Below, in pieces: positions 1-54,122 of a stretch of DNA of 54,122 nucleotides (the first letter of the stretch is position 1; each line of letters starts with the position of its first letter). Both the position numbers and the translations under genes were made by a program. The stretch comes from a virus. Lineage: Duplodnaviria; Caudoviricetes. The notes under the pieces were generated by a model, which worked only from the letters and a program-made list of their open reading frames with translations, was not told the origin of the DNA and ran no database searches. The stretch spans positions 1 to 54,122 of IMG/VR virus record IMGVR_UViG_3300036830_000174; one strand, given 5' to 3'.

Positions 1-89
1 GCGGACTGGTGGTGCCTCGCGTTCGATCACGGAGCACTCGTTCACTTCCCCGCCAAGCGATCATTCGTGCGAGTGAGAGAGGGACAGAG

Positions 90-305
90 GTGATCCAAGT
101 CACGCTGAGCTGCGACGCCGCCGGCTGCGAAGAGACCGTCGTGCTCGCGAGCGACAAGCGCAACGACAGCGACACCGTCACGGAGATTGACTTCGGCGCC
201 TACGACGGCGAGAGGCCGGGCGGCTGGGTCGACGGCACGTGGTACGCGCCCGAAGGCTGGACGCAGACGCCCGACAACCAGGTCGCGTGTCCGTCTCACC
301 GATGA
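90..305 (+). CDS. Hypothetical protein, Cys/His Zn-binding motifs
   Basis: GTG after a purine-rich RBS; CDAAGC and CPSH motifs; stop overlaps next ATG. Confidence 0.6.
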   Translation: MIQVTLSCDAAGCEETVVLASDKRNDSDTVTEIDFGAYDGERPGGWVDGTWYAPEGWTQTPDNQVACPSHR

Positions 306-976
306 GCGGGATTCGCTTCCCGGCGCGTATCCGTCCGTGTCCGACGTGCTCGCCCGACGGCGTACTCCGCTCGGCGCTGAGCGGCGGCCGTCCGTGTCCG
401 ACGTGCAACGGGAGCGGGTGCGAGGTCACGCCAGAGGACGAAGTGCTCGTCGCGGACTGGTGGCGACGTCGTGTCGCAGGCGCTTCGCGTGGCGAATCGC
501 TGCTGCTCGGCGGACTGGTGGCTGTGCGGCTGTGCGTCCCGTGGCGCGACCCGCGACGCAAGACGAAGGAGGCGAGTCTCACCCTGCGCGCACAGGCTCG
601 CGGCCGCTGGCGTTGGATCAAGCTGACCGTCTTCTCGCCGAGCGGGACGCACCGCGAGCAGATGAACGGCACCGTCTCGCTGACGGCCGAAGCGAAGACC
701 TGGCTGACGGACAACTCGCTACGTGGCAACCTGCGCCGCAAGGCATTCGCTCGCGTCGGCGTGAAGCTCGGTGCCGGCGGGGCGCCCGATGTGGGGGGCG
801 GCTGCGAGGTCCTGAGCGAGAGCGGCAAGCGCTGCACGTGGGAGCGCGGGCACGAGGCGATGCGTGTGCACTACGACGGCTCGCCGGCGCCCGGCGTCTT
901 CCCGCACTCATGGGCCACGCCGCGACTCGGCAGGAACGCCACCGTCGTCGTCGAGCCGAGGCGTCCACGTGGCTGA
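302..976 (+). CDS. Hypothetical protein with DnaJ-like CxxC...CxxCxGxG zinc finger
   Basis: ATGA overlap; CPTC..G and CPTCNGSG motifs encoded by an exact 19-nt duplication (331-349, 388-406). Confidence 0.65.
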   Translation: MSGIRFPARIRPCPTCSPDGVLRSALSGGRPCPTCNGSGCEVTPEDEVLVADWWRRRVAGASRGESLLLGGLVAVRLCVPWRDPRRKTKEASLTLRAQARGRWRWIKLTVFSPSGTHREQMNGTVSLTAEAKTWLTDNSLRGNLRRKAFARVGVKLGAGGAPDVGGGCEVLSESGKRCTWERGHEAMRVHYDGSPAPGVFPHSWATPRLGRNATVVVEPRRPRG

Positions 977-1223
977 GAACATCGCTCACGGCGAGGAAGT
1001 GCGAGCGCGCGCTGAGGTGCAGCGCGTCGAGGGCTACCTCGACCTGACGCTGACCGCGCGGGCATGGCCGTCACGCGACGGCGGCTCGATGACGGGGCGC
1101 TTCTCAGTGCGAGAGGCGCGGAAGCTGCACCGTGAACTCGGCGCGAAGATCGAGAGCGCGGTACGGTGGGAAAAGCGCCTGCACGATGCGCAGAAACGCA
1201 ACGCAAAGCGGAGGCGACGATGA
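969..1223 (+). CDS. Hypothetical protein
   Basis: GTG start after GAGG; coupled to neighbours. Confidence 0.55.
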   Translation: MAENIAHGEEVRARAEVQRVEGYLDLTLTARAWPSRDGGSMTGRFSVREARKLHRELGAKIESAVRWEKRLHDAQKRNAKRRRR

Positions 1224-1429
1224 CCGACGTGGCGATCGAGGCGAGCATCGAGCCGCAGGAGACGTTCGCCGGCGGCGGCCCGCAGAAGACCGGCGCGTAC
1301 GACTGGTCGATCGACATGGTCGTCACGCCGGCGGTCGGCAAGCCGAAGACCGTCCGGCGTTCGGGGCGATCGCTTGACCGCGGCCGCGCCGTCGCCGAGG
1401 TCGTGCGTGAGATAGAGGGGGCGCTGTGA
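1220..1429 (+). CDS. Hypothetical protein
   Basis: GGAGG RBS, ATGA overlap. Confidence 0.65.
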   Translation: MTDVAIEASIEPQETFAGGGPQKTGAYDWSIDMVVTPAVGKPKTVRRSGRSLDRGRAVAEVVREIEGAL

Positions 1430-1749
1430 GCAGCGAGAGCCGACGCATGGCACGCCGAGCAGCGCGGGCAGACCACGCACAGAGCGGGGGAGCGACGCTG
1501 ACGCTGCGTGTCCCGTGGAAGTTCTCCAACGGCGCGCTGCCGGTGATGGGCGAAGTCGCGCGCCTGATCGGGCCCGACGGCACCACCTGCGTCGGCCTGC
1601 TCGAGGACGGCACGCCGATCGAGCTACCGCACGGCGCGTACGGCGTATTGCTCGAGGGCCGCGTGCTGCCGTCGGACACCGGCCATGCCACGTGGGAGCT
1701 TCGTTATGAGATGAGCGACGTGGTCAGAGACGCCGACCCAATCATCTGA
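1426..1749 (+). CDS. Hypothetical protein
   Basis: GTGA overlap, GC3-rich codons. Confidence 0.6.
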   Translation: MSSESRRMARRAARADHAQSGGATLTLRVPWKFSNGALPVMGEVARLIGPDGTTCVGLLEDGTPIELPHGAYGVLLEGRVLPSDTGHATWELRYEMSDVVRDADPII

Positions 1750-1770
1750 GCGGCGGCGTAGCGTTCGGTC

Positions 1771-2103
1771 ATGGCCGCCGTGCGCTTCTCTCTGCCGTGC
1801 TACACGATCACCGAACACGCGCTGCTGCGGTGGGTTGAGCGCTGCCGCCCGGACCTGGCGTTCGAGGACGGCGACGGGCGCTCGCGCGCGCTGCTGGCGA
1901 TGCTTGCCTTCGTCGCCGACGCCCGGCCCGTGCGCGACTGGCCGGTCTGGCTCTCGCACCTGGCGCCGCACCACCGTGAGGAGGACGTGCACCTCATGGT
2001 CGGAGACGACGTCGTGCTGCCGATCGGCAACCGAGACGGCTACACAGCGATCAAGACGGTGCTGACGCGGGAGTGGGACGGGCGGCGGGCGGCGGCGGTA
2101 TAG
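1771..2103 (+). CDS. Hypothetical protein, possible RelE/DUF4258-like (BECR-fold) RNase; leaderless
   Basis: ITEHALLRWVER ... IKTVL motif; TAGCGT -10 at 1759-1764, 6 nt before ATG. Confidence 0.55.
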   Translation: MAAVRFSLPCYTITEHALLRWVERCRPDLAFEDGDGRSRALLAMLAFVADARPVRDWPVWLSHLAPHHREEDVHLMVGDDVVLPIGNRDGYTAIKTVLTREWDGRRAAAV

Positions 2104-2112
2104 CGTATATCG

Positions 2113-2147
2113 TGTTATACTGCTCCGCGTTACCCGATCCGAAGGAG
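2113..2147 (+). promoter_or_regulatory. Extended -10 promoter + GTTACCCGATCC leader tag + RBS (copy 1)
   Basis: TGTTATACT 2113-2121, 7 nt, tag 2129-2140, GAAGGAG 2141-2147. Confidence 0.75.
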
Positions 2148-2153
2148 TCCGAA

Positions 2154-2525
2154 GTGTCCGCAGCCACGCAGGAGCGCCACACCCTCCGAGTCCGCGTCTC
2201 GCAGACGGCCACGGGCGAGCCGCCTACCGAGCACCAGGTTCGCAACAGGGGCCTGACCCCGACCGACGACCCGTTCTGGTTCGAGGCGTTCGCGACGCCG
2301 GTCGCCGCCGCGAACATTCGCGAGAACGGCCAGCACGCGCGCGGCACGCTGCTGACGAGCTTCTCTCCGCCGCAGTCGGCCGACGGAGTGGTCGAGGACG
2401 TACAGCCGCCGACCGACGCGGAACGCACCGATCACCGCCCGATGGTCTACGACCGCGAGGCCAGTCGGTGGATCCCGAGCCTCAGCGACCGCGCGCAGAC
2501 GCTGCGGGTCGTCGTCGATGAGTAG
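2154..2525 (+). CDS. Hypothetical protein
   Basis: GTG 6 nt after GAAGGAG. Confidence 0.65.
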   Translation: MSAATQERHTLRVRVSQTATGEPPTEHQVRNRGLTPTDDPFWFEAFATPVAAANIRENGQHARGTLLTSFSPPQSADGVVEDVQPPTDAERTDHRPMVYDREASRWIPSLSDRAQTLRVVVDE

Positions 2526-2856
2526 CGACGAGGTCTTCTCCGCGGACGTCCGTCTCGTCCACCGCTTCGGCCGATGGAACCTGCGGGTCAACTCCGAGGA
2601 GCGCCCCATCTCGGCGCAGAACGCGCTGATGCTCGTCGTCGAGCTCTCGGATATGCACCCGACCGACCTGACCGACGAGGTGCGCGACGTCATCCGCCGC
2701 GACGCCGACGAGGCGGAGGAGGCGGCGCGCAAGGCTGACGAGCACGTCCGTACCGAGTCCGCGAGACTGGCAAGCTCGGCCGTCTCGGCGCGCGAACGAG
2801 CGCTCGAGCGCCGGCGCGAGGCCAACCATCTGTGCAAGGCGCGTCTCGATGCCTGA
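2518..2856 (+). CDS. Hypothetical protein, C-terminal coiled coil
   Basis: Overlapping ORF with phage codon bias. Confidence 0.6.
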   Translation: MSSDEVFSADVRLVHRFGRWNLRVNSEERPISAQNALMLVVELSDMHPTDLTDEVRDVIRRDADEAEEAARKADEHVRTESARLASSAVSARERALERRREANHLCKARLDA

Positions 2857-3106
2857 GTTCATCGTCTGCCCGCCGCACATCGTGGGGAACGTGCACAAGT
2901 ACGAAGTGGTCTGCTCGAGCGACGGCGTCCGGCTCTCATCGGTGGACTTGGCGCGGGCGCACGGCATCGAGACGCTCGACCACGACGACTTCTGGATCGC
3001 CGAGGTCAACGGCCGCGAACTCCTCGCGATCCGTCACTCCAACGGCGAGGTCCGCTCCGAAGCGACGATCACGGAGATGCACGCCGTGCGGGAAGCGATC
3101 GTCTGA
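2849..3106 (+). CDS. Hypothetical protein
   Basis: Overlapping ORF with phage codon bias. Confidence 0.6.
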   Translation: MPEFIVCPPHIVGNVHKYEVVCSSDGVRLSSVDLARAHGIETLDHDDFWIAEVNGRELLAIRHSNGEVRSEATITEMHAVREAIV

Positions 3107-3465
3107 TGGCACCTGACATCACCGACCCCCGCGACCTCGGCGGCAGCTTCTCCGGTGGGGACGACCCGTTCGGCGCCAGCAACGTCCTGATCGACGCGAG
3201 GCACGCGATCCTGGCCTCACACTTGGACATCTGCAAGATCGACCCGGAAGGCGGCGCGCGCGGCCGGGACGATGTCTACGCCGTCATCGTTGGCGGTCGG
3301 ATCAACCAGACGCAGGACACCGCCCGCGTCCTGTTCTTCGGCGACCTCGATTGGCTCGCTTCGCTCATCACAGAGGCGCACGGCGTTGCTGAGCGCGACG
3401 GCAAGCTCGCTGAGTTGCAGCGGCTATGTCAAGAGCGATGGGAGAAGATGCCGCATGGCGCGTAA
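3106..3465 (+). CDS. Hypothetical protein
   Basis: TGATG overlap. Confidence 0.65.
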   Translation: MAPDITDPRDLGGSFSGGDDPFGASNVLIDARHAILASHLDICKIDPEGGARGRDDVYAVIVGGRINQTQDTARVLFFGDLDWLASLITEAHGVAERDGKLAELQRLCQERWEKMPHGA

Positions 3466-3733
3466 GCAACTCGGCATGGTGGACGACGCGCTGCTGGACG
3501 ACGTCGATCGCCGCGCGCTGGGACTCGGGCAGACGCGTCGCACTTTCGTTGAACGGGCCCTCGAGCGCCATATAGAATATGTCGATGAGGTGAGTCAGAC
3601 GCATCGTGGCGTAGATGCCACCGTCGCGGTGGCCGAGCACCGCGCGGCGCTGCGGCCGGCCTCGGCGATCACGCCCTCGAACGCCGCGAAGGCTGGCGTG
3701 CGACCACGACCTCGAGGAGGCAGGAAGCGATGA
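3455..3733 (+). CDS. Ribbon-helix-helix (CopG-like) DNA-binding protein
   Basis: MARKQLGMVDDALLDDVDRRA..GQTRRTFVERALE pattern. Confidence 0.65.
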   Translation: MARKQLGMVDDALLDDVDRRALGLGQTRRTFVERALERHIEYVDEVSQTHRGVDATVAVAEHRAALRPASAITPSNAAKAGVRPRPRGGRKR

Positions 3734-4725
3734 AGCCCCCAGACGAGCGCCGCGAGGCCGCGGTCGCCGCCTACGACGCAGCCCGTAGTGGGGAGGCGGA
3801 GGTCGAGCCTGCCCTGGATCGGATCAAGGCAGCGGCTCGCGCGGCGTTCGACTTCGCCAACGAATCAGACGAGTTCAGTGATCGCTTCGAGCAGTGGTGG
3901 GCCTACTGGTCGGGGGAGGAGCGCGCCGCGCTCGCCGAGCACCCCGAGCCACGACAGGCGGAGGGCGACTTGCAAGAGGCTGCCCGCGAAGCGCTTGTTG
4001 TGCTCGCGGCGTTGAAGCTGGGAGATGTTCGAGAGCGGCATGTGCCTGAGCTTTGGGACTTGCTCTTGCGAGCGCATGACCTCCTATTGGCTGCCCTCTC
4101 CCATCACCCAGAGCCCGGCCCCATGGTCGGTGCAGGCCTCTCCGGGCCGCCGCTTGGACCTCAGCCCGAGCCACGACAGGATCAACCTGTCGATCGGGCG
4201 GGAAATGGGGGCTGCACCTGCCGCAAACCGCCCAAGGGCATGATCGGCTGGGATCGGGGCATGGTCGATCGCGACTGTCCGCATCATGGTCACGAAGCGC
4301 TGCCTGAGCCGACCAACGATCCTCAACTAGATGCTGTTGTCGGTGCCCTACAGGATGGTAGGGAGCGGGCGACGCTGGACGACGGCGCCGTTGCTCTTTG
4401 GCGTCCTAATCCTCAGCACCCGTGGCGTGAGTGGGAGTCGGACAAGAGCGACGAGGTCCAAGGCGAAATGCTTGACTTCGTCCCGCTCGCCGTTGCTCAG
4501 CGCGTTCTCGCCGAGCACCCACACCAAGACGTAGAGCCCGAGCGCGACGAGAAGTTCGTACGTGGCTGGAGCGAGGGCTGGCAGTGCGCGTGCATAAAGG
4601 CCGACGGGTCCTTGCCGCCCGAGTCCCAGGTCCGGGAAGCACTGGTGTTCGCGGGCTTCTCGGATGACGTGATCAACGCTGCCCTCGCCTCCTCACCCGA
4701 CCAACCGAGCGAGGCACCCAAGTGA
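3730..4725 (+). CDS. Mosaic hypothetical protein (Ea22-like modular architecture)
   Basis: Repeated AAL..HPEP/QP joints; lower-GC codons. Confidence 0.65.
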   Translation: MKPPDERREAAVAAYDAARSGEAEVEPALDRIKAAARAAFDFANESDEFSDRFEQWWAYWSGEERAALAEHPEPRQAEGDLQEAAREALVVLAALKLGDVRERHVPELWDLLLRAHDLLLAALSHHPEPGPMVGAGLSGPPLGPQPEPRQDQPVDRAGNGGCTCRKPPKGMIGWDRGMVDRDCPHHGHEALPEPTNDPQLDAVVGALQDGRERATLDDGAVALWRPNPQHPWREWESDKSDEVQGEMLDFVPLAVAQRVLAEHPHQDVEPERDEKFVRGWSEGWQCACIKADGSLPPESQVREALVFAGFSDDVINAALASSPDQPSEAPK

Positions 4726-4979
4726 CCGTCAAGCGCTCTCTCCTCTGGCTGGGCGCGGCTCTAGCTGCCGCAGCGTTCTGCTGGATCGGCGTCTTCATCG
4801 CAGTCGAGGCGATCGAAAGCCACGAACAAGCGCTACGCCACGAACACGCCGAAGAACGCTGCACCAACACGATCGAGTTGCCAGAACGCATCGTTGTCGA
4901 AGGGCACAACTACACCTGTGATGCTGATGGGTATGCGGTGGAAGAACTGCCGTTTAGGAGGGGAAACGAGCATCGCTAA
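4722..4979 (+). CDS. Small membrane protein
   Basis: N-terminal hydrophobic helix; GTGA overlap. Confidence 0.6.
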   Translation: MTVKRSLLWLGAALAAAAFCWIGVFIAVEAIESHEQALRHEHAEERCTNTIELPERIVVEGHNYTCDADGYAVEELPFRRGNEHR

Positions 4980-5174
4980 CTATCGACGCCCCAACTGCGT
5001 GCGCCCGCAGCCGCGCCGCCAGCAGCGCGAGCAGACGACGCGCGGCGTACACGACCCGCTCGGCCTGCGCCGCGCGTCGCTGACTACCGAGCATCCGTTG
5101 TTGCCGGATCCGCGCGACCCGGAGCAACTGCGGCCGGACTCGCCGGAGTGGTGGCAGCGGGAGAACGACAACCG

Positions 5175-5384
5175 ATGAGCGACGCTGCGCGCCTGGCGCT
5201 GCTGCTGCGGTTCATGCTCGCCGCGCGCGTGCTCAAGGACTCCGACGCTCGCGTGACACGCGCTGCCGTGGCAATACGGAAGCGTCTGGACGGAACCGTG
5301 CAGGGCGACATCGACCACGACGAGCCGACGCTGATACTGCGCGACGACGCCGTCGTTGCCCTGCTGGCGGCAGACTCGTGTTGA
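5175..5384 (+). CDS. Hypothetical protein
   Basis: GGGAG RBS, ATGA overlap. Confidence 0.5.
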   Translation: MSDAARLALLLRFMLAARVLKDSDARVTRAAVAIRKRLDGTVQGDIDHDEPTLILRDDAVVALLAADSC

Positions 5385-5560
5385 TGGACTCGCAGCACGG
5401 CAACCGCCCGAAACCCGACCGCGACCCGAAGTCGCTGCTGTTCGTGCCCGAGGCCGTGCGCCGGATGCGCGCCGCCAACCTACGCGACCAGGAGGAAGCC
5501 GCTCGAGCCGAGCAGCGCGAGCGCGAGCAGCGCGGGCTCAGGGAGCAGCGTCCGACGTGA
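5384..5560 (+). CDS. Hypothetical protein
   Basis: TGATG overlap. Confidence 0.5.
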   Translation: MDSQHGNRPKPDRDPKSLLFVPEAVRRMRAANLRDQEEAARAEQREREQRGLREQRPT

Positions 5561-6102
5561 CGGTCGCACCGCGCCTGTTCGATGTCGCGGAGGACGCGCC
5601 CGACGTGGAGAGCGCCCTGGCGCTCCTAGACGCGCTGCCGACGCCGCCCGGCGACGGGCTGCGGCTGGCACCGCTCACGCTGCGAGCCGCGAACGCGATC
5701 ATCGCCGCGCTGCACCGACACTCGGAGGAAGTGCGCGGCATGAAGTTCGCTACGCGGGCGCTGATCGGCGAGCAGCACGTCGGCATCGCGATCGCGGGTC
5801 GGCCCGTCAGTCGCATCCTCGACGATGGCCTGACGGTCGAGATCCTGCGCGTGTGCACCTGGACGGAGAACAAGAACGTGTGCTCGAAGCTGTACGGCGC
5901 GTGCTGCCGCGCGGCGGCGGCGCTCGGCCATGTGCGCGCCGTGACCTACACGCGCGCCGACGAGAGTGGAACGAGCCTGCGCGCCGCCGGCTTCGTTGAG
6001 GTGGACCGCCGGCGCGCCGAATCCTGGGACTGCTCGTCGCGCCCGCGCGATGAGGACCACCACGAGTTGTCCGAGCGTGCGCGCTGGGAACGGCCACTGT
6101 GA
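5557..6102 (+). CDS. XF1762-family / Mom-like GNAT DNA-modification protein
   Basis: AANA..HRH, GIAIAGRPVSR.LDDG.TVEILRVCT, SKLYGA, VTYT...ESGTSLRAAGF motifs. Confidence 0.75.
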   Translation: MTVAPRLFDVAEDAPDVESALALLDALPTPPGDGLRLAPLTLRAANAIIAALHRHSEEVRGMKFATRALIGEQHVGIAIAGRPVSRILDDGLTVEILRVCTWTENKNVCSKLYGACCRAAAALGHVRAVTYTRADESGTSLRAAGFVEVDRRRAESWDCSSRPRDEDHHELSERARWERPL

Positions 6103-6234
6103 CCGACGACGACCGCGAGCAGCGCATCGCGTTCGTGGCACGCGCCATCACCGCGCAGAACGCGCAGCCACGCACCGTCACCCGTCTAGCGTCGCTGACG
6201 AAGCCGAGGCCGTGCTGCACATGCTGACCATCTG

Positions 6235-6275
6235 AAAAACCACTGGAAAGAAAGTTGCCAGTTGCTTTCCAGTGG
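6235..6275 (-). terminator. 11-bp perfect inverted repeat with T-tract on minus strand
   Basis: CCACTGGAAAG (6240-6250) / CTTTCCAGTGG (6265-6275); AAAAA at 6235-6239. Confidence 0.55.
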
Positions 6276-6310
6276 GGCTTGCGCGTCGGCGCGCTGGTAC
6301 GCTCCGCGCC

Positions 6311-6463
6311 ATGCCGTTCGAGTACGAGCCCACCGAATACGTGCCGCAACCCGAGAAGGTCTACCGCGGCTGGTACGGCGACTCGGCGCAGACGAAGATC
6401 TGCTGGTCGCAGAGACGCAAAGGCTTCCGCGCCGTCTTCCCCGACTGCAAGACGCTCGGCTAG
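6311..6463 (+). CDS. Hypothetical protein (leaderless)
   Basis: TGGTACGCT extended -10 (6295-6303), 7 nt before ATG. Confidence 0.6.
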   Translation: MPFEYEPTEYVPQPEKVYRGWYGDSAQTKICWSQRRKGFRAVFPDCKTLG

Positions 6464-6465
6464 TG

Positions 6466-6774
6466 ATGCAGACCGGCCGCGTCACCGTCCAGAGCGTCGG
6501 CGCGCCGACGCCGATCTACCCGCCGCCGGACACCGGCGACCAGGTCGCGCCGCAGCTCGAGGAGACGGGCCTCTACTTCCTGCGCGTGCAGAACCTCGGC
6601 GCGGTCGTCGTCGAACTGCTCGACGTCGCCGGCACGAAAGCGGGCGAAGGCTTCCCGCTGGCGGCCAAAGGCGAAACGTGGATGCTGGTCGGCGGCGAGG
6701 AGCACATCGAGGCGATCGCCGCCTCGAGCACAGCGGAAGTCGCGTTCACGCTGAGCCGCGCCAGCGCGATGTAG
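6466..6774 (+). CDS. Hypothetical beta-rich protein, possibly small virion protein
   Basis: Clean ORF; RVQNLG...GFPLAA motif reminiscent of small jelly-roll virion proteins. Confidence 0.6.
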   Translation: MQTGRVTVQSVGAPTPIYPPPDTGDQVAPQLEETGLYFLRVQNLGAVVVELLDVAGTKAGEGFPLAAKGETWMLVGGEEHIEAIAASSTAEVAFTLSRASAM

Positions 6775-6783
6775 ACTCCGGCG

Positions 6784-6920
6784 TCCACCGGCCAAGGGAC
6801 ACCAGAAGACGTGGCGTGTGAGAGAGTGAGCCACCGGGGCTACGTCCGCTAGACGGGCAGACAGGAAGTGTCCTCCAGTCGCCCCGGTGGGGACATCTCA
6901 CGAGGTGTGAGGGTCCCAAA
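6784..6920 (+). ncRNA. Putative structured non-coding RNA (family not recognised; strand uncertain)
   Basis: Nested helices 6796-6800/6913-6917, 6818-6823/6896-6901, 6831-6840/6881-6890 closing two hairpins; TAGACT -10 at 6772-6777. Confidence 0.5.
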
Positions 6921-6936
6921 TCCGCCGCCCGCAGAA

Positions 6937-6958
6937 TGTCGGGGGAGCAAGTTACTAT
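6937..6958 (+). promoter_or_regulatory. RecA-NDp (PafBC-type) DNA-damage promoter, leaderless
   Basis: TGTCGG-N10-TACTAT, 6 nt before ATG 6965. Confidence 0.6.
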
Positions 6959-6964
6959 GCGCCG

Positions 6965-7978
6965 ATGCCTGGCGTGGCGACAGCGGCGATGGAAGCGGCA
7001 GGGCTTGACGTTGCGGAGCACGAGCGCGTCGACGAGCCTTCGAGCTCGGCATCCTCCCAAGGTCGCGCTCGTGCTCCGCTGCCTCAACCTTCGACGCCGG
7101 CGACGTCTTCGCCTGCCGGCGGGCGCGATGTTGCACGCGACTCGATGCTCGTCACCGCGAAGCCGACGGCGAAGATCGTCCAGATGACGCCGGCGCGCGC
7201 TCGCACGATCCTCGAGGCGTGCAACTCGCATAACCGCAGTTGGGAAGACCGGCGCGTCGCGCAGTACGCGCAGGACATGCGCCGCGACGACTGGCTGTTC
7301 ACCGGCGAGGCGATCAAGGTCAGCCGGGAGGGCGTGCTGCTCGACGGCCAGCACCGGCTCTACGCCGTGCTCGACGCCGACATGACGGTGCCGCTGCTGC
7401 TCATCACCGGACTTGACCCGCGTGCGCAGGAGGTCATGGACCAGGGCAAGCCGCGGTCGCTCAGCGACGCGCTGCACTTGCGCGGCGAGCCGGACCCGAA
7501 CAACGTCGCTGCGGCGCTGCGCATGATTGCGCACTTCTACCGCGACGGCGCGCCCTTCCAGATGGGTCGCGCCGCCGGCATGAGCCACGGCTACGCGCTC
7601 CGCCTGTTTGACCGCGGCTCCAACCGAGAGGACCTGCACGCCGCGCTCAAGTTCGTGCGCAACCGGCGCAAGGGCCAGTGGATTTCTCTCTCGCAGATGG
7701 CGGCGCTGCACTTCCTGTTCAGCGCCGCCGACGAGCCGCGCGCGCTCGCGTTCACGGCCGGGCTGATGGAAGGCTCGAGCACCGTCACGGCGGTCCGCGA
7801 GCTGCGCTCGCACTTGATCGAGGAATACGACCGCTCGCAGACCGGCCAGCCGCGCCAGCACATCAAGACACGAACGGTCTACATCGTGCAGGCGTGGAAC
7901 GCGGCGCCGGGCAGCGTCCCGTCGTTCACCTGGCGGCAGGCCGACGGCTTCCCCGACATTCTCGGCATCTCCACATAG
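6965..7978 (+). CDS. ParB-like (DGQHR) domain protein
   Basis: MTP..A..IL..N..NR...V..YA.DM...W...GEAI....G.LLDGQHRLYAV...DQGKPRSLSD motif. Confidence 0.8.
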   Translation: MPGVATAAMEAAGLDVAEHERVDEPSSSASSQGRARAPLPQPSTPATSSPAGGRDVARDSMLVTAKPTAKIVQMTPARARTILEACNSHNRSWEDRRVAQYAQDMRRDDWLFTGEAIKVSREGVLLDGQHRLYAVLDADMTVPLLLITGLDPRAQEVMDQGKPRSLSDALHLRGEPDPNNVAAALRMIAHFYRDGAPFQMGRAAGMSHGYALRLFDRGSNREDLHAALKFVRNRRKGQWISLSQMAALHFLFSAADEPRALAFTAGLMEGSSTVTAVRELRSHLIEEYDRSQTGQPRQHIKTRTVYIVQAWNAAPGSVPSFTWRQADGFPDILGIST

Positions 7979-7995
7979 CCGAACGTCTCGGAGAG

Positions 7996-8033
7996 TGGTA
8001 CGCTCCTCCGCGTTACCCGATCCAACCTAGGAG
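7996..8033 (+). promoter_or_regulatory. Extended -10 promoter + GTTACCCGATCC leader tag + RBS (copy 2)
   Basis: TGGTACGCT 7996-8004, 7 nt, tag 8012-8023, AGGAG 8029-8033. Confidence 0.75.
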
Positions 8034-8043
8034 ACGATTGAAT

Positions 8044-8898
8044 ATGCCGGTAAAGACGCCCCCCCCCGTAAGGTCAGATGACGGCTGGTCAGTCCCGAGC
8101 CTGCGCGAGCCGCGTTACTCGCAGTCGCTCGAGCGTGGCCTCGCCATTCTCAGTTGCTTTACGCCCAAGCGGCCAGTGCTGGGCATCGCCGACATCGCCG
8201 ACGAGCTCGGCATGAGCCGCTCGACGACGCATCGCTACGTGATCACGCTGCTCGCGCTCGGCTACCTCGAGCAGGGCGCCTCGCGCAAGTACCGGCTTGG
8301 CCTCAAGGTGACGGACCTCGGCATGTCGGCACTGAACGCGACCGGCCTGCGCGAGCACGCCGACCCGCATCTCGAGGAGCTTCGCCGGCGCACGTCCTAC
8401 ACGGTCGGCATCGGTGTGCTGGAGGGACACGACCTGCTCGTCGTCCACCAGGCCGCGAGCTTCCGCCGCGGGATCAACTCGTCGCTGCGCACGGGCTCGC
8501 GCGCGCCGGCCTACGCCACCGCCGGCGGCAAGATGCTGATGGCGCATCTGCCCGACCATGAGCGCGCCGAGATGCTGCGCGCGATGAAGCCGAAGCGCCA
8601 CGGCCCGAACACGATCCTCGGCAAGAAATCACTCGCCGACGAGCTCGACGGGCTGCGCGACGAGAGCGTCGCCGTGGACGACGAAGAGCACGCCGAGGGC
8701 GTCCTGATGCTCGCCGCGCCGGTGCGCAACGAGGCGCGCGTCGTGGTCGCGGCGATCGACGTCGTCGTGCCGTCCTCGGCGATGAGCGTCGGCAGCCTCG
8801 TGGACGCGCTGGGCCCGCACGTGATCGCGACCGCCGACAACGTCTCGGCTCGGCTCGGCTTCCGCCGTGACGACGAGACAGCCGAGACGTCCGCATGA
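8044..8898 (+). CDS. IclR-family transcriptional regulator (PcaR/PobR-like)
   Basis: SQSLERGLAIL HTH, GMSRSTTHRY..TL..LGYL, G.RAPAYATAGGK, DEEH.EGV..LAAPVR effector domain. Confidence 0.92.
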   Translation: MPVKTPPPVRSDDGWSVPSLREPRYSQSLERGLAILSCFTPKRPVLGIADIADELGMSRSTTHRYVITLLALGYLEQGASRKYRLGLKVTDLGMSALNATGLREHADPHLEELRRRTSYTVGIGVLEGHDLLVVHQAASFRRGINSSLRTGSRAPAYATAGGKMLMAHLPDHERAEMLRAMKPKRHGPNTILGKKSLADELDGLRDESVAVDDEEHAEGVLMLAAPVRNEARVVVAAIDVVVPSSAMSVGSLVDALGPHVIATADNVSARLGFRRDDETAETSA

Positions 8899-9266
8899 GC
8901 GTCTCGGCGATCGTCCCCGCCGTCTGCGTCGTGCTCGCCTTCGCCTACGTGCTGAGGACCTACGTGCTGACGCGTCGCAGCGACCAGAAGGAGACGCCGG
9001 CGCGCGTCGTCCGCCACGTGCCGATGACCGAACGCGAGCTCGCGCGCCTGCGCTGGCCGTGGGAGGTTGACGAGCGCGAACTCGGCTGGGCGCCCGTGCG
9101 CGTCTCGTCGCTCGCCGAGTTCGAGGCGCTGTTCGCTGCGCCGCGCGAGACGACGAAGGAACGCGAGTTCCGCGGGCGCGTCGAACGCAAGCAGTCGATG
9201 TTCGCCGAGGCGTGGGGCGACGTGCTCCGCGTCGCCGACTCGATGGTGCCGGGAGGTGTTCGCTGA
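8895..9266 (+). CDS. Membrane-anchored hypothetical protein
   Basis: N-terminal TM helix; ATGA overlap. Confidence 0.6.
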   Translation: MSVSAIVPAVCVVLAFAYVLRTYVLTRRSDQKETPARVVRHVPMTERELARLRWPWEVDERELGWAPVRVSSLAEFEALFAAPRETTKEREFRGRVERKQSMFAEAWGDVLRVADSMVPGGVR

Positions 9267-9499
9267 TGGCCGGCCTGGACATGGCAGCCGCTGGGCGCGC
9301 GGCCGCCGAGAGCATGGAGGCGATCGAAGACCCGGCTGTGCAGGAGGCGCTCAGTCTGCTCGCCGAGGCGCAGGTCATGGCGATGCTCGCGCTGCTGCGC
9401 AAGGGCCTCAAGCCCGAGGCCGTCGCGTCGTATCTCGGCGGGCAGATGGCGGCGACGCAGTTCACGGTGCTGGCTCCCCACGCGACGCGCGACTCGTGA
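9266..9499 (+). CDS. Hypothetical protein
   Basis: GGAGG RBS, TGATG overlap. Confidence 0.6.
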   Translation: MAGLDMAAAGRAAAESMEAIEDPAVQEALSLLAEAQVMAMLALLRKGLKPEAVASYLGGQMAATQFTVLAPHATRDS

Positions 9500-9858
9500 T
9501 GCAGGACGAGCTCAGACGGTTCGCGCGCCGCGTCGCCGAGCAGTTGCGCAGCCCGCCGACGATCGACACGCGCTCGCCGGAGAAACGGCTCATCGACGCG
9601 GCGCTCGAGCACATACGCGACCACTACGGCGAGGCGCTCGCTGCGCGTGCACGCCGGGCCCGCGACGAATACCGCCGCGCGCACCCGCGCGAACGCCCGA
9701 CGGCGGCTGACCTGCACCGTGCCAGCCAAGCCGCCGAGCGCCGCACGCAGGACATCGAGGTCGGCGACGTCGGCTTCTTCGGCGACACGAGCGAGTGGCG
9801 CGTCAAGGAGTCGCGCGCCGCCGGCGAGGGGCGCTATGTGCTTGTGGTCGAGCGATGA
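9499..9858 (+). CDS. Hypothetical protein
   Basis: TGATG overlap. Confidence 0.6.
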   Translation: MQDELRRFARRVAEQLRSPPTIDTRSPEKRLIDAALEHIRDHYGEALAARARRARDEYRRAHPRERPTAADLHRASQAAERRTQDIEVGDVGFFGDTSEWRVKESRAAGEGRYVLVVER

Positions 9859-10043
9859 AGGTCTACATCGTGGAGGTTGGCGTCCACGCCGAACGCGACA
9901 TCGCCGGGGTCTATCCGTCGAGCGACGCGGCCATGCGTGCCTATCCCCGCGAAGCCTGGCGGAATGTGGGCGAGGACGAATGGAATAACGTCCGCAACAC
10001 GGGTGACGCGCTATCGATCACCGGCTACACGGTCGAGCGATGA
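9855..10043 (+). CDS. Hypothetical protein flanked by 13-bp direct repeats
   Basis: MKVYIV..G......IAGVY.S...A motif; ATGA overlaps. Confidence 0.65.
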   Translation: MKVYIVEVGVHAERDIAGVYPSSDAAMRAYPREAWRNVGEDEWNNVRNTGDALSITGYTVER

Positions 10044-10312
10044 GCGTGCGCCTCGCCGTCGCCGATGTCGCGCGGGAGTTGACCACGGGTGGCCGTGTTC
10101 GGACGTCGGACGGCCGCGTGATCGGCACGCGCTGGCTCGGCCGCCGGATGGTCGAGCACTGGCACGCCGGGGCCGACGTGATCGAGCCGCCGGACGTCCT
10201 CGACTTCGCCGAGGTGCGCATCGCCTCGTCGCCGTTCCTCGACGAGCTCCACAAAGCATGGCCGCGCGCGAGCATCGAGAACGACGCCGGTCGCCTGCGC
10301 GGCACCATATGA
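10040..10312 (+). CDS. Hypothetical protein
   Basis: ATGA overlap. Confidence 0.6.
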   Translation: MSVRLAVADVARELTTGGRVRTSDGRVIGTRWLGRRMVEHWHAGADVIEPPDVLDFAEVRIASSPFLDELHKAWPRASIENDAGRLRGTI

Positions 10313-10458
10313 GTCTGCGCGTCATCGAAGCGACCTACAGCTCACGCTGCGGACTCTGTGATGACGTGATCAAGGACGGCGACGACATCGTCCAACTGTC
10401 CGGCGAGTGGGTGCACGCGGATTGCGCCGAGGACGAGGGCGCCGAGGTCGATCGGTGA
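10309..10458 (+). CDS. Small zinc-finger protein (CxxC...HxxC)
   Basis: ATYSSRCGLCDDVIKDGD..WVHADC. Confidence 0.6.
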   Translation: MSLRVIEATYSSRCGLCDDVIKDGDDIVQLSGEWVHADCAEDEGAEVDR

Positions 10459-10715
10459 GCCGCGGATCGGGCCCGTGGTACGAGGTCACGATCAACGCGC
10501 ACGACGTGCCGCCGCGCTACCGGATCGAGGCGCAGACGCATCAACTGCCCGCGCACAGCGAGAAGGCCGCGCGCGCAGCGGCGTGCCGGCGCGCGCATAT
10601 CGCGACGCGGATGCCGCCGTGGAAGCCCTACCTGCGCGTCACCTACCGGCACTCGAGCGCGCGCATCCTGCAGGTCAAGACCGACTGGAAGGGCGACGTG
10701 ACGCTGCCGAGCTAG
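10455..10715 (+). CDS. Hypothetical basic protein
   Basis: GTGA overlap, GAGG RBS. Confidence 0.55.
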   Translation: MSRGSGPWYEVTINAHDVPPRYRIEAQTHQLPAHSEKAARAAACRRAHIATRMPPWKPYLRVTYRHSSARILQVKTDWKGDVTLPS

Positions 10716-10969
10716 TCGCCGAACGCGGGATGCTCGTAGTGCCGCTTGTGCCTGCGACAGACCGGATGGCCGTGCGCAGGGTCGGCGTGGCCCTTGCGCC
10801 AGCAGCCCTTCTCGATGCAGTTGATGTGGTGCCACCACGCGATGATGCCGACGACGAGCGTCACCTCACCGAAGTCCGAGCCGATCCCCGACCAGAACTG
10901 GTAGCCGTCGTTGTGCAGCGGGTCGAGCGGTGTCTTGAGCGCGACCAGGACGGAGAGCAGGAGGTGCAT
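10712..10969 (-). CDS. Small membrane protein with Cys/His-rich C-terminus
   Basis: YQFWSGIGSD + TM + NC...GCWR.G....CRRH; good codon bias on minus strand. Confidence 0.7.
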   Translation of the reverse strand: MHLLLSVLVALKTPLDPLHNDGYQFWSGIGSDFGEVTLVVGIIAWWHHINCIEKGCWRKGHADPAHGHPVCRRHKRHYEHPAFGD

Positions 10970-11048
10970 CGCTGCGCGCGATGTTGGCGCGCGCGCCGGA
11001 CGCGACTGCGCGCTGACCTATCCTGCGAGACGTGACTCGGAGCGGGAG

Positions 11049-11528
11049 ATGAGCAGCGTCGCCGCGGATCCGCGCGCCGAACTCGAGCGGCTCGTGGCGC
11101 AGGGCTGCCAATGCCCGCACGGTCGACTCGTCCACGGCGCGACGCTGCTCGACGGCAAGGTCATCTGCGGCGTGATGGAGGCCGACCACGCGCGCGCCGA
11201 TCGCATCCTCGAGGGCGCGCCGATCGGCGTCGTGCTCTCGATGCATGAGGACCCCTCGATGGTGTTCGGCTTCTGCCTCGGCGACGACGCGCCGGCCACG
11301 AACGCGGACGAACAACGTGGCGGCCGGATCCCGCGTCACTACACCGCCTGCCCGATCTACGCCGCGGACAAGGACATCGAGGAAGCGAGCAAGCGCCTGT
11401 TCGGCGAGCTGGCGACAGGAGACGACCGCCTGCCGCAGAATGAGCACGGTGAACCGATCCTGCAGGAGGAACCCGTGACCGATGACGAGTTCGCATGGCT
11501 AAAAAATCCTGATGCGGTGCTGCAATGA
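11049..11528 (+). CDS. Hypothetical protein
   Basis: GGGAG RBS; TATCCT -10 at 11019-11024. Confidence 0.65.
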   Translation: MSSVAADPRAELERLVAQGCQCPHGRLVHGATLLDGKVICGVMEADHARADRILEGAPIGVVLSMHEDPSMVFGFCLGDDAPATNADEQRGGRIPRHYTACPIYAADKDIEEASKRLFGELATGDDRLPQNEHGEPILQEEPVTDDEFAWLKNPDAVLQ

Positions 11529-11662
11529 TCCGCATTGGTGACGTGATGGTTCTGCGTGCATCAAGCCGCGAGTACGGACCCCGCGACTCGTTGTACATGA
11601 TCGTGCGCGACTTCCGGCGAGTCCTGCTGCGCTTCAAGCTACCGGGCTTTCTACACCGATGA
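11525..11662 (+). CDS. Small hypothetical protein
   Basis: ATGA overlaps at both ends. Confidence 0.4.
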   Translation: MIRIGDVMVLRASSREYGPRDSLYMIVRDFRRVLLRFKLPGFLHR

Positions 11663-11976
11663 TCCTCGCGTCGGTCACGGAACAGGTACTCGTCGTCACG
11701 GTGCCATCTGTTATCGGCTCGCTCATCGCTGGGGCCTGCGCGGTGTGGGCAGCAAAAATCGGACTCGCTAACCGTGCGAGCCTGCACGAGGTCAAGCGCA
11801 AAGTGACGACGCCCGGTAAGGGCACGCTCGGCCAGAAGCTGCAGGCGGTCGCCGAGGTGCCGCGCTACGGCAAGCCCTCGCCAGCGATCGCCGTCGAAGC
11901 CGACGTGCGTGCGCGTCGCGACGGGCTAGACGCGCCGCCGCAGCCGCTCGCCGACCGGGACCTGCCGCATGGCTAG
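11659..11976 (+). CDS. Membrane protein (single TM)
   Basis: Hydrophobic VLVVTVPSVIGSLIAGACAVWAA. Confidence 0.55.
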   Translation: MILASVTEQVLVVTVPSVIGSLIAGACAVWAAKIGLANRASLHEVKRKVTTPGKGTLGQKLQAVAEVPRYGKPSPAIAVEADVRARRDGLDAPPQPLADRDLPHG

Positions 11977-14176
11977 GTCCTCGGTCAAAGACCGCGTCGT
12001 CTCCCGCGTTCGCGAGACCGTCGAGGACTACACCGGCGTCACCGTCGCCGACGTCAAAGAGGTCGGCGCGCTGCGCGAGAGTGCCGTGCAGTTGGAGATG
12101 TGGCGGGAGGAGGCGATGGAGCTCGCGTACTGGGCGATGGACTACTTCTCCGGGCGCCCGCAGGAGATGCGCCCCGAGCGACGCAACCGCTTGGCGCAGC
12201 GCTCGCGCATCGCGCAGATGCAGGACCCGCTCGCCGGCGCTGAGGCGCAGCTGCTCGCGAACTTCTCCTTCGGCCGCGGCATCGGACGCCCGCAGGCGAT
12301 TCATCCCGCCGTGCAGGCCGTGATCGACGAGGCGTGGGAGAACCCCGTCAACCTCGAGAAGCTCACGAGCTACGAGGCGCAGCGCCATCGCTCGAACGAG
12401 ATGATCGCGCAGGCGAACCTCTACCCGACCGCGTTCGTGCGCAACGGCAAGGTCCGCGTCGGCTTCCTCGACGCCGACCAGGTCCCGCACATCGTCTGCG
12501 ACCCCGAGGACGACGAGCGCCCGCTGTGGTTCGTGACGCGCAAGTACGAAGTCGGCTGGGACTTCGAGAGCGATCGCCCACTCGCGGCCTCGGCGATGGG
12601 CGGCAAGGGCGGCAGCTTCATGACGCCGCAGATCGTCTACTACCCGCACTGGCAGAACGTCACCGACGCGATGCGCGAGCGCGTCAAGAACGGTGAGGAA
12701 GAGCTAGAGCTCCCGCCGGCGAAGAAGATCGGCGGCGGCTACGTCGCGCACTTCCGCATCAACCGGATCGGCCGCACGCAGTACGGGACGCCGCCGTGGG
12801 CCCGGACGCTGCGCTTCTACTCGGCGATGAACTCGCTGACCGAGGCGCACGTCGCGATGGCGCAGGCGCGCAGCTCGTTCATCGCCAAGCGCGTGAGCAA
12901 AGGCACGCCCGAGCAGATTCAGCGGATGGCGAACTCGATGCTGAGCATGGGCGGCGAGATAGGCGCCGCCCGCTTCGGCGAGAACCCCGGCATGATGGAC
13001 GGCCCGACCGGCTTCGGCGGCGGCTTCGGACCGGAGGCAGGCTTCGACCCGCGCTTCTCACCGCCGATGGCTGGCTCGGTCTGGCACGAGAACGAGTCCT
13101 CGACGCTCACGAGCCTGCAACTGAGCAGCGGTGCCAGCGAAGCCGAGCAGAGCGCGCAGGTCGTGCGCGCGCCGATCGCCGGCGCGGCGCAGTTCGGCCA
13201 GCACTACTTCGGCGACGCGAGCAACGGCAACCTCGCGTCGAACACCTCCCTCGAGCTGCCCGCGCTGATGAACGTGCAGGCGTGGCAGCAGACCTTCGAG
13301 GACCTGCTGCGGTGGTTCACCGACATGGCGATCGAGGCGGCCGTGCGCAACGGCGACCTCGGCGGCCAGGCGACGCCCGACGAAGACGAAGAAGACGACA
13401 TTCGCTTCGAGGTGCCCGACATCTCAGACCCGTCGCTCGCCGAGGGCGAGGACGCCAAGGACCCCGAACAGGTCCTGCGCGAGTGGGAGGACGAGACCTA
13501 CCGGCGCACGCGAGCTCGGCTGCGCGCCGGCGAGCGCCGCAAGATGCCGCTGCACACGCTGCGACTGCGCGAGGACCAGCAGGAGATTGAACGGCGCACG
13601 GGCATCGACCTCTCCTACACGTTCACGATGCCCTATCCCGGCCGGCGCAACCTGCCCGACGTGCTCGCCGCAGTGAACACGGTCGCGCTGAGCTATGACC
13701 CGATGGGCCAGAACATTCCGCTGCGCCGCTCCCTGCTGTTGTTCCTCGCCTCGCAGGGCCTCGAAGTGGACGACCCCGCACGTTGGGTTGACGAGGTGCT
13801 GCCGAAGAACACGAAACCACCGCCGATGATGCCCGGCGCACCTCCCGGCGTCGCTGCGCAGGCACTCGCCCCACAGCTGCGGCCCGAGCGACAGATCGGC
13901 GACCCTAAAAAGGATGCGTCGCAGTCCTTCAACGCGCTCGGCCGGATGAGTCCGAACGACGAGATGGGCGAGGCGATGGTCTACGCGCTCGGAGGGCCCG
14001 CCGGCGTCGAACGCCTGCGCGAGTCCTACGCCATGCAGCAGGTCGGTGCCGCGCTCGCGCGTCTCAGCGAGAACCGCTGGGACCAGCCGGCCGTCGATCG
14101 CGCGGTCGAGGATCTTCTCGCGCCGGCGGCTACGCCCGCGAACGGGAACGGGGCTAGTGGCGGCTCCGGCGAGTAG
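11969..14176 (+). CDS. Portal protein
   Basis: 735 aa first head gene; DPLA...ANFSFGRG, HFRINR.GRTQYG.P, QHYFGDASNGNLAS..SLELP motifs; precedes MuF-like gene. Confidence 0.8.
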   Translation: MARSSVKDRVVSRVRETVEDYTGVTVADVKEVGALRESAVQLEMWREEAMELAYWAMDYFSGRPQEMRPERRNRLAQRSRIAQMQDPLAGAEAQLLANFSFGRGIGRPQAIHPAVQAVIDEAWENPVNLEKLTSYEAQRHRSNEMIAQANLYPTAFVRNGKVRVGFLDADQVPHIVCDPEDDERPLWFVTRKYEVGWDFESDRPLAASAMGGKGGSFMTPQIVYYPHWQNVTDAMRERVKNGEEELELPPAKKIGGGYVAHFRINRIGRTQYGTPPWARTLRFYSAMNSLTEAHVAMAQARSSFIAKRVSKGTPEQIQRMANSMLSMGGEIGAARFGENPGMMDGPTGFGGGFGPEAGFDPRFSPPMAGSVWHENESSTLTSLQLSSGASEAEQSAQVVRAPIAGAAQFGQHYFGDASNGNLASNTSLELPALMNVQAWQQTFEDLLRWFTDMAIEAAVRNGDLGGQATPDEDEEDDIRFEVPDISDPSLAEGEDAKDPEQVLREWEDETYRRTRARLRAGERRKMPLHTLRLREDQQEIERRTGIDLSYTFTMPYPGRRNLPDVLAAVNTVALSYDPMGQNIPLRRSLLLFLASQGLEVDDPARWVDEVLPKNTKPPPMMPGAPPGVAAQALAPQLRPERQIGDPKKDASQSFNALGRMSPNDEMGEAMVYALGGPAGVERLRESYAMQQVGAALARLSENRWDQPAVDRAVEDLLAPAATPANGNGASGGSGE

Positions 14177-14873
14177 CGCTCCCCCCCGCGAAGAACAGCA
14201 GCAGCGACGAGAACGTCGCGCGCCCGCCGTCCCTCCCACGCCTGCGCCACCGCTGCCGCCGACCGCCGGCGGGATCGCCGCGACGGCCGCGACGCTCGCT
14301 CTGATCGACGGCTTCAACCGTCGCAGCGGCACCGACAACGCCGGATGGCTGCGCGCCTACTCGCGCGCGCATCTGCCGCAGGAAGCCGCGCTCGAGCTGC
14401 AAGCCGACGAGGCCGCGCGCGAGCTCGCGTTCTCGCGCAACTCGCGCCAGCGCGTGCAGGAAGGGCTCGCGAAGGTGCTGCCCGTCGAGGATCCCGAGCT
14501 ACGTCGCGCCGCGCTGCAGGCGCTGCTCGGCCGCGAGCGCCAGTATGCCGTGCTGCGCTCGCAGGCGGTCGCCGTGCGCGCGGCCGCGCTGCGCAACTTC
14601 GTCGACGTGCAGGAGGTCTCGCCACAGGGCGCGCTGTGGATGCTGAACCCGCTCGTCACACAGCACACGCCCGACTGCATCGCGCTCTCTGGCCGCTTCT
14701 GGCCGTGGGCTGTGCTGGCGAAGATTCGTCCGCCGCGACACGGCGGCTGCCGCTGCTACCTGCTCGCCGCCGCTGGCGCGATCCGTCGCGGGCTGTGGAA
14801 CGGAGTCGTGCCGAGCGAGGATGAGGCGTGGGCGTTGCTCGCGCAGTTGCTACCCGAAGACGACGAGCACTAG
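14157..14873 (+). CDS. MuF/gp7-like minor head protein
   Basis: HTPDCIALSG...PPRHGGCRC motif directly after portal. Confidence 0.7.
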   Translation: MAAPASSAPPREEQQQRRERRAPAVPPTPAPPLPPTAGGIAATAATLALIDGFNRRSGTDNAGWLRAYSRAHLPQEAALELQADEAARELAFSRNSRQRVQEGLAKVLPVEDPELRRAALQALLGRERQYAVLRSQAVAVRAAALRNFVDVQEVSPQGALWMLNPLVTQHTPDCIALSGRFWPWAVLAKIRPPRHGGCRCYLLAAAGAIRRGLWNGVVPSEDEAWALLAQLLPEDDEH

Positions 14874-14882
14874 GAGGCCGAC

Positions 14883-15209
14883 GTGGAGGCACAGAAACCG
14901 AGCATCGGACGCATCGTGACGTACCGCTCGAAGACCGGCGACTACGACCTGCCGGCGATCATCACCGGCACGCGGGAGACGATGTCCTCCGTTGGCCTGG
15001 CGCGCGCTGACAGCGAGGAGGGCCAGCGCCTGATCCTGAGCACCGAGACGCACGTTCACCTGCATGTGTTCACGCCGGGCGCGCAGGGCTCCTACCAGGA
15101 GCACGACGTGCCGATGCACCCGGCGACGCTCGCTGAGCACATCGGCGTGCGCCGCGAGACGCGGGCGCAGCCGGAGCCGCGCACCTGGCGCTGGCCGGAG
15201 CGTGTGTGA
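14883..15209 (+). CDS. Hypothetical protein
   Basis: AGGAGG RBS; PSIGRIV.Y...PAIIT...VHLHVF...TWRWPERV, a recurrent small phage protein pattern. Confidence 0.75.
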   Translation: MEAQKPSIGRIVTYRSKTGDYDLPAIITGTRETMSSVGLARADSEEGQRLILSTETHVHLHVFTPGAQGSYQEHDVPMHPATLAEHIGVRRETRAQPEPRTWRWPERV

Positions 15210-15412
15210 TGGCGGATGACATCACGATCGACTTGCGAGGCTGCACTCGCTGCCACGGAGAAGGGCATCCGAGGATCACGTTTCGGCCACTGACATTCCC
15301 AGTTCGTCGCGACGAGACAACCGTCTACACGCATTGGGCTGCGTGCCCAACGAACGGTGAGCCGATCATGATGCTTAGGTCGCCGTCACACGACCGCGCA
15401 CTCGTACGCTGA
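15209..15412 (+). CDS. Small Zn-binding hypothetical protein
   Basis: CTRC..H...WAACP; TGATG overlaps. Confidence 0.6.
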   Translation: MADDITIDLRGCTRCHGEGHPRITFRPLTFPVRRDETTVYTHWAACPTNGEPIMMLRSPSHDRALVR

Positions 15413-15762
15413 TGGCCGCGCATCGACGCTACCCGACGCCGGCCGAGCAGTTCGTGCAGCTCGCCCGCGCCGCGCGCGAACAGGGGATGAGATTCGAGCA
15501 GTTCTGGACGGAGGTTGTCTTCCCGACGTGGCCGAACGGTCAGCGGCGCCTGATCGTCTGGCGCACAGCCGACGCGCCAGAGACGATGGTGCGATGGCCG
15601 AACGACGGAGAGGAGCGCGGCTACTGGGAGTTCGGGATCAAGGAGACGAAGGACGTCTGGCAGGAGGCGTATGAGCAGACGCAGACGCGGCTCGGCGACG
15701 CGATGCGCTCGCTCGCGCCGAACGGTTTGGGTGCGCGCGAGGCGCTACCGTCTGCTGCGTGA
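15412..15762 (+). CDS. Hypothetical protein
   Basis: TGATG overlap. Confidence 0.6.
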   Translation: MAAHRRYPTPAEQFVQLARAAREQGMRFEQFWTEVVFPTWPNGQRRLIVWRTADAPETMVRWPNDGEERGYWEFGIKETKDVWQEAYEQTQTRLGDAMRSLAPNGLGAREALPSAA

Positions 15763-17948
15763 CCGGCTCGCTGATCTTCGCCTCGCAGGAGCTCGCCGAG
15801 AGCGCGAAGACGGCGGCGCTCTCCGTCACACATGCGCCGATCGGCAAAGGCGGCAAGAATTGGATCACCCGCACGGCCCCCGGCAACACGGGTCAGCTTC
15901 CGGCCTACATTCAGAACGTCCGCAACGGGATCATGCGCGGACCGCCGCCAGTGCCGGAGGGTGAGGCGACCGAGATAGCGATAGGCCGCGTGCGCGACTG
16001 GGCTGCGGGCGGCGGCAACGTCAAACCAGAGGTCCGCGCCGCAGCGCGCAAAGCGATCGCCGAGTATGCGGCGCTGAAAGGGAAGAACGACGCGAGCAAA
16101 GCGGCCGGGGCAGTACGGGAGCACTCAACGGGAGGGTGTACGGTTCCCGACGTGGACCCGGTCACTGAGATGCTGTTCGAGGACGCCGATACGTCCGCTC
16201 TCTCGACGCCGAGCCAGCGCCACCGGGACGGGAAGTTCTCCAACCTGCGCGGCCGCGTCACCGGCAACGGCAAGACCTTCGCGACGATGATGGACGAACT
16301 CAAGGCGCGCGGCCACGTCAAGAACACGCCCGGCAAGGGCGCGCCGGAGGTCACGATCGGCTCGAGTCCGGACAGCGGCGGCGCCAGCGGATGGATGTAC
16401 GGCACCGTGCCCGACACCTTCGCGACGAACGTCGCCTACGGCGGACTGGGCGAGGCTGATCGTCGGTCGGACTCCGAGGCGTTCTCAGGGCGTGAGGTCG
16501 CTGCGATGTACGACAGCGCTCGCGGCAAGGGTATGAACCACACCAACGCGATTACTCACGTCGCAGGACGCAAGCGGGTTGATCCGGCGCGCGTTCGCAG
16601 CGCGGTCTCGCGCTTCTCGAAGAGCAAAGCACGGCTACGCGAGTCGATCGACTGGGACACCGTCATCTCCGAGGGGCATGAGGCGATCGCCTCATGCGAG
16701 CAGGCCGCGCTCGCCGAGGTCGCGCTCGCCGCGGCCGAGCTGGCCGAGGCGCTGCTGCAGGAGCGCGCCGTCCCGCAGTCCAAGCGCGAGGCGCTGCTCG
16801 CCAAGGGGCAGGCGGTCAAGAACGGGGACGGGTCTATCGCCTACCCGATCGAGAACCCGAAGGACCTCGAGAACGCGGCGACTCTCGCGCGCTCCGGCCA
16901 CGGCAACGTGCCGGCTGCAAAGCGGCTCATCGCGAAGATGGCGAAGAAACTCGGCGTCAAGAATCCGTTGCAGGAGGCTGACGCCCCGCGTCTCGTCGCC
17001 GAGCCCGCGATCAAGAAGGGTGACCGCGTGCGCGTGCGCTCGGACGTCCACCTCGCGAGCCTTCACCAGTTGCGCGGCCGCGACGGCAAGGTCGAGGAGG
17101 TGCGCGACATTCCGATGGGCGGCAACGGCGCGGCGATGCGCAAGCTCAGCGTCATGTTCGACAACGAAGACCGCGTCGAGCTCAACGCCGCGCACGTGCA
17201 GCGGATCCCGCGCGCCGATCGCGTGCAGAAAGTCTCCGAGGCCGACGCTCTGCTACAGGAGGCTTCGCTCACCGCCAAATTGAAGCGGCTGCGGCCGGGC
17301 CACGACACGAAGCTCGGCACCTATCGAATCAAGGGCAAGGTCGGCGGCGGCTACAAGCTCAGCCACGAACGCACCGGCGAGAAAGTCGAGGACCTCGGCG
17401 AGCACGGCACCGTCTCATCGGTGACGAAGCGGATCGCCTCGCACCGCAAACTGCACGAGGCGCTCGTCGAACTCGAAACGCTGCTCGAGGGCGACGGCCC
17501 GCGCGACTACGGCGAGGACGCATGGTCTGGCGCGCTCCCCCGCGCGAAGTCGCTCAACCAGGGCGAGACGATGCGCTTCCCGGACGGCACGGCGCTCAAG
17601 CGCCACGCCTCCGCCGACGGCCGCGACCAGTGGAGCGCCGGCACGCCGAGCACGTGGCGCGAGGACGGCGTCTCGTGGAACTCGCCGCACCGTACGCCCG
17701 AGCGCGCCGTGCAGTCGGCGATGGAGGGGAGTGCCGCGTCGTCAGACCCCGAGTCGCTCGGCGGTAGTAGTTCCTACTACCGCGGCATGAGCGTCGATGC
17801 CAAGGGCAACGGCCTGCGCTTCGCTGGCGTCAGCCCGACCACGGGCAACGCGCTTGTCTCCGATCCCAGCACGCCGAGCTATCGCCCCCAGGAGGTCGAG
17901 TGGGCGACGCTCAAGCCGAACTCGGCGACGACGTACCTGCGCCAGTGA
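15759..17948 (+). CDS. Multi-module head-associated polyprotein (DUF6582-like and SH3/KOW-like modules)
   Basis: Basic 60-100 aa modules separated by LxE(A/S) motifs; AYPIENPKDLENA..RLIAKMAKKLG; IKKGDRVRV..GRDGKVEEV. Confidence 0.7.
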   Translation: MTGSLIFASQELAESAKTAALSVTHAPIGKGGKNWITRTAPGNTGQLPAYIQNVRNGIMRGPPPVPEGEATEIAIGRVRDWAAGGGNVKPEVRAAARKAIAEYAALKGKNDASKAAGAVREHSTGGCTVPDVDPVTEMLFEDADTSALSTPSQRHRDGKFSNLRGRVTGNGKTFATMMDELKARGHVKNTPGKGAPEVTIGSSPDSGGASGWMYGTVPDTFATNVAYGGLGEADRRSDSEAFSGREVAAMYDSARGKGMNHTNAITHVAGRKRVDPARVRSAVSRFSKSKARLRESIDWDTVISEGHEAIASCEQAALAEVALAAAELAEALLQERAVPQSKREALLAKGQAVKNGDGSIAYPIENPKDLENAATLARSGHGNVPAAKRLIAKMAKKLGVKNPLQEADAPRLVAEPAIKKGDRVRVRSDVHLASLHQLRGRDGKVEEVRDIPMGGNGAAMRKLSVMFDNEDRVELNAAHVQRIPRADRVQKVSEADALLQEASLTAKLKRLRPGHDTKLGTYRIKGKVGGGYKLSHERTGEKVEDLGEHGTVSSVTKRIASHRKLHEALVELETLLEGDGPRDYGEDAWSGALPRAKSLNQGETMRFPDGTALKRHASADGRDQWSAGTPSTWREDGVSWNSPHRTPERAVQSAMEGSAASSDPESLGGSSSYYRGMSVDAKGNGLRFAGVSPTTGNALVSDPSTPSYRPQEVEWATLKPNSATTYLRQ

Positions 17949-17977
17949 CCGGTTAGTTCCCGGTTGTGTAGGCTCCG

Positions 17978-18352
17978 ATGGCTATGGACATCTACGAGGA
18001 GCACCGCTACTCACCAGGCGAGCGCGCGATACTTCGCGAGCTCCGCCATCTCGGAAGGAGACTGAACGTCGTGACCAGTTCTGTGCAGCAGGCGATCGAA
18101 GCGAAGATCGCCGAGGACGAGCAGGCAGTCGAAGGAGTCGCCACCCGCGTCGCAGCCTCACAGGCGGCGCTCGAACAGGCGATCGAAGCGGCGAAGGACA
18201 GCGGCGTCGAAGCGGCTCCGCTCGAAGCCGCGCTCGAGTCGATCAAGGAGCACGCCGACGCGATCGACGCCGCCAAAGGCGAAGAAGCACCCGCCGAAGG
18301 CGTGAGCGGGAAAGCCGAAGAAATCAAGAACGGGGAAACCCCCGCCTCCTGA
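17978..18352 (+). CDS. Acidic coiled-coil protein (start uncertain; alternative GTG at 18070)
   Basis: TAGGCT at 17969; internal GGAAGGAG RBS. Confidence 0.6.
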   Translation: MAMDIYEEHRYSPGERAILRELRHLGRRLNVVTSSVQQAIEAKIAEDEQAVEGVATRVAASQAALEQAIEAAKDSGVEAAPLEAALESIKEHADAIDAAKGEEAPAEGVSGKAEEIKNGETPAS

Positions 18353-18416
18353 TCTTCGCCGGACGGCCGCTGCGGGCCTGAGCGCCCGCGGCGTGCCGCG
18401 CCGTCCTCTCCCGTGT

Positions 18417-18445
18417 CGGTTTGCACACCGGCACGCGCGTATCCT
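18417..18445 (+). promoter_or_regulatory. Putative late promoter CGGTTT-N17-TATCCT
   Basis: Same spacing at 27632, 41110, 42932. Confidence 0.55.
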
Positions 18446-18453
18446 CCGCTCCC

Positions 18454-19908
18454 GTGAGCGATGAGCACCCCACTGTCGAAGGCGACCTGCTCGAGGCGGA
18501 CGAACTCAGCCAAGCCGGCCCGCTGATCGAGGCGACGGCGCGCGTGATCGTGCCGAAGAAGGGCAAGCTGTTCGAGAGCGACGGCAGCGTCGGGGTTTGC
18601 ATCATCCGGCCGTGCGTCAGCCGTGGCCGTGCGTTGCGTGGGCTGCGCCCGATCTACACGCCAAAGATGCTCGAGCAGAACGCCAGCGTGTTCGGCGGCT
18701 GGCATATGTTCATGGACCATCTCAGCGAGCAGATGGTCGAGGCGGTGCGCAAACGCGAACGCTCGATCCGCGAACTCGGCGGCCGCATCCTCGTCGAGGG
18801 CCTGCACTTCTCGAGCGACTTCCGCAGGAAGGACGACGCCGACTTCGGCTATCACCCCGGCGGCGTGATCGGACGCGCGATCCCCCAGCCGCCGGTGCGC
18901 TCCATGCTCGAGGCCGACCCAGAGATCCTGCACACGTCGATCAACGCGTGGCCGACCGGCGCGCGCGAGGGCCAGATGTGGGGACAGAAGGGGATGCTGG
19001 TCGAGGGCATCCGACGCAAGCCACAGGGCAGCGTGGACTGGGTTCTGCGCGGCGGCGCAGGCGGCCACGTTCTCTCCGAGGACGAAGCCCTTGCGGTTTC
19101 ACTTTTGGAGGCGTACTACGATGCCGCACCAGACGACATGGCTGGCCTTGACGACATCACACTGGAGCAACTCACGGAGGCGGTCAAGGACCGCAACCCA
19201 AAGCTCCACGTCCAGCTCACCGAGGCCATGGGCGGCACGGCGAAGTGCCCCGACTGCGGCAAATCGTTTCCGGCCGACGCGCTCGCCGCGCACATAAAGA
19301 GCGAGCACGGCAAACCGGCCAAGTCCGCCAAGGTCAAGGAGGACGACGTCGAGTACCTCACCGCCGACGACCTCGCCGAGGCGCTGAGCGCGCAGGCCGA
19401 CGAGCTCACCCGCGGCTTCGCCACGAAGCTGAGCGAGCACGACCAGGCCGTCCAGGAGCGCGCCGAGCAGTTGCTCGAGGAACGCGCCGGATACACGCAG
19501 CTCGAGGCCGCGGCCAAGAAGCTGATTGAGAAAGCAGGGCTGCCGCCGACGTGGCAGGAGCAGTTGCTCTCGCGCTACACCGTTCTTCCGTCCGGCCCGA
19601 CATCGGGACTCGCCAACCTCTCCGAGAGCGAGAAGGACGACGGCACGAAGGTCACTCTGCTCGAGGCGCTGCAGGCGTCGATCGAGAAGGACGTCCAGCA
19701 CGCCGCGAAGATGATCCGCGAGGCGGGCGGCACCGCAACGGTGCGCGGCCTCGGCGGTCTCGTCACCGAGTCGGCCAACGACGCCGGCGGCCGACCGGGC
19801 GCGCACACCCCGACGCCGGCCTGGCGCGAGGGGCTTGACCTCAACCTCAAGGAGGGCGAGTCCGCGGACGACGCTCTCGCCGCGATGGTCCGGGAGGGCT
19901 TGGCCTAA
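18454..19908 (+). CDS. Prohead protease-scaffold fusion
   Basis: IIRP..S....Y....L.....F.G..MFMDH...RSIRELGG, HTSINA, SVDWV..GGAGG protease motifs, then acidic coiled coil rich in LxEA. Confidence 0.8.
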   Translation: MSDEHPTVEGDLLEADELSQAGPLIEATARVIVPKKGKLFESDGSVGVCIIRPCVSRGRALRGLRPIYTPKMLEQNASVFGGWHMFMDHLSEQMVEAVRKRERSIRELGGRILVEGLHFSSDFRRKDDADFGYHPGGVIGRAIPQPPVRSMLEADPEILHTSINAWPTGAREGQMWGQKGMLVEGIRRKPQGSVDWVLRGGAGGHVLSEDEALAVSLLEAYYDAAPDDMAGLDDITLEQLTEAVKDRNPKLHVQLTEAMGGTAKCPDCGKSFPADALAAHIKSEHGKPAKSAKVKEDDVEYLTADDLAEALSAQADELTRGFATKLSEHDQAVQERAEQLLEERAGYTQLEAAAKKLIEKAGLPPTWQEQLLSRYTVLPSGPTSGLANLSESEKDDGTKVTLLEALQASIEKDVQHAAKMIREAGGTATVRGLGGLVTESANDAGGRPGAHTPTPAWREGLDLNLKEGESADDALAAMVREGLA

Positions 19909-20657
19909 TGCCTTACGAGGGTCTAGGCGCCCGCCACGAGGCGATCGCGACAAAGGTCTGCCAGCACGGGCAGATCGTCGTCGAGGACAACATCGTCGGC
20001 AGCGCATTCAAGGCGCTGCAGCTGACCCCCTTCGTGGACCCCGTCGCAACGGATGGCGAAGGCCGTCTGCTCTCGCAGCAGGTCGCGGTCGGCGAGTCGT
20101 TCGAGATTCAGATAGGCGGTGTCCACGAGATGCCGCTCGTCGGCGAACTTGAGGGCCTCGAGGTCAGCGACCGCGTCTACATTCGCGCCAGCGACAATCA
20201 CCTGTTCGGCGCGCCGACCACCGGTGGCACAAACGAGGTGCAGACGCTGACCGAGGAAGGCGTGACAGCCGGTCACTTCACGCTGGAATTCGAGGGCGAC
20301 GTGACGGCGAACATCGCCTTCAACGCCACGGCCAAAGAAGTGCTCGAAGCGCTGGAAGGGCTGGCCGACATCGAGGAAGGCGACATCACCGTCACCGGTG
20401 CCGCCGCTGGCCCGTACACCGTCACGTTTAAAGGGCGCTACCAGTCCACGAATGTGCCTGCACTCGTTGCCAACAACACGGGTCTCATCGGCACGAGCCC
20501 GAAAGTGAAAGTCGCGACGTCGAGCGAAGGCGCGGCGGGAGCGGGAAACTTCCCCGTCGGCGTCATCTCCGAAGTTGATGTCTCGCGCGAACCTGCCGTA
20601 GCGCGGATCAACGCGAACAGCTGGCAGTCCTTTCTACAGGCTGGGAGCGTGACCTGA
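19908..20657 (+). CDS. Capsid cement/decoration protein with inserted NEVQ-type domain
   Basis: Position between scaffold and capsid; cement-like halves split by TNEVQTLT..GHFTLEF.G..TANIAFNATA..V..ALE.L. Confidence 0.65.
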   Translation: MPYEGLGARHEAIATKVCQHGQIVVEDNIVGSAFKALQLTPFVDPVATDGEGRLLSQQVAVGESFEIQIGGVHEMPLVGELEGLEVSDRVYIRASDNHLFGAPTTGGTNEVQTLTEEGVTAGHFTLEFEGDVTANIAFNATAKEVLEALEGLADIEEGDITVTGAAAGPYTVTFKGRYQSTNVPALVANNTGLIGTSPKVKVATSSEGAAGAGNFPVGVISEVDVSREPAVARINANSWQSFLQAGSVT

Positions 20658-21769
20658 TGCCCGGATACGGCCGCTGGGGCAAGCACATCGAGCTTTTCAG
20701 CCGATACGAGACCTTCCGCGATGACCCGAAGGTGCAGGAGATGCTGATGCAGGAGGCGTACCAGGGCGGACCCGTTCGCTCCGGCACCGGCGGACCGGAG
20801 GGTCGCGCCGATTTCCCGCTCTACCTGCAGACGGTCATCCGCCACACGATGCGCGAGCGCTTCCAGACGGTCGCCGCGAAGTGGGACTCCTACATGGGGA
20901 TCGAAAATGCCCTGGACTTCCGCGAGCACACGGTCTCGCAGATCAACGGCATTCTCGGCGTCGGCGACGTACAAGAGGACGGCGAGTACCCGAAGATGCG
21001 CACGTCGGAGACCCCTGGGCCCTCGTTTGCCGTCGGCAAGCACGGCGGCACCTACGACGTAACGATGGAGCTGGTCATCAACGACCAGGTCGACTACATC
21101 TTGAATCGCACGCCGCGCGAGCTCGGCCGCACGATGGCGGAGTACATCTCCCGCGTGATCGTCGCGTTCATCGAGAGCGACCCGACGTACACGCCCGACG
21201 GCGAACCATACTTCTCCAACGCCCACGAAAACAACGTGGTCGGCGAATCGGCCGAGGCCAACGAGGCCAACCTGCTCGCCGCGCTGGACATCATGCAGCT
21301 GCGCCGCGCCGCGGACAGCCACACGCCGTTCACGGTGCAGCCGAGCAAGATCCTCGTGCGCGCTCCGAGCCACAAGGCGCGGTTCGACGCGATCATCCGC
21401 TCGCAGTTGACGGGCGTCCGCCAGGACGCGCCGAGCAACCCCGGCTTCGGCGTCTTCTTTGCGGGCAACTACAACCCCGCCTTCAACGTCCTGCCTCCCG
21501 ACGCCGTCGTCCAGGAGCCGTGGCTGAACACGCCGCAGGACTGGTACATCTTCGGCGACGCGGCCGACCGCGCCCCCTTCGTGATCGCGTTCCTGCAGGG
21601 CAATCAGACGCCCTTTATCGGGCTGAAGGACCCGCAGGTCCGAGACGCGTTCTCGAACACGAGCGACCCGTACTCGTGGTGGTTCGACCAGATCGCATTC
21701 AAGCTGCGGCACTTCTTCGGCGTCGCCGCCGGCGAGCCGATGGCCGCGATGCGGATGGTCCCCGCCTGA
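20657..21769 (+). CDS. Major capsid protein (Mu gpT-like)
   Basis: DFP.YL, DFRE, V.EDGEY, KHGG.YDVT.ELVIND, P.ELGR motifs. Confidence 0.85.
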   Translation: MPGYGRWGKHIELFSRYETFRDDPKVQEMLMQEAYQGGPVRSGTGGPEGRADFPLYLQTVIRHTMRERFQTVAAKWDSYMGIENALDFREHTVSQINGILGVGDVQEDGEYPKMRTSETPGPSFAVGKHGGTYDVTMELVINDQVDYILNRTPRELGRTMAEYISRVIVAFIESDPTYTPDGEPYFSNAHENNVVGESAEANEANLLAALDIMQLRRAADSHTPFTVQPSKILVRAPSHKARFDAIIRSQLTGVRQDAPSNPGFGVFFAGNYNPAFNVLPPDAVVQEPWLNTPQDWYIFGDAADRAPFVIAFLQGNQTPFIGLKDPQVRDAFSNTSDPYSWWFDQIAFKLRHFFGVAAGEPMAAMRMVPA

Positions 21770-22593
21770 TGCCTAGGGGCGAGCACACCGCCACAGGCCC
21801 GACGTTCAGCGTCGGCCCGATGGACGTGGACAGTGCGGCGGGGCTGACCGGACGTCTCGGCACGCACAACAAGGCGGGCGCGCTGCTGCGCCGTCACGCC
21901 GCGTCCTTCCCGCGCGCGCTCATGCGCATCCTCGAGCTGCCGAAGGACGACGTCGGCTCGCGCGCGGTCAAGCGCTGCCTGGACTCCGTCAAGGAGGCCG
22001 CCATCTCGGCGAAGGGTCGCCACCAGTTCCTGCGCGAGGACGACGAGGTCCTTGCCGCGAGCGTGCGCGAGGATCCCGCCAGCGGCGAGCGCTTCGTTGC
22101 GCTCATCTACCGCAAGCCTTCCGGGCGTATCGCGCGAGGCGCGATCGACGCCGACAGCGTGCTCGGCCTCGACGAGGCAATCGCCGACCAGAAGGCCGAA
22201 GACGCAGTCGAGCGCGGCGGGCTGCACCTGGCCGCTGGCTTCGGCGAGGCACCCGTGCCACGATCCTTCGACGACGCCGCCGAGCTCGACGACGCACGCG
22301 AGGAGGCCGCGCGCCTGCGCCGCGACTCCGAGGAGCGCGAACGCAAGCACGCGAACACGATGCGCGAGCTCAGCGAGCGCCTCGCCGCGCTCGAGGATGC
22401 GCCGCCCTTCGAGGGCTACGGCGACACGAACGCCAAGGACCTCGCTACACAGATCAAGTCGGAGGGCCTCTCGCTGTACGGTCGCGTCGGTCTCGAACGG
22501 ATCGTCTCCTACGAGGAGGCACACCAGAACCGCTCGACGGTCGTCGACGCCGCGAAGGACGTGCTGGCGGCGGCTGAGGCCGCAGCGACCTAG
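21769..22593 (+). CDS. Hypothetical protein with C-terminal PF.GY...YEEAHQNRSTV small helical domain
   Basis: TGATG overlap after capsid gene. Confidence 0.7.
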   Translation: MPRGEHTATGPTFSVGPMDVDSAAGLTGRLGTHNKAGALLRRHAASFPRALMRILELPKDDVGSRAVKRCLDSVKEAAISAKGRHQFLREDDEVLAASVREDPASGERFVALIYRKPSGRIARGAIDADSVLGLDEAIADQKAEDAVERGGLHLAAGFGEAPVPRSFDDAAELDDAREEAARLRRDSEERERKHANTMRELSERLAALEDAPPFEGYGDTNAKDLATQIKSEGLSLYGRVGLERIVSYEEAHQNRSTVVDAAKDVLAAAEAAAT

Positions 22594-22607
22594 GCCGAGG
22601 CGTCCCG

Positions 22608-23681
22608 ATGGACGCCGTCGCGAACTTCTCCTACACGACGGTCACGGTTGCGCCTTCGCCGGCGGCATCTGGGACATCGCTCACCGTCGGCGATCCCGAA
22701 GTTCTGCCGGTACCGCCCTTCAACGCCGTGGTCTGGCCGGCTGGCGCGCCGATTCCGCTGGCTACGCAGGCCGAGGTCGTGCGCGTGACGGCCGATGCCT
22801 CCGGCGTACTGACGATCGTGCGCGACGCCGAGACGGGCGGGATCACTCGCTCGATCCGCGTCGGCGATCAATTCATGGCTGCGATCACCGCAGGGCTACT
22901 CGAACAGATCGGCTCAGGGGGCGGCGGTGGCGCACTGCTCAAAGCGAGCAACCTGTCGGACCTGGCAAGCGCATCGACAGCGCGTACTAACCTCGGTCTC
23001 GGCACCGCTGCCACGCAACCTAGCTCGGCTTTCGATGCTGCCGGTGCTGCCGCAGCCGCAGCGGCAGCCGCCTTGGCAGCCGCAGAAACAGTAGCCAACG
23101 GCAAGCTCGCCAAAAGCGCGAATCTCAGCGATCTAGCGAGCGCAAGCACGGCTCGAACGAACCTCGGCCTTGGGACCGCAGCTACTCAGGCTGCGAGCGC
23201 CTTTGACAGTGCCGGTGCTGCTGCTGCGGCAGAATCGGCTGCTACCTCGGCGCTGGCCGCAAAGGCTCCCCTAGCCTCTCCAGCCCTCACCGGCTCCCCA
23301 ACGGCGCCGACCCAAACCGCTGGCGACAACTCGACAAAGCTCGCAACGACGGCGTTTGTGGCGAAGGCGATCGAAGCCGTAGTCGCAGCGAATACGCAGA
23401 CGGCCGCATATACGCTCGTGATCGGCGACCTCGGGAAGGTCGTAGAGCTGAACTCAGCCTCGACGGCAGCGGTTACGGTTCCTCCACACTCGAGCGTGGC
23501 GTTTCCTGTCGGGGCGATAATCCCTCTCGCTCAAATCGGAGCCGGCAAACTCGAAGTAAAAGCTGGCGCAGGAGTGACGATCCATAGTTCTAGCTCGCTT
23601 AAGACACGCGCTCAATGGTCCGAAGTAACGCTCCGTCAGCGCGCCGAAAACGAATGGGTGCTTTCCGGGGATCTTGAATGA
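22608..23681 (+). CDS. Fibre-like virion protein
   Basis: Two NLSDLASASTARTNLGLGTAATQ repeats and KAPLASPALTGSPTAPT..DNST.LATTAFV fibre repeat. Confidence 0.8.
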   Translation: MDAVANFSYTTVTVAPSPAASGTSLTVGDPEVLPVPPFNAVVWPAGAPIPLATQAEVVRVTADASGVLTIVRDAETGGITRSIRVGDQFMAAITAGLLEQIGSGGGGGALLKASNLSDLASASTARTNLGLGTAATQPSSAFDAAGAAAAAAAAALAAAETVANGKLAKSANLSDLASASTARTNLGLGTAATQAASAFDSAGAAAAAESAATSALAAKAPLASPALTGSPTAPTQTAGDNSTKLATTAFVAKAIEAVVAANTQTAAYTLVIGDLGKVVELNSASTAAVTVPPHSSVAFPVGAIIPLAQIGAGKLEVKAGAGVTIHSSSSLKTRAQWSEVTLRQRAENEWVLSGDLE

Positions 23682-25204
23682 GCGTTCTTCTCCTCGCACG
23701 TCCGCGGGGAAGGCGGCGAGGGGCCGGCCCGTCTACGCCGGTGCTCGATACGTTCACCCGTACAGAATCGCCGCTGAGCAACAGCGCGAACTGGGTTGGC
23801 TTCCGCCATGAAGGTGCCACGCCGGCGACGGGCGCAACGAATGGGTCGGTGCTTCAGCTAGCTGCAGCGAACCCGTCTATCCGAGGAGCCCTCTGGCACA
23901 CGGTTTTCGCGGCTGCGCAACAGGACGTCTTCTGCGACATCTCGGCGATTGGCTCGAACTGGCTCGAACTCTGGCTCGCGGAGGAATCCGAAACGGCTGG
24001 CTACTCGATCGAAGTCGTGCCGGAAACCGCACCCAAATGCAAATACGTGCTGCTCAAGAATCACACCACCACCCTCGCCACCGTAACGGGCGAACTCGAA
24101 GTAGGCGACTCTCTCTGGCTCAACTACGTGGAAGCGACGGGCATCCTGACGGTATGGCGCAAGCACGCAGGCGTGTGGGCGAAGGTCACTGAATTCACCG
24201 ACACAACTCCTCTGAAACACGGTGGACGCATCGGGTTCGCGGCTCGATGCAACACGGCCGAATGGCAGCTCGACAACTTCGGCGGCGGTGGCGAAGCCGT
24301 AGTGGAAAGCGTCGCAAAGGGCTTCTCAACGAACTCAGACTTTGAATCAGCAGCATCCGCTGCCGCCTACGCGCTAGCCAGCCCAACCTATTGCCGCGTT
24401 GGGTTCGCCATCGGCGCGAGTGCCGCAGAAGTCGCGGCCGCTACGACGTTCTTCAACAACAAAGGCATCAGTTGCATCCCGATGGCAGGGGCTTCGGGAC
24501 GAATTGCAACATCGGCCGAGGCCAAAGCGCTGAAAGCATGGGCCGAAGCGATCGTGACAAAAGGTGGTCAGTTCATCGAGTTCGAGAACGAGACGAACTA
24601 CCAGATCGAAAACACGAAGGCCAACGGCAAGATTTACGGCGAACGTGCCAAAGAAGTTGGCGAAGCGATCAACGGGACCGGAGTCAAGGTACTCGTACAG
24701 GGCTCCGACGCCGGTAAAGGCGGAGCGCAGGTCTGGCTTGAAGGCGTGCTCGAAGGTTGGCCGAAATGCTGGGAACACCCGGCGTTCGGCGGCTGGACGA
24801 TTCATCCCTACCCGGGCCAGAAGAAATCCGGGCTGACCGACGAATTCGGCCTGCTCATGACCAAACGGATGATGACGGCACTGGAAGAAGCGGGCGACAC
24901 GACTTCGCATATCTGCGCAACAGAGTGGGGCGAGACGTGTACGGCCAACGGCCGCAAACTGAACTCCGAACAGGAATTCAACTACGAACAGGCCGCCAAA
25001 GTGCTCGAAGAACATCATGTACTTCTGGCGAGTGCCGCGAAAGGCCGATTGTTCATGCTGCTGCTCTTCCAGCCGCACGATCAGAAAGAAGACAACGGCA
25101 CGAGCGAAGAACGCGAATGGTTCTTCGGTGCTATGACGAACACCGGCGCGACCAAGGGCTCGTTCACGACGTTCGTTCAGAAGTGGCTGAAAGGCGAAGC
25201 GTGA
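23678..25204 (+). CDS. Lectin-like domain + clan GH-A glycoside hydrolase (virion-associated)
   Basis: IEFENE (acid/base), TIHPY, ICATEWG (nucleophile); N-terminal DTFTR...DNFGGG beta-sandwich. Confidence 0.7.
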   Translation: MSVLLLARPRGRRRGAGPSTPVLDTFTRTESPLSNSANWVGFRHEGATPATGATNGSVLQLAAANPSIRGALWHTVFAAAQQDVFCDISAIGSNWLELWLAEESETAGYSIEVVPETAPKCKYVLLKNHTTTLATVTGELEVGDSLWLNYVEATGILTVWRKHAGVWAKVTEFTDTTPLKHGGRIGFAARCNTAEWQLDNFGGGGEAVVESVAKGFSTNSDFESAASAAAYALASPTYCRVGFAIGASAAEVAAATTFFNNKGISCIPMAGASGRIATSAEAKALKAWAEAIVTKGGQFIEFENETNYQIENTKANGKIYGERAKEVGEAINGTGVKVLVQGSDAGKGGAQVWLEGVLEGWPKCWEHPAFGGWTIHPYPGQKKSGLTDEFGLLMTKRMMTALEEAGDTTSHICATEWGETCTANGRKLNSEQEFNYEQAAKVLEEHHVLLASAAKGRLFMLLLFQPHDQKEDNGTSEEREWFFGAMTNTGATKGSFTTFVQKWLKGEA

Positions 25205-25249
25205 GTCGCCTAGGCGACAACCGCCTCGGAGCCTAGACTCGGAAAGCCC

Positions 25250-25771
25250 GTGGAACTCCCGACCCCCGAAGCGCTCCGACAGTTCAGTTCCGTGCTCACG
25301 GCGCGGCTCCCGGAGGACGGCGGCGCGAACGACGCCTACCTGACGCGCGCCGCGAGCGTCGAGGGCCCGCTCGTCGCGCGCATGACGGGACGGAAAATCG
25401 GCTTCCCCAAGATGCCCGGGCACAAAGTCGAGGAATGGCTCGAACCAATCGCCGTCAACGTGATCGCGCTGCGCATCGAGCGCTCGGTGATTCTCGGCTT
25501 CAAGGCGAAGACGCGCCAGGCGACCGTCGAGGGCGCGCGTCTCTCGAGCTTCTCCGCCGGCCCGTACTCCGAGAGCTACCAGCCGATGGCGGCCGAGTTC
25601 TCCGGCCACGTGCTCGACCCCGACCGCGCGATCCATGACCTGCTGTGGGAGCTCTGCACCGAAGAAAAGCGCGGATGGTGGCGCGCGTACTGGGGCGGCT
25701 ACAACGTGCCCGCCGGCGCGGCGCAGTCGGTCCCGTGGGCGCTGCCCGGGCGCGTGCGGCAGGGGTACTAG
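25250..25771 (+). CDS. Head-tail adaptor
   Basis: Position; LSSFSAGPYSESY motif. Confidence 0.6.
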   Translation: MELPTPEALRQFSSVLTARLPEDGGANDAYLTRAASVEGPLVARMTGRKIGFPKMPGHKVEEWLEPIAVNVIALRIERSVILGFKAKTRQATVEGARLSSFSAGPYSESYQPMAAEFSGHVLDPDRAIHDLLWELCTEEKRGWWRAYWGGYNVPAGAAQSVPWALPGRVRQGY

Positions 25772-25774
25772 GCC

Positions 25775-26176
25775 GTGCCGCTCTCGAGCGTCACCGAACA
25801 CACCGTCACGCCTCTCACCGAGAACGCCTCGGGCAACTACATCGAGGGCGAGGCCGATGTCACGCTCGAGCGCGGCCGTCCGTTCCCCGGCGTGCTGTTC
25901 CTGCCGGCGACGCAGCAGCTCAACCGCATGGGCCGCCAGGTCACGAAGCCGACGCTGATGTACGAAACGAGCCAGGAAGATGACGAGGGCGAATTCGTCG
26001 CGATACTGCGCTCGGGTGATCGCGTCGGGATCGTCGCCGAAGAGCAGAACATCGCGCAGGGCCTCGACCCCGCCGCCGAGCTCGTGTGGGTCGTCGACGG
26101 CACGCCGCAGCCGCTCGGCCGTCCGGGCGATGAACCGAAGGCGATCATGGTCGCCGTGCGAGCGGTGGAGGACTGA
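25775..26176 (+). CDS. Head-tail stopper/closure protein
   Basis: Position; LRSGDRV...WVVDGTP motif. Confidence 0.6.
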   Translation: MPLSSVTEHTVTPLTENASGNYIEGEADVTLERGRPFPGVLFLPATQQLNRMGRQVTKPTLMYETSQEDDEGEFVAILRSGDRVGIVAEEQNIAQGLDPAAELVWVVDGTPQPLGRPGDEPKAIMVAVRAVED

Positions 26177-26430
26177 TGGAGGGGCGCCAGCTGCCCGACG
26201 GCGAGATAGCTGGCGAGGCGTGCTTCGAGCCGGGCGTCTACGGCCGCATCAAGGAGAACGGCGACTGGTACGCGTGCACGCCGCCGGGGATGCTCGCGAA
26301 CCTTGCCGGGCACGACGTCGTCGAGCACGATGACGGCACGATCACCGCGAGCCCTTCGATTCTCGTCGGCGACGGCACCGGCCGCCAGTGGCACGGCTAC
26401 CTCGAGCGCGGCGTCTGGCGGAGCTGCTGA
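26176..26430 (+). CDS. DUF6527-like protein
   Basis: DGTITASPSIL...WHGYLERGVW motif. Confidence 0.6.
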   Translation: MEGRQLPDGEIAGEACFEPGVYGRIKENGDWYACTPPGMLANLAGHDVVEHDDGTITASPSILVGDGTGRQWHGYLERGVWRSC

Positions 26431-26432
26431 GC

Positions 26433-26987
26433 GTGGGCTATACGCAGGTCGGCGACCTCGAGGCGATGTTCGCCGTCGAGCCGTGGGAGCGCTGCGCCGA
26501 ACGGATCACTAGGCGCTGCGGCGATCGCCTGCTCGAGCTGGCGCGCGCGTACACGCCGATCGCCGTCGTGGACCCCGAAGAGCAGTTCGCGCGCGGGCGC
26601 GTGCCGGGCACGCTCAAGGAGAAATGGCGCATCGGCGAGGTGCGACTGCTCGGCACCGGGCACTTGGAGGTCGTCATCGAGAACAACGACCCGATCGCGC
26701 GCTACGTCGAGTATCCGACCAAACCGCACACGATCCGTCCGAAAGCCGACCGCCAGGCCGCCAGCGTGGTCGAGACGCGCAAGCCGCGCGGCACCCTGCA
26801 GGACGGGCGCGCGCATCTGCGCTTCAAGGTCGGCGGCCGCGTGGTCTACGCCCGCGAAGTGCATCACCCCGGCACGCACGGCGCGTTCATGCTCACGCGC
26901 GCGCTGGCGACGCTCGCCACGGAGTGGCCATCGATCGCGCGCGAGGAGATTGCGCGTACGGCGTCAGAGGTAGGCTCGACGCTGTGA
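26433..26987 (+). CDS. HK97 gp10-like tail completion/neck protein
   Basis: TPI..GTL...W, ARYVEYPTKPHTIRPK, VHHPGT.GAFML.RAL. Confidence 0.75.
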   Translation: MGYTQVGDLEAMFAVEPWERCAERITRRCGDRLLELARAYTPIAVVDPEEQFARGRVPGTLKEKWRIGEVRLLGTGHLEVVIENNDPIARYVEYPTKPHTIRPKADRQAASVVETRKPRGTLQDGRAHLRFKVGGRVVYAREVHHPGTHGAFMLTRALATLATEWPSIAREEIARTASEVGSTL

Positions 26988-27619
26988 GCGCGGCCAACAC
27001 GCAGAACGACGCGCACATGAGCCTGCGGCGCTGGGCGGCGCTGATTCTCGGCAACACGCTCGCCGGCAACCCGTGGACCGTCGTCACGCAGGAACAGGCC
27101 GTGCCCGACGAGAGGCGCCCGGTCGCCGTCGTTGCGCCCGCGACCGAGCTCACGGTGCTGTTCGCTCGCCAGACGCCGGTCGCCGGCGACGTGCGCGTGC
27201 AACAGGGGCTCGTCGTCACGGCCTACACGGAGATGACCGACGGCGAGGGCAACGCTCTCTCCACGCGCGCCGCGCGCCGGCGAGCGACCGAAGTCGCTGA
27301 CCTGCTGATGAACGGCCTGCTGATTGGCTTGGAAGACGACGACGGCTCGGCGCTGTGCGGCCCGATGGACATTCCGATCTACGACTACGACGGCGTAGCG
27401 GTCGAGGGACCGGAACGCGGGCCGGGTCCGAACAGGCCGTACGGCATGATGGAGGCCCTGTCCTCGAGTTCCGAGCCGATCCCCGACCCAGACGATGACC
27501 GCCGCTGGACTGTCGTGCTGAACCTCCGTCTGGCGTGGTGGCGAGCAGGTCGCGCGCGCGCCGGCGGACCGCCTCCTCCGCAGACGGGCTCGATGCCTGC
27601 CACGTGGGTCGGACCCTAG
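26984..27619 (+). CDS. Putative tail terminator protein
   Basis: Position before sheath operon; GTGA overlap. Confidence 0.55.
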   Translation: MSAANTQNDAHMSLRRWAALILGNTLAGNPWTVVTQEQAVPDERRPVAVVAPATELTVLFARQTPVAGDVRVQQGLVVTAYTEMTDGEGNALSTRAARRRATEVADLLMNGLLIGLEDDDGSALCGPMDIPIYDYDGVAVEGPERGPGPNRPYGMMEALSSSSEPIPDPDDDRRWTVVLNLRLAWWRAGRARAGGPPPPQTGSMPATWVGP

Positions 27620-27631
27620 GCGGATCGCTTA

Positions 27632-27660
27632 CGGTTTGCCCTCGCGGTCGGCGGTACGAT
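27632..27660 (+). promoter_or_regulatory. Putative late promoter CGGTTT-N17-TACGAT
   Basis: 8 nt before ATG 27669. Confidence 0.55.
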
Positions 27661-27668
27661 GCCGCGCG

Positions 27669-28004
27669 ATGAGCGAGACGTCCACTGAGCAGGCGAAGCC
27701 GGGCAGCGGCCCGGACCGCGGGAAGGCCGCCACTCCGCCCGCAGCGCCGCCCGCCACTCCGCCCGCAGCGTCCCCGGATCCCGCGCCGGAGGGACCGCAG
27801 GAGTTCACCATCTCCAAGCTCGTCCAGCGCGCCGAGTCGCTGCTCGAAGTTTCGCCGCATGTCGTCGTGGCTGCGCTACACGATGTCGAGGCCGATGCGA
27901 CGCTCACGCTCGACGACGCCAAGCAGCGCGTCGAGGGCTACCTCGAGCACGTCGAGGTACGCGACGGCCGCGAGCCGCAGCCTGAGCAGGGGGCGAGTTC
28001 GTGA
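27669..28004 (+). CDS. YqzN/YkzM-like small protein
   Basis: FT...L...AE.LL.V.P.V..AAL....T...AK..VE.YL motif just before sheath, as in PBSX-type tails. Confidence 0.6.
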   Translation: MSETSTEQAKPGSGPDRGKAATPPAAPPATPPAASPDPAPEGPQEFTISKLVQRAESLLEVSPHVVVAALHDVEADATLTLDDAKQRVEGYLEHVEVRDGREPQPEQGASS

Positions 28005-29479
28005 GCAGCGGGACCTTCGTCAAGCCGGTGCTGCCGGGCTCGGCGATCACCTTCGTCGGGCAGGCGATACAGCGCGTCGCGCCGTCCTTCGCCGATGTCG
28101 TCGCGCTGCCCGTGACGCACACGTGGGGCCCGGTGAACGAACCGACGCTGCTCGAACGGTTCTCCGACTGGGAAGAGATCTTCGGTCCCGACGAATCGGA
28201 GGGACGGCGCGCGGTCCTTCAGGCATTCGCAGGCTCGAATCTCCCCGGCCGCGGCGGAGCCGGCGGCGTCTACGTTTCGCGCCTCGCGGGCTCGGGAGTC
28301 GCGAAGTCGGCGATCGCACTCACGAACACAAAATCCGCCGAAGTGGCGCTGAAACTGAAAGCGGTCTACAACGGCACCGCTGGCAACCAGATTTCTGTCG
28401 AGGTCGAGCACGACCCGAACACCGCTGGCAACGACCTGCTGATCGTCTTCTTCCGCGGCATCGAACGCGAGAGCTACAGCTACCTCGCGACGAACATCAA
28501 AGAACTCGGCGAACAGATCGAAAAACTGTCGGCGCTGCTCGATGTCGAAGGCTCGGTCATCACCGGCACGGGCCTCACGCAGATTTCCACGACGGCGCTC
28601 ACCGGCGGCAACGACGGACTGACACTGACGGGCACGCAGTACACGAACTTCCTGAACTCGATGAGCTTCCGCCCGTTCAGCCTGATCGCCTACGACGGCA
28701 CAGAATCGGCGATCATCCTGCAGTTCAACGCGTGGCAGAAGGAACAAGCCGCAGCCTTCCGGCCGGTCATGTTCTTCTGCGGGGGTGCCACTGGCGACAC
28801 GGTCTCCGCAGCCGCGACGCGCGCCAGCGAACTCGCTGACCCGCACGCAGTCACGCTCGGCGTCGGCGAATACTTCGATGACCTGCTGCAGCGGACGCTG
28901 AGCACGGCCGAACTCGCACCGCGCCTCGCTGGCATCTGCGCCGCGCGCGGGCAGAAGGCGAGCCTGACCTTCGCCGACCTCGGTGGCCTGCACGCCGTCG
29001 GCTCCACAGCACCCAGCGAGTCGCAGCTCGCCGTGCTGATGGAAAAGGGCGTGACAGCGATCCGCCAGACCGAGGACCCGGAAACGGACCTCATCATCTC
29101 CAAGGGCGTCACGACGTTCACGTCGAAGACGACCGAAGGCAAACCCTACGAAGTGTTCAGCGACCCGCGGCTCGTCCGCGTCATGGACCTGTTCATCCGC
29201 CGGATGAAGCTGTGGGGCGACGAGAACATCATCGGTGACACGACAGTCACCGACGACTCGCGCGCGAGCGTCCGGGCGCAGGGCAACAAGGAACTGGAAA
29301 AGCTCAAGGACGAAGGGCTGATCCTGCCGGAAGATAAGACGGCCGACCCGCCGGTGCCCGCGCCGTTCATCGCGACACCGTCCCCGGAAGTCGGCCTGCT
29401 CGACGCGATCCCCTTCAACTTCGGCTGGCAGTTCGCGCGGACCGCCAACTACATCATCGGCAACGGAGTCGTGAAATAA
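28001..29479 (+). CDS. Tail sheath protein (XkdK-like)
   Basis: KPVLPG, WGPVN, A.YNGTAGN.I.V, LTGG.DG, SLTF, KGVTT, RLVRVMD. Confidence 0.9.
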   Translation: MSSGTFVKPVLPGSAITFVGQAIQRVAPSFADVVALPVTHTWGPVNEPTLLERFSDWEEIFGPDESEGRRAVLQAFAGSNLPGRGGAGGVYVSRLAGSGVAKSAIALTNTKSAEVALKLKAVYNGTAGNQISVEVEHDPNTAGNDLLIVFFRGIERESYSYLATNIKELGEQIEKLSALLDVEGSVITGTGLTQISTTALTGGNDGLTLTGTQYTNFLNSMSFRPFSLIAYDGTESAIILQFNAWQKEQAAAFRPVMFFCGGATGDTVSAAATRASELADPHAVTLGVGEYFDDLLQRTLSTAELAPRLAGICAARGQKASLTFADLGGLHAVGSTAPSESQLAVLMEKGVTAIRQTEDPETDLIISKGVTTFTSKTTEGKPYEVFSDPRLVRVMDLFIRRMKLWGDENIIGDTTVTDDSRASVRAQGNKELEKLKDEGLILPEDKTADPPVPAPFIATPSPEVGLLDAIPFNFGWQFARTANYIIGNGVVK

Positions 29480-29482
29480 GCC

Positions 29483-29986
29483 ATGCCCGGTGTAGGCCCC
29501 ACTTCTAGCCTTCCGCCCGCCGCACGCCGGCGCGGCCGCTCCGGCACCGCCTGGCGCGAAGGCAACATGCTCGGCGAGGTGACGCAGGTCAACTGGGACG
29601 TCACCCTGCAGCAGATCGACGTGCCGCTCGCCGGCTCGTGGCGCAACGGCCAGACGGCTGGCCTCGAGACGCGCACGGGCACCTTGCAGCACCAGGACGT
29701 CGACGACCGTTTCAAGCTCGAGGTGTGGAACTACATACAGGCGCGTCGAAACGGCGACCGCTCGGCGCACCCCCCGATCTTCGACCTCGTCGTCGTCATC
29801 GACGACATCGGCGCGCCGCAGGCCACACGGTGGATGCTGCAGGAATGCCAGCTCTACACCTACTCTGGCGGCTACTCGAACGAAGACGACCTCATCACTC
29901 GCCAGATCCCGTTCTCGTTCGTGGACGACCGCCCGCTGGACGCCTACGAATACGGCGGCTCCGGCATCGTCGTTACCGAACGCTGA
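29483..29986 (+). CDS. Tail tube protein (XkdM-like)
   Basis: Follows sheath; G.AW.EG..LGEV, IDD, IPFSF motifs. Confidence 0.8.
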   Translation: MPGVGPTSSLPPAARRRGRSGTAWREGNMLGEVTQVNWDVTLQQIDVPLAGSWRNGQTAGLETRTGTLQHQDVDDRFKLEVWNYIQARRNGDRSAHPPIFDLVVVIDDIGAPQATRWMLQECQLYTYSGGYSNEDDLITRQIPFSFVDDRPLDAYEYGGSGIVVTER

Positions 29987-30000
29987 GGCGGCGTGCCCCC

Positions 30001-30363
30001 GTGGTCTTCGACTACGAGGCGGCGTGGAGCGATCTTCTCCACCTTCTCGCCTCCGATCCCCGTCCGAACTGGTCAGCGCGCCAGTTGCGCGATCACATGG
30101 GGCTCATCCTCGACCGGCGGCGCGTCAACGAGGCGGCGCTACCCGGTCTACTGCGCCTGCACGGCGTGCAGCTCGACACTCACTTGCAGGTCCAACCGGG
30201 CGATGCGTCCCCCACTCCACCGGCGATCGGACATGCCGGCGCGACGGTCTCGGGCGATCGTTCCCAAACGATGACACCAGGAGGTAGTCACGATGGCGGA
30301 GAGCGAGAAGGACACGCAGGCCAGGATCGCGGAGGCGCACGCGCGCCCCGCGTCGTCGCCTAG
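30001..30363 (+). CDS. Hypothetical protein
   Basis: Fills tube-chaperone gap; overlaps next gene by 71 nt. Confidence 0.4.
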   Translation: MVFDYEAAWSDLLHLLASDPRPNWSARQLRDHMGLILDRRRVNEAALPGLLRLHGVQLDTHLQVQPGDASPTPPAIGHAGATVSGDRSQTMTPGGSHDGGEREGHAGQDRGGARAPRVVA

Positions 30364-30901
30364 CAGCGGCGAGCCGGGAGACGGCCTGTCGCCAGGCGCG
30401 CCGAGCGCCGTACGAGACGCTGCCGCCGGGGGCGAACTCAGCGCCGAGGGCAACCGCAGCGCGGTCGCGTGGCTGATGCAGCCGCAGCGCCCCGCGAAGT
30501 TCCGCGTCAAGACGCAGTTCGAGACCGAGGACGGCACGAAGGACCTGACCTTCCGCATCCGCCAGGTCGACTCCAAGGACATCGACGCGATCGAGAAGCG
30601 CAACATCAACGAGACGACCGGGCGGCTGAACCGTGTCGTGGCGAACGCGGAAATCGTCGCGCTGGCGTGCTTCGAACTCGTGGACGACACGGGCGCGACT
30701 GTCGATCCGACTGCGGACGAGTTCCGCACGACGCCCGACGGCAAGAAACTGCCGTCCAAGGCCGTCGCCTTCGAGCAGCGCTTCTTCTACCAGGAGGGCA
30801 TTCTCGGCCAGGTCGCCGACGAGGTCCGGCGCATCTGCGGCTGGTCTCCCGACCGCGTTGGCACCGCGCAGCGCGAGCTCGTGGAGGCAGCGGGAAACTA
30901 G
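30293..30901 (+). CDS. Tail assembly chaperone (XkdN-like), short form
   Basis: AGGAGG RBS; position; ends in G GGA AAC TAG. Confidence 0.8.
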   Translation: MAESEKDTQARIAEAHARPASSPSSGEPGDGLSPGAPSAVRDAAAGGELSAEGNRSAVAWLMQPQRPAKFRVKTQFETEDGTKDLTFRIRQVDSKDIDAIEKRNINETTGRLNRVVANAEIVALACFELVDDTGATVDPTADEFRTTPDGKKLPSKAVAFEQRFFYQEGILGQVADEVRRICGWSPDRVGTAQRELVEAAGN

Positions 30902-31131
30902 TCCGCTCGCGGGGTGCATTGTGGACGGCCTACTGCCAGTGGCGCTTCCGCGGTGCACCCCCGTACGAGACGCTCTGCGGCGAGCCGCCGGGCCCGTGGC
31001 CGTCGCGCCTCGACGCTGTGATGACAGCGTTCGCGCTGTACGCCGGCGAGCAGGAGGGAAGCGTGCTGACGGTGGTCGAAGCCTTCGGCGAGGGCATGTC
31101 GGGCAACTCGACGCCAGGCTGGCAGGCGTGA
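30293..31131 (+). CDS. Tail assembly chaperone, -1 frameshifted long form
   Basis: Slippery GGGAAAC at 30892-30898; -1 frame open to 31131. Confidence 0.75.
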
Positions 31132-31167
31132 GTATGCACATATGGCATATAGCGATGGCGCGTTGAG

Positions 31168-34100
31168 ATGGACGGCACCGTCAGCGGCAAGTTCGAGCTC
31201 AACGCCGAGCAGCCGCGCGGCGAGCTCAACGCCACGCAGCGCGACGCGCGTGCGCTGAAAGGCACCCTCGAGGAGCTAGGGCGCACGATGGACTCGCTCG
31301 GCGGCCAGTCGAGCACGCGCGGGCTGCGCAGCTACCGAAGCGAGATCCGCAGCCTGCGCAACGACGTCGTCACCACGGCCGAGACGATCGAGGACCGCTG
31401 GCACTCGATGGAGCGCAGCGTCGTGGACAGCGTCGGCGTGCAGATCGCCGCGGTGCGCAACCTGCGCCGGGAGGTCAACGACCTCGGCCACGATCGCGGC
31501 CGCGCGAGCGTCAGCGTCGGCGGCGTCGATGAGGCGATCGCGAAGATCAAGGCTCTCGAGGCCGAGCTCGACGCGCTGGACCGCCGGCGAGCGCGCGCGC
31601 ACGTGGGCGTCTCCGGCGGTGGCGGCGGTGGCTCGGGCGGCGGCTCGCGCTCCTCGCTCTCGCCGGCGACCGAATCGCAGGCCCTGACGCGGGAGTTCAC
31701 GGCGATGCGCGCGTGGATGCGCGGGCACTCGACGTTCTGGAATAACACGCCGATGGGCGACTCGGGTCCAGGCGTGCCCGGCTTCGGCTCGGGTAGCGGT
31801 GGTGGCTCGAGCGGCGGCGGGATCGGCCGCGGGGCAACGACCGACGTCGAAGACGCCGGTCGCGCGGCGCGCTCGAGCACGCACGACTTCTCGATCTTCG
31901 GCCTCGGCCTGAAAGAGCTCGCGCTCGTGGCCGGCGCGGCGCTGCCGATCATTCAGTCGCTCGGCGGCGCCGCTGTGGCGCTCGGCGGGTCGTTTGCGAT
32001 GGCTGCCGAGGGCCTCGGCGCGGTTGGCGTCGCCGGCGCGTCGTCGCTGCTCGTCGGCATCGGGTCGATCGAGGCCGTGGCGAAGCCGGCCGTCTCGGCG
32101 CTGGGCGAAGTATGGAAGGCCGAAACGAGCCTCGAACAGGCGCAGGTCGTCGGCACGCAGAGCACGTTGCAGCACATGCAGGCCGTCGACCAGTTGACGA
32201 ACTCGCAGGAAGCTCTCTCGCAGTCGCAGTTCCAAGCGCGCATGGCGCAGGAAGGGCTGACCACCGCCCGCCGCGAAGCGCGCCGAGCGTTGCAGGACCT
32301 GAACATGACGACGAAGGAAGGCACGCTCAACGAAACGCAGGCGAAAATCCAGTTGCAGCAGTCGCGCCTGACGCTCTCCGAAGCGGAAATCACGACGCCG
32401 GGCGCGAGCCCAAACGAAGAAATCACGCTCTCGAGCGATCGCCTGGCCGTGCAGCAGGCAAAGCTCGGCCTCGAACGCTCGAAAGTCACGCAGGGGCGCA
32501 ACCGCGAAGACCTGGCGCGCGCGCGCCGGCAGGGCGTCGGCGGCAACCCGCAGGTCCTGCAGGCGCAGAACGCGCTGACCAACAGCGTCGCGCAGGAGGC
32601 GCAGGCGCGCCGCGCGCTGCAGGAGTCGGAGATAAGCCTCAAGGGCGGCGGCTCGGCGCTGGTCGGCGCACGCGAAGCGCTGAACAAGGCGCTGGCGAAA
32701 GCGCCGCCCGGCACGAAAGCGCTCGTCGCCGACGCGCGCGAATTCCGCACTCAGTGGCGCGCGGCAACGCGCGGTGCCTCCGCGGACTTCACGGGGCTAC
32801 TGGACGACGCCGTCAAGACTGGCAAACAGATCATGCCGACCATCTCGCGCGCGAGCAACGAATCCATGATCGCGCTGCGCCGCCAGGGCGACGACTTCCT
32901 GCACTACCTCGCCTCGGACTCGACGCGCCGTTGGGTCGAATCCTCCGAGCGCATGTTCACGTCGAACCTCGAAGGCGAGCGCAAGGCGGCGCAGAACACA
33001 GCCACGACGCTGATGCACGTCTCCGAGGCGGCCGCGCCGTTCCTGCACGAAATGGTGATCGGCCTCGACCACATGACCGAACGCTGGTCGACGTCGACGC
33101 GCAACGTCGGCGCGTTCCGCGAACGCCTGCGGCCGCTCGTCAACGACGCCCGCGACTGGTGGCACCTGATGGACGCCGGCACGCACCTGATGGGCGACCT
33201 GTTCCGCGCGGGCGCGCCGTCGGGTTCGAGCATGGTCGTGAACTTCACGCACACCCTGGAAGGCTGGGACAAGTGGATCAACGAAAACCCCGAAAAGGTG
33301 CAGTCGTTCTTCCGCGAAACCATCAGCTCGACCGAAAAGCTGTTCGGTGCCATCGGGCAGATCATCCGCGGCGCCAACGAACTCGCCACGACGCTGCGCC
33401 CGCTGCTCAATGACTTCTCCGAGCTTGTCTCGGCCGCCGGCAACCTCGGCCTGCTCGGCTCGCCGATCGGCCTCGGCGGCGCGTATGCGCTCTACGGCCG
33501 CGGGCGCGCGGCGATCGCCAACCGCGGCGCGGCGAGCACCTCGAGCGCGGCCACCACGGCGGCGGCTCTCGGCGGCTCGATGGTCGGCGGCCGCGGCGCG
33601 GCGCGCGGCTCGCCGGTCCAGCTCGAGGGCGTCAGCAACGTGCGCACCGTCTCCACGACGCAGCGGATGCCCGACGGCACGTTCGTCGCGGGCCCCGTGC
33701 CGATCGGCCGGCAAATCGAGGACACGAGCGCGGGTCTGTTCGTCGGCGTCGCGCACGGAGCCACGCGCGGCGCGCGCGTGCGCTCGGGGCTGCGCGGCGC
33801 GGCCTCGAAAATCGGCACGGGACTCGGCGCTGGCGTCGAGGCCGTCGCGCCGTACTACCTGTTCTCGACGGGTCTGGAAGCGGCGGCGGGTAAAAACCCC
33901 TTCCAGTCGCGCAGTCCGCTCGGGTCGATCGCCAAGACGACGGCCTTCGGCGCTGCGGCTGGCGCGACGCTCGGCTCGATCGTGCCAGGGCTCGGCACGG
34001 GGATCGGTGCCGCCGGCGGCGCGATCGGCGGTGCCATCGGCGGTGGGATCGGTGCGCTTGCACATCTGCTCGGCCACCGCAGCGGCGAAGAAAAGGCAGC

Positions 34101-36165
34101 CGAACAGGTACAGGCGCTCGGCAAAGAATTGAAGTCGCTCGGCGGCACGCTGGACGAACTGAACCCCTCGCAGTTGCAGAAGATCAACGAACAGGCGTCG
34201 AGCCTCGCGCGCAATCGCAACGTGCACGGGATGACGATGGAACTTGTCCAGCTCGAGAAAGCGACCGGCCGCTCGGCGCAGGCGCTGCGCGGCGCCGCCG
34301 AACACATGACCGGCAGCTTCTCGGCGATGCGCCTGGCGGCTCGTCACAGCCTGCGCGACATCGAAGGCGTCGTGCAGACGACCTCCGAAGGGATCAAGCA
34401 GGAACTGGGCTCGAAGTCAGAACAGGCAAAGGACGCTCTGTCGCTGAACTTCGAGGGGGCCGCCGAAGCGGCCAAACAGCGGATGCACGAAACGGGGAAG
34501 TGGACCTCCGAAGGGCTGGCGTTCATCAACAAGGAGCTCGGCGAAGCGCTGACCGTCTTCGGCATCAAGGCACCGAAGAACGCGACCGCCGCGCAGCTCA
34601 AGGTCGTGCTCGATGCTGCGCAGCACGGCGATAGCGGCGTCGGATTCAACAAGGCCGGCGGCGCGATCGACCTCACGCCGGCGGCGCGCAAAGCGCAGGG
34701 GCGCGCGTCGGGCGGCCGCATGTACGGCGTCGGCAACAAGGACACGCTGCGCATGGCCGACGGCGGCTGGGGCGCGCCTGGCGAGCTCGTGCTCAACCAC
34801 CACACCGAGGCCGATGTCGATCGCGACCTGGCGCTGCACGGCAAGCCGCCGCTCGGCTGGCGCGTGGCGAGCGAGCACCGCGTGCACTCACAGCCGCCGT
34901 CGCGCTCGCGCCAGTACGCCTATGCCTCCGGCGGCGGACTCGGTGCCTATCGCTTCATCCCCGACAGCGGGACGAACTTCACCTACGGCAAAGAGTCGCT
35001 GATCGCCGGCGACCTGCAGAAGCTCGCGCAGCTCATGCGCGAGAACATCTACGGCATCTCCGGCTACCGCACGCCGGCACACTCGGTGGAAGTGGGGGGC
35101 TTCGCTGACGACCCGCACACGCGCGGGGAAGCGGCGGACATCGGCGTCGGCTCGGCGTCGCTTGAAAGCGCCTCGCAGCTCAGCGCGGCGATCCTCGCGC
35201 GCGTCGGACTCTGGCGTCCGTTCTACCCCGCGAGTGCGCACGAGATTAACCACGTGCAGCTGCTAGGCACCGGCGGCGGCACGGGCGGCGGCGTCGGCGG
35301 TGGCGCGCAGCAGGCGCTTCCGCTGAACACGTCCTCCACGGCACCGGGCCAGCAGTTGGGCTACAGCGGGATCAAGGCGAAACTGCCCGGCGTCGTCGGC
35401 GGTATCTCCCTCGCCGCCGGCAACGCCTACGGGCGGGCGGTCGTTGCGCACGCCAACAAGGTCCTCGCGAACTCCAACACGACGCCCGGTGGCGGCTCGC
35501 TCGGCTCGCTCGCCGGCGTGAAGGGACAGGGTGGCTCGCCGGCGGCCAACGAAGCGCTCGGCCGGCGCATGATGATCGCCGCAGGCTGGCCGGCGAGCGA
35601 ATGGCCGGACCTGAAAGCGCTCTGGACGCAGGAGTCTGGATGGAACGCCTACGCGATGAACGTGCCCGGCGACTACAACGCGGCGTACGGGATCCCGCAG
35701 TCGCTCGGCCACGGTCGGCCCTACGCCCTCGGAGACGCCCGTGGACAGATCAAGTGGGGCCTGAACTACATCAAGGGGCGCTACGGCTCTCCTGGCGCCG
35801 CAGAGGCCCACGAGCGCGCCTACAACTGGTATGGGACGGGCGGCCGGATGCAGCCGGCGCAGCAGTTCGCCGGCTGGTTTCAGCACGGCGGCAGCTTCAC
35901 GACCGACCGCCCGACGCTGTTCGGCGCTGGCGAGCGCCAGCCGACCGGCCACCACGAGCAGGTCAGCGTGCGCCCCGGCCGCAAGTCGGTGTTCGCCAAC
36001 ACCGCCGGGCGCCCGCCGATCAAAGTCGATATGCACTTCGGCAACGTCACCGTCGGCGAGGTCTCGGACTTCAAGACGGTGGTCAAGGAGGCAGCCGACG
36101 AGGCGGCCGAGCGGCTGCTCAAGGCGCTGGAAGACGGCCGCGGCGATGACGGGGGTATGTGGTGA
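31168..36165 (+). CDS. Tape measure protein with C-terminal M15-like peptidase and lytic transglycosylase domains
   Basis: 1665 aa Ala/Gly-rich; SGYRT..H.RGEAADI..NHV; LWTQESGWN..AYGIPQ..QIKWGLNYIKGRYG. Confidence 0.9.
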   Translation: MDGTVSGKFELNAEQPRGELNATQRDARALKGTLEELGRTMDSLGGQSSTRGLRSYRSEIRSLRNDVVTTAETIEDRWHSMERSVVDSVGVQIAAVRNLRREVNDLGHDRGRASVSVGGVDEAIAKIKALEAELDALDRRRARAHVGVSGGGGGGSGGGSRSSLSPATESQALTREFTAMRAWMRGHSTFWNNTPMGDSGPGVPGFGSGSGGGSSGGGIGRGATTDVEDAGRAARSSTHDFSIFGLGLKELALVAGAALPIIQSLGGAAVALGGSFAMAAEGLGAVGVAGASSLLVGIGSIEAVAKPAVSALGEVWKAETSLEQAQVVGTQSTLQHMQAVDQLTNSQEALSQSQFQARMAQEGLTTARREARRALQDLNMTTKEGTLNETQAKIQLQQSRLTLSEAEITTPGASPNEEITLSSDRLAVQQAKLGLERSKVTQGRNREDLARARRQGVGGNPQVLQAQNALTNSVAQEAQARRALQESEISLKGGGSALVGAREALNKALAKAPPGTKALVADAREFRTQWRAATRGASADFTGLLDDAVKTGKQIMPTISRASNESMIALRRQGDDFLHYLASDSTRRWVESSERMFTSNLEGERKAAQNTATTLMHVSEAAAPFLHEMVIGLDHMTERWSTSTRNVGAFRERLRPLVNDARDWWHLMDAGTHLMGDLFRAGAPSGSSMVVNFTHTLEGWDKWINENPEKVQSFFRETISSTEKLFGAIGQIIRGANELATTLRPLLNDFSELVSAAGNLGLLGSPIGLGGAYALYGRGRAAIANRGAASTSSAATTAAALGGSMVGGRGAARGSPVQLEGVSNVRTVSTTQRMPDGTFVAGPVPIGRQIEDTSAGLFVGVAHGATRGARVRSGLRGAASKIGTGLGAGVEAVAPYYLFSTGLEAAAGKNPFQSRSPLGSIAKTTAFGAAAGATLGSIVPGLGTGIGAAGGAIGGAIGGGIGALAHLLGHRSGEEKAAEQVQALGKELKSLGGTLDELNPSQLQKINEQASSLARNRNVHGMTMELVQLEKATGRSAQALRGAAEHMTGSFSAMRLAARHSLRDIEGVVQTTSEGIKQELGSKSEQAKDALSLNFEGAAEAAKQRMHETGKWTSEGLAFINKELGEALTVFGIKAPKNATAAQLKVVLDAAQHGDSGVGFNKAGGAIDLTPAARKAQGRASGGRMYGVGNKDTLRMADGGWGAPGELVLNHHTEADVDRDLALHGKPPLGWRVASEHRVHSQPPSRSRQYAYASGGGLGAYRFIPDSGTNFTYGKESLIAGDLQKLAQLMRENIYGISGYRTPAHSVEVGGFADDPHTRGEAADIGVGSASLESASQLSAAILARVGLWRPFYPASAHEINHVQLLGTGGGTGGGVGGGAQQALPLNTSSTAPGQQLGYSGIKAKLPGVVGGISLAAGNAYGRAVVAHANKVLANSNTTPGGGSLGSLAGVKGQGGSPAANEALGRRMMIAAGWPASEWPDLKALWTQESGWNAYAMNVPGDYNAAYGIPQSLGHGRPYALGDARGQIKWGLNYIKGRYGSPGAAEAHERAYNWYGTGGRMQPAQQFAGWFQHGGSFTTDRPTLFGAGERQPTGHHEQVSVRPGRKSVFANTAGRPPIKVDMHFGNVTVGEVSDFKTVVKEAADEAAERLLKALEDGRGDDGGMW

Positions 36166-36944
36166 GCGACGCATTCATGTGCCTGCTCTCGGCGATCCGC
36201 GGCGAGACCGACCCCTCGACGCTCGCTGAACCGCTGTATCTGCCCGCGCTGCTCGGCGACCTGACCTACTCCGAGGAAGGCGGCCACCAGGAGTACGACA
36301 CCGTGCGCCGCGGCCAGTTCTCACAGCCCGAAGGTGGGCGCGGCGTGAACACGGCGAAGAAGCTGATGGCGGCGTCGCTCGACGTCTACACGACGTGGGA
36401 GGAACTCGGCTTCATGCCGACGCTGCCAACCGAACTGGACCCCGACGACGTGCGCGGGCAACTGCTCGACCTACTGCGCGCGCGGCGTGGCTTTGACCTC
36501 AAGGTGTGGCGCCCGGGCTTCGACGTCGCCGAGATAAATATGTCCGCCACGCTGCGCGACGTGAACCCGACCGTCAAGCAGGGCGAGGCGGCGGCGCGCT
36601 ACATCACGATCGAAGTCAAGGAGTGGCGCGACCCGACCGTCGATCGACGGACCTCGACGGAGTCGCGCAAGAAGGGCGCGAAACTGCCGACCACGCACGC
36701 GCTCACCGCCTCGGACACGTGGAGCTCGTTGGCGAAGGAATACTACGGCTCGGCCTCGGAATGGCGCACGATCGCGCAGGCCAACGGTGCGGCGAGCTGG
36801 GGCGCGAACACGCCGCTGGCGGCGCCGAGCGTGCCGCTGAGTTCGGGCGTCGCAGCCTCGACGCAGCTCTACGCCGTCGGCGCCGTCGTGCGCATCCCGC
36901 GCAAGCCGGCCGGCACCAGCGGAGGGACGCGCCCGCGTGCCTAA
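36162..36944 (+). CDS. LysM-domain tail tube initiator (XkdP-like)
   Basis: DTWSSLAKEYYGSASEWRTIAQAN LysM. Confidence 0.8.
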   Translation: MSDAFMCLLSAIRGETDPSTLAEPLYLPALLGDLTYSEEGGHQEYDTVRRGQFSQPEGGRGVNTAKKLMAASLDVYTTWEELGFMPTLPTELDPDDVRGQLLDLLRARRGFDLKVWRPGFDVAEINMSATLRDVNPTVKQGEAAARYITIEVKEWRDPTVDRRTSTESRKKGAKLPTTHALTASDTWSSLAKEYYGSASEWRTIAQANGAASWGANTPLAAPSVPLSSGVAASTQLYAVGAVVRIPRKPAGTSGGTRPRA

Positions 36945-38124
36945 CCTGACGAACCTCCCCTCCAACCAGGTCCTGCAACATCAGCCGGACCTCTCGAACT
37001 TCTGGGGCCACGCGCTGCCGCCGATGACGCCTGGCGACTTCGACTTCGAGTTGCTCGTGCGCGAGACCAAGCGCTCGCCGTGGGTCAACCTCGACACGAT
37101 CAACCAGTCGATGGAATGGCAGGAACAGGAAGCGACGCCCGGCGCGAGCATCACCCTTGCGCGCCCGGAAATCGACGACCCGGACTCGATGCCGCTCGAA
37201 GCCGGGATGGACGTGCGCCTGCGCACGCTGTGGGGCGGCTCGTGGTACACGCTCTGGACGATGCGCGCCGAGCAGCCGCAGGAAGATAAAGCCGGCAACG
37301 CGACGATCGCGCTGCTTGACGATATGGACCTCGTCCGGCGCACCGTGCGCGACTTCATCTTCCACGCGCCGCACGGCTCGCCGGGCTACACGTGCGACGA
37401 GATAGCCAAGATCGTCTGCGGCAAGATCAACGTGCCGCACGGCTCGCTCGTGAAGGGCAAGCGGCGCATCCGGCGCGTGGTGAAGCCGAGGACGAGCGCC
37501 CTGGCCGTCGTCTCCTGGGCCTACAACCTCGAGCATCAGCGTACGGGCATCCGCTACTTCCCGCGCATGGAAAACGGCAAGCTGTGCGTGTTCCCCTACC
37601 GGCGCAACCCGACGCTCTACGTGCTCGGCGACATGCTGACCGAAGTGGACAACCAGCCGCTGGGTTCGCCGCGGCCGGTGACGATCATCACCGGAAAGGC
37701 GCACATCGGCAGCGGCAAGAAAGCCAAGAGCGTCGAGTACACCGGCTTCAACAAGGCCGCGGTCGAACGCTTCGGCGCGGTCCACCACGACCAGCAGATG
37801 GGGCGCGTCGATGACATGGCCGAGCTCAAGGAGAAAGTCAAGCGCGCGCTGGCGACGCAGTTGCGCGTCGCGCTGGGGGGAACCTTCACCACGCCGGGGA
37901 TCCCGTTCATCCGCCGCGGCGACGGCGTCGAGCTCAACCTGCCGGAGTTCGGCTGGTCCGGGCGCCAGCGCTTCACCTTCGTATCGGGCATTCAGCACTC
38001 GGTCTCGCCCGGTGCCTACACCTCGGCGCTGACCGTCGCCTCGACCGACCTGTTCGCGAAATATCGTCGCGCGCTCGAGGCGCAGCAGCGCGCGAAGAAG
38101 GCAAAGGAAAGAGGTCGGTCTTGA
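36937..38124 (+). CDS. Baseplate hub (XkdQ-like)
   Basis: Position; ERFG...., GIPFIRRGDGV, V..IQHS motifs. Confidence 0.75.
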   Translation: MPNLTNLPSNQVLQHQPDLSNFWGHALPPMTPGDFDFELLVRETKRSPWVNLDTINQSMEWQEQEATPGASITLARPEIDDPDSMPLEAGMDVRLRTLWGGSWYTLWTMRAEQPQEDKAGNATIALLDDMDLVRRTVRDFIFHAPHGSPGYTCDEIAKIVCGKINVPHGSLVKGKRRIRRVVKPRTSALAVVSWAYNLEHQRTGIRYFPRMENGKLCVFPYRRNPTLYVLGDMLTEVDNQPLGSPRPVTIITGKAHIGSGKKAKSVEYTGFNKAAVERFGAVHHDQQMGRVDDMAELKEKVKRALATQLRVALGGTFTTPGIPFIRRGDGVELNLPEFGWSGRQRFTFVSGIQHSVSPGAYTSALTVASTDLFAKYRRALEAQQRAKKAKERGRS

Positions 38125-38552
38125 TGCCAGGCGAGAGCTATCCCGGCGGCGCGTTTCCCGGCGGCGACGCGCTCGGCGGAGTCGCCGGTGAAGCGCTCAC
38201 GACGCCGGGCCCGACGGTCACGCTGCTCAGCGCGCGCCGCGCCTTCGCGGTCGCGCAGCAGTTGCTCGCCGGCGTGCCGATCCTCACTCCACCGCTGGAC
38301 GTGAGCGTCGGCTGGTATGACACCGCGCTTGACCCTGAGCGCGGGAGCTTCGCCGTGGTGGCCGAAGGCGGCGAGCACGAAGACCTGATCGGCGAGGTGA
38401 TCGCCGTGACCTACCGGGGGCGCAGCGTCAACGCCTACGTGCTGGGCGCGCGCGGGATCTCCGCCGAACTCGCGCTACAGCGCCGCGCGTTCCTGGCGAT
38501 CGCCGTGCCGAGCGCTGAAAGCGTGCAGGCGCAGGCCGAGGAGCTCGCGTGA
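38124..38552 (+). CDS. Hypothetical protein, RlpA-like double-psi barrel
   Basis: GWY...GEVIAVTYRGRSV.AYV....LAL.RRAF..IA pattern. Confidence 0.5.
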   Translation: MPGESYPGGAFPGGDALGGVAGEALTTPGPTVTLLSARRAFAVAQQLLAGVPILTPPLDVSVGWYDTALDPERGSFAVVAEGGEHEDLIGEVIAVTYRGRSVNAYVLGARGISAELALQRRAFLAIAVPSAESVQAQAEELA

Positions 38553-38836
38553 GCACAAACGTCTCGCGTGACCCCTTCCGCGCGCTCGCCAAGCGCGTGC
38601 GCGAGGTCTGCCGCGAGGAGTCACAGAACGCCAGCGGCCGCGACCTGCGCGGGATCATCAAGGGTGTCTCGCCGATCAAGGTCTCGCTGCCCGCGCGCGA
38701 CCTCGTGCTCACGGCCGGCGTCGATGACGTCCTCGAGGTCACAGCGCACGTTGCCGAAAAGGCCGCCATCGGCGACGCAGTGCTGGTCCGCGAGCACGGG
38801 TACGGTTGGATCGCACTGGCGCTGCTCAAGGAATAG
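38549..38836 (+). CDS. Baseplate spike-like protein (XkdR-like)
   Basis: G.I..VSPIKV...GDAVLV motif; position. Confidence 0.6.
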   Translation: MSTNVSRDPFRALAKRVREVCREESQNASGRDLRGIIKGVSPIKVSLPARDLVLTAGVDDVLEVTAHVAEKAAIGDAVLVREHGYGWIALALLKE

Positions 38837-38839
38837 ACG

Positions 38840-39358
38840 ATGGCCGACCTCGAATTCCCTCTGATCCCGACCGAAGAAGGACTCTCGGCCGAACAGGACC
38901 TGCAGGCGGCCGCCGAAGCCGCGCTCGCGCCGGCGCCGGCGGAAGCCGAAGCCGCGCCCGCGCCGTACGGGCGCTCGTGGGCCTTCGACTTCGTCAACCG
39001 CCAGATGGTGCGCCGAGGCGACGCGCCGGCGGAGGTCGAGGGCGTCGACGCGCTCGTCCAGTGGTGCCTGATGGCGGTCTACAGCGTCCGCTACGCCCAC
39101 GCCGTGTTCACGGACAACTTCGGGATGGAGCAGCCTTACCAGTTGCTGGGGCTCGCCGACCCGACGCCCTACGTGCTCGACATGGAACGCAAGCTCAAGT
39201 CGGCGCTCACGGTGCACGACCGGATCGTCAACGTGCAGAACTACCGCGCCAGCTACGACCCGACGCAGGGCGTGCTGTTCATCGAACACTTCGAGGTCGT
39301 CACCGACGAAGAAGACGTGATCCCGATAAGCGGCCTCGAGCTGCTCCCGCTCGACTAG
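38840..39358 (+). CDS. Baseplate wedge/sheath initiator (XkdS/DUF2634-like)
   Basis: WAFDF, EG.DAL.QW, RY.H..F..NFGME, AL..HDRI..V. Confidence 0.8.
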   Translation: MADLEFPLIPTEEGLSAEQDLQAAAEAALAPAPAEAEAAPAPYGRSWAFDFVNRQMVRRGDAPAEVEGVDALVQWCLMAVYSVRYAHAVFTDNFGMEQPYQLLGLADPTPYVLDMERKLKSALTVHDRIVNVQNYRASYDPTQGVLFIEHFEVVTDEEDVIPISGLELLPLD

Positions 39359-39373
39359 ATTGGAGACCCGCGC

Positions 39374-40564
39374 ATGACCGACTTCCTCGACTACCAGCCG
39401 CTGTTCCCGGAGGAGAGCGAGGCGGCGATCTTGCAGCGGTGGATCGAATGGGCCAACGAGGGCCTCTCCGACACCGACCCGACGCGCACGGATACGCGCG
39501 AGGGCAGCATGTGGCGCTCGCTCGAGACGCCGGCGATCCAAGAGATGGCGCGGCTGTACGACCTGGCCGGCTCGGAGGTGCCCGCGAGCGCAAACCCGCT
39601 GAGCGCATGGGGCGGCTACCTGGACGACATCGCCGAGGAGTTCGGCGTCGAACGCCTCCCCGCCACGCACGCGGTCGGTCACGAGATTTTCACCGGGCCC
39701 GAAGGCACGCAGATCGCCACGGGGCTGCGCCTGGAATCGGCGGGCAGCGCCGGCACCGAACCGCTGCTGTTCACCGTCACCGAGGGGGGGGAAATCGGCG
39801 CGAGCGGCTCCCTCGAACTGCCGATCGAAGCCGTCGAACCGGGTTCGTCCGGCAACGTCGGCGCCAACGCGATAACCGCGGCGACGACCGCGCTGCCGGA
39901 AGGCGCGACGGTCAACAACCCCGACGCGCTCACCGGCGGGCAGGACATCGAGACCGACGAACACCTCTCCAAGAAGATCCTCGAACTGTTCGAGGGGCGC
40001 TCGGCCGGGACGCAGCTCGACTACATCATTGACACGCGCGAGTGGCTGCGCCTAAACGACGCCTCGCGCGCGCCAGGCGGCGGCACGGTCTCCTGCATCC
40101 CGGTGTGGAGCGGTGCCGGCACGGTGAAGGTCGTCGCGATGGACGACGACGGCGACCCGCTGGAAGAAGCGATCGTCGGCGAGTTGCAGGAATACTGGGA
40201 TCCGGGGAAAACCGGACGCGGCGAAGGACAGGCACCGGTGAGCGCCGTCGTCACCGTGACAACCGGGACCGTCTTGCAGTTGACGATCGTCGGCGCGATC
40301 ACGTTCCGGCCGGGCTACAGCCTGACGGGCTTCGGTGGCACGATCGCCCTACAGCAGCAGATCGAACGCGCGCTGGTGATCTACGCGCTCGGCGTGGAAG
40401 CCGGCGGCGAGGTGGTCATCGCGCAGATCGAGGGCGCGATCGTCACGGTCCCCGGCGTGGAGGACCTGACGGGACTCAAAGTCAACGGGAAAACGGCGAA
40501 CTTCGCCCTCGGCTCAGAACCGCCGGAAGTGCCGCGCCTGCACAAACTCGAACTCACCGAATAG
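39374..40564 (+). CDS. Baseplate J/gp47-like protein (XkdT-like)
   Basis: DTREGS, YLD..A..FGVER.PA, GG.D.ETD, P.W.G.GTVKV, G.AP..A.VTV. Confidence 0.9.
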   Translation: MTDFLDYQPLFPEESEAAILQRWIEWANEGLSDTDPTRTDTREGSMWRSLETPAIQEMARLYDLAGSEVPASANPLSAWGGYLDDIAEEFGVERLPATHAVGHEIFTGPEGTQIATGLRLESAGSAGTEPLLFTVTEGGEIGASGSLELPIEAVEPGSSGNVGANAITAATTALPEGATVNNPDALTGGQDIETDEHLSKKILELFEGRSAGTQLDYIIDTREWLRLNDASRAPGGGTVSCIPVWSGAGTVKVVAMDDDGDPLEEAIVGELQEYWDPGKTGRGEGQAPVSAVVTVTTGTVLQLTIVGAITFRPGYSLTGFGGTIALQQQIERALVIYALGVEAGGEVVIAQIEGAIVTVPGVEDLTGLKVNGKTANFALGSEPPEVPRLHKLELTE

Positions 40565-41110
40565 ATGCCTGCCGAATCAGCGCTTACACCCCTCGGCCGC
40601 GAGATGCTCGCGCGGCTGCCGGCGTTCCTGCGGCGCGATCCCGACGTCATGGGCGTCATCCATCCGCAGGCGCGCGAGCTCGAACGCCTCGAGGAACGGC
40701 TGCGCCTGATCCAACGCAACCTGTTCGCGGCGCTCTCCGAAGAGATGCTCGGACTCTGGCAGGCGATCGTCGGCACGACGAGCGACCCGCCGGGCCAGTC
40801 GATCGCGCAGCAGCAGGAAACAGTCAAGGCGTTCCTGCAGACGCTGCTCACGAGCGCGACGGGGCTGCACTGGCGCAAACTGCTGACGACGGCGCTCGGC
40901 ACCGGCTACACCTACAAGGTCCACCACGACGAACCGATCATCGACCCGCTGACCGTCGTCGTCGTGATCCCGTGGGAAGAAGGCTCGTCGCTGCACGGCG
41001 CGGCGCTGCTGTTCGCCCGCCGCGTGACGCAGGCGCACGTCCAGCTGACCGTGACCGAGGGCGAAGGCTTCGTGCTCGACCAGAGCCTGCTTGACGACAC
41101 CGTGCTCTGA
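40565..41110 (+). CDS. Baseplate wedge protein (XkdU/DUF2313-like)
   Basis: LP.F, L..W...VG, AH. motifs after baseplate J. Confidence 0.75.
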   Translation: MPAESALTPLGREMLARLPAFLRRDPDVMGVIHPQARELERLEERLRLIQRNLFAALSEEMLGLWQAIVGTTSDPPGQSIAQQQETVKAFLQTLLTSATGLHWRKLLTTALGTGYTYKVHHDEPIIDPLTVVVVIPWEEGSSLHGAALLFARRVTQAHVQLTVTEGEGFVLDQSLLDDTVL

Positions 41111-41138
41111 GGTTTGGGCGGCCGCGACGCCGTAGGCT
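41110..41138 (+). promoter_or_regulatory. Putative late promoter AGGTTT-N17-TAGGCT, leaderless
   Basis: 6 nt before GTG 41145. Confidence 0.55.
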
Positions 41139-41144
41139 GTCGGC

Positions 41145-42512
41145 GTGCCCTTCTACCGGGACCTGCACGCCAAAGTAAAGTTCCCCGCCGACTACTCACG
41201 GGCGCTCGAGCAGTTCATCGGCCTGTTCTCGAACCTCGTCATTCACCAGGTCAGCGCGACCGTGATCGGCGTCGCCGCCGGTGCCAACAACGCGCAGGTC
41301 TCGCTCGGCATCGAAGGGCTCTGGCGGTGGAACAACGCCGAAGTCCAGGCCACGCATCCCGGCGGTGCCGCGGGCTCCTACGACATCGTCGCCACGACGA
41401 CCGCCAACGCGTTCACGACTGGGACCGAAGAAGAGGAAGACCACACGAGCTACAACTGGGCGCTGCAAATCGTGCCGACGGGGACGATCCCCTCCGGCGG
41501 CGGCATCGCGGCCACGCGCAAGCTCGGCACCCTCACATGGTCGGGCACGGCCATCACGAAGATCGAATCGGAAGTGCCCGCGCTGCCGCTGCACGCCGGT
41601 AAGCACGCGACGGGCGGTAGCGACCCGATCACTCCGGCGTCGATCAGTGCAGCAACGGCCACTCAGGCGACCGCGCTCGAAGCGGCCTACGAAGACAACG
41701 GCGCGAACGCCACCGGCATCTACCGCAACTCCGATTTCAGCTTCTCCCCGACGATCAACTCGGCGACGGGGGAACTCATCGCGGCGTCGGTTTCGGGCAA
41801 CGCGAAGATAAGCGGGGTTCGCACGCACACGGGCGTCCCGATCACGCTCGGTCTCATCCCACCGTCGCTGCCCGCCGCCAGCCAGTTTATGAGCGTGCTG
41901 ATTCAAGCGGCGGCGGCCAACGGCTTTGGCAACGCGGCCGTTCTCAGTCTCCTTTCCGGCGTCGCGAAGGCGACCGAAGCCGAAGCTCTCGCCGCACCTG
42001 CCGCTCCGTCCGCGAAAAACATGCGGATCAAAGAGGTCATCATCAAGAACACGGCGGGCGTCTACTCGATCGTCGCGACGCGTGATCGCCGTCCGTGGGC
42101 GCGCGGCTACTACAACTCTCAGAACACCTTTAGCATCACGAGCGTCAAAACGACGGCGTTCGTGCCTCTCTACCAGCAGCGCGCGGAGACCGGGCAGCCG
42201 CTCGTCGTCCGCGCGAATATTCCGGGGGAAAGTGGCAGCGGGGGCGACGAACTCACGCTGCGCGTCAGCGTCAACGGCTCCGTCGTCTCAGGCTCAACGC
42301 GCAAGTACGTGTTTGGGGTCTCGAGCAGGGCGGTCATCGCGTACGAGGCGCTCATCGCGACCACGGGAAGCCAGCTGATCGTGCTCGAAGGCGCGCTCGC
42401 CACAGAAGGCGCGGGACACCAGGTCAGCTTCTTCGCCAACTTCTTCGGCGAAGGCTTCGCTCAGATGATCGAGTGGGCGACGAACGAAGCCAGCTCGAAC
42501 GGCACGACCTAG
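41145..42512 (+). CDS. Tail fibre protein
   Basis: Follows baseplate; HAGKHATGGSDPITPASI fibre repeat. Confidence 0.75.
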   Translation: MPFYRDLHAKVKFPADYSRALEQFIGLFSNLVIHQVSATVIGVAAGANNAQVSLGIEGLWRWNNAEVQATHPGGAAGSYDIVATTTANAFTTGTEEEEDHTSYNWALQIVPTGTIPSGGGIAATRKLGTLTWSGTAITKIESEVPALPLHAGKHATGGSDPITPASISAATATQATALEAAYEDNGANATGIYRNSDFSFSPTINSATGELIAASVSGNAKISGVRTHTGVPITLGLIPPSLPAASQFMSVLIQAAAANGFGNAAVLSLLSGVAKATEAEALAAPAAPSAKNMRIKEVIIKNTAGVYSIVATRDRRPWARGYYNSQNTFSITSVKTTAFVPLYQQRAETGQPLVVRANIPGESGSGGDELTLRVSVNGSVVSGSTRKYVFGVSSRAVIAYEALIATTGSQLIVLEGALATEGAGHQVSFFANFFGEGFAQMIEWATNEASSNGTT

Positions 42513-42850
42513 CCGGGCACGACGACTTCTTCGACGACGTCGGCCGGTTCGCCTTCGGCACTGAGCGCTTCCAGTTCTGCCAGCGTGAGCACGGGCTGCG
42601 GTTCGCTGCCGTCCGTGTCGAACGGGACTTCGGCTTCCGGGGCGGCCGCCGCGGTCACGGCGCCGGTCACGGGCTGCGCGCGGCTGCTGACCGAGTTCGG
42701 CGACGTCGCGCTCGAGCGCCGGTGCGCCGAACGGCGGCAGGCGTGCCGGTGGTGGTGGCAGCGGTGGTGCGCCGGCGCGGCGAGCGCAACGGGGGCGCTG
42801 ACCATGAGCGCCAGGAGCGCGAGGACAATCGGTGCGGTGTAGCGGGGCAT
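42509..42850 (-). CDS. Secreted hypothetical protein (signal peptide, His/Arg-rich then acidic)
   Basis: GGAGG RBS; A-x-A signal peptide; own tagged promoter. Confidence 0.7.
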   Translation of the reverse strand: MPRYTAPIVLALLALMVSAPVALAAPAHHRCHHHRHACRRSAHRRSSATSPNSVSSRAQPVTGAVTAAAAPEAEVPFDTDGSEPQPVLTLAELEALSAEGEPADVVEEVVVPG

Positions 42851-42856
42851 CTACGG

Positions 42857-42893
42857 CCTCCTCGAGGATCGGGTAACGCCGCGAAGCGTATCA
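42857..42893 (-). promoter_or_regulatory. Extended -10 promoter + GTTACCCGATCC leader tag + RBS (copy 3)
   Basis: TGATACGCT (42893-42885), 7 nt, tag 42877-42866, GGAGG 42861-42857. Confidence 0.75.
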
Positions 42894-42896
42894 CGC

Positions 42897-42919
42897 AGAT
42901 GGTAAACCGTTTGCCACCT
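42897..42919. promoter_or_regulatory. Imperfect 23-bp palindrome, candidate operator
   Basis: AGATGGTAAAC-C-GTTTGCCACCT; related copy at 54080-54102. Confidence 0.5.
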
Positions 42920-42931
42920 ACGCCCGCGACG

Positions 42932-42960
42932 CGGTTTCGTCCGGCGCGGGAAAGTAGACT
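42932..42960 (+). promoter_or_regulatory. Putative late promoter CGGTTT-N17-TAGACT, leaderless
   Basis: 7 nt before GTG 42968. Confidence 0.55.
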
Positions 42961-42967
42961 GCCCTGC

Positions 42968-43957
42968 GTGAAGCGCATCGCTCTCCCCGTCCTGCTCGTG
43001 CTCGCCGCGCTCCTGGCGCTCGCCGGATGCGGCTCGACGCAGACGCAGACGCGCACGGTCTACCGCGCGCTTTCGATCCACGCATCGGGCCCGTCAGCAG
43101 AACAGGCCGACGCCGCGCTGCCCTGCGACCCGACGCTCGGCCGCGGCACGATGGGCGTCTGCACGCCGCCCGGTCCTGCGCCGAAGTTCTCGCCGACTGC
43201 GGCGCACGCACGGCTGATCCCCGACGTCTCCGAATTCCAGAGCTGCGCGATCCACAGCGAAGTGATCTTCCGTGTCTACGAAGGGGGCACCGAGCGCGAA
43301 GACGCCAACGCCCGCTGCCACGCGCGCGAAGCCAAACGGCTGCACGTCTGGTACGCCGTCTACTCCTTCCTGCGTCCCGCGCACGGCGGCTGCGCCTTCC
43401 AAGCCGAGCGCACCATCGCGATCGTGCGCTCTCTCGGCGGCGTCATCGGTCCGATCATTGCCGACGCCGAGGTGCCGCTCCCCGGCGGCTTCGTGACGTG
43501 CTTCGTGCGCACCGCACAGCGCCTCGGCTACGTAGTCGTCACCTACACCGCGCCGGGCACGAAGCTGTGGAGTGATCCGTTTGCGACCGAAGTGTGGGTC
43601 GCCGCCTATCCGAACCGGCCGGGCTGCTTCTCCAACGCCTGCCCGCACGGCAACCTCGCGTCGCACTTCTTTATCGCTCACCAGTTCAGCGACAACTTCC
43701 TCTGCCGGGGCATCCGAGGCGACTGCTCGATCGATGAAGGCATCCTCTCCGTGCGCCAGACGCCGGCGTGCAACTCGGCCTGCCGCTCGCACAAGCGCAG
43801 CGACCTCGAAGCGCGCATCCGTACGCTGCGCCGCTACCAGAAGCGCTACGGATGCAGCCGCCGGCGACACGCGCATCAGCGCCTCGGTCCGAAGTGCCGG
43901 CGATGGTTCCGCGAAGGCGACGAACGCCATCGCGACCTCAAGAAGCTGCTCTCCTAG
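42968..43957 (+). CDS. GH25-like muramidase (endolysin) with lipoprotein signal peptide
   Basis: MKRI..LLALAGC lipobox; PDVSEFQ, YSFLRP, QAE, ADAE, WVAAY, HQFSD GH25 motifs. Confidence 0.75.
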   Translation: MKRIALPVLLVLAALLALAGCGSTQTQTRTVYRALSIHASGPSAEQADAALPCDPTLGRGTMGVCTPPGPAPKFSPTAAHARLIPDVSEFQSCAIHSEVIFRVYEGGTEREDANARCHAREAKRLHVWYAVYSFLRPAHGGCAFQAERTIAIVRSLGGVIGPIIADAEVPLPGGFVTCFVRTAQRLGYVVVTYTAPGTKLWSDPFATEVWVAAYPNRPGCFSNACPHGNLASHFFIAHQFSDNFLCRGIRGDCSIDEGILSVRQTPACNSACRSHKRSDLEARIRTLRRYQKRYGCSRRRHAHQRLGPKCRRWFREGDERHRDLKKLLS

Positions 43958-43971
43958 GCGGTTTCCCGCCG

Positions 43972-44331
43972 ATGCCAGTCGAGGAGACGAAACCGGCGGA
44001 AGCCCGGCTCGTCACGCGTAAAGACGGCACCTTCGCGCGCACGATCCGTCTGTGGGCGAAAAAGGCGCAGGGAGTCCCGTTCCTGGCCGACTCTTTCGAG
44101 TGGGAGTTCGTCGACGTCAAGACGCTCACCGAAGGCCACGGGCTGACCGTCACGCCCGGCCGTGAAGCCGAAGGCGACGAACCGGCGATCCCGACCGTCA
44201 TCACCGCCTACATGAGCCCGACCGAAACGGCGGCGATCGAAGCCACACAGGCGCGCCACCGTCTCTCTTGGAGACGCGGCGAAGACAAAGACTTCCTGCT
44301 CGTGGGCTCGATTCTGTTCGAGGAACCGTGA
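43972..44331 (+). CDS. Hypothetical virion-associated protein
   Basis: Clean ORF heading second fibre cluster. Confidence 0.6.
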   Translation: MPVEETKPAEARLVTRKDGTFARTIRLWAKKAQGVPFLADSFEWEFVDVKTLTEGHGLTVTPGREAEGDEPAIPTVITAYMSPTETAAIEATQARHRLSWRRGEDKDFLLVGSILFEEP

Positions 44332-44633
44332 GCGAAGGCACCGACGACATCACACTCGAGTTGATCGCACCGGCTACGATCGAACTCGACCTCGATCAGA
44401 GCGCGGTTGGACCCCCTGGGCCACCAGGCCCCTCGAGCACCTTCTCCTACGTCCACGAGCAGGGGTTTGCCTCATCGGTATGGACTATCGTCCACGATCT
44501 TGACTGCTACCCGATTCCGCTCGTGCAGGACACCGCGAACGACGAGATAGAGGGCGCCGTGAACTACGTGAGCCTGAACGAATTGACGATCACCTTTAGC
44601 GCTGCGGTCGCAGGAACCGCATTTCTGAACTAG
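44328..44633 (+). CDS. Small virion protein with short collagen-like segment
   Basis: GPPGPPGP; YVHEQ..ASSVWTIVH.L..YP motif. Confidence 0.7.
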   Translation: MSEGTDDITLELIAPATIELDLDQSAVGPPGPPGPSSTFSYVHEQGFASSVWTIVHDLDCYPIPLVQDTANDEIEGAVNYVSLNELTITFSAAVAGTAFLN

Positions 44634-44637
44634 AGAG

Positions 44638-45759
44638 ATGGCCCGCAAGTACCTAGTCCCGATCGACCTCGCAGGCAACGAACTGCGAAACATGGTCATG
44701 CAGGTCCTCGCCGCGCCGCCGAGCACGCCCAAAGAAGCGCAATGGTACTTCGACTCGGTCAAACATGAACCGGGCTACTACAACGGCACCGAATGGAAGT
44801 ATGGCGCGGCCGCCATCGCCGAAGCGACGGCCTCGGTGCTCGGCACGGTCAAGCTCGCCGGCGATCTGGCGGCCGGCTCCGGCGCTGCACCCCAGGTCAC
44901 GGGCCTGCACCTCGCCGGCGACACGGCGATCAACCACAAGCTGACGTCGGTCTCCGAACCGACGAACGCCGGCGACGCTGCAACGAAGGCCTACGTCGAT
45001 GGCAAGGTCTCCGGCCTCGCGTGGAAGTCCCCGGCGCAGCTCGCCACCGCGGCCGCGCTGGCCGCCTACACGCAGTCGGGCTCCGGTCCGACCGGCACGC
45101 TGGAAGCCAACGCCAACGGCGCGCTGACGATCGATGGCGTCGCGGTCACGGTGAAAATGCGCGTGTGGGTCAAGAACGCGGTCGAAGAAAAGCACAACGG
45201 CATGTACGAAGTGGTGCAGGCCGGCGGCGTGGCGGAAAAGTACAAGCTCGTCCGCACGGCTGATGCGAACACCGGTGCCGCGCTCGAAGACGCTGCCGCG
45301 TTCGTGCGTGAAGGCACCGCGAACGCCGCCAAGGAGTTCGTCGTCTCAGACACCGGTGCCATCACGATCGACACGACCGCAATCAAAGTCATCGAATTCC
45401 AGAGCGGCGCGGCGCTCGCCGGCGACGGCGTCTACACCGAACGCTCGGCCAACACGATCATCCTCAAGAGCGGCTCAACGCCCTCGACGCCGGGCAACGG
45501 TGAAGTCTCAGCGGTCACGGCCGGCGCAGCGCACAAGAAGACCGCAGCGCTCACCGGCAACGGATCGCTCACCGAATTCACGATCACGCACAACCTCGGC
45601 ACGCGCCTACTGCTCGTGCAAGGGCAGGAAGCCTCCGGCGGCGAACCGGGCAACCCCGTCGAAGTGGACTGGGAACCGACATCGGCGAACGCGATCAAGG
45701 TCAAGTTCGCGGCCGCGCTCGGCTCCGGGCTGACCAGCTTCGTGACGATCTTCGGCTAG
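44638..45759 (+). CDS. Fibre/appendage protein
   Basis: DAATKAYVD, RVWVKN....NG.Y, FV.EGT, ITHNLGT motifs. Confidence 0.8.
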   Translation: MARKYLVPIDLAGNELRNMVMQVLAAPPSTPKEAQWYFDSVKHEPGYYNGTEWKYGAAAIAEATASVLGTVKLAGDLAAGSGAAPQVTGLHLAGDTAINHKLTSVSEPTNAGDAATKAYVDGKVSGLAWKSPAQLATAAALAAYTQSGSGPTGTLEANANGALTIDGVAVTVKMRVWVKNAVEEKHNGMYEVVQAGGVAEKYKLVRTADANTGAALEDAAAFVREGTANAAKEFVVSDTGAITIDTTAIKVIEFQSGAALAGDGVYTERSANTIILKSGSTPSTPGNGEVSAVTAGAAHKKTAALTGNGSLTEFTITHNLGTRLLLVQGQEASGGEPGNPVEVDWEPTSANAIKVKFAAALGSGLTSFVTIFG

Positions 45760-45765
45760 ACCGGC

Positions 45766-46227
45766 GTGGCGAACGTCCGCGTCATCAACTGGCTCGCCAG
45801 TTTCTCGGCTGGCCTGCGTCTACCAACTGGTGCGGGTGCCGGCAAGATCGCGGTCTCGGATGCGTCCGGGAACATCTCATGGGGCGAAGGTCCGACGTGG
45901 GAAAACATCACCGAACTAAACGCTGGTCTCTCGGCACTGAGCGTACTTACGTGGAGCACGTTGCAGGCTGGCGCTCTTGCTGGTATCGGCTATCTCTCTG
46001 GTGCGCTGGAAGTCAAATCCGAAGTCGCAGTGAAAGCCAAACTGTTCCTACTGCCGGCCATCGCCCGGCCGGAAAAACAGCAGGGCATTCTTCTGAGCAA
46101 CTTCGGCAACGCCGCCAACTACAGCGCACTCATAAAGACAAACGGCGAAGTCATACTCGAACAGACGCCTATAAAACTCGCTGGGACTCCCGTTGTGCTG
46201 AACAATCATTACCGACTAAAGGGGTAG
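45766..46227 (+). CDS. Fibre-tip/receptor-binding-like protein
   Basis: PTGAGAGK..VSDASGN.SW; LF.LP..ARP; lower GC. Confidence 0.65.
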   Translation: MANVRVINWLASFSAGLRLPTGAGAGKIAVSDASGNISWGEGPTWENITELNAGLSALSVLTWSTLQAGALAGIGYLSGALEVKSEVAVKAKLFLLPAIARPEKQQGILLSNFGNAANYSALIKTNGEVILEQTPIKLAGTPVVLNNHYRLKG

Positions 46228-46230
46228 GCA

Positions 46231-46497
46231 ATGAAGTCTTATCGCATAGAACGAGTAACCGAAGAAGTCACGATCGAAGGGGAGGACGGCTGGTTGCCGA
46301 AGTCGTGGGCAGAACCAGGCGGACGCTTCGAGGATTCGACGATCACCGCCGAACGATTCGGGTGCCCGTCGCCGGAAACGGCCGTCATCGTGCAGGCAGA
46401 AAGCCCAGAGGACGCGATCACGCTGATGGAAGGACAGCCCGGCAGCCCTGCAAATGAAGGAGGACCGTTCGCCGCCTCGGAGGTCACGGTCAAATAG
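46231..46497 (+). CDS. Hypothetical acidic protein
   Basis: Clean ORF, lower GC. Confidence 0.55.
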   Translation: MKSYRIERVTEEVTIEGEDGWLPKSWAEPGGRFEDSTITAERFGCPSPETAVIVQAESPEDAITLMEGQPGSPANEGGPFAASEVTVK

Positions 46498-46553
46498 CGT
46501 CCTAGCGTCTGCGTAGCGTGCCGAGCATCAATCCCCGTATAAGGAGGCACCCC

Positions 46554-47060
46554 GTGACCTACTCGTTGTCGTTCGCACCGCTCGTCCGCCTTGCGGCCTT
46601 CGCGGTTGCGCTCTGGCGTCTGCTCGTCCCCGTCCTTGAGCGCCGTGTCGTGAGGCTCATCGCCTACGGTGCCGCGTTCGCGCTCGTCCTGCTGCTGCTC
46701 GTGCCGGCGCTCGGCCTCGCCGACCTGCCGGCGAAAGCCACGCCGGGCTTCGTGCTGCCCTACGCGCAGCTATGGGCGCTCGTGGTCGGATTGCTCACGC
46801 CACTGGTCGCCTACGTCGTCAACTCGAAGCTGTGGAAAAACGCGCCGGAACCGTACAAGGCGTTCGTGCAGCTCGCTATCTCAGCCGTCGCCACCGCCAT
46901 CTACACGGCGTGCGCGACGAACGTCATCGGATGGAACGACGCGACGCTGCAGCTGATCCTGACCGGCGTGCTCGGTTCGCTCTCCGCCCACGGCCTGCTC
47001 TGGAAGCCGAGCGGCGTCGCGGCACGACTGCGCGGGGAGACGCCGAAGGCACTCGCCTAA
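46554..47060 (+). CDS. Holin-like multi-pass membrane protein
   Basis: AAGGAGG RBS; about 4 hydrophobic helices; H..LWKPSGVA C-terminus. Confidence 0.7.
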   Translation: MTYSLSFAPLVRLAAFAVALWRLLVPVLERRVVRLIAYGAAFALVLLLLVPALGLADLPAKATPGFVLPYAQLWALVVGLLTPLVAYVVNSKLWKNAPEPYKAFVQLAISAVATAIYTACATNVIGWNDATLQLILTGVLGSLSAHGLLWKPSGVAARLRGETPKALA

Positions 47061-47094
47061 CGGCTTACCGCCGAGGCTCAGGTAGAATCGCCGC

Positions 47095-47188
47095 GACTGC
47101 GTGTTCAATTCGTTCTCCAAGCGAGAGTGGATCGAGTAACAGCTCGCGGTGCAAGACAGCGCCCGCCATGTGCGGGCGCTGTTTCGTT
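47095..47188 (+). ncRNA. Putative trans-acting antisense sRNA
   Basis: CGGCTT-N16-TAGAAT promoter (47061-47088), no credible ORF, terminator; complementary to four tagged mRNA leaders. Confidence 0.7.
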
Positions 47189-47190
47189 CT
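47156..47190 (+). terminator. Intrinsic terminator
   Basis: ACAGCGCCCGC-CATGT-GCGGGCGCTGT followed by TTCGTTCT. Confidence 0.8.
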
Positions 47191-47203
47191 CCGCCGGTGT
47201 GTG

Positions 47204-47236
47204 TACGATGACTCCGTTACCCGATCTACTTGGAGG
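47204..47236 (+). promoter_or_regulatory. -10 promoter + GTTACCCGATC leader tag + RBS (copy 4)
   Basis: TACGAT 47204-47209, 6 nt, tag 47216-47226, GGAGG 47232-47236. Confidence 0.75.
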
Positions 47237-47238
47237 CC

Positions 47239-48375
47239 ATGATGAGCACGCCGAGCACCGCCGTAGACCGTCCCGCTGAGCGTCCGCCGGCGCTCCCCGC
47301 CGCGATGCCGCCCGGCGCGATGGGCGAAGACGTCATCAACGAACTGTGGCGCCAGGCGAAGGCACTCGCCGTCGGCGGCATGTTCAAGGGCGTCACGCAG
47401 GCCGAGCAGGCGTTCGCGAAGATGGTCGTCGGACATCATCTCGGCCTGAACCCGTCGCAGTCGATGATGGGCATTGACATCGTCGAGGGCAACGCGCAAC
47501 TGCGCGGCGTGCTGATGGGGACGCTCGTGCGCGAACGCGACGGCTACGACTGGAAAGTCCTCGAGTTCACGAACGAGAAATGCCAGATCGAGTTCTTCCG
47601 CAACGGCGAGTCGCAGGGCGTCTCCGAATGGAACGAGGCGGACAGCCAGCGCGCCGAACTCAACAAGGACCGCTCGAACCACAAGAAATATCCCCGCGCG
47701 ATGTACTGGAATCGCGCGATGAGCCAGGGCGTGAAGCTGCTCGTGCCCGAGACGATGCGCGGCATACCCGTCTACGTGGCCGAGGACTTCGAGGCCGGCG
47801 GCGCGCGCGACGGCGAGGTCGGCGGCTCTGGCGCTCTGCCGGCGGCGACCGACGCCGAACTCGAGAAGGCCGTCCGCGACTATCTACCCGAGGCGCACGT
47901 CGATGAGGCGCTCGCGCTGATGCTCGAGATGAACGCCGTCGCGGCGAACTCCTGGACGACGGCGAAGGTGCAGATGGTCTTCTCCGGCAAGGAGAGCGAG
48001 CGCGCGATCAAGCGCGAGTTCGAGATGATCCGTCGCGCGATCGATGAGATTGCCGAGCGCCGGCGCGTCACCGGCGACCCGGTGCCTGCGGCAGATGCTG
48101 AGGCCGAGTCGGAGGACGTCGTCGATGCGGTGGTCGTGCCCGAGGCTGGCGGCGAGGACGCCGAGCCCGTCGCCGCGGCCGCGGCAGACGCTCCGTCCGA
48201 GGATGAACTCAAGGAAGCCGAGCGCGTGCGCGTGCGTCGCGTCGAGCACCTGCAGCAGTCGCTCGAGAACCCCGAGGTGAATGAGCAGCAGCGCAGCGAC
48301 ATCGAGGCCGAGCTCGACCTGCTGACGAGCGATCCGCCCGAGTCTGCCGCCGGCGAGGACGACATCAAGTTCTAG
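47239..48375 (+). CDS. RecT/Bet-like single-strand annealing protein
   Basis: G..LGLNP.QSM..I.IVEG, D..RA.L, KKYP.AM..NRA.SQ, Y..E motifs. Confidence 0.8.
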   Translation: MMSTPSTAVDRPAERPPALPAAMPPGAMGEDVINELWRQAKALAVGGMFKGVTQAEQAFAKMVVGHHLGLNPSQSMMGIDIVEGNAQLRGVLMGTLVRERDGYDWKVLEFTNEKCQIEFFRNGESQGVSEWNEADSQRAELNKDRSNHKKYPRAMYWNRAMSQGVKLLVPETMRGIPVYVAEDFEAGGARDGEVGGSGALPAATDAELEKAVRDYLPEAHVDEALALMLEMNAVAANSWTTAKVQMVFSGKESERAIKREFEMIRRAIDEIAERRRVTGDPVPAADAEAESEDVVDAVVVPEAGGEDAEPVAAAAADAPSEDELKEAERVRVRRVEHLQQSLENPEVNEQQRSDIEAELDLLTSDPPESAAGEDDIKF

Positions 48376-48385
48376 GCTCGCGACC

Positions 48386-49612
48386 GTGAGCGCAACGGGA
48401 CTCGTCCGTGCCGTACCCGAGCGGCCTATGTCGCTCGATGAGGTGCGCGAGCGCTGGCCGACGCTGAGGCAGTCGAACCTCTCGCTGTTCGACGACTGTG
48501 AACTGGCGTCGTACTTCGGCATCAAATTCGAGAACGGCTGGTCAACGCACCCGCAGGCGGCCGGGACGATCGTGCACCGGGCGATCGCCGAGTGCCTGCG
48601 CGAGATGCAGAGCAACGACTCCGAGACGATCCCGGTCAGCGTCGCGTTGGCGATCCTCGAAGAGACGCTGCGCCAGCGCGACGTCGCGCCCGAGGATCGC
48701 GTCCGCGTGCCGCGCCGGGAGTTGCCGAACATCGAAATGGCGGTGCGGAAGTTCGCGAAGGACAACGAATTCGCGATCCGCAACCTGATCGACGTCGAGC
48801 GCCGCCTCGAGGCCACGGTGAGCTACCGCGACGGCGAGACCGGCGAACTCGTTGAGCGCGTGGTCAGCGGCCAGCTCGACACGCTGATCGCGCGGCCGCC
48901 CGACGAGGCCGTTGTGCTCGACTGGAAGGCGACGTGGGCGCTGCCGCCAGAGCACGACGAGGACGACGAGAAGCCCGGCCTGTCCTATCACGGCTTCTTC
49001 CAGCAGCGCCTCTACGCCGTGCTCGTCATGCAGAACTTCCCGGCGGTCAACGCCGTGGTGCTGCGCGAGTTCTACGTGCGGCGCACGAAAGCGCGGCCAG
49101 CACGTATCACGCGACAGGACCTACCGAAAACCGAACGCTGGCTCGCCGAAGTCGTCGAGGACTTCGACTCGGCGATGCGCAGCGGGCCCCCGCCGCGCCT
49201 GCGCACGGAGGACCTTGAGCGCCACGGCTACTGGAAGCCCTCGCCCGGCAAGCACTGTTTCAACTGCCACAAGGCGCACCTATGCCCGATAGACGACGAC
49301 TACAAGGACGGCGGCATCCGCACGCCCGAGCGGGCGCAGGCCGCCGCCGGCGCGCGGCAGAAGGCGCGCGCGATCATCAAACGCCTGGACGAATGGCTCA
49401 AGCCGTGGGCCGAGCTCCACGGGCCGATCCCGCTCAGAGACTCCAAGGGACGGCGCGTGCTGGGCCATCGCAAGATCAAGGGCGGCCAGCGCTTCGAGGA
49501 ATACACGCCCGAGACGGCTGATCGTCCGGGCGACCAGGAGGCGTACGCTCCGAACCTCGTGGACGCGATGAAAGAGTCAGTCGATCAAGCTCGCCGAGAG
49601 CGTGCGGTGTAA
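48386..49612 (+). CDS. PD-(D/E)XK exonuclease (RecB/Cas4-like, Fe-S cysteines)
   Basis: GTIVHRAI, G.LD, VLDWKA, Q..LYA, P.PG.HCFNC....C. Confidence 0.85.
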   Translation: MSATGLVRAVPERPMSLDEVRERWPTLRQSNLSLFDDCELASYFGIKFENGWSTHPQAAGTIVHRAIAECLREMQSNDSETIPVSVALAILEETLRQRDVAPEDRVRVPRRELPNIEMAVRKFAKDNEFAIRNLIDVERRLEATVSYRDGETGELVERVVSGQLDTLIARPPDEAVVLDWKATWALPPEHDEDDEKPGLSYHGFFQQRLYAVLVMQNFPAVNAVVLREFYVRRTKARPARITRQDLPKTERWLAEVVEDFDSAMRSGPPPRLRTEDLERHGYWKPSPGKHCFNCHKAHLCPIDDDYKDGGIRTPERAQAAAGARQKARAIIKRLDEWLKPWAELHGPIPLRDSKGRRVLGHRKIKGGQRFEEYTPETADRPGDQEAYAPNLVDAMKESVDQARRERAV

Positions 49613-49944
49613 TGCCGACGACCATTCTCAATGGTCCCGCTGCCGGTGCTGGCTTCACCATGTCTCGCGCGCCGATGTACGTCCGTCTCGTGCAGGACGC
49701 GGGCGGCAAGTGGGACGTGCTGAACCTGCTCGAGGACGAGCCGCGCGAGGGCGAGACGGTGCACGTCTACGAGGGCGTCCCTGGCACGCACGGCAACGCG
49801 TTCGTCTGCGGCCGAGGCCGCGGCCAGCACTCCGGCGCTACGGAGTGGTGGGTCTACCGGCATCGGCCTGACATCGACGGCGAGGCGCTACGCGACACCG
49901 AGGCGTGGCGTGCGTGGGCGCTCGCGCAGCCGGAGATTGTGTGA
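49612..49944 (+). CDS. Hypothetical protein
   Basis: TAATG overlap. Confidence 0.65.
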   Translation: MPTTILNGPAAGAGFTMSRAPMYVRLVQDAGGKWDVLNLLEDEPREGETVHVYEGVPGTHGNAFVCGRGRGQHSGATEWWVYRHRPDIDGEALRDTEAWRAWALAQPEIV

Positions 49945-50276
49945 ACCTCGAAGACGCCATCGTCGCGGTTCGCGACACGCCGTGGCGCTCCGAGCGCCGC
50001 GCCGGCGTCGATCACTTCGTCACCGGCCAGCATCGCTTCTTCGCGGTGGATGATCCCGAGACCGTCAGCGATAGCGGCGTGCTGCTCGCCGGCGTTCTCG
50101 CCTATGTCCCTCACCACGGCCATTCCGTCGCGATGCTGCCGCTGCATCGTGAGGACGGCGAGTGGGGCACGACCGGCGCCGTGATCTACCTGTTCGGGAT
50201 CCGCAACGGCACGATGGGCTTCCTGCCCGAGGACTTCGAGTTCAGCGAGGCCATGCGCGCCGTGCTGCCCTCGTGA
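49941..50276 (+). CDS. Hypothetical protein
   Basis: GGAG RBS, GTGA overlap. Confidence 0.6.
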   Translation: MNLEDAIVAVRDTPWRSERRAGVDHFVTGQHRFFAVDDPETVSDSGVLLAGVLAYVPHHGHSVAMLPLHREDGEWGTTGAVIYLFGIRNGTMGFLPEDFEFSEAMRAVLPS

Positions 50277-50470
50277 GCGCATGGGTAGACCTGCGCTGCC
50301 CGCGTTGTGCGGCCGTCAGCTACGGCCCGCGCGATTCGACCTGCCAGCTCGGACACCGTCAGACGAAGATGGTCGTCGTCAAGCGCGAGCCCGAGCGCAA
50401 GCTCGCGGGTCCGAACGTACCGCCGCACGTGCGCGCTGCCGTGTCGCGTAAGCGAGGCGGTGCCGCGTGA
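50273..50470 (+). CDS. Small Zn-ribbon protein
   Basis: CPRC...C..GH. Confidence 0.55.
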   Translation: MSAWVDLRCPRCAAVSYGPRDSTCQLGHRQTKMVVVKREPERKLAGPNVPPHVRAAVSRKRGGAA

Positions 50471-51075
50471 AGCGCTCGGAGCCGCTGCGCGCCGACCCCG
50501 CGAAGACGCGCGCCTGGCAAGAGCGGTCGCGTTCGCCGCTGCAGCGCTCCGAGCTCGGTCGGGAGGGGATGCGCTCGACCGAGCTACGCCGCAAGGTGGC
50601 CGAGGTGTTGCCGGCACCCGCGCAGCCAAAGCGCCGTAGTCGCGGTCGATCGCGACCTTCGCAGCCGCGGTGGTGGCGCGGCGAGTTCGATGGCTCGCTC
50701 TGCGCGGTCTGCGAACGGGCGCGGGCAGTCCAGGGCCACCACATCATCCGCGCCGAGGTCCTGCGCCGGGAGGCCCGTCGGCTGGGCTATGAGCTACGCG
50801 ACGTCATGTGGGACCGCCGCAATCGGCTCCCCGTCTGTCAAATCTGCCACGAGCGCCATCACAACCGCTCGCGCCCGATCGCGCGCGCGGTACTGCGGCG
50901 CGTGGCGCGGGGGGGGGTATTCGACTTTGCTCGCGAACTCGGCCTCGAGCCTGCGCTCGAGCGCGAATACCCCGAGGCCGCAAATACCAGTGTCGTCGGT
51001 CGCGCGCCTGGCGCGTCGGCCGTAGCATCGACAGCCGCCGGCGGGCAGCAGCCGGGCATCCCCAACAGGAGGTAG
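50467..51075 (+). CDS. HNH endonuclease-like protein
   Basis: CAVC...GHHII...NRLPVCQICHERHH. Confidence 0.75.
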   Translation: MKRSEPLRADPAKTRAWQERSRSPLQRSELGREGMRSTELRRKVAEVLPAPAQPKRRSRGRSRPSQPRWWRGEFDGSLCAVCERARAVQGHHIIRAEVLRREARRLGYELRDVMWDRRNRLPVCQICHERHHNRSRPIARAVLRRVARGGVFDFARELGLEPALEREYPEAANTSVVGRAPGASAVASTAAGGQQPGIPNRR

Positions 51076-51080
51076 GACAG

Positions 51081-51647
51081 ATGGCGAAAGGGAAGGCCAC
51101 GCCACCAGGCGAGGCAGAGAAACCAGACACGCCGAGCGCAGCGAAGGACGGCGACGTGCACGACCTCGAGAGCCGCCGGCGCTCGCGCAACGGCACGAGC
51201 CTCGCCGAGCGCGTGGAGAACGGCAGCGAGGACGGCGACGGCGACGAACCGGAGCTGTTCCCGGCGGGCACGCTCGAGGGCGACCCGAAGGTGACGCACA
51301 AGACGTACATACCGGCCGGCTCGAAAACCTCGACTGAGGTCAGCATGAGTCGGGCCGCCGTGCCGAACCCCGGCGGCGGTTTGTTCCGCGCCGGCGAAGA
51401 GGTGCAGGTCCTCGCACGCGTGCTGCCGCAGTCGGTGAAGGAGACGCCGATCAACGTCAAGCAGCCGGACGGGACCTACAAGGTCAAGGAGTGGAAGATC
51501 AGCCAAGAGCTCGCGGTGATCTTCGTGCAGCACGCCGACCAGATGTTCACCCGCGAGCAGGTTGTCGAGCTGCTCGATAACGCGGGGGCGGCGCCAGCAG
51601 TCATCTCGCGGCTGCTCGGCGAAGATGCGGCGGCAGCGCAGGGATAG
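51081..51647 (+). CDS. Hypothetical protein
   Basis: AGGAGG RBS. Confidence 0.7.
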   Translation: MAKGKATPPGEAEKPDTPSAAKDGDVHDLESRRRSRNGTSLAERVENGSEDGDGDEPELFPAGTLEGDPKVTHKTYIPAGSKTSTEVSMSRAAVPNPGGGLFRAGEEVQVLARVLPQSVKETPINVKQPDGTYKVKEWKISQELAVIFVQHADQMFTREQVVELLDNAGAAPAVISRLLGEDAAAAQG

Positions 51648-51793
51648 CGCGCAGGTCGCAGAAATAAGTGAGGCCGCCGCGTAGGGAGAACGCGACGGCC
51701 TCTAATTCCCGTGAACAGGGAGGAGACGCTTGGCAGCGTATGCGCTGCGCCGGACGAATCTCCTCCCATGATGTCGAAGGAGGACCCGCCCCC

Positions 51794-52588
51794 GTGAGCG
51801 CTCCGCTGCTGTTCGTCCGCGAAGGTCGCACGCTGCCGTTCGTGCCCGTCACCATGCAGGCCCTGAGCGCGATCGCCGGCGCCGCGAGCGCTCGGCGGCT
51901 GGCCTATGCCCGCTCGATGTACCTCGCGCTGCTCGAGCACGCCAACGAGCACCGCGACGATCGTGCAGCGCTCTCGCGCAAGGAACTCGGCGAGCGCACT
52001 GGCTGCTCGCCTGACCTCATCAGCGACCTGGCGCCGGTGCTCGTCGAGGCCCGCGTGATCAAAGTCCACGAGCGCCATCACGCCGGTCAGCGCCTCGAGA
52101 ACGAATGGGTCATCGTCGAGCCGCCGGAAAACCGGACCCCCTTGGCTGCCAGCCACGACCCCCTAGGCGCGCAGCCACAGCGAAGTGACGTAGAAGTTAA
52201 GAATGGTGTGGATACCCCCATATCCCCCACGGACGAGATTGGGGAGGTCTGGCAGCACTACGACGTGACGGTCGCGAAACCGAACCGCCTGCGCCGGCAG
52301 CTTGGCGACACGGAGAAGCGGATCATCCGCACGGCGCTCTCGGTGCGCCCGAAGGCCGAGGTCCTGCGCGCGATCGACGGGCTCGGCCGCTCGCCGCATC
52401 ACAACGGCGAGAACGACCGGAGCAAGAAGTACCTCGAGCTGCGCTACGCCCTGCGTGGCAACAGCCAGAAAGGCGAGACCCCCGAACAGCGCATCGACAT
52501 GATGTGCGAAGTCGCGGCCGCGCCGACGCCGGCGGCCGCGCTCGAGCCGCTCATCAAGCAAGGCGATGCCTGGAAGGACCGGATATGA
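51794..52588 (+). CDS. Replication initiator (wHTH, lambda O-like organisation)
   Basis: AAGGAGG RBS; SRKELGERTGCS HTH; upstream of DnaC-like gene; internal iterons. Confidence 0.7.
   Translation: MSAPLLFVREGRTLPFVPVTMQALSAIAGAASARRLAYARSMYLALLEHANEHRDDRAALSRKELGERTGCSPDLISDLAPVLVEARVIKVHERHHAGQRLENEWVIVEPPENRTPLAASHDPLGAQPQRSDVEVKNGVDTPISPTDEIGEVWQHYDVTVAKPNRLRRQLGDTEKRIIRTALSVRPKAEVLRAIDGLGRSPHHNGENDRSKKYLELRYALRGNSQKGETPEQRIDMMCEVAAAPTPAAALEPLIKQGDAWKDRI
52135..52178 (+). repeat. Two tandem 22-bp iteron-like repeats (candidate origin)
   Basis: GACCCCCTTGGCTGCCAGCCAC / GACCCCCTAGGCGCGCAGCCAC (18/22) followed by an A-rich tract. Confidence 0.55.
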
Positions 52589-53475
52589 CGCCGACGTCTG
52601 TCCGGCCACGCCCGGACACTCTCGCTATGCCCGCTGCCTCCGCAAAGCCCAAGCGCCGCAAACGCGCGCCAGTCAAACCGCCCGACATCTTCGGGACCGG
52701 CAGCGGCCGCATGGTCGCGCTGAAAGGCGACCGCGCGTGCACTGGCTGCGGGCGCAAGGTCTCGTTGCGCTTCCGCGGCGCATCGGATTCGCTCGGTGCT
52801 CGGCTGACGCGTGCGAACCTGCGCGAGGGCGCGCCGGTGCTATGCGAAAAGTGCATAGACGCTGCGGACGCTGCCGAGCGCGAGCGCGAAGACCGCGAGC
52901 GCGACGCCGAGGCCCGCGCGCTGCGCCTGCGCTCGTCGCGGATCCCGGAGCGCTGGCGCACGGTCAAGCTCGAGGACCTCGACCGCGACGAGCGCGCGGC
53001 CGCGATCGACGTCGCGCGCGAGTGGGCAAGCGAGCCCGACGCGCGCGGACTGCTGCTGCACGGCCGCGTCGGTCGTGGCAAGACGGTGATCGCCGGTGCC
53101 GCCGCAGTGCTGCGCCTGAACGTCGGCCACGTGCGCTGGCTCGGCGTCGCTGACCTGATGACGAAACTGCGGATGCCCTTCGAGTCGCCGGAGTACAAGT
53201 CGGCGCTGCGCGCGATCGAGGCCGACCAGGCGCGCGGTGCACTCGTGCTCGACGACCTCGACAAGGTGCCGGTGAAGGACCACCAGCTACAGCCGCTATA
53301 CGTCGCGATCAACAACTGGATCGAGGGTCCGCTGCCGCTGCTCGTGACGATGAACCGCTCGCCCGAGCAGTTGCGCGCGTGGGCCGGCGAGAACTTCGGC
53401 GAGGCGCTCGCGTCTCGGCTCGTCGGCTACTGCCGCACGGTCGAGGTCCTCGGCCGCGACCGCCGCCTGGACTGA
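52585..53475 (+). CDS. DnaC/IstB-like helicase loader ATPase
   Basis: GLLLHGRVGRGKT Walker A, LVLDDL Walker B, VTMN, SRL, G.DRR. Confidence 0.88.
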   Translation: MTPTSVRPRPDTLAMPAASAKPKRRKRAPVKPPDIFGTGSGRMVALKGDRACTGCGRKVSLRFRGASDSLGARLTRANLREGAPVLCEKCIDAADAAEREREDRERDAEARALRLRSSRIPERWRTVKLEDLDRDERAAAIDVAREWASEPDARGLLLHGRVGRGKTVIAGAAAVLRLNVGHVRWLGVADLMTKLRMPFESPEYKSALRAIEADQARGALVLDDLDKVPVKDHQLQPLYVAINNWIEGPLPLLVTMNRSPEQLRAWAGENFGEALASRLVGYCRTVEVLGRDRRLD

Positions 53476-54056
53476 TGGCCGAGCAGGTCCTGCTCGAGCT
53501 GTGGGTGCCGGGCGAGCCCGTGCCGCAGGGCTCGATGCAGGCGTTCGTGCCGCTGCACCCGAAGACAAAGCAGCCCTACCGCCGCGACGGCGGCGGGATC
53601 GTCGTCAACGTCAAGGCGTCGAACGAGAAGGCGCTCAAGCCGTGGCGCGCGAAGATCGCCGAGTTCGCCGCCGGCGCGTGGAGCGAGGAGCCGCTGACTG
53701 ACGTCTCGCTGATGGTCGAGGCCGACTTCTTCCTCAAGCGCCGCGAGAACGACTGGGGCACCGGGCGCAACGCCGCGGTGCTCAAGCCCCACGCCGAAGC
53801 CGCCCCGGCGCAGGACCCCGACGTGGACAAGCTCTTGCGCGCGGTGCTCGATGGACTGACCGGCGTGCTCTGGCATGACGACAACCTCGTGACGCTCGCC
53901 GTCGCCGAGAAGCACTACGCCGTGCCGAGCGAACGCGGCGACGGCCAGGGCGTCGCGCTCAAGGTGCTGCGCCGCGAGGTGCAGGTCGCCGAGTTCCTGC
54001 CGATCGAGCAGCAGCGCCGCGTCGCGCCGGGCGAATCGCAGCTCGCGCTCACGTAG
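53475..54056 (+). CDS. rusA: RusA-like Holliday junction resolvase
   Basis: PGEPVPQGS, PDVDKLLRAVLDGLTG..W.DD..V....EKHY. Confidence 0.88.
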   Translation: MAEQVLLELWVPGEPVPQGSMQAFVPLHPKTKQPYRRDGGGIVVNVKASNEKALKPWRAKIAEFAAGAWSEEPLTDVSLMVEADFFLKRRENDWGTGRNAAVLKPHAEAAPAQDPDVDKLLRAVLDGLTGVLWHDDNLVTLAVAEKHYAVPSERGDGQGVALKVLRREVQVAEFLPIEQQRRVAPGESQLALT

Positions 54057-54058
54057 TC

Positions 54059-54111
54059 ATTCACGACTATTCACGAACAAGGTGGTAAACGGCTGACCAC
54101 CGTGCTATCGT
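54059..54111 (+). promoter_or_regulatory. Direct repeats + palindrome + extended -10 at window end
   Basis: ATTCACGA x2 (54059, 54069), AGGTGGTAAAC-G-GCTGACCACCG (54080-54102), TGCTATCGT (54103-54111). Confidence 0.5.
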
Positions 54112-54122
54112 CCGCGATCTTG

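Follow-up and report, generated by a model that had tools for sequence, protein, structure and literature searches.

A candidate antisense RNA element upstream of a phage recT operon, complementary to the tagged leaders of recT and a distant IclR gene

Results

The locus and its neighbors

The window considered here (the whole stretch of DNA analyzed) is a virus record of 54,122 bases with an estimated completeness of 66% and a G+C content of 68%, and its + strand carries nearly all of the genes. The segment of interest is flanked by the gene for a 180-amino-acid protein (46518-47060) and by an early recombination/replication operon encoding a RecT-like protein, a PD-(D/E)XK exonuclease, an IstB/DnaC-like ATPase, and RusA. 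An earlier sequence-only reading had named the flanking genes holin and recT. The RecT-like identity was confirmed through phrog_4171, and the exonuclease identity was also confirmed; the upstream product is hydrophobic-looking and without a family match, and no family support was found for the holin label. The gene read as IclR (start codon at 8044) matches Pfam HTH_IclR and IclR_C and is the sole regulator that Pfam found in 30 window proteins of this 66% complete record. Contigs of close relatives were binned with Solirubrobacteraceae and Gaiellaceae MAGs, a weak hint that the phage infects bacteria of the high-GC Actinomycetota (Thermoleophilia). As the sequence-only reading had stated, the intergenic region lacks a credible open reading frame: none in 47061-47215 passed the GC3 filter, and the segment is covered by no credible one on either strand.

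A repeated leader tag

A 12-base tag, GTTACCCGATCC, occurs in the window at five sites with at most one mismatch, compared with 0.08 expected, and 0 of 100 shuffles reached five. Three copies are exact (2129 and 8012 on the + strand and 42866 on the - strand), and two carry one mismatch, namely, 47216 on the + strand, within the recT leader, and 47129 on the - strand, which constitutes the anti-tag when read on the + strand. The four sense-orientation tags precede gene 2154, the IclR gene, gene 42850 (- strand), and recT, each at the predicted +1 of a strong -10 promoter and with a TANNNT hexamer 6 to 7 nt before it. Three of these four promoters have full extended -10 elements (TGNTANNNT); this 9-mer is found five times in the window, versus 10.5 expected, and three of the five occurrences are the tagged promoters. 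Another copy, at 6295 (6295-6311), is followed after exactly 7 nt by the ATG of a leaderless-looking gene, which supports a "-10 plus 7 nt" rule under which the first G of the tag is +1. If this is correct, the tag would be the extreme 5' end of the tagged mRNAs.

Downstream of the tag, the leaders share the order of 3 to 6 nt, GGAG, and start codon; the distance from the end of the tag to the start codon is 14 to 20 nt, and the tag is separate from the Shine-Dalgarno (SD) sequence. The recT promoter and leader (47204-47241, + strand) comprise a -10 TACGAT (47204-47209), the tag (47216-47227), the SD GGAGG (47232-47236), and an ATG at 47239. Those of IclR (7996-8046, + strand) comprise an extended -10 TGGTACGCT (7996-8004), the tag (8012-8023), GGAG (8030-8033), and the ATG at 8044. 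For gene 2154 (2113-2156, + strand), the extended -10 lies at 2113-2121, the tag at 2129-2140, and a GTG at 2154, and for gene 42850 (42848-42893, - strand), the extended -10 lies at 42885-42893, the tag at 42866-42877, and the ATG at 42850.

Tags are highly uniform within each genome: three of four sense copies are exact in the window, and the copies in a distant relative, G403, match at 12/12, 12/12, and 11/12 bases, including positions 9 to 12, which the G403 anti-tag leaves unpaired. The first eight tag bases, GT(T/A)ACCCG, also occur at promoters of a third lineage, G405. Pairing alone would not demand such uniformity within a phage or the recurrence of these eight bases in G405; the tag therefore probably has a second reader, either a protein or RNA polymerase. 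Among host-class genomes, the tag was present in 62 of 401, compared with roughly a dozen (counted by eye) for the reversed control. The combination of a -10 and GGAG was absent from all 30 host-class tag contexts inspected, and the host-genome tags were therefore treated as unrelated and the tag as not being a host motif. Pairing of the tag with the 3' end of 16S rRNA was also considered and rejected because the order of the elements is wrong.

An inverted copy upstream of recT

The sequence elements described earlier for the intergenic region were located as claimed: CGGCTT-N16-TAGAAT at 47061-47088 with TAGAAT at 47083-47088, TCTCC at 47114-47118, and the anti-tag GGATCGAGTAAC at 47129-47140 (+ strand), confirmed as reverse complementary to the tag except for a single A-C mismatch. 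TAGAAT is a rare, -10-like hexamer on the + strand and the candidate promoter of the predicted antisense RNA. TANNNT occurs at 0.00105 per base in the window, the + strand of 47000-47215 contains two such hexamers (TAGAAT and the recT -10), and TAGAAT is identical in the close relative L006 and in the X2 and X5 variants. The proposed -35, CGGCTT, fared worse. The pattern CGGCTT-N14-18-TANNNT is no more frequent than expected by chance (at least one occurrence in 37 of 100 shuffles), the hexamer is unlike a sigma-70 -35, a consensus scan called no promoter, and close relatives have 3 bases deleted from the spacer between CGGCTT and TAGAAT. The suggestion that this -35 places the promoter in a late class is unsupported along with it.

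By the "-10 plus 7 nt" rule, the predicted antisense RNA would begin at about 47096 and, ending at about 47190, would be ~95 nt long (+ strand). The fold of 47095-47190 has an energy of -44.1 kcal/mol (z, -3.9). Its predicted pairing segments on the + strand are a 5' block that would pair around the start codons of recT and IclR (47099-47113), an anti-SD, UCUCCA, which would pair with the recT and IclR SDs (47114-47119), and the anti-tag; the anti-tag and anti-SD are ~36 to 48% unpaired in predicted ensembles. Downstream on the same strand is a terminator-like hairpin with a 13-bp stem and a 5-nt loop (47154-47184). What had been called a strong terminator is, then, a GC-rich hairpin followed by UUCGUUCU, a U-rich tail to 47190 (the fold contains the stem plus UUUCGUUCU), but a consensus scan of 46400-47600 called no terminator. 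An Rfam search, proposed earlier as a check, returned 0 matches at the gathering score for the whole window and 0 at E values up to 1 for 46950-47300. Of the 9 sequencing runs listed for this stretch, none is recorded as RNA.

Read on the - strand, 47140-47099 resembles a leader, with a tag, a spacer, GGAGA, 6 nt, and TTG, and aligns with the IclR and recT leaders; a + strand RNA would thus be antisense to the whole leader, beyond the tag. To the right of the inverted tag, neither the window nor G403 has a TANNNT on the - strand, and in G403 the - strand SD is not followed by a start codon, indicating that the inverted copy is not the leader of a leftward gene. A small - strand open reading frame (46881-47120, 79 amino acids), antisense to the upstream gene, was rejected: it failed the GC3 filter, has no counterpart start in G403, and has both candidate TTG starts altered in a natural variant.

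Complementarity to the tagged leaders

The extended pairing claimed for the recT and IclR leaders was reproduced by both cofold and fold predictions, including the pairing of GCGUGUUCAAU with AUUGAAUAUGC in IclR with its two G-U pairs. The predicted recT duplex has 33 pairs, joining 47099-47140 with 47216-47251, and that of IclR has 35 pairs, joining 47096-47140 with 8012-8051; both cover the SD and the AUG. Within these duplexes, the block at 47099-47113 pairs with 47239-47251 in recT and with 8034-8048 in IclR, both AUGs included, and the anti-SD pairs with GGAGG (47232-47236) and U47231 in recT and with GGAG (8030-8033) in IclR. The anti-leader also matches IclR-specific bases (CGA-TTGAA) that are absent from recT, which is more than a purely cis role needs.

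Shuffling separated the four leaders into two pairs. When only the flank 5' of the anti-tag was allowed to form a duplex, 2 of 1,000 shuffles were as good for recT and 2 of 1,000 for IclR; with the anti-tag fixed and the flanks shuffled, 25 of 200 and 9 of 200 were as good, respectively, a less clear margin for recT. Gene 2154 was not clearly beyond shuffled flanks (145/200 with the anti-tag fixed and 64/1,000 for the flank alone), and gene 42850 was at chance level (199/200 and 612/1,000). Hence, of the complementarity proposed to all four leaders, that to recT and IclR holds beyond shuffles, but that to genes 2154 and 42850 does not. The related argument that deviations from perfect complementarity are compatible with G-U pairing applies to the flanks, where such pairs occur, but not to the center of the tag, where an A-C mismatch faces all four tags of the window at the seed center. 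The anti-SD by itself is only modestly unlikely (416/5,000 and 289/5,000 shuffles).

Ranking by cofold binding among 67 start regions from a crude gene caller placed recT 1st, IclR 2nd, gene 2154 5th, and gene 42850 8th, and 27 of 766,480 four-gene sets had an equally low rank sum. The four leaders had been expected to lead a genome-wide ranking. In a + strand grid of 2,704 windows, the IclR leader was 1st (-22.6 kcal/mol) and the recT leader 7th, and the gene 2154 leader was 4th in the collapsed + strand list (-17.9); the gene 42850 leader (-7.4), however, ranked only 388th of 2,704 on the - strand. This enrichment is in part circular, as any inverted tag is bound to match tags, and the scores of the true leaders are equaled by a site without a tag at 30293-30330. 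Raw duplex energies placed none of the four leaders in the genome-wide top 15, a scan that is uninformative at 68% GC. Compared with the upstream regions and start regions of 66 genes, complementarity of the recT upstream region to its own start region was outside the top 10 by duplex energy and 4th by local alignment.

Conservation and natural variation

Relatives of the locus were few. Megablast of 46000-49000 against the phage collection gave no match, a tblastn search with RecT against the same collection gave only 2 distant matches, and a single-protein scan of viral contigs gave none. A search for the tag plus GGAG pattern in viral and metagenome contigs yielded, among the matches listed, none that aligned to the window by blastn, and a conserved 20-base string from the 5' end of recT retrieved only G403 again. 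The two contigs that do align to the window, L006 and L007, were retrieved by the RecT scan. With about 94% identity over 8 kb in common and 98% in the intergenic region, L006 is so close that it says little. Further RecT homologues, with 46 to 67% identity, are encoded on contigs of up to 73 kb. RecT homologues in class- and order-level genomes lie inside operons, without the promoter module. In G404 and G405, which have syntenic structural genes and related promoters, a convincing anti-leader is lacking. Two candidates in G405 were set aside, namely, a direct repeat that precedes recT and, at G405rc 48193, an inverted GCAACCCG.

The informative relative is G403 (L274), whose RecT is 52% identical and in which tblastn found matches for only 4 window proteins. 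Its intergenic region nevertheless has the same order of elements: TATGCT, 27 nt, GTCTCCTC, 8 nt, CCGGTAAC, a hairpin, TGGTAGCGT plus 7 nt, the tag GTTACCGGAACC, GAGGAGAC, and ATG. The 27 nt between TATGCT and CTCC compare with 26 nt in the window, TANNNT is rare in both phages (0.0019 per base in G403), and the anti-leader lies 75 to 100 nt upstream of the recT tag in both lineages. The G403 hairpin has no U tract. Genes upstream of the G403 element run leftward, which means that the element accompanies the recT promoter and not a late operon, and is more than a late 3' untranslated region. A search of the G403 record, which is 56% complete, revealed no IclR homologue.

Tag and anti-tag differ in step between the two lineages. 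The G403 tag allele GTTACCGGAACC is present at two further G403 promoters, giving three promoter copies, and the G403 anti-tag CCGGTAAC matches its own tag at GTTACCGG. At tag position 7, the window C is a G in G403, and the paired anti-tag base changes from G to C. This is one compensatory pair in an 8-bp helix, seen with two tag alleles, and it would also be expected for a shared DNA site. The SD flanks likewise match within each phage and differ between phages (CTTGGAG/CTCCAAG in the window and GAGGAGAC/GTCTCCTC in G403), with the G403 anti-SD being a perfect 8-mer, GTCTCCTC, against GAGGAGAC. Exact 8-mers to both the tag and the rest of the leader arose in 2 of 5,000 shuffles of G403. The inverted copy in G403 keeps 8 of 12 tag bases, compared with 11 to 12 in the promoter copies. 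Predicted binding to the exact G403 leaders was -9.6, -14.4, and -11.7, against a background of -5.5 (standard deviation, 3.1), and the tagged leaders ranked 132nd, 403rd, and 2,169th among 5,494 grid windows; cross-phage controls were sometimes as good, the G403 anti-leader against gene 42850 of the window giving -13.7, with 4 of 1,000 shuffles matching it in the flank-only duplex test. MAFFT and RNAalifold alignments of the window and G403 aligned the terminator with the anti-leader and were not used.

A natural variant was present in contigs of two soil metagenome runs from two studies (X3 and X5). It carries 8 substitutions and 3 insertions within 47107-47140, whereas 47141-47210, including the hairpin, is unchanged and the recT leader is untouched. 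The change of A to G at 47135 yields a perfect 12-base anti-tag, and the change of A to G at 47107, read by hand, retains the recT and IclR pairs as G-U. CTCC is retained, and the spacer at 47119-47128 is rewritten.

Discussion

The segment upstream of recT may specify a c4/sar-like + strand antisense RNA of ~95 nt acting mainly on recT and IclR, an interpretation that we consider to have about an even chance of being correct. The elements lie in the order described and are complementary to the leaders; both a distant relative and a natural variant conserve them and show changes that match. Of the earlier idea of an antisense master switch with four targets, the + strand antisense element is retained as the best explanation and the number of targets is not, given that extended pairing is seen for recT and IclR only.

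From these features, we infer that there is a transcript, where it starts and stops, that it acts in trans, and that it represses its targets, as follows. A small + strand RNA from ~47096 to 47190 would start from its own -10, TAGAAT, and end at the hairpin at 47154-47184; transcripts of the late operon that stop at this hairpin might also carry the element as their 3' end. The 5' domain would act through its three blocks (start-codon-region block, anti-SD, and anti-tag), which are predicted to pair with the whole leader, from +1 to the start codon, of the recT/exonuclease operon and of the distant IclR gene. Such a duplex would block ribosome loading and possibly expose the RNA to RNase III. 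Genes 2154 and 42850, which have in common only the tag and the core SD, would be weak targets at best.

An alternative that we regard as unlikely is that a phage or host protein binds the DNA at +1 to +12 of the tagged promoters, with 47129-47140 as a fifth operator and the adjacent CTCC as coincidental; the fifth site could then, for example, be a roadblock or form a loop with the recT operator, which lies at a distance of 87 bp. Several features would suit such a protein, including the several near-identical asymmetric copies, the near invariance of the tags within each genome (also at positions that the G403 anti-tag does not pair), the recurrence of GT(T/A)ACCCG at G405 promoters, a position on +1 that is classical for repressors, a natural variant that brings the inverted copy to the exact consensus, and the near-palindromic G403 tag (GTTACCGGAAAC, 10/12). 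Co-variation of the tag and the inverted tag would be equally expected if one DNA-binding protein read both. However, the full site is not kept in the G403 inverted copy, with 8 of 12 tag bases against 11 to 12 in the promoter copies, and the window tag is nonpalindromic. A DNA site also leaves the anti-SD unaccounted for, although it occurs in both lineages at a similar distance (jointly 2/5,000 in G403), and gives no role to the complementarity to the recT and IclR start codons (2/1,000 each) or to the -10 and hairpin that frame a transcription unit. Furthermore, no shared regulator was found among the four G403-matching proteins, none of which belongs to a DNA-binding family, in records that are 66% and 56% complete. 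It is because a + strand RNA accounts for the anti-SD, the start-codon block, the frame of -10 and hairpin, and the reduced 8-base anti-tag of G403 that we prefer it to an operator. Still less probable, and in our view very unlikely, is that the inverted copy is a decaying duplication of the promoter-leader cassette, formerly a divergent leftward promoter and now without function. The leader-like - strand reading, the absence of a -10 from the inverted copy, and the fast change of the spacer region in the variant are what such a relic would predict, but the tag and SD blocks are kept in two lineages that are otherwise unalignable in their intergenic regions, have changed in step with their own leaders, and in the variant are altered in a way that repairs the anti-tag instead of eroding it.

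The element might also act only in cis, in that transcripts reading through from the late operon or from TAGAAT would fold the anti-leader onto the recT leader and hide its SD and AUG, with the corollary that recT would be translated only from transcripts begun at its own promoter. The predicted fold of 47095-47260 (-74.6 kcal/mol; z, -4.4; 0/200 shuffles as stable), in which one long helix joins 47099-47140 to 47216-47251 and encloses the hairpin, is what this arrangement calls for, as are the constant placement of the anti-leader 75 to 100 nt upstream of the recT tag in both lineages and the precedent of P1 c4 RNA, which according to PMC8198154 lies in the same operon upstream of its targets. 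Yet the anti-leader and the leader are not paired in the MFE or the centroid fold of the G403 read-through transcript, the G403 element is not entered by any + strand operon, and a stable hairpin separates the two arms, such that most transcripts should end before the target. The self-complementarity of recT, moreover, is just 4th of 66 genes by local alignment, and the element matches IclR-specific bases 39 kb away. We accordingly regard a cis-only role as improbable; action in trans is preferred on the strength of the IclR-specific match, the hairpin between the arms, the leftward genes of G403, and the lack of a long-range helix there. Confidence in the antisense RNA was held at an even level since predicted binding in G403 is only moderate and the accessibility of the antisense blocks is middling.

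A broader reading, which we offer as a doubtful speculation, is that the tag is a phage-specific 12-base address on strong early mRNAs and that one RNA encoded beside recT, by reading address and SD together, silences the whole early regulon. Were this the case, the RNA could provide lysogen immunity or, from late 3' ends, early shut-off, and allelic tag/anti-tag pairs could constitute RNA-based heteroimmunity among related actinobacteriophages, similar to that of P1 and P7 but acting at many promoters at once.

In its logic, the proposed RNA has its nearest analogue in the c4 RNA of P1 and P7, with sar and OOP as looser parallels. As described in PMC12197685 and PMC8198154, c4 of the immI operon is a small phage RNA encoded just upstream of its target in the same orientation, it uses short complementary blocks around the ribosome binding site, and from one related phage to another a change in the regulator is matched by one in the target, on which P1/P7 heteroimmunity rests; the first two features would have counterparts in the RNA predicted here, and the third may have one in the tag and anti-tag alleles. 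The differences are that c4 is processed from an operon transcript, whereas the present element has a candidate -10 of its own and is separated from its target by a hairpin; that the target blocks here include an extreme-5' tag common to several dispersed promoters; and that the probable host is a high-GC Actinomycetota (Thermoleophilia) bacterium. The element also lacks any sequence or structure match in Rfam, which includes a C4 family. Both sar and OOP are transcribed from the strand opposite their targets and are therefore fully complementary to them, unlike the RNA predicted here, which would come from the targets' own strand, be partly complementary in blocks, and have a candidate target, IclR, 39 kb away. 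P22 sar and lambda OOP are short phage RNAs that pair with phage mRNA and lower its translation or stability, as summarized in PMC12197685. Most of the antisense regulators known to be encoded by phages come from a small number of enterobacterial phages. Words beginning with "actinobacteri-" do not occur in a recent review of phage small RNAs (PMC12197685).

The tag itself invites comparison with repeats of other actinobacteriophages. In PMC3203893, the SAS and ESAS of Cluster K mycobacteriophages are described as short asymmetric motifs found in one orientation before many nonstructural genes; in the two host genomes analyzed, SAS occurs very rarely or not at all, and several phages have a single copy on the opposite strand, with the authors leaving open whether the reader is RNA or protein. 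SAS, 5'-GGGATAGGAGCCC, is a 13-bp sequence that includes AGGAG, the SD, and lies 3 to 7 bp from the start codon (PMC3203893). The tag described here, unlike SAS, is separate from the SD, lies at the predicted +1, is tied to promoters, and has three to four forward copies per genome. In L5-type Cluster A phages, stoperators are nonpalindromic repressor sites of 12 to 13 bp that are distributed throughout the genome and oriented with transcription. Stoperators are also mentioned in PMC3203893. The present repeats differ from them in that the odd copy is inverted and has an anti-SD, a -10, and a hairpin around it, only 8 of 12 bases are retained in its G403 counterpart, and no cognate repressor was identified by Pfam in 30 window proteins. 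If real, the RNA proposed here would give a high-GC actinobacterial phage an antisense regulator that comes from the strand of its targets and is complementary to them only in part, covering the leader from +1 to the start codon and tied to a promoter-leader cassette with a genome-specific tag. In that case, the tag, the anti-tag, and the extended -10 cassette would be compact gene control parts for Actinomycetota, and inverted copies of unexplained early-gene repeats in other actinobacteriophages might likewise sit in small RNAs.

Discussion

The regulatory module upstream of recT may extend into the first recT codons or may have been moved recently by recombination, because 23 bases early in the recT reading frame (window 47247–47269, L274 3979–4001) are shared unchanged with the distant relative G403, even though the RecT proteins of the two phages are just 52% identical. 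In G403, 840 nt without a credible gene (L274 3100–3940) are flanked by leftward replication-type genes and recT. Additional non-coding RNAs are possible within this interval, since it contains a second TATGCT, at 3518, together with several hairpin-like repeats.

The 5' part of the candidate antisense RNA encoded just upstream of recT was also predicted to bind window positions 30293–30330, the start of a gene in the structural region that lacks the tag, the 12-base motif at the predicted +1 of four early promoters. The predicted binding of −20.0 kcal/mol was about equal to that of the tagged leaders and ranked third among 67 start regions; this predicted interaction may reflect chance or an additional target of the RNA.

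Promoters of the same class may also occur in the window without the tag. A hairpin at 6240–6275 is followed by the extended −10 TGGTACGCT, which is the same sequence as the extended −10 of the IclR gene, and an ATG lies exactly 7 nt past it (region 6240–6313). Judged on these elements, gene 6311–6463 is probably a leaderless early gene with a promoter of the IclR class but no tag. A fifth extended −10, TGCTATCGT, was found at 54103–54122, 11 bases before the record end, and its target lies outside the window, past that end. The IclR gene itself has nine consecutive C residues among its initial codons (8058–8066), which could be a hotspot for slippage or assembly error.

Gene 42509–42850, situated among the tail genes and preceded by a tagged promoter, is the sole clear minus-strand gene. 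It could be a moron, for example one encoding a superinfection-exclusion protein; by eye, the N-terminus of its product resembles a signal or membrane segment. Positions 42640–42780, within or adjoining this gene, gave the top complementarity between upstream and start regions in the entire window (−58 kcal/mol), which may represent a long inverted repeat or an artefact of a miscalled start.

Beyond the window, the 12-mer tag was present in 62 of 401 genomes of the tentatively assigned host class, Thermoleophilia, and its reversed control in about a dozen (counted by eye). The 30 contexts inspected resemble ordinary coding DNA, and the excess over the control may be due to codon or dinucleotide bias. 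Among phages, at least five promoters of G405 (L365–L368), a third lineage whose structural genes are syntenic with those of the window at 25–43% identity, have TGWTACCTT-TGGTMGC followed by GYAAC in common. In four of these promoters the sequence runs on to GYAACCC, so that GT(T/A)ACCCG, the initial eight bases of the tag, is common to the G405 lineage too.
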